This document shows, piece by piece, positions 1 to 32,000 of a stretch of DNA of 32,000 nucleotides (positions are counted from its first letter, which is position 1; each line of letters begins with the position of its first letter). The translations under genes were made by a program, and so were the position numbers. The notes beneath the pieces were generated by a model that saw only the letters and a list, made by a program, of their open reading frames with translations, searched no databases and had not been told where the DNA came from. Source of the DNA: an archaeon (GTDB lineage: Archaea > Asgardarchaeota > Thorarchaeia > Thorarchaeales > Thorarchaeaceae); the NCBI GenBank assembly GCA_024275415.1, contig JAJRZD010000127.1, positions 6,902 to 38,901 of the forward strand, written 5' to 3'.

Positions 1-31
1 CAGTCACTACATTTCATCCTTTCGAATATAT

Positions 32-607
32 TTATCCGTGACTTTCGGTTTCTCCCTCAGAGTCCGATACATCTTGCTCCTCGTCGTCCTTGCAAGCATA
101 TTCTGGGACAACTAAGATAGCGATGAAAATGACCGCCATGACCGCGATTCCCACTTCAGACCTAAGGAATAGGCTGATGTTCCCGACAGCTGGTATCCTA
201 CTAACCATGACGCCAATAATCTCATCATATGTCCTTTCGCCAGGGTCGCGCATCGCGTTGTTATCGCCTTTCGTATAGTAGTAATACTCGCCATCAACAA
301 TCTGTATCTCTACGACCCGATGAACAACCGGGCCTGTATTGTGAAACAAATTGTCTTGAAAGACAATGATATCCATAAGATGTATGTCTTCCGGAGCTCT
401 TGCTTGTAGAATTAGGAGGTCTCCACGGTAAAGGGTGGGTTCCATTGAATCGCTGATGACCACGACCAAAGGACTTGTCGTACCCATTGCGACCATAAAG
501 AGGCCGTATCCTGCAAGGGTTCCGCCTACAACGATCCCAAGGAGGAATGCGGTCTTCGCCCACTCAGAGCGCTCATTCCACTTGAGTTTTTGACGTATCC
601 GCTCCAT
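32..607 (-). CDS. sec11: Signal peptidase I, archaeal/eukaryotic Sec11 type
   Basis: N-terminal TM, catalytic Ser box VVISDSMEPTLYRGDL, His box VVHRVV, TKGDNN..D motif, C-terminal TM. Confidence 0.93.
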   Translation of the reverse strand: MERIRQKLKWNERSEWAKTAFLLGIVVGGTLAGYGLFMVAMGTTSPLVVVISDSMEPTLYRGDLLILQARAPEDIHLMDIIVFQDNLFHNTGPVVHRVVEIQIVDGEYYYYTKGDNNAMRDPGERTYDEIIGVMVSRIPAVGNISLFLRSEVGIAVMAVIFIAILVVPEYACKDDEEQDVSDSEGETESHG

Positions 608-813
608 ATTAGTGCCTCATACTCGAGTGATTTTCTCAGTCTAATAAAACTGACGTTGCGGGCTGAGCGCTTTCGGCAACAGTCGGTCAATCCTGTGCAT
701 TGGTATCAATCGATATGTTTACAATATCAGTTTCGAGTGATTTTGAAGAGGCTATTTCGGTGAGTAGCATATGGACGAAATCTGCTTAAGCAAGTCCACA
801 GTTTGACTGCGGA

Positions 814-1893
814 TTGTGTGGATACCCAAAGTGTTCTAATTTCACAAAGGCGGCTATAGTCGGTCTGGTCGAAATTGATGCTTGTCCTGTCCTAAAACTG
901 TCCTCATTTCAAGAAGTTCGTCAGAAGCTATGCGATCTTGTTTCAAAAAAAGCTGGATTGCGTTTCAAGACAGCAACAGAACTGCCAGAAGGTGGGGTTC
1001 TTCTTACTCGCCCTTGTAAAGACACAGATCAGAAGGTCATGGCCGAGCTGAGGATTCACAATGGTGTGAAACCTGGTGAACGAGTTGTGTTCGGCGTGTT
1101 TGACCCAAGCCTCCTGTGCGACCTTTCGGAATGCTTGAAACAGGAGTTCGAAGCGGTAAAGTGCAGCAAAGATCTAGGGTATGGACGAGCGGATACGGGT
1201 GAGATGAGCATAACCATTCTTCAAGATGGGCGCGTCAATATGAGAAGGGTTGATAACAAGGAACAAGTCCTCAAGGTATTCGCGAAAATAGAACGAGTAA
1301 TTCTAGGTTCGACCATCTGTAATTGCTGCGGCAATGACCTTATCTCAATCGCATCGGGGCTGGTCGAACATAACCATAGACACACCGTACTGGACTGCGG
1401 ATCCATGGCGAAGATTGATTGTGACCTACTCAAGCCAAAGCTCACAAAAAGTCTTGTGAAAGACATCTTTGGTTCTATGGAGCTACTCGATGAACTTGAC
1501 TCTCTCGCAATGGCATTCCTTAACGTGCTTGATAAACCACTTGAAATACACAAACTGATAATACCAGAAGTGTCAAGCGATCTTATGTGCCGTATCGTAT
1601 CGTTGGTTGATGAGAACGGCTCCAATGCCAAGATGGCCTTGCTACTACGGCTTCTGGGATTTGAATGGATACTTCGAAGTACATCGAATGCTATAGAGAA
1701 GGTGCATCAACTCGCCCAAGGACTGCATGGTGAGAAGTTGAAGCAAGTGAATGTACTGTTGGACGCAGTGCGCACTGGAAAATCCTCACAACCTCCGTCT
1801 TTAGATGACGATGTGCTATTCAGAGCATTTGCGTTGTCCAAATGTTTGGTCAGAGGGCTGGACGCAATCACTGATTGGCTATCAGAATCTTAG
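814..1893 (+). CDS. Putative Fe-S cluster-binding protein; 5' end disrupted, probable true start ATG 771
   Basis: In-frame codons upstream of the TTG extend the N-terminus to PQFDCGLCGYPKC...CP (DCGxCGYxxC Fe-S motif); a second CNCCG cluster lies internally; GGTGAG SD precedes ATG 771 in another frame. Confidence 0.65.
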   Translation: MCGYPKCSNFTKAAIVGLVEIDACPVLKLSSFQEVRQKLCDLVSKKAGLRFKTATELPEGGVLLTRPCKDTDQKVMAELRIHNGVKPGERVVFGVFDPSLLCDLSECLKQEFEAVKCSKDLGYGRADTGEMSITILQDGRVNMRRVDNKEQVLKVFAKIERVILGSTICNCCGNDLISIASGLVEHNHRHTVLDCGSMAKIDCDLLKPKLTKSLVKDIFGSMELLDELDSLAMAFLNVLDKPLEIHKLIIPEVSSDLMCRIVSLVDENGSNAKMALLLRLLGFEWILRSTSNAIEKVHQLAQGLHGEKLKQVNVLLDAVRTGKSSQPPSLDDDVLFRAFALSKCLVRGLDAITDWLSES

Positions 1894-2345
1894 TGCCCGT
1901 ACCTTTTGGAAGCATCTCGTATTATCCGTAAAATCCTGTCAGCATCCTCGAGGGCATCCGGTTGCCAGTCCTCCACTTGTTTCACAATATAACCCCCCGC
2001 TTCTCGTGAGAGGAATTCCTTGATCAGCTTGAGTTTCTTGGTTTCTGCAGCAGCGACTCTCATCGCGTCCTTTGTTGTGGGAAAGCCCGATTCTGGGACT
2101 TCAGTTGAACTCATCAAGTACCACTGATCATCACCAATCTTGGCAGCGATTATCTTTGCAGGCATAGTAGTGATGTTCTCTTTGAAGACTATAGTGTCAC
2201 CTATCTCGACGCTCTCAATCACAGCGCAGTGGTTACCCACTAGCGATTCGCAAGATTCGCTAAAATCAAAAAGCACTTTCTCGATGGCTTTCCGTAGAAC
2301 ATCCAATGTTGCATAAACGATGATTCCTTCACTGGTTCCTGGCAT
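1890..2345 (-). CDS. Hypothetical protein, 151 aa
   Basis: Clean ORF with protein-like composition; 4-nt convergent stop overlap with the neighbour; fills an otherwise empty space. Confidence 0.75.
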   Translation of the reverse strand: MPGTSEGIIVYATLDVLRKAIEKVLFDFSESCESLVGNHCAVIESVEIGDTIVFKENITTMPAKIIAAKIGDDQWYLMSSTEVPESGFPTTKDAMRVAAAETKKLKLIKEFLSREAGGYIVKQVEDWQPDALEDADRILRIIRDASKRYGH

Positions 2346-2466
2346 GACGATTCACTACAGGCATCAACATACACCGAATTAACCTTTGCTGTATTCTAAT
2401 CCCAGTGGTGCGCGTTCCTATCAGACCTGATATCTTAAAAGCAGAGGATTCAGCTCGTGTGTCGAA

Positions 2467-3852
2467 GTGGTCTTCTTGAAGATAACTACAGTTCGTTCTG
2501 AAGGTCTAGCGCACCTGTCTTACTTTGTCAGCTCTGATGGAGAAGCTATGGTCATTGATCCACGCCGTGACTGTGATATCTATATCGAACTGGCGACCAT
2601 CGAGTCAGTTGACATCACATATATCCTTGAAACCCACAGGAACGAAGATTACGTCATCGGCTCGCTCGAGTTACAGAACCTAATCCCATCGGTTCGGATT
2701 GGACATAGTGCCGCAACGAACTTCAAATATGGGGACGACCGATTGCAAGACGACGAGACCTTAAGAGTAGGCAAGCTGGTCGTCCGTTCGATCCACACTC
2801 CAGGTCATACTGATGACAGCATGTGCTTTGTTGTTTCGGACTCAGAGGTTGGAAGTGATCCCTTGCTTGTTTTCACGGGGGACACGCTCTTTGTCAATGA
2901 GGTCGGGCGAACCGACCTTGTGGATCCCAAGAAACACTCAGAGATGTCATACAAGCTGTGGCACAGCTTACATGAGAAGGTCTTGCCACTTGGTGATGGA
3001 GTGATAATCTATCCGGGCCATGGTTCGGGGTCGGTATGTGGAGGGGCCATCGGCAGTCGTGAGTTCTCGACAATTGGCTATGAGAAACGAAACAATTACT
3101 GGCTCCGCATGGATGAAGAGTCCTTTGTAGAACACAAGACCCGTCAAGAACTGACACTCTCGTCCTATTTCAAACGATGTGAGAAGCTGAACACGGACGG
3201 GCCTCCATTGATTGCCGACCTCGATCCTTTACAGATGCTTAACACCGAGGCGTTTGCGGAGAGAATCGAGTCAGAAGATTCTGTTGTGATTGATACAAGA
3301 CTTGCCCACAAGTTCGTGAGCGAGCATATCCCTGACTCCATAAGCATGGACATCGATAATATGGGTCTCTATGTGGGATGGGTCTTGTCTCCAGATGATA
3401 GTCATCTTCTTGTTCTAGACTCTCCTATGGATTTGGACGAGGCTGTAGGAATGCTCTATCGTGTCGGGATTGATTGTGTTGTCGGTTATCTTAATGGTGG
3501 CTTTGAGGCATGGAAAAGCACTGGGAAACCTGTCGGATCAGTCCCAGTCTATGATATCCAATCGGTTCAGATAGGTCTCAATGATGGTAGTATCAGGCTT
3601 GTGGATGTCAGGCAACCCCATGAAACAATTGGAGATCGCATTGAGAACTCGACAAACTTGCCGCTGTCAGATATGCTCATGGAAATTGACGACCTCGACC
3701 CAGACCTGCCGATAGCTACAATTTGTCCTGCGGGAGTGCGGAGCACAACTGCTGCAAGCATCCTGCAACGTGAAGGATTTGAACAGGCGGGTATCTCTGA
3801 AATTGGGCTGAAAGAATGGAAGCTGCAAGGGCTTCCCACGAGCAGCAAGTAG
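2467..3852 (+). CDS. MBL-fold hydrolase fused to two rhodanese domains (persulfide dioxygenase-sulfurtransferase-like)
   Basis: ETHRNEDY metal motif variant, HTPGHT, FTGDTLF, YPGHG; two rhodanese repeats (VIDTR, LVDVRQ..E) with active-loop CPAGVRS in the second. Confidence 0.88.
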   Translation: MVFLKITTVRSEGLAHLSYFVSSDGEAMVIDPRRDCDIYIELATIESVDITYILETHRNEDYVIGSLELQNLIPSVRIGHSAATNFKYGDDRLQDDETLRVGKLVVRSIHTPGHTDDSMCFVVSDSEVGSDPLLVFTGDTLFVNEVGRTDLVDPKKHSEMSYKLWHSLHEKVLPLGDGVIIYPGHGSGSVCGGAIGSREFSTIGYEKRNNYWLRMDEESFVEHKTRQELTLSSYFKRCEKLNTDGPPLIADLDPLQMLNTEAFAERIESEDSVVIDTRLAHKFVSEHIPDSISMDIDNMGLYVGWVLSPDDSHLLVLDSPMDLDEAVGMLYRVGIDCVVGYLNGGFEAWKSTGKPVGSVPVYDIQSVQIGLNDGSIRLVDVRQPHETIGDRIENSTNLPLSDMLMEIDDLDPDLPIATICPAGVRSTTAASILQREGFEQAGISEIGLKEWKLQGLPTSSK

Positions 3853-3867
3853 GAAGGTATGTAAGCG

Positions 3868-5454
3868 ATGTATTGGAGAAGGCCTACAGGCCGTTCGGAT
3901 GTGTTGGCTCACAATGCGATGGTCGCCTCATCACAACCCCTTGCGACACAGGCAGGGATTGATACTCTACGTAAAGGTGGAAATGCAATAGACGCGGCCA
4001 TTGCTGTTGCAGCAGTCTTGGATGTCGTCGAGCCCTTCAGCACTGGGTGTGGTGGAGATGCCTTTGTACTGATGCATATACCAGGTCGGAGCAGACCGCT
4101 TGCCTTCAACGGCTCTGGTCGGTCGGGGTCTCTTGCAACATTGGAGGATCTGCTTGCAAAAGGATGGACAGAGATGCCTCTCAGGGGAGGCCCTAGTGTA
4201 AGTGTTCCTGGGGCGATGCATCTGTGGCACACGCTGAGCAAGGAATATGGAAATCTCGAATTCGGGGAGGTGTTGGAACCTGCAATCAACTACGCGAAAG
4301 AGGGATTCCCAGTGTCCCCTGTTATCGCCCAGCAGTGGATATCGGTTGTGTCCGTCCTACGGAATAATGATGCACGCAGAATCTTTACTATAGATGGTCG
4401 GGCACCTGCGATGGGAAGTCGTATGCGGAATGTAGAACTCGCCCAAGTATTCGAGGAAGTAGCATCCGAGGGTGTTGAGATCTTCTACAAAGGCTGGATC
4501 GCTGAAGCGATCGTGGATACGGTGCAAAGGGATAGGGGTTTCCTTACCCTCGACGATCTCGCCTCGCACTCAACAGAGCGGACAGAAGCAATCTCAACGG
4601 GATATCATGGCGTGGATGTGTATGAACACATTCCCAACGGCCAAGGATTCGCTGCACTCATAATGTTGAACATCATGGAGCAGTTCCAAATGTCAGACTA
4701 TGGGCCGCTGTCACCCGAACGCTATCATCTTATGATTGAAGCAAAGAAGATTGCATATGATGACCTCTACCGTCACAATGCAGATCCCTCACACTATGAC
4801 ATACCACTCGAAACCCTTCTCTCCAAGGACTATGCCACCTCAAGATCCGCGTTAATCCAGCACGATTCGGTTCTTGACACTACGAAGTTTGACACATCAT
4901 ATACTTCTGATACTGTGTACCTGTGTACCGCTGATTCGGACGGGATGGCTGTGTCTTTCATCAACAGTCTCTACCGAGGGTTTGGGAGTGGACTGGTCGC
5001 TGAGGGAACAGGCATCAAACTCCAGAACAGGGCGAACCTGTTCTCTCTGAATCCAAAGCATCCAAATTGTTATGCGCCCAAGAAACGCCCGTTTCACACT
5101 ATCATCCCTGGGGCTCTCTATCAGGATGGACAATTCCTTGCGGTCTTTGGTATCATGGTAGGAGCCCATCAAGCCCAAGCACACGCCCAGTTCGTTAGCA
5201 ACATTGTGGATTTCCAGATGGGTCCACAACAGGCACTTGACCATCCACGATTCAACCATGATCAGTTCGCGAATACTGTAAGCATTGAGAACGGTGTGCC
5301 TCCTGATGTACAAGGAATGCTACAACGTCTAGGTCATCGATTGATCCATGAAACAATGTCAGGCTTCGGGGGCGGTCAGTCCATCTTTCATAGGAGCGAT
5401 TATTACATTGCGGGATCAGATTATAGAAAGGATGGACAAGCTTGCGGGTTTTAG
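3868..5454 (+). CDS. ggt: Gamma-glutamyltransferase family protein (Ntn hydrolase)
   Basis: GGNAIDAAIA, EPFSTGCGGDAF, VSVPGA, nucleophile Thr in SDTVYLCTAD, SFINS, KRPFHTIIPG, C-terminal SDYRKDG. Confidence 0.93.
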   Translation: MYWRRPTGRSDVLAHNAMVASSQPLATQAGIDTLRKGGNAIDAAIAVAAVLDVVEPFSTGCGGDAFVLMHIPGRSRPLAFNGSGRSGSLATLEDLLAKGWTEMPLRGGPSVSVPGAMHLWHTLSKEYGNLEFGEVLEPAINYAKEGFPVSPVIAQQWISVVSVLRNNDARRIFTIDGRAPAMGSRMRNVELAQVFEEVASEGVEIFYKGWIAEAIVDTVQRDRGFLTLDDLASHSTERTEAISTGYHGVDVYEHIPNGQGFAALIMLNIMEQFQMSDYGPLSPERYHLMIEAKKIAYDDLYRHNADPSHYDIPLETLLSKDYATSRSALIQHDSVLDTTKFDTSYTSDTVYLCTADSDGMAVSFINSLYRGFGSGLVAEGTGIKLQNRANLFSLNPKHPNCYAPKKRPFHTIIPGALYQDGQFLAVFGIMVGAHQAQAHAQFVSNIVDFQMGPQQALDHPRFNHDQFANTVSIENGVPPDVQGMLQRLGHRLIHETMSGFGGGQSIFHRSDYYIAGSDYRKDGQACGF

Positions 5455-5514
5455 TCACTTTGCATAAACCTAATACACATAAGACTCTTCTGCGAAGCAT
5501 AGCGAGGTATCTGT

Positions 5515-6948
5515 ATGCCAGAGCAGTCTGAAGCTTTCAGGATCGAAAGCGACCTTCTTGGAGAGAGAAAAATCCCAAAGGATGCATATTGGGGAGTCCA
5601 AACGCTGAGGGCCCAGGAGAACTTTGGAGTTTCACTGGTTCGGCTATTCAAGTTCTCAACATTGGTTCAAGCATTGGCCATGGTAAAGAAGGCTTGCACT
5701 CTTGCCAATCGGGATCTAGGACATCTCTCTACAGAATACGCAGATGCGATAATTCAGGCATGTAACGAGGTTATCGAAGGGAAGATGGAGGATCAATTCG
5801 TCGTAGATATGCTTCAAGGTGGTGCAGGCACATCAACCAATATGAATGTGAACGAGGTGCTCGCCTCTAGAGCCAATGAGATTCTCGGGTTTGAAAGGAA
5901 CTCCATGTCCCCAATCTCGGCAAACGACCATGTCAACATGAGCCAGTCCACAAACGATGTCTATCCAACTGCTATAAAGGTCGCCGCTATATTCGGACTG
6001 AGAGACCTCGTAATGAACCTCAAGGTTCTCATTGTAGCCCTTGACGAAAAGGCGGAGCAGTTCAAGGACACGTTGAAGTTAGGACGTACAGAGATGCAGG
6101 ATGCAGTTCCTATAACCCTAGGACAAGAGTTCTCCGCATGGTCTGCTGCATTGAAACGTGACATGGACAGGATTGTGATGGCAATCAAAGTTCTTCGGAC
6201 TCACAATATTGGAGCCACTGCGATTGGGACATCATTGAACGCGGATACCGAATACATCAAACTAGCAGAGGAGTACCTGAAAGAGGTCACGTTCCTCGAT
6301 ATGGTCACTGCCGAAAACTTGGTCGATGAAACACAGAACTCTGACGAGTTTGTCCATGCCTCAAGCCTGCTAAAAGTATTGGCCACGAACTTGGCAAAAA
6401 TCGCAGGAGACCTCATCATCCTTTCATCAGGTCCAATTGGGGGCTTTCACGAAATTATCCTCCCCCCGGTTCAACCAGGGTCATCAATCATGCCAGGGAA
6501 AGTAAACCCCGTCATCCCAGAGATGATCACTCAAGTGGCATATCAGGTCATAGGTCACGACCTGACAATCTCATTGGCCGCTCAGGCAGGACAGCTAGAA
6601 TTAAACGCATTTGAACCAGTCCTGGCCTATAACTTCTTCCAAGCATTGAAGGTGCTGAAGAACTCGATTCCAATCTTTGCTGAGAAATGTATCGTCGGGA
6701 TAAAAGCGAATCCCGTGGGACTTGATATTGTCCATAGAAGTGTTGGACTGGTGACGGCACTGAACCCACTCATAGGCTACAAGGCTTCTACAAGGATTGC
6801 AAAGAAAGCACTGGCGACGGGAAAGACGATAAAGGAGCTGGTTCTTGAAGAAGGCATCCTAGATACTGAAACTCTTGACCAAGTGCTATCCCCTGATAGA
6901 ATGACTCGCGCTGGGAGCGTTGGACACGAGCACAGAAAATCTAAATGA
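5515..6948 (+). CDS. aspA: Aspartate ammonia-lyase (fumarase/aspartase class II)
   Basis: YWGVQTLRA, QGGAGTSTNMN, HVNMSQSTND, GRTEMQDA, GSSIMPGKVNPVIPE, GQLELN. Confidence 0.92.
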   Translation: MPEQSEAFRIESDLLGERKIPKDAYWGVQTLRAQENFGVSLVRLFKFSTLVQALAMVKKACTLANRDLGHLSTEYADAIIQACNEVIEGKMEDQFVVDMLQGGAGTSTNMNVNEVLASRANEILGFERNSMSPISANDHVNMSQSTNDVYPTAIKVAAIFGLRDLVMNLKVLIVALDEKAEQFKDTLKLGRTEMQDAVPITLGQEFSAWSAALKRDMDRIVMAIKVLRTHNIGATAIGTSLNADTEYIKLAEEYLKEVTFLDMVTAENLVDETQNSDEFVHASSLLKVLATNLAKIAGDLIILSSGPIGGFHEIILPPVQPGSSIMPGKVNPVIPEMITQVAYQVIGHDLTISLAAQAGQLELNAFEPVLAYNFFQALKVLKNSIPIFAEKCIVGIKANPVGLDIVHRSVGLVTALNPLIGYKASTRIAKKALATGKTIKELVLEEGILDTETLDQVLSPDRMTRAGSVGHEHRKSK

Positions 6949-7233
6949 CCAAATCTCTCAAAAACTAGTTGGGGTGGGGCACTCCTTTCTGTTTTCAGAC
7001 TTGGTCTGATCCCTCTCAGATGTTGTTCAGAGCGCCCAACTCGTGAACACCATCGGAAACAACCAACAACTTCAGGCGTTCACGAATCATTCATTCACCC
7101 CGTTCTCTCTCTAGTTCTTCCAGTGCTCCTACAATGCCAAAGGTGCATTACACTCTTGTTGTGCATCAGGATACACATTCAAAACTCCTGGTTAGTGCCT
7201 CTCATCAAAACTTATCAAGCATGAATTCGCTCT

Positions 7234-8109
7234 TTGTCTTTGGGTGTTAAAATCATGGGTGATGCAAAGAAACGAGGCGGAAAAACAGTATACAGGATGC
7301 TATCACAGGATCTTTACAGGACAGGTCTGCACGGTGACGAAATTGGTATCCGTCAAGTCGAACAGTGGAGGTCTCGAAGTAGACAGTTCACAAAGGATGC
7401 GGACATTATCGGTAGAATCTCTGAATCACGTATCAAAAGCAAGGACGAGAAACTGCCAGCATTGAAGAAGTCAGGGTTCATCATTCTCAGACAGTCACTG
7501 TGGAAAGATGAAGCAAATGAGATGAACAAGCGATTCGTCATCAAACTGTTCACTGATTCTGGAGGGTGGTTAGCGTCTTTAGAGGAAATGGTTGCTGATT
7601 CCGTCGCGCTAAGTTTTGCTTTGGATGAACCTATCCTTTCTTTTGCAGTTATCACCAAGGAGAACGAGCTTGTGACCTATATTCGTGAAATGTATCGAGG
7701 TGGATTCGCCACTGAAACCTATGGGTTCTTTCTCGTTGGCCCGGACGGCAATTTCGAGGTGTTCAGAATCGAAGGCAAGCGTGGAACAGCAGGCGATGAT
7801 TTCAAGGTGGTTCTCCTTTCGCACAAGACTGAAGTCGCAGAGATTGACAGCAAGTTTGGTGATATAGGTGGCGAGTTTGTCGTGAAAATCAAGGACGATG
7901 TGCTGGCGCGTAATGAATGGTTTTGCCGGATCCTTCAATGCTTCTCTGTCATAATTCGCTACCGGCGAGAGATGAAGGAACGATTGAAGCGAAATATCGA
8001 ACGCTGGGCAAAGACCGGAGAAGGTCCCAGACAACATCGGCATGAGCTCTCCCTGCTGGCAAATCCAAGGAAATTGACCCTAAGCCGAGACGAATTCGAA
8101 CAAGTCTAG
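7234..8109 (+). CDS. Hypothetical protein, possibly LURP-one/tubby-C-like beta-barrel; likely start ATG 7255
   Basis: Long ORF rich in short beta-strand patterns; C-terminal VAEIDSKFGDIGGEFVVKI followed by a hydrophobic helix. Confidence 0.6.
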   Translation: MSLGVKIMGDAKKRGGKTVYRMLSQDLYRTGLHGDEIGIRQVEQWRSRSRQFTKDADIIGRISESRIKSKDEKLPALKKSGFIILRQSLWKDEANEMNKRFVIKLFTDSGGWLASLEEMVADSVALSFALDEPILSFAVITKENELVTYIREMYRGGFATETYGFFLVGPDGNFEVFRIEGKRGTAGDDFKVVLLSHKTEVAEIDSKFGDIGGEFVVKIKDDVLARNEWFCRILQCFSVIIRYRREMKERLKRNIERWAKTGEGPRQHRHELSLLANPRKLTLSRDEFEQV

Positions 8110-8175
8110 TAGTTTTGGTGAATAGATGTACTTACACAAAGGTTTTATCCGTTCGTTTACTAGTGGACAGAAGAG

Positions 8176-10560
8176 GTGCGCGTGCCCATGATAAATGGGA
8201 GGAGACAAATACAACTACTCACAATCATCGCAATCACTGTGCTACTTATCGGACCTACACTCATTGTGGCTGATGCGGCGTTTTTGCCTTATGCTAAAGT
8301 CACTAAAACGCAGAGCTTCGATAGGGCTGAAAATAATCATACCTATGTATATGTAGGTGGTTCAACAACCTCTACCATCTCAAATAGCTTTATGATCCAA
8401 GAGGAAGACGTTGATATTACATCATATTCATATGGCCGGACTTCTTGGACCGAATCAATCCAGTCCTACTCAGGTCCTGCGGAACGTGAATACTTCTGGT
8501 CTTCGGGAAGTTCAGCAAATTGGGGGTGGTTGTCAGACCCTATTAACTTGCCCAGATTCTATGACCTAACTACTGAGAAGGACGATACTGAACTCGGTGC
8601 CAAGCAGTTCTATAATGTGTTCCCACTTACAGTCGGCGAAGAGAATACACTCTTCATGGAATCCGGCTATTACTATGTAGGCACTTTCAATGTAACGACA
8701 GAAGAGTTCTTCCACATGACCCTTACCGGACATCAAGACGAGAACGAACTAATGGGTCTTGTTTTTGACTTCCAATGGCGAGCTGTGACCGAGTTCTACC
8801 TCGATGGCGGTGACATTGAAGTCGTTCCTTTTGCATCGTATGGTAATGGGACTTACTATGTAATGGTCTGGTTCTACGGAGCGGATCCAGCACCAGCCCC
8901 ATTAGATATTCTCATCGAGCCAGTCGTGCCGGAGTCCATTGATTTTGGGGAGATGGTAGAAGGAAATCTACCCGGAAACGAGTTTGTTATTGATGAGGAT
9001 GGCTCGTATATCTATGAAGAGAAACGGCCTGTCATTTATACGTACAAATTCAGTGCCAATGCAACTCAATATGGTTGTTTGAGTTTTCTGCTGAATGAGC
9101 CTGATATCCCCTTGGCAACTTATCAGACTCAGGTCATCATAACTAGCACATTCTACATAGAGTCGAATCCGGATTATGCATGGATGTATATGCCTAATAC
9201 TCCAAGTGACATTTTCTATTATTCGTCTTTCATAAATGAAACATACTATATTACAATTCAAGGGATGGGTAATACGGATTTCGAGATTTACAACCGACTC
9301 GTTGATATTCCTGATTTGCCATTGAATGACGAATTCTTCATCCAGAACTGGCAAGCTGCATTTATCAGAGTTCCATACAAATTGAATCTTGGACAGGATT
9401 CTGTCCTCCGGATAAATCGGACTGAATGGAACTCAGGCTTTGAGTGGGAGTTGTGGACCATGAAGGACAATGAGAGATGGGATACTTTAATCCTCAGTGA
9501 AGGCTCGACCTTCGAGAGTGCGTCCACGATATATCTTCCAGCAGGTCGCTACCTAATAATAGCAACAAGCAAAAGCCAAACCGCAAGCGGATTGTACGAG
9601 TTCAACCTCGGACCTGTCATTGACGGTGTTGGGAATGTGAATATTGATGTAGACAGAATACTTGGTGTAAGAGTTCCTGTAGAGGATCTCACGTTCTATC
9701 GCAGTAACTTCACGCTCTTGACCCATGATAACATCACCTTAGACATGGACATTGATTTCATGCACCAAGACGGCTACATCCAATATTCAACCATTGCTAC
9801 ATTGGGCAACAGGCAATCTGGCACAGGTTGGGTAGCGTTCGGTGTTAACACTACAAGCTACGAGCTTGGACTGGATGATACAAGCTACAGCCAATTTCTC
9901 ACGGGTCATGTGATTATCGCACTGGCCCCGTATAGGGTCACCAACAATACTGGTGGCGGTGGCGGAAACGAACTCTTTGGGCGTTCTGTCGACATCGCAA
10001 TCACATTCGATGAAGACGCCGATAGGATCATCACTGCTGAAAATACGGTAACCGTTGGTAATGACTTCATCTGGAGTAATTTCACGCTTTCAGCAACAGG
10101 CGACACATCCGAACGCTATGCTTTGCGTATGACAATCACTCCGGGCATATGGGTCAACATCTCGCTCCATACGGATGATGTGACCAGTGGTACGATCTAT
10201 ATGTATCAAGATATCAATGGACGGCCTATTTACTTGACATCGGGATCAATTGGATACACCTTTACAGGAACTCTAACAGATGAAGGTGCCTTCCAGTTTG
10301 GTAGTGTCGGCAGTGAGATTCTTATCGTGATTGATGTGCAAAGAAGCCTTCTAGACGAAGGAAGGCTTGATATCGGTATCCAGCCCATGACAACTAATAC
10401 ATTCGAATCGCCTCCACTGCCTACCTACTATAGCTATGGAGCAACACCCGGTCCAGTTCCACTCGGAGTTGATCCAGCTCTTGCAATTGGAGGAGTGGCA
10501 GTCATCGGAATCGTAGTAGTTGTTGTCGTTATTGTCCTGAAGAAAAAGGGCAAGATCTAG
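8176..10560 (+). CDS. Large membrane-anchored cell-surface glycoprotein with repeated beta-sandwich-like modules
   Basis: N-terminal signal-like hydrophobic stretch, about 12 N-x-S/T sequons, Pro/Gly linker, C-terminal TM IGGVAVIGIVVVVVVIVL and basic tail KKKGKI. Confidence 0.82.
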   Translation: MRVPMINGRRQIQLLTIIAITVLLIGPTLIVADAAFLPYAKVTKTQSFDRAENNHTYVYVGGSTTSTISNSFMIQEEDVDITSYSYGRTSWTESIQSYSGPAEREYFWSSGSSANWGWLSDPINLPRFYDLTTEKDDTELGAKQFYNVFPLTVGEENTLFMESGYYYVGTFNVTTEEFFHMTLTGHQDENELMGLVFDFQWRAVTEFYLDGGDIEVVPFASYGNGTYYVMVWFYGADPAPAPLDILIEPVVPESIDFGEMVEGNLPGNEFVIDEDGSYIYEEKRPVIYTYKFSANATQYGCLSFLLNEPDIPLATYQTQVIITSTFYIESNPDYAWMYMPNTPSDIFYYSSFINETYYITIQGMGNTDFEIYNRLVDIPDLPLNDEFFIQNWQAAFIRVPYKLNLGQDSVLRINRTEWNSGFEWELWTMKDNERWDTLILSEGSTFESASTIYLPAGRYLIIATSKSQTASGLYEFNLGPVIDGVGNVNIDVDRILGVRVPVEDLTFYRSNFTLLTHDNITLDMDIDFMHQDGYIQYSTIATLGNRQSGTGWVAFGVNTTSYELGLDDTSYSQFLTGHVIIALAPYRVTNNTGGGGGNELFGRSVDIAITFDEDADRIITAENTVTVGNDFIWSNFTLSATGDTSERYALRMTITPGIWVNISLHTDDVTSGTIYMYQDINGRPIYLTSGSIGYTFTGTLTDEGAFQFGSVGSEILIVIDVQRSLLDEGRLDIGIQPMTTNTFESPPLPTYYSYGATPGPVPLGVDPALAIGGVAVIGIVVVVVVIVLKKKGKI

Positions 10561-10572
10561 TATAGTCTAATG

Positions 10573-10614
10573 AAGGAATCCTTTTTGGGTTCCTTTTCAC
10601 CTTCTTTTTATTTT
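10573..10614 (+). terminator. Hairpin plus T-rich tract after the surface protein gene
   Basis: AAGGAATCC-TTTTT-GGGTTCCTT stem-loop (10573-10595) followed by TTCACCTTCTTTTTATTTT, 12 nt after the stop. Confidence 0.6.
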
Positions 10615-10742
10615 CATATTGGTAAAATTGCAGGTAAGTGGTAATGGGTATAATTTTGACTCCTGTTGATGCGGACCATCAAATGCAAATCTTGATTCAT
10701 TCAATCGTCAAGTCTTAATCCGGATGTTGTATAGATACTTGT

Positions 10743-10982
10743 ATGAATGACATGAAAAAAGATACAACACTGCGTGATGTGCTCTTGGATGCAGCTCAAA
10801 AGGAGATACGAGTCAGGCTCATAGGTCCTCCTAATACCATTCTTGCAGAAGGATTTGTTGCCTTTGTCAGCGACGAGATTGTGGGAGTAAAACATCAGTT
10901 GAAAGAAGATGTAGACGAGTTCATCTTGATACATAATATCATCAAAGTCCAAATCTTAGGAGAGTCAAGGCAGACATATTGA
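10743..10982 (+). CDS. Small hypothetical protein, possible Sm-like fold
   Basis: 79 aa; helix followed by beta strands with G-x-V-x-x-V-x-D and FI-x-I-x-x-I pattern. Confidence 0.6.
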   Translation: MNDMKKDTTLRDVLLDAAQKEIRVRLIGPPNTILAEGFVAFVSDEIVGVKHQLKEDVDEFILIHNIIKVQILGESRQTY

Positions 10983-11113
10983 AAGCTGTTCAGGTATGGG
11001 TTAAGTCGACGTTTTAGTGAGGCTGAGCACTGAATAGTCCTACTACGGAAATAACTGCATCAATAAAAGAGAAGAGGATTGGCCCCAAATCAGAGCACAA
11101 TCCTGTTGCAGAC

Positions 11114-12283
11114 CTAGATTGTCATCCCTCCGAACACGAGCAAGATATACAGCATCATGACAAAGACTGCAATCATAGCGACTGCTTCTAGGTTGTTAAT
11201 CTTTGCATCATCTGTAATCTTGGTTCTAAGGATGAAGAGTGTTGGGAATGCGAACAGCACTAGTACCACAGAATAAAGGTCGATTGGAATTCCATGATGG
11301 ACATCGGTTAATCCCTGTAAGTACAGATTCAATCCTGATGCGATTAAAGTATAACCGAATATGACAAAGAAGACCTGCACGATGCCACCAAAAGCATTGG
11401 AAAGGGCAATCTCAATCTCTTCTTTGAGGTGGCTAGAAGCCACAATAATATACTCGGGCATGCCAGCAAAGATGACGAGCAATAAGGCTGCTTGGATGAA
11501 GTTCAGTCCCCAGTTACTCTGTGCAAAGTGTGCAAAGTTAGCAAGTGCTTCGCCTCCCAATAATGCACCTAAAGCTGCAAAGATGAGGAAGATGGCCACT
11601 CCCTTCTTTGTTACAGGCCCGTGATGGGTATGTGCGGTTTGCTCCTCGTCTGACTCTGGATCACGCTTCCCATAGTATTTGGTGATGGTATAGAGATACG
11701 CAATGAATACTGCTATGAGTGACCCGCCAAAGACTAGAAGTTCGTCATAGGTGAAATAGAAAGTTTCGCCTGGAAGGATGGGGGAAACGAAGACATGCAG
11801 AAGCAGCATGGAAAATCCGACAGCGAGGCTGATCATGGCACCAACAGTGAGTAGTTCTGAACCTACCCACATGATGGCATCTGGTAAACGGAAATTGCCT
11901 TCCGAGTCCTTGGGGAGAAAAAGACTGTATGTTGCAAAAACTATTGTGTTCACGAATATGGTAGCAAGAGCTAATACCCAAGCAAGCTCGTATTCACCGC
12001 CCAAGATCAGGAATGAAAGGACTGCCAGTTCGGGGATTGTTGCAGCCAAACTCGCGTAGATTCCTGACACGTAGTCAGTCATGTTCATGTTCGCAGATAT
12101 GCCCTCGACTGAGAGGACGAAGGCCTCACTTGAACCTGCGATAAGCATGACACCACCTGCTAGGTCAATGAAAGCAGCTGCATCAGTAGGGAGGTGAATG
12201 CCAATTGATTCGAGTAACATTACTCCAAGTACTAACAAAAGTCCAATAAGATACACAATTTGCCACTTGGCCATCTTAATCAT
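11114..12283 (-). CDS. Cation/Ca2+ exchanger (CaCA, Na+/Ca2+ antiporter family)
   Basis: About 10-11 TM segments in two repeats, alpha-repeat motifs AATIPEL and AGMPEY, central hydrophilic loop. Confidence 0.85.
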   Translation of the reverse strand: MIKMAKWQIVYLIGLLLVLGVMLLESIGIHLPTDAAAFIDLAGGVMLIAGSSEAFVLSVEGISANMNMTDYVSGIYASLAATIPELAVLSFLILGGEYELAWVLALATIFVNTIVFATYSLFLPKDSEGNFRLPDAIMWVGSELLTVGAMISLAVGFSMLLLHVFVSPILPGETFYFTYDELLVFGGSLIAVFIAYLYTITKYYGKRDPESDEEQTAHTHHGPVTKKGVAIFLIFAALGALLGGEALANFAHFAQSNWGLNFIQAALLLVIFAGMPEYIIVASSHLKEEIEIALSNAFGGIVQVFFVIFGYTLIASGLNLYLQGLTDVHHGIPIDLYSVVLVLFAFPTLFILRTKITDDAKINNLEAVAMIAVFVMMLYILLVFGGMTI

Positions 12284-12343
12284 GGTACATACGTCCTGTC
12301 ATGCACTCGCGAGTGAGTGATTTTAAAGGTGACTCCTCTTCGC

Positions 12344-12901
12344 CTATGAGCCGTCAACAAAGACAGCCTTCACCACCTTCGTAGCAGTCCTTCCTAATGC
12401 AACGATCACAATCTGGATCAGGAAGGCTACGACAAAGATTCCAAGGGAGATGGACAACATGAAGAAGCTGAGTGACGAAGCTGCTATAGGCGAGAGATAG
12501 TATCGCCAGACGAGCCAATAGCCATAGATCCCCATGATGAGTATCAGCCCGACTGCCAGTCCATAGAGTGTCAGGACTGTTTTGACGCCCTTGCCTGCAA
12601 GGTCAACAGACCCAATCCCTCGGCCGATAACAGCTCCCTGAATCCGGCGGTTGAACCGCACGAAGAACCCGATGGCACCTATGAAGATGAAGAGTGTAAT
12701 CATCGCACCAATGAGCACTAGGAATACTGCGATGTCAGTGTTAAGGTCTTGGGAAAGCGTCCCTCTGCTGAGGATGTATGCAGCCCCAGAACCAAGGATC
12801 ATGATTGCAGACACAATCTCAGCCACGAATGTTATCGTGGCGGTACCTCTGAACAGACCGCCTATGTCAAGGGTATCTATCTCTTCGTGTGGTTCAGCCA
12901 T
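12344..12901 (-). CDS. Hypothetical membrane protein, 4 TM
   Basis: Four long hydrophobic segments; co-oriented 60 nt upstream of the CaCA gene. Confidence 0.8.
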   Translation of the reverse strand: MAEPHEEIDTLDIGGLFRGTATITFVAEIVSAIMILGSGAAYILSRGTLSQDLNTDIAVFLVLIGAMITLFIFIGAIGFFVRFNRRIQGAVIGRGIGSVDLAGKGVKTVLTLYGLAVGLILIMGIYGYWLVWRYYLSPIAASSLSFFMLSISLGIFVVAFLIQIVIVALGRTATKVVKAVFVDGS

Positions 12902-13022
12902 TATTCTCCCTCGATTCTAACTAGGCTACTGAAACCATCTAATAAAGCCTTGTCGAAGAACTTTTCCATACGCAATCATTTAACTTGGCACTACCAACGA
13001 GAAAAATGAGGCATGAAAGAGT

Positions 13023-13571
13023 ATGGTAAACTACTGGCAAGACCTCACAGCAGGTGCAGACCCTCCTAGTGAGATAAACGTGGTCGTAGAGATGACTAGG
13101 GCAAGCAAGAACAAATACGAGTACGACTGGAAGAACAATATTTTTCGTCTTGACCGCGTACTGTATACATTTGCTCCTTTTGATTATGGTTTCATCCCTA
13201 GAACACTCGATCAGGATGGGGACCCGCTCGATGTTGTCCTCATGATTACAGAACCTACATTCACTGGCTGCTTGGTTCATGCAAGACCCATCGGTATTAT
13301 GGAGATGGACGATGCAGGAAAGATTGATGACAAGATCATCGCAGTACCGATGAAGGATCCCTATTATCGAGACGCGAAAAGTCTTGTGGATCTTCCAAGA
13401 AGTCGAATCGAGGAACTCAAACACTTCTATGCAACTTACAAGATCCAAGAGGGCGGCCATGTCGAGGTTCGGAAAATGCAGGACTTGGGTGAAGCATACA
13501 AGACCATCAAACGTTGCATTAATGACTATGAGGATTATTTGAAGAATAAAGAAAACCAAAAAGAAACTTGA
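13023..13571 (+). CDS. ppa: Inorganic pyrophosphatase, family I
   Basis: NKYEYD, DYGFIPRTL, DGDPLDV signature, DDKIIAVP, HFYATYK. Confidence 0.96.
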   Translation: MVNYWQDLTAGADPPSEINVVVEMTRASKNKYEYDWKNNIFRLDRVLYTFAPFDYGFIPRTLDQDGDPLDVVLMITEPTFTGCLVHARPIGIMEMDDAGKIDDKIIAVPMKDPYYRDAKSLVDLPRSRIEELKHFYATYKIQEGGHVEVRKMQDLGEAYKTIKRCINDYEDYLKNKENQKET

Positions 13572-13637
13572 ATCGTCCACCAAAAGCATCTAAAAGCAAC
13601 CCTCTCAGAAACATTCGTACAAAGGGAGCCACATTCC

Positions 13638-14237
13638 ATGACAACAAGACTTCGATGCAAAGCGGTGGTCTTCGACTTCGATGGCACACTGGCTGACAGT
13701 ATGCCATTCCTTGAAACAATAGGCGTCCAGGTCATGATGAAATACTATGGCATCAGCTTTGATGATGCGACAAAACGATACCGCACGACAACCGGTCTAC
13801 CCTATGAACACCAGATAGAGATGAACTTCCCTGACGACAAGAGGAACAAGGATGCGACTGAAGAGTTCGAACGATTGAAGATAGAACGGATCTTCGAGCA
13901 GGAACTGTTCGCTGATACAAAGGGCACTCTGGAACGGATCCACACTATGGGTTTGGACATTTTCGTGTCGTCCTCGACATTCCAACCTACCATCGAACGG
14001 TATTTTCATAACAAGGGCCTTGGAATGTATTTCCGCGAGATCCTTGGGTATCGTCCCGGGTTCGAGAAGGGAAGACATCATTTCGAGCATATCGAGAAGA
14101 GGCACCAAATCGCCCTTGATACTGTCGTGTTTGTAGGAGATTCACTAAAGGACTACGAAAGGTCGAGAAACTATTGCCAGTTCATCGGTATCGAAGGCAT
14201 TTTCACTGCAGATGATTACCGTCGCATTGGTCATTAA
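13638..14237 (+). CDS. HAD-superfamily hydrolase; probably extends to 14294 past an internal TAA
   Basis: Motif I DFDGTLADS, motif II SST, motif III K in GFEKG, motif IV VGDS..D. Confidence 0.88.
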   Translation: MTTRLRCKAVVFDFDGTLADSMPFLETIGVQVMMKYYGISFDDATKRYRTTTGLPYEHQIEMNFPDDKRNKDATEEFERLKIERIFEQELFADTKGTLERIHTMGLDIFVSSSTFQPTIERYFHNKGLGMYFREILGYRPGFEKGRHHFEHIEKRHQIALDTVVFVGDSLKDYERSRNYCQFIGIEGIFTADDYRRIGH

Positions 14238-14283
14238 GGCTTTGTGGTGGACAGTCTAGGCAAAGTACCTGATCTGCTTGAGG

Positions 14284-15276
14284 CTATAAGCTGATTTTTG
14301 CAGTTTCAGTTACGACCTTCTTTGCCGGGCCCTGTCCCTTCAGCTTGTTCATCTGCTCAAGCACTGTCATTATTTCAACGGCCAGCTCTTCAGAAACTGT
14401 CACCAAGTTCTCTTCAGGTAGTTCTTCCAATACCCGTATGATCTTTTCGAGTGTATGCTTTTTCATCTGCCTGCAAATAGCACCTTCCCAAACAGGGAGG
14501 ATTTTCTTGTCAGGATGAGCTTTCTGCAATTGCTGGATCAAGCCCATCTCAGTGGCGATGATGAATGTGTCATTAGGTGAGTTCTCGATGGCTTGTACCA
14601 TCATGCCTGTAGACCCGATTATGTCTGCTGCTTCTTGCACCTCTGGAGGGCACTCTGGATGTGCAATCGTGATTGCGTCGGGGTATTCTTCTTTCAGCAG
14701 CATAAGCTGTGCAATATCAAACTGGTTGTGGACATAACAATGTCCGCGGGGCTCAATGTCAATGATCTCGATATCCGTATGCCTCCGGACGTATTCTGCC
14801 AGATTAGCATCAGGACCGAAAAGCACTGTTTCCGCACCTAGAGACTCGACCACTTCTATCGCGCTCCCAGAAGTACAGATGCGGTCTGTTTCTGTCTTCG
14901 TTTCCGTTGTGGTATTCATGTAAACGACCACTGGTGCTCCAGGATACTCTTCCTTTTTCTTTCGCAGCTTCTCAGGATTAGCATAAGCAGCCAGCGGACA
15001 CAGAGCCCCTGGGTCAGGAATGTAGACTGGCACTCCATTTGAGAGGACTGCTGCCATCTCAGCCATGAAACGGACACCTGAGAAGACAATCAGGTCATAT
15101 CCGGTAATCTCGGCTGATTTCTGGGCAAGCTGTAACGAGTCGCCAGTGAAATCGGCAATCTCTTGAATCTCTATTCTCTGATAGTTGTGAGCAAATATCA
15201 GCGCGTTCCGTTCCGCCTTGAGTTCGAGGATTCGCTTTTGCAAATCGGTGTACTTTTTGTCCATGGTGGTAAGCAC
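14284..15276 (-). CDS. nadA: Quinolinate synthase; likely start ATG 15264
   Basis: AHNYQ, GDSLQLA, GVRFMAE, CPLA, VYMNT, CTSG, FGPDANL, CYVH, HPEC, TEMG, CRQMK (three Fe-S Cys). Confidence 0.96.
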   Translation of the reverse strand: MLTTMDKKYTDLQKRILELKAERNALIFAHNYQRIEIQEIADFTGDSLQLAQKSAEITGYDLIVFSGVRFMAEMAAVLSNGVPVYIPDPGALCPLAAYANPEKLRKKKEEYPGAPVVVYMNTTTETKTETDRICTSGSAIEVVESLGAETVLFGPDANLAEYVRRHTDIEIIDIEPRGHCYVHNQFDIAQLMLLKEEYPDAITIAHPECPPEVQEAADIIGSTGMMVQAIENSPNDTFIIATEMGLIQQLQKAHPDKKILPVWEGAICRQMKKHTLEKIIRVLEELPEENLVTVSEELAVEIMTVLEQMNKLKGQGPAKKVVTETAKISL

Positions 15277-15297
15277 CCTGCAAAGCTATCCGCCTTG

Positions 15298-15315
15298 CTT
15301 TATAATGGAATTCCA
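15298..15315 (-). promoter_or_regulatory. nadA TATA box with adjoining palindrome
   Basis: Minus-strand TTATAAAG at 15298-15305, about 34 nt before ATG 15264; perfect palindrome TGGAATTCCA at 15306-15315 in the BRE position. Confidence 0.5.
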
Positions 15316-15452
15316 ATCGGCAAATGATGGTTCTGTGTTTATCAACCGGCAACTTTTGCCTGTGTTTCATGGCGCATGTATGATGTTTCAGGTTGATTTA
15401 AGAGGAATAGGAAATAGAATGGCATTACCTCAGATATGGTGGACTTGAAAAT

Positions 15453-16499
15453 ATGAAAGTGGCGATTGTATCAGGTAACACTTCATCAATGATAGAAGAC
15501 GCAGATACAATTGCAGAGTTTCTCAACAACGGGAGCTTCGAGATTGTCAAGAGGGGGACAGTCAGTGCGAGTTCCAAGAGTATCGGACGGGAACTAACAA
15601 AATATACACCTGACATCTTAATTGTGATCGGCTCGGACAGGACACTGTTGAATGTGCTTCTTTCGTTGGGAGAGGTATCAGTCCCTGTTCTGCCGGTGGC
15701 TTCGAGGGGACATCCAGGTTTCCTGTTCGATGTCACATCATCGGACTTTGAACAGATTGTTGATGACATCTCCGAACACAAATGGACTGAAGAACGACGT
15801 ACCAGATTCGTTGCAAGTATCGGTAAAAAAAAGACGCCTCCATTCCTCAACGAGATAGCTATCTTTCCCCGGAGGACTGCCACATTGCTTCGATATTCGC
15901 TCTTTCTTGATGACGAGGAATTCTGGCGAGATGGGAGTGATGGTGTGATCGTATCGACTCCCACAGGTAGCACGGCATATGCGATGAGTGGAGGAGGCCC
16001 TATCATTCTGCACCCGGCATGTGTCTTCAATATCGTATCGGTGAACAGCGGCAACCCCGCCCGGAAACCTCTAGTAGTCCCAGATGACATCCGTGTTGAG
16101 ATCCGCAACCTTACGAGTTCCGTGTCAATAGATGCAGTTGTTGACGGGCAAACTAGACTCCCTGTGAAAGAGGGCAATGTTGTGTTCCAAAAATCACATG
16201 CTGATGCAGTATTTGTCAAGTTCACTGATGAGAGAGTAGCAGCGCTTCATGGTAAGTTGATGAGAAAAACTGAGGTTCGAGATGAAAGAGCTTCAGACCT
16301 TCCACCAAGCGCGAAACTTGTGTTGAAAGTCCTTGAATACCAAGGGTCGATGACCCAGAAGCAGATAATTGACGAAACCAATCTACCCCCAAGGACTGTT
16401 AGATATGCTCTGTCCCTCCTAGTTTCAGAGAATCTTGTGAAAAAACAGATTTCGCTTCGAGACAGCAGGCAGGCTCTTTATGCAATCAAAGAGGGATAA
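15453..16499 (+). CDS. nadK: NAD kinase-family domain fused to a C-terminal winged HTH
   Basis: GSDRT (degenerate GGDGT), LNEI, DGVIVSTPTGSTAYAMSGGGP, VDGQ; C-terminal LPPSAKLVLKVL..G.MTQKQI..ETNLPPRTVRYAL...RDSRQ wHTH. Confidence 0.87.
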   Translation: MKVAIVSGNTSSMIEDADTIAEFLNNGSFEIVKRGTVSASSKSIGRELTKYTPDILIVIGSDRTLLNVLLSLGEVSVPVLPVASRGHPGFLFDVTSSDFEQIVDDISEHKWTEERRTRFVASIGKKKTPPFLNEIAIFPRRTATLLRYSLFLDDEEFWRDGSDGVIVSTPTGSTAYAMSGGGPIILHPACVFNIVSVNSGNPARKPLVVPDDIRVEIRNLTSSVSIDAVVDGQTRLPVKEGNVVFQKSHADAVFVKFTDERVAALHGKLMRKTEVRDERASDLPPSAKLVLKVLEYQGSMTQKQIIDETNLPPRTVRYALSLLVSENLVKKQISLRDSRQALYAIKEG

Positions 16500-16528
16500 T
16501 TCCCATTGCTGACTGATGATGTGGTTAT

Positions 16529-18670
16529 ATGAATGATGTGAAAGACCTGATACCAAAAACTGAGAACCCAGTGATCCTTGACTTGTTCTCAAATGTGCTT
16601 CGGTCAATGGAATTGATACTAGCAGGGAAGTCATCTGACGAAACCGGGCCATTTAACGAGCCAATCGAATTGCTTTCCTACGCACTCGCAAAAAAAGCTT
16701 CATATGATCTTGAAAAATTCACGACAGCGACCTCAACGGACAAGAGGCTTTCCCTCATATTTAGGAACGCTCTTGATGGTGGCTCTGCCGGGAAGATTGT
16801 AGAAAGCTTGATCCTCGGGACTTATGGGTTCGTTCTCGGCTCCTACAATGATGAGGATTTCAGGTATCTCTATCGCTACACTCTGAAGTTGCAAAGGGGA
16901 TCTCGTAAATTTCAGGATTGGATAAAGAGGGCTCTTTGCTTTGTTGTGGCAATCCAGCACTCGTATCCACAGGAGGTTCTTCATCAAATCAGGGAGTGGA
17001 TCAGGTTCCTAGGGGCACCACTCTATCCTCCATCTGATTTCCAAGACCACTGTGCCACATTTGGCATTGACATCGAACCCATACTTTCTGATGACGAATA
17101 TCGCTCGGTGCTGTCGCTGCGTTCCCGTCCTGAATACCTGGAGGAGGCAATCCTAAACCGTCCCTTCGATGAAGTGTACAGATCCCTGAAATCGTGGACG
17201 CCTGATGGACTCCTACGCGATGCTTACAAGATTTCTGAGAAGCGGATGTACGAGAAGTTACAAGACCATATCAACGATGATATGAGCATCGCACAAGTAC
17301 TCGAGGTCTCAGAGCAGTTCTTCAGACAGAAAGGGTTCCAGGTCGATGACTCTACCGCGATTCCTGTGAAGCTTCAAAGGCTCTCCCGACCGCCTCCGCC
17401 AGATGTGATGGATCCTGCAATCTTTGAGCGGATACCACAGAAATTACGTGTCAACCTACTTCCTGCCGTCACATATTCCACCTCGATAAAGGAAGTCGAG
17501 ATTATCTTTCTCGGCGGGCCTAGAATTGGACGAAGTGGTATCCTAATCAAGACCTCAACTGGAGGTGTTCTCCTTGACTATGGTATGTCAGTAGCTAATC
17601 AAATGATTCCGGAATGGGTTCCCGAACTTGAAACCATCGATACGATCTTGGTGTCTCACAGCCACTTGGATCACGTTGGCGGTCTGCCAATTATCTATGA
17701 CACCTTTGAAGGCAAGTGGTGTAGCACAGGCATCACTGGGGCAGTCACAATGAAACTTCTTGAAGATGCCCTGAAAATCGGAACTCCCCTCCCTCCGAGA
17801 AAGACAGACACGCTGGATAGGGTGTCACGCTTTACGAAAGACAATGTAGAGGTGGTTTCTCGAAGCCATGTGACCCTCGAAGTCGGCTCATCCAGCGAGT
17901 TGGCTCCAGGGATACTCGTGACTCCGGTTGACGCATGTCACATCCCCGGCAGTGTGGCATATCTCCTAGACATTGAAGGGCTCAAGATACTGTACACCGG
18001 CGACTTCAACCTCGACCAGTCCGTCCTTTTCCCAGGTGCTTCATTCCCCACTGACCCCGATGTGTTGATCTTCGATGGCACCTATTGGAGTAGGGAGGAC
18101 TTTGATAGGGCTAAGGTCTCTCAACAACTGATGAATATTATCGAGAACTATGGTCCGGTCATCATCCCAACCTTTGCAGTGGGACGCTCTCAAGAAATCC
18201 TGACGATACTTGACAAGCTCGGCATCACGAACACCAGAAACGTGATGGTAGCGGGGATGGCAGAGGCAGTGACCAAGATGACAGGCTTCAAAGGAAAATG
18301 GCATGGACTGAAGAAGAACAAGGTCAATCTGGAAGAGGAGGATGTTCTTGTGGCTGGTGGAGGCATGATGGACGGAGGTTTCGCAAAACACCATTTCGAG
18401 CAGCACCGTGACAATAGTAAGGCAGCGGTCGTCCTCTGTGGATACCTTGCTCCACGAACTGCAGGATGGAATCTTATTCATGGTTATGAACCACATCAAT
18501 GCCATGTGGAATATGCCCGACTAAGCGCTCATTCGTCGGCATCGAGGCTTGGTGACTATATAGGATCCTGTAAAGGAAAGCGGATCATGGTTCATACTCC
18601 AGTTGCTACAACACCGAAGAATCTGACAATCCCACGATTAGAGGAACGGATAAGGCTCAAGGTGCCCTAG
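16529..18670 (+). CDS. beta-CASP metallo-beta-lactamase ribonuclease with about 320-aa N-terminal helical extension
   Basis: LLDYG, HSHLDHVGG, CHIPGS, YTGDF, FAVGRSQE, GGMMDGG, CGYLA..T.G, RLSAHS, VHT. Confidence 0.85.
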   Translation: MNDVKDLIPKTENPVILDLFSNVLRSMELILAGKSSDETGPFNEPIELLSYALAKKASYDLEKFTTATSTDKRLSLIFRNALDGGSAGKIVESLILGTYGFVLGSYNDEDFRYLYRYTLKLQRGSRKFQDWIKRALCFVVAIQHSYPQEVLHQIREWIRFLGAPLYPPSDFQDHCATFGIDIEPILSDDEYRSVLSLRSRPEYLEEAILNRPFDEVYRSLKSWTPDGLLRDAYKISEKRMYEKLQDHINDDMSIAQVLEVSEQFFRQKGFQVDDSTAIPVKLQRLSRPPPPDVMDPAIFERIPQKLRVNLLPAVTYSTSIKEVEIIFLGGPRIGRSGILIKTSTGGVLLDYGMSVANQMIPEWVPELETIDTILVSHSHLDHVGGLPIIYDTFEGKWCSTGITGAVTMKLLEDALKIGTPLPPRKTDTLDRVSRFTKDNVEVVSRSHVTLEVGSSSELAPGILVTPVDACHIPGSVAYLLDIEGLKILYTGDFNLDQSVLFPGASFPTDPDVLIFDGTYWSREDFDRAKVSQQLMNIIENYGPVIIPTFAVGRSQEILTILDKLGITNTRNVMVAGMAEAVTKMTGFKGKWHGLKKNKVNLEEEDVLVAGGGMMDGGFAKHHFEQHRDNSKAAVVLCGYLAPRTAGWNLIHGYEPHQCHVEYARLSAHSSASRLGDYIGSCKGKRIMVHTPVATTPKNLTIPRLEERIRLKVP

Positions 18671-20637
18671 GCTACTATTTCAAGTACACCATCCAAGACG
18701 AGCATTGTAGCAACGAATTTCATGGCTGCAAAGCTTAGCTTCAGCTTCTTCACTATATCCCCCAGTGGAGTTTTTCCATCACAAAGATTCACGAATTTGA
18801 TGACGATTGGGCCGTAAGGTTTCACATGTTTCTCAGGATCTGGCTCTGATATCTTCTTCAGAATGACACTAGTATCCAAATCGACTTGGAAAGTGATCCA
18901 ATCAAACTTCTTCATTATCTGGAGACAGCCGAGAACCTTTTCACGGGGGAGGTCAAGAGAACGCACCAATCCTCCCACAGTCAGTGTGCCATCAATAGCA
19001 GTCTTTACTTCAACAAGAGACCGTCCAACGTCCCTATTGGCAAATGGGAGTCCCCGTCCTGCTTCGCGTGCTCGAACCATATAGTCCAAGCTGATAGGAA
19101 CCAGTGGGATTTCACCGAGTACGTTGAAGACGGATGTTTCAAAGACGGTCATATCCCCATTCCAATCAGCCCAAATTTCATGGAACATATCTTCAATCTC
19201 AACTAGAAGGCCAGCCATCTTCTGACGGTATAATTCTTCTTCATTGTCATTTGTCACGATGAGAGCAAGTACGAAATGCTTTGATTTTTCCACCATGACA
19301 AGATTCCCTTCATGCTCGATGGTTTCCAAGGCATCAGTGGCGTCTGTGGTTCCTTCTGCGGATGGGTCGATTCCACCAAAGGAATCAAGAGCAGAAATCA
19401 GGGATGCTACCGAGTTCACATCAATCATGTTGTCTGAGTAGTCTAGGTGATAGACAACATTGAACATACCATTTTGTTGGATCAGGAGTATCAAGCTTAT
19501 GACTTTGGTTGGCAATTGGATTGGCTCGACTTCAGAAGCTACTGTGCCATCAGAAGAGGACTCGATGGCGGTATCACTGTCGCCTACTTCTGAAGCTAGC
19601 GGGATGCCACTGGGTTCGTGTGAAGAGGGTGCTTCTCGTCCTGTGTCTGACCCGTCCTCCTGATAGGGAACTGTTTCATAACCACTCTGATCATGAGGAG
19701 TCCTAGCAGAATCCATCCCCGCCTTGTCAACATCCTCGGTCTTTCGGCGAACGGTAATCATCTCACTGATTGGTCGATCGGGGAGTTGAACCCCTACGGT
19801 CTTTGCAGCCACTTCCAACATGAAGCGGATGAACTCCTCTCGTCGGGATTTGTTCGTTGCGACCATGGGAAATGTAGGAGCTCCTAGAAGTCGTTTGATC
19901 TTCTCAGCTCTCATTGATTCAGGGAGATCCTGCTTATTTGCCACAATGAACAAGGGGACTGCCGGAGCCTCTTTCTTGATATTCCTGAGAAGCGTCTTGG
20001 TCTGCATCACATTTCGAAAAGAGCTATCAGTGATGAGGAATATCACATCGGTTCCCTGGAAATAGAAGCTCCAGAGGTCTTGAAAGACTGCCTGTCCTGC
20101 AAAGTCCCAGATTGTAACCAAAAAAGTGCCGAACTGAATTGTTTCAGACGAGTCCACTGCAACATTGATTGTAGGCACATACCCACCGGGAGCTGGCTCC
20201 CTCCCAAAAAGGAGGCGAAGCAGAGTACTCTTCCCGACACCACCACTTCCAACGAAGGAAATCTTGAAACGGGTGAAAATGAGCTCACCAAGGATGTCCT
20301 CAATGTTGTCCTTGATATAGCTCATCGAGTTGCCTCTCAGCGCGGTGGCGACACGTGCAGAGCCTTCACGAATCTTGTATTGAATCACACGATCCTCATC
20401 CCGTCCATCAGTGACGAATAGAAGAAGCAGGTCATCACTGACTGGAGCGTGAAATACCTTATGAACCTCGCTCACGAAGACAGGTGTGTCAGGGGACAGA
20501 CCTTCTGTGGTATGTAAGTCGTGGTATCCCCGTAGGAATTCTTGGATGTCCTCCTGCCCGAACTCGATCTTCCAGAACCTTGACCTCACCACAATGTCCC
20601 CAGTTTCAGTTTCTATCAGTATGACATTATGGATCAT
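18667..20637 (-). CDS. Multidomain small GTPase: longin - Ras-superfamily (Arf/Rab-like) G domain - acidic linker - longin - 2x wHTH
   Basis: G1 GSGGVGKST, G2 PTI, G3 WDFAGQ, G4 NKQD; longin-like beta2-alpha-beta3-alpha patterns at the N-terminus and after the linker; two C-terminal DG-x-x-T/P wHTH repeats; SD AGGTGA. Confidence 0.88.
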   Translation of the reverse strand: MIHNVILIETETGDIVVRSRFWKIEFGQEDIQEFLRGYHDLHTTEGLSPDTPVFVSEVHKVFHAPVSDDLLLLFVTDGRDEDRVIQYKIREGSARVATALRGNSMSYIKDNIEDILGELIFTRFKISFVGSGGVGKSTLLRLLFGREPAPGGYVPTINVAVDSSETIQFGTFLVTIWDFAGQAVFQDLWSFYFQGTDVIFLITDSSFRNVMQTKTLLRNIKKEAPAVPLFIVANKQDLPESMRAEKIKRLLGAPTFPMVATNKSRREEFIRFMLEVAAKTVGVQLPDRPISEMITVRRKTEDVDKAGMDSARTPHDQSGYETVPYQEDGSDTGREAPSSHEPSGIPLASEVGDSDTAIESSSDGTVASEVEPIQLPTKVISLILLIQQNGMFNVVYHLDYSDNMIDVNSVASLISALDSFGGIDPSAEGTTDATDALETIEHEGNLVMVEKSKHFVLALIVTNDNEEELYRQKMAGLLVEIEDMFHEIWADWNGDMTVFETSVFNVLGEIPLVPISLDYMVRAREAGRGLPFANRDVGRSLVEVKTAIDGTLTVGGLVRSLDLPREKVLGCLQIMKKFDWITFQVDLDTSVILKKISEPDPEKHVKPYGPIVIKFVNLCDGKTPLGDIVKKLKLSFAAMKFVATMLVLDGVLEIVA

Positions 20638-20754
20638 TCATTGTTCACCTATCTTCTTGGATTCGATTGCGCTCAAAACGTATATTCAACTGTTCTAGTA
20701 AAACTATCCTAATAATCCACAAGATAGACTATGAAGCTTTGGTCGATGTACCTT

Positions 20755-22440
20755 TCACTCCAGGATCACAATTCCTTTTGAATACAGGTCTGAAATCACA
20801 GAAATAAGCACACTCTGCTGAATTCCAACTTCCTCACTAATCTCCATAACCGTGTGTTTCCCGTCCATCATTGCCGTAATCTTATCTATATGTGAATAGA
20901 GTTTACGAAGGGATTCATTGACCTCGCCCACCAGCCTCGGCGTATCAGAAGGGTCTAGGTTCAGCTTCAGACCGATGCAGCCCATTGCCTTGAGAAAGTG
21001 AATTGCTCCCAATGTCATATTGGGACCACTGCCAGATGATAGACGTTGGATCTCAATCGAGCCGTCAAGACTCCCCCAGACAGCCTGTAGGAAATCCCGA
21101 ACCTCCCTCGATTCAAAGCGATTCCAATCGGGCTCGTGTATCCGCACAGGACACATCTTGCCAGGAATCTCTTCTGGCGGGAGTGTTGCAAGGATCTTGA
21201 GCGTGAACGGAGGTGAAGAATATGGATCCTCTGAACTCTCGACGAACTCAGGAGATTCGTCTTTCCAGAGATCCGGAAGGAACGAGAATTGTCGGCGGAG
21301 TGACTCTACATCATCGACGACCCCAGTGACCAGCGTGAAAATCAGGTCATCGACCTCGATAAGGGCATATACCAAATCCTCGACTTGCACTACTGAGGTC
21401 TTGTCAAACTCTGCACTGCCCATCTTAAAAGAGGTCACTGCTGCAACTATGTTGGGAGCTCTACGATGTGCCTCAGCCTTCGGGACGTAATAATACGTGA
21501 ACACAGGGTTACCCGTTGATTTTTTCACAACAAAAAAGGCCTGATGTCCCGTAGGTCCTGCTGGGATAATCGCACTTTCATCTGTTGGTTGTGTGTCAAT
21601 TGAGGCGTCCATGGGCCATCGTTCCAATGCCAGATCAGGATGCATATCAGTCAACCCCATTATCGCCAAGACTGATACCAACAGGTAAGAAGCGTCCTTG
21701 GAAACTGAATCACAGAGTTCGATTTGGAGATCCGTTTCATACCTCCTTGCGTGTTCCAGTTCGTCGTCAGAACCAGGAGCAATAAGGATCGGGACTGAAA
21801 TCTTCGACCTGATACCTTCCACAATCCCCTCAATGACTGACCTGTCAGGTAGAGGCCTCCCAAGAACAAGTATAACTCCTGCGGGATTGTCTTCTACAGC
21901 AATATCTGGGTCAGACACAACTGCTGAGAATGTGTACTTGGCAGCCCTGATATTGTAGGGTCCGATGGCAATATGACCGTGAACCTTCATGTGCTTCTCA
22001 ATATTGCTTAGAGCACCACCGGTGATGTTCTCAAAGGACGGCTCTTTATCCGAGATGAAGACCAGATAGAGACCTCTCCTCAATAGGTCGCCAGCCGTAC
22101 TAGAAAAGGTCTTTCTGATCTCACGCATTCCATGTTCCTTTGCAAGATGAGTGAGGCGCGAAGCCAGCTCCGCCACCTGACGTTTTTCTTCTTCAGAGAA
22201 CAAAGAAGTACTGGATACGACAACAAGGAGAGCCTTACCAGCGACCAAGTGGAGACAGACTCCTCGACCATCTTCTAGTTCGAAGACATGGCCGTTCTCA
22301 AATGCCAGCTCCTGAAGTAGCCCAAAATACGACTCGATAATAGGTTGTATAGGGAAACTCTCTGTGTCATTATCCACAAACGAGACCGATGCCCATGGCT
22401 TAGCACCTACTAAGTCGTATAGTATCGATCTCTCTATCAA
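20755..22440 (-). CDS. Longin - degenerate G domain - longin - 2x wHTH protein (paralogue of 18667..20637)
   Basis: Same domain order; longin HQAFFVVKKSTGNPVFTY..; C-terminal LDGSIEI and MDGKHTVMEISEEVG wHTH repeats; no G1/G3/G4 motifs. Confidence 0.75.
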   Translation of the reverse strand: MIERSILYDLVGAKPWASVSFVDNDTESFPIQPIIESYFGLLQELAFENGHVFELEDGRGVCLHLVAGKALLVVVSSTSLFSEEEKRQVAELASRLTHLAKEHGMREIRKTFSSTAGDLLRRGLYLVFISDKEPSFENITGGALSNIEKHMKVHGHIAIGPYNIRAAKYTFSAVVSDPDIAVEDNPAGVILVLGRPLPDRSVIEGIVEGIRSKISVPILIAPGSDDELEHARRYETDLQIELCDSVSKDASYLLVSVLAIMGLTDMHPDLALERWPMDASIDTQPTDESAIIPAGPTGHQAFFVVKKSTGNPVFTYYYVPKAEAHRRAPNIVAAVTSFKMGSAEFDKTSVVQVEDLVYALIEVDDLIFTLVTGVVDDVESLRRQFSFLPDLWKDESPEFVESSEDPYSSPPFTLKILATLPPEEIPGKMCPVRIHEPDWNRFESREVRDFLQAVWGSLDGSIEIQRLSSGSGPNMTLGAIHFLKAMGCIGLKLNLDPSDTPRLVGEVNESLRKLYSHIDKITAMMDGKHTVMEISEEVGIQQSVLISVISDLYSKGIVILE

Positions 22441-22490
22441 GCTGGCTACCCCGTTGCGCTGCGTTGGTTCTATGAAGACAACACCCTAAA

Positions 22491-23738
22491 TCAACTTTCT
22501 CTTACCTGCTTCCGCAGGAATTCTTCAAAAGTGATATGGCCTCGCATAAAGCGCTGGTAGTTGCTCTGAATCCATTGTACGTCGTATGGCATCTCGTGAC
22601 ATCCTTCACCCGACGCTATCTCCGGCAGATCCGAGATTGCCTCACCGACCGAGATAGGATCCATCCTGTCGTCGTCTTCCCTTTGCGAAGCCGGATCATT
22701 CCTTCGACGGTCTTTGATAGCACTGAACATTGGTCGGGGCGGTTCGAGATAGTCACTAGTCCTGCTAGCAATGATGAATATCCGTCTTCTACGCTGAGGA
22801 ACACCGTACTCTTCGGCTCCCAACTGGAACCACTGAGGCAAATATCCAATCTCTCTGAGAGAGGATAGAATCCTATCTAAAGCTGCGCCCTTGTTTCGAA
22901 TTCGGAGACCTGTCACGTTCTCAATCAACACAAACTCAGGACACAGAGATTCCACCATCCTGAACATAGAGAGTATGAGATTGTTCCGGGGATCCTCTTT
23001 GTCCCATTTTCCAGCCATCGAAAAACCCTGACAAGGAGGACCTCCAGCAAGAAGTTGCAATGTCCGTCCTCCAAGATGCGACTCAACCTGTGCAATGAAT
23101 TCCTCTATTTCATGGGCTTTGCTGAAGTCCACATCAATAACCGTTGTCCCCTCATGGTTTGCAGTATAGGTCGCTCGCATGTGAGGCTCTTTCTCTCCAG
23201 CAATGATGACCTCATGCCCTGACTCTCGAAGCCCGCATGACAATCCACCGGCTCCTGAGAACACATCGACACATAACCCGGGTTTTACAAGTCCACCTAT
23301 AGCACGTGCAAGCAATGGTGGGACTGCATTGCCAATCTGTTTGTACATGGACGAGTTACTTCCTAGGAACCTGTAGTCGTCAGGAAATGACTGCAACCTG
23401 GCTGCCTCCCTGAACGAGATTAGACGGTCCTGAGCTGGGTGGATGAACGTGCCATTGCCGGGGCGATTGAAGTAAGTATTAATCGTATAGCTCGGAAGAT
23501 CAGGCCGGAGTCGTCCATAATAGGTCGTGCGTCCGCCCGTACTACGAATCCGCATGACGCGAGCTGACCTCTGTGCAACAGACAAGGGGATGTCCTGCCA
23601 GTTCCCTCCGGGACGAATTGAGCGCACCATTTGGACATCAAGCTCACTAAGATTAGCCGAAACATGATTGTAGAGCACTGTAGACTCGTTTCTTGTCTTC
23701 TGCGACTTGTTAGTGAGCATCATCATCAGATACCACAC
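22491..23738 (-). CDS. dcm: Circularly permuted DNA (cytosine-5) methyltransferase, M2.Eco31I/Alw26I/Esp3I type; likely start ATG about 23726
   Basis: Order TRD - IX (SFREAARLQSFPD) - X (QIGNAVPP) - I (DVFSGAGG) - IV (GGPPCQGFS) - VI (ENV) - VIII (YGVPQRRRR). Confidence 0.92.
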   Translation of the reverse strand: MWYLMMMLTNKSQKTRNESTVLYNHVSANLSELDVQMVRSIRPGGNWQDIPLSVAQRSARVMRIRSTGGRTTYYGRLRPDLPSYTINTYFNRPGNGTFIHPAQDRLISFREAARLQSFPDDYRFLGSNSSMYKQIGNAVPPLLARAIGGLVKPGLCVDVFSGAGGLSCGLRESGHEVIIAGEKEPHMRATYTANHEGTTVIDVDFSKAHEIEEFIAQVESHLGGRTLQLLAGGPPCQGFSMAGKWDKEDPRNNLILSMFRMVESLCPEFVLIENVTGLRIRNKGAALDRILSSLREIGYLPQWFQLGAEEYGVPQRRRRIFIIASRTSDYLEPPRPMFSAIKDRRRNDPASQREDDDRMDPISVGEAISDLPEIASGEGCHEMPYDVQWIQSNYQRFMRGHITFEEFLRKQVRES

Positions 23739-23818
23739 AACATAGTTTCCTGCATGAAAAGATTTCCTCGATTACTTTCAATGTTACTTAGAGAGAGGAT
23801 TCGACTTTTGATAAGGGG

Positions 23819-24286
23819 TCACAATGAACGCCTAAAGCGATTCATGTCGGGAATGTCAAGAAGGGTATAACCACTCCCATCCCAATGTAAGATACGATAC
23901 TCGGTGCTATGCCCGAGCATTGAGCCGATTATGAATGCTGCAGAAACAGGACAGGCAAGCACAACGGCAAGTGAATGACCTCCAACGCTCTTCCCTACCT
24001 TATGGATCAGGACAGCAGCTCCCTCAGACCATTGTGTGATTTCTGACGGTTTAAGCTGTTTCGGGACTCCAATCTCGCCCACGATACAGTATCCTGCAAG
24101 AGTGACATCTCGCTTTGTGTCATGACTGAAATTGACCACGATCGCAGGGGGACGACTGTCCAAGTCTGAATAGTTGAAAGGAACTAAAACCCCCGTTTTC
24201 AACCGTTTGGCAAGTCCACTGAATCTAGTCTTGAATGTATATATGCTATTCATGATAGAAAGAATGATAGTAATAGCATCAGGCAT
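23819..24286 (-). CDS. Stand-alone SAVED-like (C-terminal lobe) protein A
   Basis: VVNFSHD...LAVVLACPVSAAFIIGSMLGH..YRILHWDGSGY matches the SAVED C-lobe pattern; clear paralogue of 24439..24903. Confidence 0.65.
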   Translation of the reverse strand: MPDAITIILSIMNSIYTFKTRFSGLAKRLKTGVLVPFNYSDLDSRPPAIVVNFSHDTKRDVTLAGYCIVGEIGVPKQLKPSEITQWSEGAAVLIHKVGKSVGGHSLAVVLACPVSAAFIIGSMLGHSTEYRILHWDGSGYTLLDIPDMNRFRRSL

Positions 24287-24438
24287 ATCCCACTAAACTC
24301 CTCATGACAGTGAGATATTCCTTCTCATTAATCTTTTTCTGAACAGCTCACATGGGAATGTGAAGGCGGAAAGTGAAAATCTGTGTCCGGTATCTCCATA
24401 AGGAAGAAAGCTGATTCAGCATTGACGGAGATACACCG

Positions 24439-24903
24439 ATGTCAAATGATCTTGAACAAGAAAAAGAGAAGATAAAGATAGGACATTTGGAAGTAACGGG
24501 TCTCTCATCCCTTGTTACCTCACTTTCCGATGAAAAGGAATCATCAACTCTGTTGGACACCAATGCGGAGGTTGTAATAGGTGTGAGCCTGTCCAGACCA
24601 GTGCTTCAAGATCTCGAAAGAGAAGGATACAGCGTAATTGCTGACATTGGACCTCCTCGTCAGATAGAAATATCAGAAATGACTGGGCTTGCAGAGGACG
24701 TAGCAATCATAATAGACAAGCTGAGAAGGATGGTAAAATGCAAAAGCATTACCTTGGTGTTATCATGTCCCACTGCTGTTGCCTTCATGATTGGCAGCTT
24801 GCTAGGACATCAGTTCACTTATCGCCTGTTGCATTGGGACAATGGATATGTACGTGTGCCAGACTATGGCATCAAACGTTACAGGAAAGAAATCAAAGGA
24901 TAG
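24439..24903 (+). CDS. Stand-alone SAVED-like (C-terminal lobe) protein B
   Basis: VIGVSLSRPV...ITLVLSCPTAVAFMIGSLLGH..YRLLHWDNGY; GGAG SD. Confidence 0.68.
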   Translation: MSNDLEQEKEKIKIGHLEVTGLSSLVTSLSDEKESSTLLDTNAEVVIGVSLSRPVLQDLEREGYSVIADIGPPRQIEISEMTGLAEDVAIIIDKLRRMVKCKSITLVLSCPTAVAFMIGSLLGHQFTYRLLHWDNGYVRVPDYGIKRYRKEIKG

Positions 24904-24944
24904 TAGTAACGTTCACTTCAGAACGAACAGCCAATAGAACGGGA

Positions 24945-27134
24945 TTACATTAGTTCTTGGATTTCCTTAACCGTGTTCTTGTCATTCTTACGATAAGCCA
25001 AGACCTTCGAAGCCTCGTTCCTATTGAAACCATAGAGGGACAATACCAACGCCTCAATCATGGGATGTGAGTGGTTAGAGGGTTTTCGAATGGCACCCAC
25101 AAGAGATGCTATGTGAGTCGCCCGTTCCTCATTGTTCTCAACAAACGGGTCAGCAACTGGTAAACTAGCAAGCTCACGATTAGAAACGTGGTTGTTCGAG
25201 CTTGCAATGGTGAATCTCCAGTTAAGCAGCTCCGAGTTCAGCACACCCATAAGGTAATACAACACCCAGTCAGGAGTGCCATTCTGTAGAACAATATAGT
25301 TGCAAGAGTTTGCCAGCACTATTCGGGGCTTGACGGGAGCGAACTTCAGCCGCCAGTGATTCTGTTGGTTTGACACCTGCTGACAGGCAATCCTCAGTGA
25401 TGTGATATGCTTCATTCGGGACGAGTTCCTCTTTGAGGAATAGAAGGCATTGTAATCGACATGTTCAGAGTTATCACGGAACTTTCCTGACAAAGCGTAC
25501 CGACCAATACCAGAGCCTCGGAGCAACAGATAAGAACCGGATCCCTTGTGAATGAATTGTTTGTCAAGTGTCAAATCCAATTCGCCTCGATGGTTCCTGA
25601 GCCAATGATAACTTGAAAGGGGGGCGTGCTTGTGCATCTTCCGAAGCAGTTTCCAGTCATGGGAATCGACCCGGGGGATTGCGTAGGATTCACCAAAGAC
25701 ACGTTTGATGTCTTGCAGTTTCAACCGGTACGATCTTGTACCATGTTTCACACCTGACGAGCCCATGCCAAACTGTACCTTGAATGCCCTTGTTGTGCCT
25801 GTTCTCTGGACATGACCTATGCAGACAGATTGCGTGACTTGCTCGAACAGACGGGCGGACTCTGGGAACTCTGTGATAGTCAGTATACAGTTGTTGACGA
25901 GCAGATCCTTTCGTAACTTGGATGCGGATGCGTCAGCAAGAAGAGTGGATGGCACGATGAATCCAATCTCACCGTTTTCCCGTGTGAGCATCAACGCCCT
26001 TTCGATGAAGAGATGATATGTGTTGATGGAGGCTGAAATGCTTGAAGCATACTCTCCAGACCGTCTGAAATAGAGCAGGTCTTCTTGCATCTGGAGCTTG
26101 TGATCCTCATACTCGTCCATATTGATGATTCTTGAACCAGCCCGTAGCTTGGTTCGCATAAACTCAGCTCTATTGGGTTTCAATCTGGAGTATGGTGGAT
26201 TGAACAACAGGATATCGAACCCACCCCTTTCGAGTTGCTCGCTAAACTCATCCTTCCATTCGAACGGAGTTCTTGAACGCGGCTCTGCAAAGAACCTCTC
26301 ATGAGACCCTGTGACTCTCCAGCCTCTGAGATTGATCAGTGAATTGCCTACTCTGAACTGTTCATCCCGGATAGCACGGTGGGATGCCAGAGAAAGGGAG
26401 GTCTTGGCAATTTCCAATGCGGCCGGGTCAATATCAACACCACAGATGTTCTCGGATATTCGGGTCAATGCTTCTGAGGTTGCTTGAGGAGAGAGAAGTG
26501 ACGAGAGCGAATCCCTGATTGCCTCGAATGCAGCAACTAGGAAGATACCTGAGCCACAGCAGGGATCTAGAACCGACAGGTCATCAAATCCTGACAGGGA
26601 GTGAGCTTGATTGTGACCTATCCGGCTCAAGTATGAACCGACGGTCTGACGAGCAATAAACCGGGCAATAAGAGCAGGGGTGTAGAAGATGCCCCGTAAT
26701 CGTTTCTCCAGAAACCCCGTGCTCCCAGAGCTATAGGTTGTACCTGAGTGGATTAGTCCTAACACTTCAGATAACATAACTGCATCAAGACTGGCGGTGG
26801 TATTAGATTCCGGTTCGAACTCGTCCTGCAGTATCTCCCTAATGACCTTCAACACGAGATCTTTGTCAACGGATTGGCCTTTGGACAGAGAAGACATCTC
26901 ACGGATGGCAAGACAGTCAGTCGAGGTCGTAGGTCTCTGCCACGACGTGATGACCGCATTCAATGCAAGCAAACGGGTTGCCTCTAATGCCTCTGGGGAG
27001 GGATCCAAGATTTTCCGGATTGTTTCATGCGATTGCTTGATGAAGTGGACTGCGATGCCTGAAGATGTGTTGAATTCACTGAGCATTGTCGGTTGTATGA
27101 CCATGCCTGAACAAAAAGGATTCTCACATAACAT
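24945..27134 (-). CDS. N6-adenine DNA methyltransferase, Alw26I/Eco31I/Esp3I family (gamma class)
   Basis: GIFYTP, motif I LDPCCGSGIFL, motif IV NPPY, family-type TRD motifs RGELDLT, CQQVSN, LANSCNYI, LLNWRF..SSNNHVSN. Confidence 0.9.
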   Translation of the reverse strand: MLCENPFCSGMVIQPTMLSEFNTSSGIAVHFIKQSHETIRKILDPSPEALEATRLLALNAVITSWQRPTTSTDCLAIREMSSLSKGQSVDKDLVLKVIREILQDEFEPESNTTASLDAVMLSEVLGLIHSGTTYSSGSTGFLEKRLRGIFYTPALIARFIARQTVGSYLSRIGHNQAHSLSGFDDLSVLDPCCGSGIFLVAAFEAIRDSLSSLLSPQATSEALTRISENICGVDIDPAALEIAKTSLSLASHRAIRDEQFRVGNSLINLRGWRVTGSHERFFAEPRSRTPFEWKDEFSEQLERGGFDILLFNPPYSRLKPNRAEFMRTKLRAGSRIINMDEYEDHKLQMQEDLLYFRRSGEYASSISASINTYHLFIERALMLTRENGEIGFIVPSTLLADASASKLRKDLLVNNCILTITEFPESARLFEQVTQSVCIGHVQRTGTTRAFKVQFGMGSSGVKHGTRSYRLKLQDIKRVFGESYAIPRVDSHDWKLLRKMHKHAPLSSYHWLRNHRGELDLTLDKQFIHKGSGSYLLLRGSGIGRYALSGKFRDNSEHVDYNAFYSSKRNSSRMKHITSLRIACQQVSNQQNHWRLKFAPVKPRIVLANSCNYIVLQNGTPDWVLYYLMGVLNSELLNWRFTIASSNNHVSNRELASLPVADPFVENNEERATHIASLVGAIRKPSNHSHPMIEALVLSLYGFNRNEASKVLAYRKNDKNTVKEIQELM

Positions 27135-27165
27135 GGTCAGTTATCACTAGGATGCGCATTGGCCC

Positions 27166-27837
27166 CTAGCGGTATCTCCGCATGTCTGACTCTGCAAGCC
27201 GGAGCCCCAGCAACACGATATCTGTCCCTTTCATATCGATAATCCGTTTGAGATTGGAAAGCATTTCTGGAGTGTTGTTCTTCAGGAACCCATAGAATGT
27301 GTCCTCAGATTGACAGAGGGCACGGTATAGCTTTTCTATATAGCCAAGCAGTACACTCTTCTTTACGTTCCTGACACCATATTTGTACCGCAGGTAGTTA
27401 CGGACAAGGTCAAGCACATACTGCCCGATTTCCTTGGAGTCCTTGACTACCTCTTCTGTGACGCGTCGAGGTGTGGAGTGCATCCGTTTCATCCTCGCAC
27501 GTCGGCTTCCGAGGGCCAGTTTGATCTCTTCGAGAGGAGCCCGAGGAGTCAACGGGACACCAATATCCGTTTCTGAAATCAATCGTCGATATGCCCTGTG
27601 ACCATGCAAGTCCAAGGATGAAAGATAGCCCTTTGCTTCCATCTCTCTGAGAGTTTTTCGAAACTCTTCACGGCTTACTAGTGACGTTTCTCCGGATATT
27701 TGGAGGAACCTCTCGTAAAGGCTCTCCTCATAGAGGATGACCGTCCATCCAAAGGCCCGTGCAATATCTAATTCTAGGCGGCTTAGTCGTTCAGTGCGTG
27801 CGTTCAGATCAGGCAACGTATGCCCCCCGCTCGTCAT
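27166..27837 (-). CDS. Hypothetical basic protein with probable N-terminal wHTH
   Basis: SREEFRKTLREMEAKGYL...GHRAYRRL recognition-helix/wing pattern; co-oriented 31 nt upstream of the m6A MTase ORF. Confidence 0.6.
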   Translation of the reverse strand: MTSGGHTLPDLNARTERLSRLELDIARAFGWTVILYEESLYERFLQISGETSLVSREEFRKTLREMEAKGYLSSLDLHGHRAYRRLISETDIGVPLTPRAPLEEIKLALGSRRARMKRMHSTPRRVTEEVVKDSKEIGQYVLDLVRNYLRYKYGVRNVKKSVLLGYIEKLYRALCQSEDTFYGFLKNNTPEMLSNLKRIIDMKGTDIVLLGLRLAESDMRRYR

Positions 27838-27939
27838 AACATACGAAGAGAAATCAAATAAAATTAATCAACAACGCACATTGGAGTATTTTTCCTCACA
27901 TGGAAGGTTAAATAGGTAGACCAACGACCTACAACCCAT

Positions 27940-28764
27940 ATGCCCGAGAATCCGGATATGACAGACGCGGACAAAAAAATCGAAGATATCATCGAAGACC
28001 TCAAGGAGAAACCACAGGACATTCAGAAATGGCATGCTTTTGGAGTGGCACTCCTCAACGTAGGACGCATTGATGAAGCTGAGAATGCGTTCAGGCAGTG
28101 CTTGAGGTTAGATGCGGATCATCCATTGGCATTGGGAGACCTCGGGGGCATCTTCATTCTGAGAAGGAAACCCAAAGACGCAATCAAGTATCTCAGGAGA
28201 AGCCTCACAATATCTCCGGAGAATCACGAATATTGGTCTGCATTAGGGGTGGCGTTCCTTCAGCGTAACAAGTTCAAGGATGCAATCAAGGCATTCGAGA
28301 AGTGCATCTCGATCGAGCCTGATTTCCATGATGCCATCATCTCACTTGGACTGGTTCACTACAGGATGGAAAACTGGAAAACTGCGGTTAGATACTTGGA
28401 GAGGTCTCTGAGAATAGAACCTGATAACTACGATGTGTTGAAAGCACTTGCCAGAACGCAACTGAAACTAGGTCGGAAAGAGGAGCTGGTGACGACGTAT
28501 CGGCGAATGCTTGAAAAGAACCCTGATGACCACACTGTTCTAGTCTACCTCGGACAGATAGCATTCGACTCTGGCAAACACGATGAGGGACTGAATCTCT
28601 ACCAACAAGCATTAGAAAAGGATCCGACTCTCATCATGGGATGGAAGATGCTCGGAGAAGGGTTGCAGAAGATGGGCAGACACCCCGAGGCAAAAGCTGC
28701 ACTTCAGAGGTACAATGAACTGATGGAGCAGCAAAAAAAGATAACACGACTGTACGGACATTAG
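27940..28764 (+). CDS. Tetratricopeptide repeat protein (7 TPRs)
   Basis: Seven consecutive 34-aa repeats with W/L..LG..Y....A...F..A/L...P consensus. Confidence 0.92.
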   Translation: MPENPDMTDADKKIEDIIEDLKEKPQDIQKWHAFGVALLNVGRIDEAENAFRQCLRLDADHPLALGDLGGIFILRRKPKDAIKYLRRSLTISPENHEYWSALGVAFLQRNKFKDAIKAFEKCISIEPDFHDAIISLGLVHYRMENWKTAVRYLERSLRIEPDNYDVLKALARTQLKLGRKEELVTTYRRMLEKNPDDHTVLVYLGQIAFDSGKHDEGLNLYQQALEKDPTLIMGWKMLGEGLQKMGRHPEAKAALQRYNELMEQQKKITRLYGH

Positions 28765-28911
28765 CAAATGCTGACAACGGAAGAAAGACTCAGCAGGCGC
28801 AGAAATTTACAGACAGTGAGCCCAACTGGACACATAGCTAGAAGTCTACGATGAATAACCATCATCAAACATTTCCATAAACAAGTACTTGCTAATCTCG
28901 GATAGAAGAAG

Positions 28912-28987
28912 TGGAGCCGGCTCTGGGATTTGCACCCAGGTAAAACAGATCTGCAGTCTGTCGCGTAAGCTTCTCCGCCAAACCGGC
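28912..28987 (-). tRNA. tRNA-Cys (GCA), intronless, CCA encoded
   Basis: GCCGGTT/AGCCGGC acceptor stem, ACAGA-CTGCAGA-TCTGT anticodon arm, CTGGG-TGCAAAT-CCCAG T arm, U73 discriminator, 76 nt. Confidence 0.95.
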
Positions 28988-29013
28988 TCTAGTATGTCTA
29001 GACTGAAACATTC

Positions 29014-29027
29014 CAGTTTTAAAACTG
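29014..29027. promoter_or_regulatory. Palindromic TATA element upstream of tRNA-Cys
   Basis: Perfect palindrome CAGTTTTAAAACTG; TTTTAAAA core lies 30-37 nt upstream of the tRNA 5' end. Confidence 0.55.
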
Positions 29028-29114
29028 TCGGCAATAATTGCAAGCATCTGGCTCCCGGCAGGCTAGTACAATAACCCTTTTTGCATACAACGTGTTGGTG
29101 TCCAGTATCTCATT

Positions 29115-29774
29115 GTGAGCGAGGACAATTCGATGGCTAACCTTATCGATATAGGGCTTTCTGAGGGAATCATTGTGGAAACAATAGTATCTACCTATGA
29201 CAAAAACGGCCGGCCCACAGCAGCACCCATGGGTGTGAAAGCAAAGGATGCACAACACATCATAATCAGACCTTATACCTCAACTCAGACTTATAAGAAT
29301 CTGGGACTGAAACAGTGCGCCGTAGTTAATCTGACTTCTGACCCTGAACTATTCTATCATACAGCTTTCAAAGAAACAAATCCGGAAGGCAAGGTGCCTT
29401 GGGAGTGGTTTGGAGATGCTGAGCGGGTAAATGCTCCCAAGCTCAATAGAGCAGATGCGTTCATTGAGATATCAGTCCTTGATGTCAGGGATTCGGATGC
29501 CGACAGGGCTGATGTGCTTTGTGATGTCAAGCTTATCAAGGTGCTAGACCATTCGCCCAGAGGTTATTGTCGCGCAACCTTTGCAACCATCGAGGCCATT
29601 ATCCATGCAACTCGGGTAGGGGTCTTCTTGGATATCGGTGAACAAGAAAAAGCACAGAGGTTAATAGACCTTATTAGCCACTACACCGCCATCGTGAACC
29701 GTGTTGCTCCGAATTCACATCTTTCAGAAATCATGGCTGGCCTGAATCGAAGAACCAATCCAGTGGAGTATTGA
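29115..29774 (+). CDS. DUF447 family protein (methanopterin-biosynthesis associated)
   Basis: ETIVST...TAAPMGV, IRPY..TQTYKNL, RA..A.IEAIIHATRV. Confidence 0.85.
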   Translation: MSEDNSMANLIDIGLSEGIIVETIVSTYDKNGRPTAAPMGVKAKDAQHIIIRPYTSTQTYKNLGLKQCAVVNLTSDPELFYHTAFKETNPEGKVPWEWFGDAERVNAPKLNRADAFIEISVLDVRDSDADRADVLCDVKLIKVLDHSPRGYCRATFATIEAIIHATRVGVFLDIGEQEKAQRLIDLISHYTAIVNRVAPNSHLSEIMAGLNRRTNPVEY

Positions 29775-29910
29775 AATCCTAGCCTTGAAACGATCAGATA
29801 CAAGAATCAATGTTTCCTTCAGGTTCTTCCATAGAGAGAAATGACTCCAGCCCGAGGGTTCCATCTCTCTGGGAGCTTGACTCATACTAAAACGCGGGAG
29901 CTACTGCAAT

Positions 29911-30165
29911 TTAGTCATTCGTACCTTCTCCAAGCGGTCTTCTCTTGTAATCGTGTAACGAGTCAATATCTTCATCAAGGACTAATGCCCTCGGAAAAAT
30001 CATCACACATTCAGGGTCATCAGGGTCATCTTGCTCTATGCATAGTAGGATTCTTTCGTCCCCGTTGAAGTACCCCTTCATCAGGATTAGAGTTCCCTTA
30101 TGCACGGCAGTAACAATCTCGTCAAAATAACGAGATGCTTTTACAGGGATTGTGTCTTCAGTCAT
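29911..30165 (-). CDS. Small acidic hypothetical protein
   Basis: 84-aa ORF, the longest in the 670-bp gap, with protein-like composition. Confidence 0.55.
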   Translation of the reverse strand: MTEDTIPVKASRYFDEIVTAVHKGTLILMKGYFNGDERILLCIEQDDPDDPECVMIFPRALVLDEDIDSLHDYKRRPLGEGTND

Positions 30166-30444
30166 ATTCCTCGTACCCTAATTTCATAAAATCGGCGCTG
30201 TAACTCCCAAAACGCGGAATCTACTTCTAATAGTCCATCCAGTATAATTAATCTTGCTCATACGAGCCCTCATAACCTTTCTTTTTCGGGATGCTTGTAC
30301 GGCGACTCAAAACCACTCGTTCCCTTGTAAAGCGCATCACAAAATATGTGTGGTGATGGAAATGGACGAGCCTAAAGCAATCATCATCACGGACTGGTTT
30401 ATGGAATACAGTAATGTATAAGTTAATGCCCGTCCGATGAGCTA

Positions 30445-31434
30445 TTGACGATGAAAGTTTACGTCGAATCGCCAGCAAGACTTCACATGGGGCTATTAGA
30501 CCTTGGAGGGGATCTAGGACGCATCTTTGGAGGGTTAGGAGTTGCAATTGATCATCCAAACGTGGTTCTTGAAGCTCGACTTTCTGAAAATCTGACTGTG
30601 GCAGGTGAGAGAACCGATCTGGTGAAACCTATGGTCAGGCGTGTTCTTGAGGCTTATCGCTTAGATGCAAAAGTAGAGGTCACTGTCCAGCAGGTCATCC
30701 CTGAGCATGTGGGATTGGGATCTGAAACACAGTTGGCACTGGCAGTATCTTCAGCTATCGCAGAGCTGTTCAATGTCAAAGCAACCCTTCAGGAACTTGC
30801 GTTCATCATGGGAAAAGGACACATATCAGGTGTTGGCACATCAGTCTTCGAACATGGCGGCTTCGTGGTGGAGGCTGGATTGAAGACCAAAGATGGAAAG
30901 CCTCACCTATCGGAGCCAGAGGGCTTCCCGCCTGTCGTCTTTCGTCATCAGTTCCCAGAGGACTGGCGATTAGTCGTAGCAATCCCAAATGTCAGGCAGG
31001 GCTTGACAGATGAAGAAGAAGTGCCAGCATTTGAAGGATTACCACCGATGGCATCTCAAGATGTCGGCAAGATCTGTCGCCTCGTAGTGATGAAGCTCCT
31101 TCCCTCGTTGATAGAGCATGATATTGAGAGTTTTGGCGATGCACTTACGCAAATCCAGATTATCGTCGGGGAGTTCTTTGCTGGAGTCCAGGGAGGAAGA
31201 TACTCCAGCACGATTGCAGAAGCGCTTGCAGATCACATGACAAGTTATGGAGCCTATGGTGTGGGACAAAGCTCGTGGGGACCTGCTTTTTACGGACTAG
31301 TAGATAGTGAAATACAAGCGAAGGAACTCCAATCAAACACTCAAACCTTGCTCGATGACAGCCTCGGTGGGCAGGTATTCATCGCAATGGCAAACAATAG
31401 TGGTGCCATGATCAAACGGATTGCGGAAGAATAG
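30445..31434 (+). CDS. mptG: Beta-ribofuranosylaminobenzene 5'-phosphate synthase family (GHMP fold); likely start ATG 30451
   Basis: PARLHMGLLD, GR.FGGLG, HVGLGS.TQLALA, SGVG..F..GGFVV..G, GVGQSSWGP. Confidence 0.9.
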   Translation: MTMKVYVESPARLHMGLLDLGGDLGRIFGGLGVAIDHPNVVLEARLSENLTVAGERTDLVKPMVRRVLEAYRLDAKVEVTVQQVIPEHVGLGSETQLALAVSSAIAELFNVKATLQELAFIMGKGHISGVGTSVFEHGGFVVEAGLKTKDGKPHLSEPEGFPPVVFRHQFPEDWRLVVAIPNVRQGLTDEEEVPAFEGLPPMASQDVGKICRLVVMKLLPSLIEHDIESFGDALTQIQIIVGEFFAGVQGGRYSSTIAEALADHMTSYGAYGVGQSSWGPAFYGLVDSEIQAKELQSNTQTLLDDSLGGQVFIAMANNSGAMIKRIAEE

Positions 31435-31515
31435 CCTGCCGATACATACCGATGTTCTCAAATGTATCATAGTGATGGTTCACTCATCGAAAACAGGACA
31501 AATGCCCAGAGCGTG

Positions 31516-32000
31516 TCATTCACTTCTTAGGCTTTCAATAATGGCGTTCTTGTCAAAATCAGGGAAGTATGTGTAGTCGAGGACTGTCCCTTTTGCTTCC
31601 CTGATCTTCATGGTTTCTACAAGGTCACGATACTTTCCGCCTTCGATACCATTGGCGATTAGGGCTGTGCCTTGTGCCACATCCTTCGCCTCTGTTACGA
31701 ACACATGTTTGGGTCGCCGTGCTGTGACATCAAACTTTTCAGCTAACCGCTTTACAAGATCCGTACGAAGTTTCTCTACACGGGAGAGTCTGCCTGTCAG
31801 GATTATCTCTCTTGGCTGTTTCTCGAAGGTTGTTTGCAACATTGCCACTGCCTTGATGATACCCTCGGTCATGCTCTCACATGCCATCTGGTAGTCTTCC
31901 CGATCCAGATTTGCACTGAAGTCCTCGACCTCCAGCACATTGCCAGAGGCTATGAAGGTTGTTCCGGCCTCGAAAAGCTTGAGCTTGCTGAACTTTCCCA
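31516..32000 (-). CDS. DUF1464 family protein, C-terminal part (5' end outside window)
   Basis: Frame is open to the window edge; IILTGRLSR, AQGTALIANGIEGG.Y..LV..M.IREAKGTVLDY. Confidence 0.75.
   Translation of the reverse strand, partial: GKFSKLKLFEAGTTFIASGNVLEVEDFSANLDREDYQMACESMTEGIIKAVAMLQTTFEKQPREIILTGRLSRVEKLRTDLVKRLAEKFDVTARRPKHVFVTEAKDVAQGTALIANGIEGGKYRDLVETMKIREAKGTVLDYTYFPDFDKNAIIESLRSE

Follow-up and report, generated by a model that had tools for sequence, protein, structure and literature searches.

A GTPase and a predicted pseudo-GTPase paralogue encoded side by side in Thorarchaeota as a candidate heterodimeric switch

Asgard archaea encode many small GTPases and many longin/roadblock proteins, and the matching of regulator to GTPase is rarely clear (PMC10933270). 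The window analysed here, a stretch of 32,000 nucleotides from an Asgard archaeon of the Thorarchaeota, raises this question for two genes of the minus strand: whether a GTPase and the apparently dead relative encoded directly upstream of it form a single working unit. Both open reading frames were recovered on that strand at the positions given in the preliminary description, and the locus comprises three elements:

18667-20637, minus strand: gene of the 656-aa GTPase P0001 (open reading frame and translation, ATG start)
20638-20754, minus strand: spacer of 117 bp separating the P0002 and P0001 genes (sequence inspection)
20755-22440, minus strand: gene of the 561-aa predicted pseudo-GTPase paralogue P0002 (open reading frame, TTG start)

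Within the spacer, AGGTGA, resembling a ribosome-binding site, stands 8-9 nt before the ATG of P0001, and an A/T-rich box, TTGAATATA, is located some 45 nt upstream; these are probably the ribosome-binding site and the promoter of the P0001 gene. In favour of the TTG start of P0002, 58 homologues start at the same column of the family alignment, in which L7, D9, L10, G12, K14 and F21 are nearly invariant. The recorded 540-aa version of this protein (P0004) would leave the N-terminal domain without its first two strands.

The GTPase P0001 comprises the following regions:

20278-20637, minus strand: residues 1-120, N-terminal longin domain
19768-20277, minus strand: residues 121-290, G domain (motifs, Pfam, Arf1 matches)
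19882-20022, minus strand: residues 206-252, predicted contact surface for the pseudo-G domain, formed by the beginning of alpha3, the loop that follows NKQD, and alpha4 (complex prediction)
19516-19767, minus strand: residues 291-374, acidic linker, predicted disordered (pLDDT, alignment)
19093-19515, minus strand: residues 375-515, second longin/roadblock-like domain
18670-19092, minus strand: residues 516-656, tandem winged helix-turn-helix domains (weak Pfam HTH_47 match)

The G domain presents the motifs GSGGVGKST (130-138), T156, WDFAGQ (177-182) and NKQD (234-237), from which P0001 is predicted to be an active Arf-like small GTPase. The Pfam families Arf (66.2 bits, cut-off 22.3), Roc (61 bits) and Ras (51.4 bits) match across residues 122-253, TIGR00231 small_GTP matches at 63.7 bits (cut-off 42.5), and the nearest solved relatives are Arf1 chains (E ~1e-14). 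In the 656-aa family GxxxxGK[ST] and DxxGQ are each present in 58 of 58 members and NKxD is likewise kept (motif set 58/58); most G-domain columns are invariant and identity across Thorarchaeota is 64-75%. The likeness to Arf is confined to the G domain, since this is preceded by the 120-residue longin domain, which stands in P0001 where the Arf family has its N-terminal amphipathic helix. The linker has pLDDT below 50 over residues 296-373 and is poorly conserved, its alignment columns lacking a consensus.

The second protein, P0002, comprises five regions:

22081-22440, minus strand: residues 1-120, N-terminal longin domain
21607-22080, minus strand: residues 121-278, predicted pseudo-G domain
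21631-21759, minus strand: residues 228-270, conserved pseudo-G face and predicted GTPase contact, formed by alpha4, beta6, the end of alpha5 and a D-M-H-P-E/D-L loop (complex prediction, conservation)
21166-21552, minus strand: residues 297-425, second longin-like domain (family alignment, model)
20758-21165, minus strand: residues 426-561, tandem winged helix-turn-helix domains (BLASTP, hhalign, Pfam)

Judged from its sequence, the middle domain of P0002 is a pseudoGTPase, a homologue of the G domain that lacks the nucleotide-binding motifs. A motif census of 59 family members agreed with the preliminary description, in which P-loop, DxxG and NKxD were given as missing: the P-loop GxxxxGK[ST] was found in none and DxxGQ in one (counted regardless of position), the aligned site contains no DxxG, and the position equivalent to NKxD reads P-G-S-D in nearly all members. 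Because D225, which aligns with the NKxD aspartate, is nearly invariant, this domain may conceivably still bind an unusual ligand. The N-terminal longin domain has a conserved D-L-x-G-x-K in the loop preceding strand 2, where some members read G-P-K. The most conserved part of the family is the second longin-like domain (mean majority frequency 0.70), which is followed by a near-invariant S-P-P-F-T-L-K-L-L-A-T-L-P-P motif, and the tail gives weak Pfam matches to HTH_47, HTH_5 and TrmB. The family as a whole contains 29 invariant and many near-invariant columns, R106 being among the latter; the gene is open and full-length in 71 of the 76 genomes of the family, and the full-length matches listed have no internal stops. 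The AF2 model has a mean pLDDT of 86.5. A search of 1.84 billion proteins returned only 50 cluster representatives with E 0.001 or better. Across overlapping sets of Thorarchaeota homologues P0002 is 35-55% identical versus 64-75% for the GTPase, a gap that fits a constrained enzyme beside a looser scaffold.

Sequence comparison identifies the two genes as full-length paralogues. In hhalign the two family profiles aligned at 98.3% (E 2.4e-14) over 546 columns, in order and end to end, which bears out the common domain order noted earlier: longin, G or pseudo-G, longin-like and two winged helices. The 561-aa family profile matched P0001 in hmmsearch once and continuously through its longin and G regions (profile 1-231 on residues 1-238, i-E 1.9e-10 in a single-sequence search space), and in the whole library it also matched the divergent real GTPase P0253 (profile 13-226, E 3.2e-9); its alignments pass through the G domains of P0001, P0253 and P0254. 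Both programs reproduced the alignment of the middle domains previously made by hand, in which IQFGTFLVTIWDF of P0001 corresponds to IAIGPYNIRAAKY of P0002, DVIFLITD to GVILVLG and VPLFIVANKQD to VPILIAPGSDD. Domain by domain, hhalign was strong for the N-terminal domains (E 7e-7) and the winged helices (97.7%, E 1.7e-12), moderate between the G and pseudo-G domains (65 columns, E 1.5e-4) and weak for the second longin-like domains (E 0.011); all 12 off-diagonal controls fell at E 0.011 or worse. The tails of P0002 and P0001 share 24% identity over 121 aa in BLASTP (E 0.014).

The pairing of the genes, for which conservation across related genomes had been proposed as a check, was identified in at least 58 genomes belonging to the taxonomic family of this archaeon, with the pseudo-GTPase gene directly upstream of the GTPase gene on the same strand and a gap of 89-190 bp. 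Four further genomes have an insert of 1.9-3.6 kb between the two genes. Three distant Thorarchaeota loci, with P0002 homologues 35-37% identical, confirm the pairing and place an m6A methyltransferase, a C5 methyltransferase, the pseudo-GTPase and the GTPase on one strand with gaps of 0-222 bp, an order repeated in the window. The GTPase gene is close to single-copy and has a stable housekeeping neighbourhood (NadA, CysS). The GTPase can exist without its partner, because a sister-family genome (G112, 96% complete) contains the full-length GTPase, in a position that does not adjoin methyltransferases, and no full-length partner was found there.

The physical association of the products was addressed by complex prediction, in a job that excluded the winged helices. 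The ipSAE values were 0.74, 0.74 and 0.70, the best control giving 0.00; in calibration, 58 of 80 solved complexes attained this mark, as did 2 of 110 mismatched pairs, counts that hold only roughly here because custom alignments were fed to the predictor. At least 96% of contacts were common to the three runs, and the pLDDT of P0002 as partner was 78. The predicted interface is small (28-30 confident contacts) and sets the conserved pseudo-G face against the alpha3/alpha4 side of the G domain. The longin domains and the switch regions are outside it, and no confident longin-longin contact was reported, residues left unlisted being uncertain rather than excluded. The preliminary description had proposed a heterodimer, citing Rag and NPRL2/NPRL3 pairs that join through roadblock and longin domains, and had named as contrary outcomes the lack of an interface and a middle domain of P0002 that does not model as a G fold. 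Neither was observed: an interface was found that passed its controls, and the middle domain models with G-domain features, although the receiver fold ties with the G fold on Z alone. The predicted heterodimer is retained, with its confident contact between the G and pseudo-G domains instead.

Conservation of the interface points the same way, although prediction and conservation are not fully independent because both use the same alignments. The interface residues of P0002 have a mean conservation of 0.81 versus 0.54 for the remaining residues of the domain (p = 0.0001 by permutation), L242 and D244 being invariant and L228, R232, A259 and G262 conserved in at least 93% of members. Basic residues of P0001 oppose conserved acidic residues of P0002 in 38-44 of 44 genome-matched pairs: R249 with D244 (43/44), K246 with D/E269 (44/44), R208 with D265 (38/44) and R/K243 with D/E269 (38/44). 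On the GTPase side the interface does not vary, which leaves no covariation to be read.

The preferred explanation, given a probability of roughly 0.65, is that the two paralogues act together as a heterodimeric switch that has only one active site. P0001 would provide this site, all its GTP-binding and catalytic motifs being kept almost invariant across the family; P0002 would have kept the G fold and lost P-loop, DxxGQ and NKxD. What remains conserved in the dead G domain would be one acidic face (alpha4, beta6, alpha5 and the following loop), predicted to grip the live G domain on its basic alpha3/alpha4 side, just past the base-binding NKQD, leaving switch I and II free. The dead twin would then be a permanent scaffold, possibly an allosteric partner, and the complex would be controlled by only one nucleotide state. 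The switch regions could use the longin domains as platforms, and a downstream partner, protein or DNA, may be bound by the paired tails of winged helices. The analysis shows paralogy, motif loss and conserved gene pairing and, from the models, the folds; the heterodimer with its interface is a prediction, and we infer the switch logic and its output.

P0002 could instead be a transient regulator of the GTPase (GAP, GEF or GDI-like) acting through a longin domain, and not its stable partner, as the longins of NPRL2, FLCN, SMCR8, MglB and TRAPP act on their GTPases; domains of the longin/roadblock type recur as platforms of small GTPases and as catalytic modules acting on them (PMC3747258, PMC10933270). 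The D9, L10, G12, K14 loop, G-P-K in several members, occupies the position of the 'GP motif' of GAP-type longins (PMC12290439), R106 is nearly invariant, and NPRL2/NPRL3/Npr chains head the Foldseek list for P0002 (E 2e-7 to 1e-5). However, G-P is the minority reading at this loop, no arginine finger could be placed, the confident interface includes neither longin nor switch regions, and a purely longin-based regulator leaves the conserved dead-G face unexplained. This alternative is considered unlikely; it would not conflict with a stable dimer in which the GTPase is regulated as well. Still less probable is an action of the pair on DNA together with the two upstream methyltransferases, in which the winged helices bind DNA and the GTPase gates an epigenetic or restriction-like activity. 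The conserved methyltransferase order at the three distant loci and in the window favours it, as do the weak matches of the two C-terminal winged helix-turn-helix domains of each protein to DNA-binding HTH families; but no nuclease gene shares the strand of the pair, no PADLOC defence model matched P0001, P0002 or the neighbouring beta-CASP nuclease, the GTPase of G112 is apart from the methyltransferases, and a near-invariant, near single-copy GTPase beside NadA and CysS is unlike defence islands. Winged helices are also present in NPRL2/NPRL3 and FAM91A1, for which DNA binding is not known.

A further possibility concerns the fold itself, the middle domain of P0002 being receiver-like (CheY/flavodoxin-type) and the genes sharing only longin and winged-helix parts. 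CheY receivers tie with G domains on Z alone, a structure-atlas search lists a response-regulator cluster (TM 0.22-0.35), and NPRL2-like longins fused to two-component domains have been reported in Asgard archaea (bioRxiv 10.1101/2020.10.19.343400). We regard it as highly improbable: the profile alignments to real GTPases pass without a break from the longin into and across the G domain, the domain-only comparison of G with pseudo-G beats every off-diagonal control, and the model has the additional pair of antiparallel strands seen in G domains and aligns with GTPases over 132-146 residues versus 119-123 for receivers. Moreover, the acidic pair after strand 1 and the lysine after strand 5 are not conserved in the family, and there is no Pfam Response_reg match at E 0.1 or better. 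It is hardly credible that P0002 is a duplicate in decay and lacks a function of its own; all catalytic motifs are lost and evolution is faster than in the neighbouring GTPase, but the conservation of P0002 contradicts decay, as seen in its full-length frames, invariant columns, confident model and constant position and spacing beside the GTPase gene.

The closest known systems for the proposed switch are the Rag/Gtr GTPases (RagA/B-RagC/D, Gtr1-Gtr2). As in this pair there are two paralogous subunits, in each of which the G domain precedes one of roadblock/longin type. Rag/Gtr subunits both bind nucleotide, whereas P0002 lacks all nucleotide-binding motifs; their contact is roadblock to roadblock, whereas the confident predicted contact here is G to pseudo-G; P0001 and P0002 have an additional N-terminal longin and two C-terminal winged helices; and the G domain of P0001 is nearer Arf (66 bits) than Gtr1_RagA (22.0 bits, cut-off 22). 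Asgard Rag-like longin-G-roadblock fusions have been described (Tran et al. 2024, PMC10933270), including an operon-encoded pair with a predicted heterodimer in the Lokiarchaeon MK-D1 (PMC10933270).

The second comparison is with NPRL2/NPRL3 (yeast Npr2/Npr3), which are among the top Foldseek matches for both models and rank first for P0002. They are also a paralogous, heterodimerising pair, and their order of longin and winged-helix repeats (PMC3747258) is present in P0001 and P0002, where the NPRL-like module is fused behind a G domain instead of acting on a separate Rag. The superpositions have a high rmsd (8-15 A). Pfam NPR2/NPR3 gave no match at E 10 or better in the C-terminal halves or in stand-alone relatives of the tail, the best genome-wide score for PF06218 (NPR2) was 10.5 bits (cut-off 27.5), and PF12257 (IML1/DEPDC5) had no match in the genome (92.9% complete). 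The GATOR1-like module of the preliminary description thus stands as a likeness of fold and architecture only, and the link to TORC1-type signalling is an analogy. NPRL2-like proteins had already been reported in most Thorarchaeota genomes (bioRxiv 10.1101/2020.10.19.343400).

The theme is known from Asgard longin-GTPase fusions, from Rag heterodimers and from the NPRL2-like proteins of Thorarchaeota, and the paired dead twin of a GTPase appears to be undescribed so far; a full-text literature search for pseudoGTPase and Asgard returned no paper. Eukaryotic pseudoGTPases paired with active partners include CENP-M, AAGAB and the pG domains of p190RhoGAP. They are unrelated in sequence to P0002 and resemble it as a G fold that has no nucleotide motifs and is retained as a protein-binding module (in P0002 a prediction from the model); to our knowledge none is an archaeal full-length twin of an adjoining GTPase. 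In bacteria, the actinobacterial conservon comprises CvnB (roadblock), CvnC (DUF742) and CvnD (GTPase). MglA/MglB and the conservon combine, as this pair does, a roadblock/longin domain, a winged-helix protein and a Ras-like GTPase, but as separate small proteins with no dead G domain.

The pairing can be read from the genome, a near-invariant GTPase adjoining its dead twin across a whole archaeal family, and the predicted interface is specific and testable. The tails of both proteins are shaped like subunits of GATOR1, the eukaryotic nutrient-sensing GAP complex. This compact system of two soluble proteins bears on the origin of Rag-type heterodimeric switches, of pseudoGTPase scaffolds and, before eukaryotes, of longin and winged-helix regulators; should binding fail, the finding reduces to another lineage-specific domain shuffle among Asgard signature proteins. 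A further idea, which we consider doubtful, sees the pair as an archaeal survivor that still joins an Arf/Rag-type G domain to an NPRL2/NPRL3-type module of longin and winged helices in one polypeptide, and whose two-subunit asymmetry is complete, one of the G domains being dead. A single ancestral heterodimer that regulated itself could then have given rise both to the Rag heterodimer logic and to the NPRL2-NPRL3 pair, by a later split into GTPase and regulator. Split forms are present in the same genome.

Among other proteins, stand-alone relatives of the tail gave DUF742 matches at E 0.003-0.07, below the cut-off and of use only as a lead. Two proteins of about 310-325 aa encoded in the same genome have a longin-G layout, and two others, 285 and 288 aa long and arranged in tandem, match the tail of P0001.

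The pair is encoded on the reverse strand of the window by two genes with a spacer of 117 bp between them:

18667-20637, minus strand, gene of P0001, the GTPase (656 aa)
20755-22440, minus strand, gene of P0002, its pseudo-GTPase partner (561 aa, TTG start)

P0001 contains the complete small-GTPase motif set (GSGGVGKST, T156, WDFAGQ and NKQD). Its residues 122-253 match Pfam Arf (66.2 bits), and also Roc and Ras, and its closest solved relatives are Arf1 chains (E ~1e-14). For P0002 no curated family of Pfam, NCBIfam or PADLOC was matched except sub-threshold winged-helix models at the C-terminus, and a sequence search against the solved structures of the PDB gave chance matches only (E > 1). 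The homologue alignment supports a TTG start for P0002: the other members begin at the same column, and residues 7-21 are conserved. The recorded gene call (P0004, 540 aa) begins 21 residues downstream of this start and, if accepted, leaves the first domain short of two strands.

The two proteins are paralogues along their whole length, and both families are Thorarchaeota-wide. The same domain order had been proposed for both genes in the preliminary description, and it is recovered by hhalign as one in-order, end-to-end match of 546 columns (98.3%, E 2.4e-14) between a 52-sequence GTPase alignment and a 59-sequence partner alignment. Compared domain by domain, the N-terminal domains match at E 7e-7, the G domain and the partner's middle domain at E 1.5e-4 over 65 columns, and the winged helices at E 1.7e-12; the 12 off-diagonal controls were all at E 0.011 or worse. 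The second longin-like domains (E 0.011) are not significant by sequence alone, and their equivalence is drawn from their same place in the domain order together with the models. The partner-family profile aligned residues 1-238 of P0001 in one piece in HMMER, the posterior support staying high through the G domain, and among 1.84 billion representatives it matched P0253, a divergent real GTPase, at profile positions 13-226 (E 3.2e-9).

The hand-aligned equivalences of the middle domain in the preliminary description are the same ones given by the profile and HMMER alignments, and the loss of P-loop, DxxG and NKxD that it reported for P0002 holds across the family. The P-loop is found in 58 of 58 GTPases and in none of 59 partners, its region lying opposite a variable partner stretch with a conserved S-G-x-A at its end. 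WDFAGQ faces a non-conserved stretch, and NKQD a near-invariant P-G-S-D.

The model of P0002 is confident (mean pLDDT 86.5), that of P0001 weaker (70.7), with a disordered linker at residues 296-373 and a G domain that scores poorly, probably as a result of a shallow and very similar alignment. In Foldseek the first ranks for P0002 go to NPRL/Npr chains (E 2e-7 to 1e-5); Rag/Gtr chains come next, together with an Asgard RagA-like structure and tri-longin GEF subunits. For P0001, NPRL chains are near the top. As modelled, this ranking fits the published architecture of NPRL2 and NPRL3, a longin domain followed by winged-helix repeats (PMC3747258). The likeness is confined to fold and architecture. 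Pfam NPR2 matched neither the twins nor their stand-alone relatives, and in a whole-genome profile search NPR2 gave nothing above the cut-off and IML1/DEPDC5 no match. A language-model atlas search gave no usable match with the pseudo-G domain alone and unnamed Asgard families only with the C-terminal half.

In a phylum-wide sample of 301 genomes, a full-length partner was identified in 71 of the 76 genomes of the window's taxonomic family and at full length nowhere else; the GTPase, also at full length, was found in 74 of the 76 and in the one genome that represents the sister family. Coordinates from the two genome searches were compared, and in at least 58 genomes the GTPase gene is immediately preceded, 89-190 bp away and on the same strand, by the partner gene. 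The conservation of the pair, which the preliminary description had wanted checked across Asgard genomes, is found within the window's family. Four genomes of one genus have an insert of 1.9-3.6 kb between the genes, and four further genomes have them on separate contigs. The sister-family genome (96% complete) contains the GTPase without a full-length partner. The nearest relative of the partner tail there is P0251, a stand-alone protein of 273 aa (275-aa open frame), which itself has a stronger match to the GTPase tail (E 5e-24; partner tail, E 2.5e-15). The partner family takes in a narrow set of 50 cluster representatives at E <=0.001 among 1.84 billion. Identity is 64-75% in the GTPase family, with a near-invariant G domain, and 35-55% in the partner family; judged by sequence, the GTPase is under far stronger constraint than the partner.

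A complex of GTPase residues 1-515 and partner residues 1-425, each with its own alignment, was predicted with ipSAE of 0.74, 0.74 and 0.70 in three runs, the best of three controls reaching 0.00. At least 96% of contacts were common to the runs, and the partner pLDDT was 78. In calibration, 58 of 80 solved complexes and 2 of 110 mismatched pairs stood at that mark, counts that are only rough here because own alignments were supplied to the predictor. The model supports binding of P0001 to P0002 as a predicted heterodimer, with a confident interface between GTPase residues 206-211, 218 and 239-252 (the start of alpha3, the loop after NKQD, and alpha4) and partner residues 228-270 (alpha4, beta6, the end of alpha5 and the next loop). 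The heterodimer proposed earlier is retained as a prediction, but the confident contact is not between the longin domains. Conservation of the partner's interface residues is 0.81 vs 0.54 in the rest of the domain (permutation p = 1e-4). Across 44 genome-matched pairs, R249-D244 is kept in 43, K246 with D/E269 in all 44, and R208-D265 and R/K243 with D/E269 in 38 each. The conserved partner face and the kept charge complementarity fit the predicted interface, being not fully independent of the predictor because the same alignments were fed to it. Since the GTPase side is invariant in these pairs, there is no covariation to read across the interface.

The best reading, on the complex model, is that the two proteins would form a heterodimer in which only the GTPase has an active site. 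For its switch logic we infer that the GTPase would be the sole nucleotide switch and that the dead twin would be seated as a scaffold on the face of the GTPase opposite the switch regions; it might also be an allosteric partner, because the contact is close to the base-binding motif. The platforms and outputs of the complex would come from its four longin-type domains and the paired winged-helix tails. The main rival is that the partner acts as a regulator (GAP or GEF) through its longin domain. Such regulation is compatible with a stable complex. The conserved cluster of the pair with two methyltransferase genes raises a DNA-linked role, for which there is little other support, and a defence-system reading prompted by the same adjacent genes found no PADLOC support for the GTPase pair. 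A receiver domain in the middle of the partner and a decaying duplicate as the origin of its gene were also weighed, and both appear improbable.

Published work already describes fusions of Asgard small GTPases with longin and roadblock domains and a Rag-like pair, encoded in an operon, that is predicted as a heterodimer (PMC10933270); the likeness of Asgard longins to GAP longins is published as well (PMC12290439). Literature searches (pseudoGTPase with Asgard; Thorarchaeota with GTPase, winged helix and longin) returned no description of the pair. No description was found of a conserved GTPase with a full-length pseudo-GTPase twin, of a longin-G unit fused to an NPRL-like tail in both twins, or of the predicted G to pseudo-G interface, and a recent structural-clustering preprint makes no mention of NPRL or GATOR.

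Upstream of the pair (22491-27134, minus strand) are an Eco57I-like m6A methyltransferase and a C5 methyltransferase; three distant Thorarchaeota genomes keep this order and strand, with 0-72 bp separating the two. They match different halves (positions 221-634 and 644-1020) of the PADLOC type II methyltransferase model PDLC03237 (1036 positions) and look like a split bifunctional methyltransferase fixed in a block whose synteny is family-wide, rather than a mobile restriction-modification island. Within the window, two small SAVED-like genes separate them (23819-24286, minus; 24439-24903, plus); these are missing at that position in the three distant genomes, where the methyltransferase genes abut, which marks them as inserted locally into an otherwise conserved block. 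On the other side, a beta-CASP metallo-beta-lactamase nuclease with a long N-terminal extension and an NAD-kinase gene (15453-18670, plus) converge on the GTPase gene, with NadA beyond, in 4 of 4 genomes examined. In the window the NAD-kinase gene carries a MarR-type winged helix, for which the signal is weak in one distant locus (L003). The beta-CASP gene likewise converges on the GTPase gene in the sister-family genome.

Three shorter paralogues matching the GTPase are found in the window's own genome (G000):

G000:C127:40562-41455, minus strand, longin + G-only paralogue
G000:C107:17784-18665, plus strand, longin + G-only paralogue
G000:C28:43435-44235, minus strand, longin + G-only paralogue

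Their frames are 285-325 aa, with 31-41% identity and the longin + G half only; a TAG lies within the C127 match of the profile search. Matches of this type sit in open frames of ~330-720 aa in related genomes, and family f12, elsewhere in the phylum, has 2-4 per genome. On contig C9 of this genome, two neighbouring genes (38936-39601 and 39853-40509, both plus; open frames of 285 and 288 aa) encode proteins that match the GTPase C-terminal region (residues 435-652, E ~1e-12). They look like stand-alone NPRL2/NPRL3-like proteins encoded in tandem and may be the NPRL2-like family reported in most Thorarchaeota genomes (bioRxiv 10.1101/2020.10.19.343400). Both the window's family and other Asgard families contain stand-alone proteins of 256-284 aa (L005 in G211, L006 in G220, L004 in G269 and L007 in G075) that are related to the C-terminal half of each twin. 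Their first half is longin-like (weak Pfam Fuz_longin_1 matches, E 7e-4 to 2e-3) and/or they end in winged-helix matches.

What the first reader, a model, noticed from the sequence alone, without database searches (positions are those of the whole stretch)
23819..24903. Two divergent, paralogous stand-alone half-SAVED genes inserted between the two MTases of a nuclease-less R-M locus
Seen: two ~155-aa ORFs 152 bp apart, back to back, align over ~110 aa (AIVVNFSHD/VIGVSLSRP; IVGEIGVPKQL/VIADIGPPRQI; VLACPVSAAFIIGSMLGH/VLSCPTAVAFMIGSLLGH; YRILHWD.SGY/YRLLHWDNGY) and have unrelated N-termini. Known: this pattern resembles the C-terminal CARF-like lobe of SAVED, the cyclic-oligonucleotide sensor of CBASS and type III CRISPR. 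SAVED normally has two lobes and is fused to an effector. Here each protein has one lobe and no effector, and no CD-NTase or Cas10 is in the window. Inference: a split or dimerising nucleotide sensor, or a ring-nuclease/sponge (conserved His in GH and HW), coupled to a DNA-methylation module. This would be a candidate undescribed MTase-SAVED system.
Basis: partly seen in the sequence, partly recalled or inferred. Interest (0 to 1): 0.87.

Follow-up and report, generated by a model that had tools for sequence, protein, structure and literature searches.

The report
Two-gene split SAVED, CRISPR-linked
Two small neighbouring genes each encode one half of a SAVED-type cyclic-nucleotide sensor; related archaea carry the same pair beside type III CRISPR genes, so it most likely binds or destroys the CRISPR alarm molecule, and its position between two DNA methylase genes here is an accident of insertion.

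Summary
ORF A (23819-24286, minus strand, 155 aa) and ORF B (24439-24903, plus strand, 154 aa) are divergent paralogues (38% identity, E 2e-28). Each is a single SAVED-like lobe. B passes Pfam SAVED. The family profile hits both lobes of the ring nuclease AcrIII-2 (E 1e-14). The B model (pLDDT 88) matches SAVED C-lobes (Z 11.7).

[quoted passage not shown] is supported. A and B always co-occur, as divergent, tandem or fused (A-B, 336 aa) genes. The predicted A:B complex scores 0.92 against 0.00 for controls.

In five related genomes the pair and the MTases lie on different contigs. In the four of these where the two MTase genes share a contig, they are directly adjacent. In three genomes they sit 48-72 bp apart within a conserved syntenic block.

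The pair lies in or near type III CRISPR-Cas loci in 5 of 7 informative contexts. Those loci already encode CARF effectors: Csx1, Can2-like, CARF-PIN or Card1-like. The window's genome has two Cas10 loci with intact GGDD motifs, and a Csx1.

Best reading: an effector-less heterodimeric SAVED that binds cOA, probably cA4, and acts as an off-switch. Catalysis is uncertain because the AcrIII-2 catalytic His is not conserved. This is a new variant of a known kind. The scan had noted this stretch before only on this same DNA.

The parts
23819..24286 (-). Gene A: A-type half-SAVED, 155 aa. It has an N-terminal hydrophobic/amphipathic helix (aa ~4-20) followed by one SAVED-like lobe (aa ~45-155).
   Evidence: ORF. 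PADLOC SAVED4--SAVED 9.2e-6, positions 4-101 of 104. Pfam SAVED 15.6 bits, below the cut-off. A-types form one clade with 100/100 support. Orthologues at 41-52% identity occur in 8 other loci. N-terminal hydropathy.
24287..24438 (.). 152-bp divergent intergenic spacer, presumably holding the promoters of both genes.
   Evidence: The same head-to-head layout is found in L003, L004, L005, L039, L040, G036, G021, G018 and G019. No promoter motif was established.
24439..24903 (+). Gene B: B-type half-SAVED, 154 aa. It has an N-terminal beta-hairpin and helix (aa 9-30) followed by one SAVED-like lobe.
   Evidence: Pfam SAVED 27.6 bits against a 26.2 cut-off. PADLOC 4.6e-11. AF2 model pLDDT 88.3, pTM 0.83. 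VIA-align: AcrIII-2 9r8s_B Z 11.7, rmsd 2.4 A over 119 aa, on its C-lobe 104-235.
23739..24944 (.). The 1.2-kb cassette (A, spacer, B and short flanks) inserted into the intergenic gap between the two MTase genes.
   Evidence: In G036, G010 and G018 the orthologous MTase genes are 48-72 bp apart in the same syntenic block. Cassette GC is 0.438 and GC3 0.41-0.44, against GC3 0.51-0.53 in the MTases. No terminal repeats of note.
22491..23738 (-). Flank, not part of the module: C5 cytosine DNA methyltransferase, the downstream half of an Alw26I/Esp3I-type A+C methylase pair.
   Evidence: Pfam DNA_methylase 3.4e-60. PADLOC PDLC03237 positions 644-1020. Orthologues at 49-58% identity lie next to the N6A MTase in the relatives G036, G010, G018 and G019.
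24945..27134 (-). Flank, not part of the module: N6-adenine DNA methyltransferase of the Alw26I/Eco31I/Esp3I family.
   Evidence: TIGR02987 at 293.5 bits, below the 353.5 cut-off. Eco57I/N6_Mtase/TaqI_C domains. PADLOC PDLC03237 positions 221-634.

Best explanation
A and B are the two subunits of a split SAVED sensor with no effector domain.

Shown or strongly indicated:
- Each protein is one SAVED-type CARF-like lobe of the CalpL/AcrIII-2 ('SAVED4') kind.
- The two paralogues are inherited together, as divergent, tandem or fused genes.
- They are predicted to pair through the conserved helix after strand 4 (the CP.A.AF.IG.LLGH motif), giving a pseudo-symmetric heterodimer equivalent to one SAVED domain.

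Inferred:
- The heterodimer binds a cyclic oligoadenylate made by type III CRISPR Cas10. This is most likely cA4, given the Csx1 and Can2 effectors that accompany the pair elsewhere.
- It has no effector domain, and it sits in loci that already have effectors. It therefore most likely acts as an extrinsic off-switch or dampener. It would either cleave cOA in a composite site formed by head-to-tail stacking, as in AcrIII-2/Crn5, CalpL and Csx15, or sequester it as a sponge, as some Csx15 proteins do.
- In this genome it would work in trans on the two type III loci.

Its position between the two methyltransferase genes is a lineage-specific insertion with no functional meaning.
For: Fold and family:
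- B passes Pfam SAVED.
- Both proteins match PADLOC SAVED4--SAVED nearly full length.
- The family profile hits AcrIII-2 (9r8s) at E 1.1e-14 on both of its lobes, and CalpL at 2e-6.
- The B model has pLDDT 88.3.
- The Foldseek top 46 matches are all SAVED proteins.
- In an exhaustive VIA-align search the top 13 are all SAVED (Z 11.7-7.2). Canonical CARFs score only Z ~5.5.

Partnership:
- Every one of the six genomes with a hit in the own family has exactly one A and one B.
- Every metagenomic contig long enough has both.
- Three gene layouts exist: divergent, tandem A->B with a 14-nt gap (L043), and fused A-B (P0004, 336 aa, = G010).
- The predicted A:B complex scores ipSAE 0.92 against 0.00 for the best of 3 controls. 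The mark was reached by 58 of 80 solved complexes and 2 of 110 mismatched pairs. The runs agree in at least 97% of contacts and partner pLDDT is at least 87. The interface is A 110-127 with B 108-124.

Type III CRISPR link:
- L043: the pair lies inside a III-B locus between cas6 and cas1-cas2, with Csx1.
- G036/L006: the pair lies between a Cas10/RAMP operon and a CRISPR array.
- G010/L008: the fused gene lies next to CRISPR repeats, a CARF protein and a Cas10 operon.
- L038: Csx1, a Can2-like gene and a III-D Cas10 lie within 4.4 kb.
- G018: a CARF-PIN gene and Cmr6 lie 6.5-8 kb away.

Own genome:
- Two Cas10 genes with intact GGDD motifs, a Csx1 (CARF-HEPN-CARF) and two Csa3-like CARF-wHTH genes.

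Precedent:
- Stand-alone SAVED proteins AcrIII-2/Crn5 are cA4 ring nucleases (PMC12751052).
- Single-lobe Csx15 dimers stack on cA4 and cleave or sponge it (PMC13148439; bioRxiv 10.64898/2026.10.26.761840).
Against: - No ligand binding or cleavage was tested.
- The AcrIII-2 catalytic His (H128, the second H of 'SHHE' after strand 1 of lobe 2) is not conserved. B-types have an invariant 'SR' there and A-types have S followed by H, Q, R, V or G.
- The Ser equivalent to S194 varies between S and A. It is Ser in B and Ala in A.
- The alignment of the C-terminal R.R/K helix to R96/K99 is imprecise.
- The complex predictor cannot separate a heterodimer from homodimers of close paralogues. It may also pass by likeness to solved SAVED and CARF structures.
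- In this genome, and in G019, the pair is not near cas genes, and no Cas10 was found in G019 (91% complete).
- The hydrophobic N-terminal helix of the A-type is unexplained.
Confidence: 0.6

Rival explanations
1. One reading: the pair is functionally coupled to the two methyltransferases, forming a new MTase-SAVED defence or epigenetic system.
For: In this window the pair sits exactly between the N6A and C5 MTase genes, 41-80 bp from each. No restriction endonuclease is recognisable nearby.
Against: In G010, G018, G019, G021 and G036 the pair and the MTase orthologues lie on different contigs. In G036, G010 and G018 the MTases are 48-72 bp apart. There they sit within a block that is syntenic with the window from the MTases through the GTPases to the NADK-wHTH gene. 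The short contigs L003-L005 carry the pair without MTases at the flanks. The cassette has lower GC and GC3 than the MTases. None of the six same-genus genomes has the pair.
Confidence: 0.03
2. The heterodimer is itself a cOA-activated effector or signal transducer, not an off-switch. On cOA-driven stacking, the hydrophobic N-terminal helices of the A subunits cluster. They would then perturb the membrane, as TM-SAVED, Cam1 or Csx23 do, or recruit another protein.
For: All A-types carry a hydrophobic N-terminal stretch of ~17-20 residues followed by basic residues. Its Kyte-Doolittle 17-residue mean is 1.2-2.0. PADLOC SAVED4--SAVED_TM is the second-best model for both proteins. TM-SAVED filaments are solved structures (9wq2 and 9wq3 appear among the matches).
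Against: Hydropathy is borderline: 1.20 in the window's own A, and several orthologues have K, D or E inside the stretch. One short helix per heterodimer is a weak membrane effector. The PADLOC TM-model match covers only the SAVED part, not the TM region. The loci holding the pair already encode Csx1, Can2-like, Card1-like or CARF-PIN effectors.
Confidence: 0.15
3. A and B do not pair. Each forms its own Csx15-like homodimer, giving two separate ring nucleases or sponges with different ligand preferences.
For: Csx15 and CARF ring nucleases are homodimers (PMC13148439). A and B share the same dimer-helix motif, so homodimers are sterically plausible. A more distant clade (P0018, P0021, P0022) seems to occur as single genes.
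Against: A and B co-occur strictly 1:1 in every genome and every adequate contig. There is a natural A-B fusion and a tandem operon form. The A and B clades have stayed distinct, with 100/100 support. A high-confidence hetero-interface is predicted.
Confidence: 0.12
4. In this genome the cassette is cargo of a mobile element and acts as an anti-CRISPR, like viral AcrIII-2, rather than as a host regulator.
For: The cassette is a lineage-specific insertion with lower GC, away from cas genes. The closest solved relative, AcrIII-2, is viral (PMC12751052). Distribution is patchy: 6 of 86 genomes of the family and 0 of 6 congeners.
Against: No integrase, transposase, terminal repeats or other mobile-element genes flank it. 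In most other genomes it is embedded in host CRISPR-Cas loci. The biochemistry would be the same as in the best explanation; only the beneficiary differs.
Confidence: 0.07

Closest known systems
AcrIII-2 / Crn5 (stand-alone SAVED ring nucleases derived from the CalpL SAVED domain; PDB 9R8S; PMC12751052)
   Same: It is effector-less and of the SAVED4/CalpL kind. It is the best sequence match (profile E 1.1e-14) and the best structural match (Z 11.7). The cellular members (Crn5) lie in type III loci, as this pair does in related genomes. The head-to-tail stacking mechanism is a plausible model.
   Different: AcrIII-2/Crn5 is one chain with two diverged lobes. Here there are two genes, each encoding one lobe, and both lobes are most like the C-lobe. 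The catalytic H128 is not conserved, and the S194 equivalent is present in B only. The N-terminal extensions differ.
Csx15 (single-lobe CARF/SAVED-like ring nuclease or sponge; PMC13148439; bioRxiv 10.64898/2026.10.26.761840)
   Same: It is a small (~130-160 aa) single-lobe protein whose dimer superimposes on one SAVED monomer. It is associated with type III CRISPR and can act in trans. Csx15-Csx15 fusions exist, which parallels the A-B fusion here.
   Different: Csx15 is a homodimer from one gene. Here two diverged paralogues (38% identity) are always present together. By sequence this family is SAVED, not Csx15: only SAVED-related (SAVED or CRISPR-Lon) models were significant in Pfam, NCBIfam and PADLOC. 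The N-terminal catalytic His of Csx15 (H8/H13) has no conserved counterpart.
CalpL (Lon-SAVED) SAVED domain
   Same: It belongs to the same SAVED4 clade. The PADLOC CRISPR-Lon and SAVED_LON models match both proteins, at E 1.6e-7 to 0.05, and 7qda matches at E 2e-6, Z 9.8. The 'HY/HW' and 'P.A.AF.G' motifs are shared.
   Different: There is no Lon protease, no CalpT/CalpS partners were looked for or seen nearby, and the protein is split into two chains.
CBASS SAVED effectors (Cap4, Cap5, TIR-SAVED, TM-SAVED)
   Same: The lobe has the same fold (Z 9-11).
   Different: There is no fused effector. No CD-NTase (SMODS) was found in the genome. The context is type III CRISPR, not CBASS.

Membership tests
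SAVED domain (Pfam PF18145 / NCBIfam NF033611) | Sequence match to the family model above its curated cut-off | tested here: inconclusive
   B: Pfam 27.6 bits against 26.2 (met). A: 15.6 bits (not met). NCBIfam: B 29.9 and A 15.6 bits against a cut-off of 33 (not met). Profile-level homology to AcrIII-2 and CalpL is clear.
SAVED domain (Pfam PF18145 / NCBIfam NF033611) | Fold of a SAVED lobe (CARF-like Rossmann lobe lacking one alpha-beta unit) | tested here: met
   B model pLDDT 88.3. All top 13 structures in the exhaustive search are SAVED, Z 11.7-7.2, with unrelated folds at or below 6.1. A was not modelled alone.
SAVED domain (Pfam PF18145 / NCBIfam NF033611) | Two CARF-like lobes fused in one polypeptide | tested here: not met
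   Each protein covers one lobe only: profile positions 71-180 of 190, and the 104-position PADLOC model end to end. The two-lobe state exists only in the fused relative P0004/G010.
SAVED domain (Pfam PF18145 / NCBIfam NF033611) | Fusion to an effector domain | tested here: not met
   No other domain was found in either protein. The ~40-aa N-termini have no family match.
AcrIII-2 / Crn5 stand-alone SAVED ring nuclease | Catalytic residues H128 and S194 (lower face) and R96 and K99 (upper face) | tested here: inconclusive
   The H128 position is P in B and D in A, with a neighbouring R (B, invariant) or H/Q/R/V/G (A). The S194 position is Ser in B and Ala in A. A C-terminal R.R/K motif is conserved, but its register against R96/K99 is uncertain.
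AcrIII-2 / Crn5 stand-alone SAVED ring nuclease | Location in a type III CRISPR locus (Crn5) or a virus (AcrIII-2) | tested here: inconclusive
   Not met in this window. Met for orthologues in L043, G036, G010 and L038, and loosely in G018.
AcrIII-2 / Crn5 stand-alone SAVED ring nuclease | cA4 binding and cleavage | not testable with these tools
   This needs biochemistry.
Csx15 | Sequence membership in the Csx15 family | tested here: inconclusive
   No model named Csx15 matched in Pfam, NCBIfam or PADLOC at E<=1. Whether these libraries hold a Csx15 model was not established. The Csx15 structures (9TEU/9TET) seem to be absent from the PDB copies searched.
Csx15 | Single lobe that dimerises into a SAVED-like unit | tested here: met
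   This rests on prediction only: A:B ipSAE 0.92 against control 0.00, with the interface on the helix after strand 4. It is a heterodimer rather than a homodimer.
MTase-linked defence system (R-M-like) | Conserved co-location of the SAVED pair with the MTase genes | tested here: not met
   They lie on different contigs in five relatives. The MTases are adjacent to each other in four of these, 48-72 bp apart in the three examined.
CBASS | A CD-NTase (SMODS) cyclase in the genome or locus | tested here: not met
   No PF18144 match in the 3.53-Mb assembly, which is 92.9% complete, so absence is not proven.

The most novel reading that the evidence does not exclude
The A/B pair is an obligate heterodimeric 'half-SAVED', and it represents a stage in SAVED evolution that has been proposed but not observed. 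In that scheme a single-lobe unit duplicates, the copies form a heterodimer of diverged paralogues, and the genes later fuse. One small archaeal family preserves all three gene layouts: divergent, tandem and fused. The pair would also define a new type III CRISPR ring-nuclease or sponge family with an asymmetric cOA site built from two chains.
Probability: 0.35. Interest if true: 0.65.

Novelty: new variant of a known kind. Interest (0 to 1): 0.5.

Why it matters
Stand-alone SAVED proteins (AcrIII-2/Crn5) and single-lobe Csx15 proteins were recognised as off-switches of type III CRISPR signalling only in 2025-2026. The idea that SAVED arose by duplication and fusion of a Csx15-like unit is also recent.

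This pair is a two-gene SAVED that occurs as divergent, tandem and fused genes within one archaeal family. That makes it a natural system for testing how a symmetric homodimeric sensor becomes an asymmetric one. It would also add a ring-nuclease or sponge family in archaea whose genomes encode Arf-like GTPases.

The work also removes a false lead: there is no MTase-SAVED system here.

Tried and rejected
- A single-sequence AF2 model of B was useless (pLDDT 48). The alignment-based model replaced it.
- I tried to fold the fused relative P0004 with half-length homologues. MAFFT stacked all the single-lobe rows on the N-half, so that alignment was not used.
With A5 it returned only the already known G036 contig, titled 'uncultured archaeon'.
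- The search for homologous proteins found few near-length relatives: 2 for B and 1 for A. For P0004 it found none but itself.
- No Csx15 chain appeared in the PDB sequence search at E<=10 or in the structure searches. The Csx15 entries are probably newer than the copies, so this says nothing on the relationship.
- No sequencing run holding the stretch was listed, so expression could not be examined.
- The repeat search around the cassette found no terminal repeats. The 20-nt inverted repeat I2 is only the paralogous 'LHWD' coding stretch on opposite strands.
- dN/dS is usable for only one close pair, because dS is saturated elsewhere.
- The Makarova 2020 CARF/SAVED classification could not be read. 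Whether its 'SAVED4' group already lists such half-length forms therefore rests only on the existence of the 104-position PADLOC model.
- Contexts for P0009, P0017 and P0021 were too short to inform.
Full report
**1. Observation**

The window holds ORF A at 23819..24286 (minus strand, 155 aa) and ORF B at 24439..24903 (plus strand, 154 aa). They are transcribed divergently from a 152-bp spacer. BLASTP of A against B gives 38% identity over 117 residues, E 2e-28, and the first ~40 residues are unrelated.

B matches Pfam SAVED (PF18145) above the gathering score: 27.6 against 26.2 bits, on profile positions 71-180 of 190. A matches below it, at 15.6 bits. PADLOC holds a 104-position model, 'SAVED4--SAVED'. 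Both proteins match it almost end to end, B at 4.6e-11 and A at 9.2e-6. The next-best models are the C-terminal parts of the CRISPR-Lon (CalpL-type) models.

The flanks are a C5 MTase and an Alw26I/Eco31I/Esp3I-family N6A MTase. Together they cover one fused 1036-position PADLOC MTase model in the order A-part then C-part.

**2. What each protein is**

A profile of 21 family members (alignment A1) was searched against all PDB sequences.
- Its best hit is the viral stand-alone SAVED ring nuclease AcrIII-2 (9r8s), E 1.1e-14. There are two stretches, one on each of its lobes.
- Next is CalpL (7qda/8b0r), E 2e-6.

With that alignment AlphaFold2 gives a confident model of B: pLDDT 88.3, pTM 0.83. 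It has a beta-hairpin and helix followed by a five-stranded Rossmann-like lobe.
- The first 46 Foldseek matches are all SAVED proteins.
- VIA-align ranks AcrIII-2 first: Z 11.7, rmsd 2.4 A over 119 residues, on its C-terminal lobe 104-235.
- Then come Cap5, SAVED-CHAT, Cap14, TM-SAVED, CalpL, TIR-SAVED and Cap4.
- In an exhaustive search of 48,161 representatives the top 13 are all SAVED. Unrelated folds start at Z 6.1, and canonical CARF domains score about 5.5.

hhalign places both the A-type and the B-type profiles on the C-lobe of an AcrIII-2-like protein, with probabilities of 94% and 96%. A and B are more like each other (38%) than either is like any SAVED lobe (15-20%). They therefore look like the product of a duplication of one C-lobe-like unit. 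They do not look like the two halves of a cleaved SAVED.

**3. The two genes belong together**

The family is rare. An exhaustive phmmer search of 1.84 billion representatives found 22 proteins. In 400 genomes of the phylum it occurs in 6 of 86 genomes of the window's own family, with one weak hit elsewhere. None of the six same-genus genomes has it.

Each of the six genomes has exactly one A-type and one B-type copy. So does every metagenomic contig that is long enough.

A-types form one clade with 100/100 support.

Three gene layouts occur:
- head-to-head, as in the window, G036, G021, G018, G019 and L003-L005, L039, L040;
- tandem A->B with a 14-nt gap (L043/L044);
- a single fused A-B protein of 336 aa (P0004, = G010).

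A fusion of two separately encoded partners is classical evidence that they act together.

The complex predictor supports binding of A to B.
- The score is ipSAE 0.92, against 0.00 for the best of 3 controls.
- The mark was reached by 58 of 80 solved complexes and 2 of 110 mismatched pairs.
- The three runs agree in at least 97% of contacts, and partner pLDDT is at least 87.
- The interface is centred on the conserved helix after strand 4, A 110-127 against B 108-124.
- This is the CARF/SAVED inter-lobe interface. The pass may partly reflect likeness to solved structures, and it cannot exclude homodimers.

Purifying selection is evident in the closest orthologue pair: dN 0.10 for A and 0.14 for B, with saturated dS.

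**4. The real genomic partner is type III CRISPR-Cas, not the MTases**

In the five related genomes that carry the pair, the orthologues of both MTases lie on other contigs. In four of these the two MTase genes are directly adjacent to each other.

In G036, G010 and G018 the whole block is syntenic with the window. It runs N6A-MTase, C5-MTase, 561-aa GTPase-like paralogue, 656-aa Arf-like GTPase, beta-CASP nuclease, NADK-wHTH. There the two MTase genes are only 48-72 bp apart.

The 1.2-kb cassette at 23739-24944 is therefore an insertion specific to this lineage. Its GC (0.438) and GC3 (0.41-0.44) are below those of the MTases (GC3 0.51-0.53).

The pair is instead found with type III CRISPR-Cas:
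- L043/L044: inside a III-B locus between cas6 and cas1-cas2, with a Csx1.
- G036 (= L006): between a Cas10/RAMP operon and a long CRISPR array, with a Card1-like CARF gene.
- G010/L008: as the fused gene, next to CRISPR repeats, a CARF protein and a Cas10 operon.
- L038: next to a Can2-like CARF-PD-D/ExK gene, a Csx1 and a III-D Cas10 4.4 kb away.
- G018: 6.5-8 kb from a CARF-PIN gene and the end of a Cmr operon.

Only the window and G019 show no cas neighbours. That is 5 of 7 informative contexts, spread over different subtypes and gene layouts.

The window's genome encodes cOA signalling elsewhere.
- Contig C83 has a III-B locus whose Cas10 carries an intact GGDD motif, a Csx1 (CARF-HEPN-CARF) and a Csa3-like CARF-wHTH.
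- Contig C37 has a second locus with a Cas10d-like protein, also with GGDD, and another CARF-wHTH.
- No CD-NTase was found (assembly 92.9% complete).

**5. Mechanism**

Shown or strongly indicated: single SAVED-type lobes, obligate co-inheritance, and a predicted pseudo-symmetric heterodimer.

Inferred: the heterodimer binds a cyclic oligoadenylate. It has no effector domain, and it accompanies loci that already encode CARF effectors (Csx1, Can2-like, CARF-PIN, Card1-like). The most economical role is therefore an extrinsic off-switch, as for Crn1-5, Csx15, Csx16 and Csx20.

The nearest characterised proteins all sandwich cA4 between head-to-tail stacked units and use a composite site. These are AcrIII-2/Crn5, the CalpL SAVED domain and Csx15 (PMC12751052; PMC13148439; bioRxiv 10.64898/2026.10.26.761840).

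Whether this pair cleaves or only sequesters the ligand is open.
- The catalytic His of AcrIII-2 (H128, the second H of 'SHHE' after strand 1 of the C-lobe) aligns to P in B and D in A. It is preceded by an invariant Arg in B-types and by a variable H/Q/R/V/G in A-types.
- The S194 position is Ser in B and Ala in A.
- A C-terminal R.R/K helix is conserved, but its register against R96/K99 is uncertain.
- Some Csx15 proteins are non-catalytic sponges (PMC13148439), so either outcome has precedent.

**6. Rivals**

- MTase coupling is rejected (section 4).
- An effector role through the hydrophobic N-terminal helix of A-types cannot be excluded. Its hydropathy is borderline, 1.2-2.0 over 17 residues and 1.20 in the window's own copy. 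Dedicated effectors are also already present in the loci.
- Separate homodimers are disfavoured by the strict 1:1 co-occurrence and by the fusion.
- An anti-CRISPR carried by a mobile element is possible for this particular insertion. No mobile-element hallmarks flank it, however, and most relatives sit in host CRISPR loci.

**7. Comparison and novelty**

By sequence and fold the proteins belong to the SAVED superfamily, CalpL/AcrIII-2 clade. They fail the defining architecture of a SAVED domain, which has two fused lobes and usually an effector.

They work like Csx15 in that a single lobe dimerises. They are not recognisably Csx15 by sequence, and they are heterodimeric.

I found no description of a two-gene, heterodimeric SAVED in the papers searched. 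The existence of a 104-position 'SAVED4--SAVED' model in PADLOC suggests that half-length forms were seen in the 2020 CARF/SAVED census, which I could not read.

I class the pair as a new variant of a known kind.

Earlier notes of this scan on this same stretch said the same about the orphan Alw26I-type MTase pair and about the insertion. I tested both here and they hold.

Noticed in passing
window 15453-27134; L046, L047, L048: The block N6A-MTase / C5-MTase / 561-aa GTPase-like paralogue / 656-aa Arf-like GTPase / 713-aa beta-CASP / 348-aa NADK-wHTH is syntenic in three other genera at 35-64% aa identity. No endonuclease-like gene lies beside the MTases. The Alw26I-type A+C methylase pair thus looks like a vertically inherited orphan pair rather than an R-M island.
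   Followed up: partly
window 22491-23738 (-): The C5 MTase has a permuted motif order. Residues ~13-150 carry the C-terminal motifs (QIGNAVPP), and residues 156-349 match profile positions 3-180 (PPCQGFS, ENV). It is colinear with PADLOC PDLC03237/PDLC03381, so this order seems typical of the Alw26I/Esp3I family.
   Followed up: partly
window 27166-27837 (-): A 223-aa ORF directly upstream of the N6A MTase has no significant match in Pfam, NCBIfam or PADLOC (E<=0.001), and no orthologue in the syntenic loci of the three relatives.
   Followed up: partly
G000 contig C83 18925-26928 (L036) and contig C37 16403-29622 (L037): There are two type III CRISPR-Cas loci in the same genome. One is III-B (Cmr) with Csx1 (CARF-HEPN-CARF, 581 aa) and a Csa3-like CARF-wHTH. 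The other has a short Cas10d-like protein (479 aa), large fused RAMP proteins (705, 556 and 664 aa) and a CARF-wHTH. Three ORFs of 324-398 aa before that Cas10 have no family match.
   Followed up: partly
L031 14113-19842 (G036 contig C4): A long CRISPR array with the 37-nt repeat CTTTCAATTCCCTTAATCTGGGATTCTCTTCTGCGAC lies 3.2 kb from the SAVED pair. Between them are a 290-aa and a 370-aa gene with no family match and a weak 186-aa CARF-like gene.
   Followed up: no
P0018, P0021, P0022 (142-145 aa), P0017 (290 aa); L041, L042: A more distant clade consists of single-lobe proteins and a tandem two-lobe form, branching outside A+B in the tree. The contexts retrieved are short and show no cas genes. 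One sits near an Arf-family GTPase gene.
   Followed up: partly
L033 3494-4834 (G018): A PbeA-like helicase gene (PADLOC 2.3e-53) and three unannotated genes of 400-520 aa lie between the Cmr/CARF-PIN genes and the SAVED pair. This could be a larger defence island.
   Followed up: no
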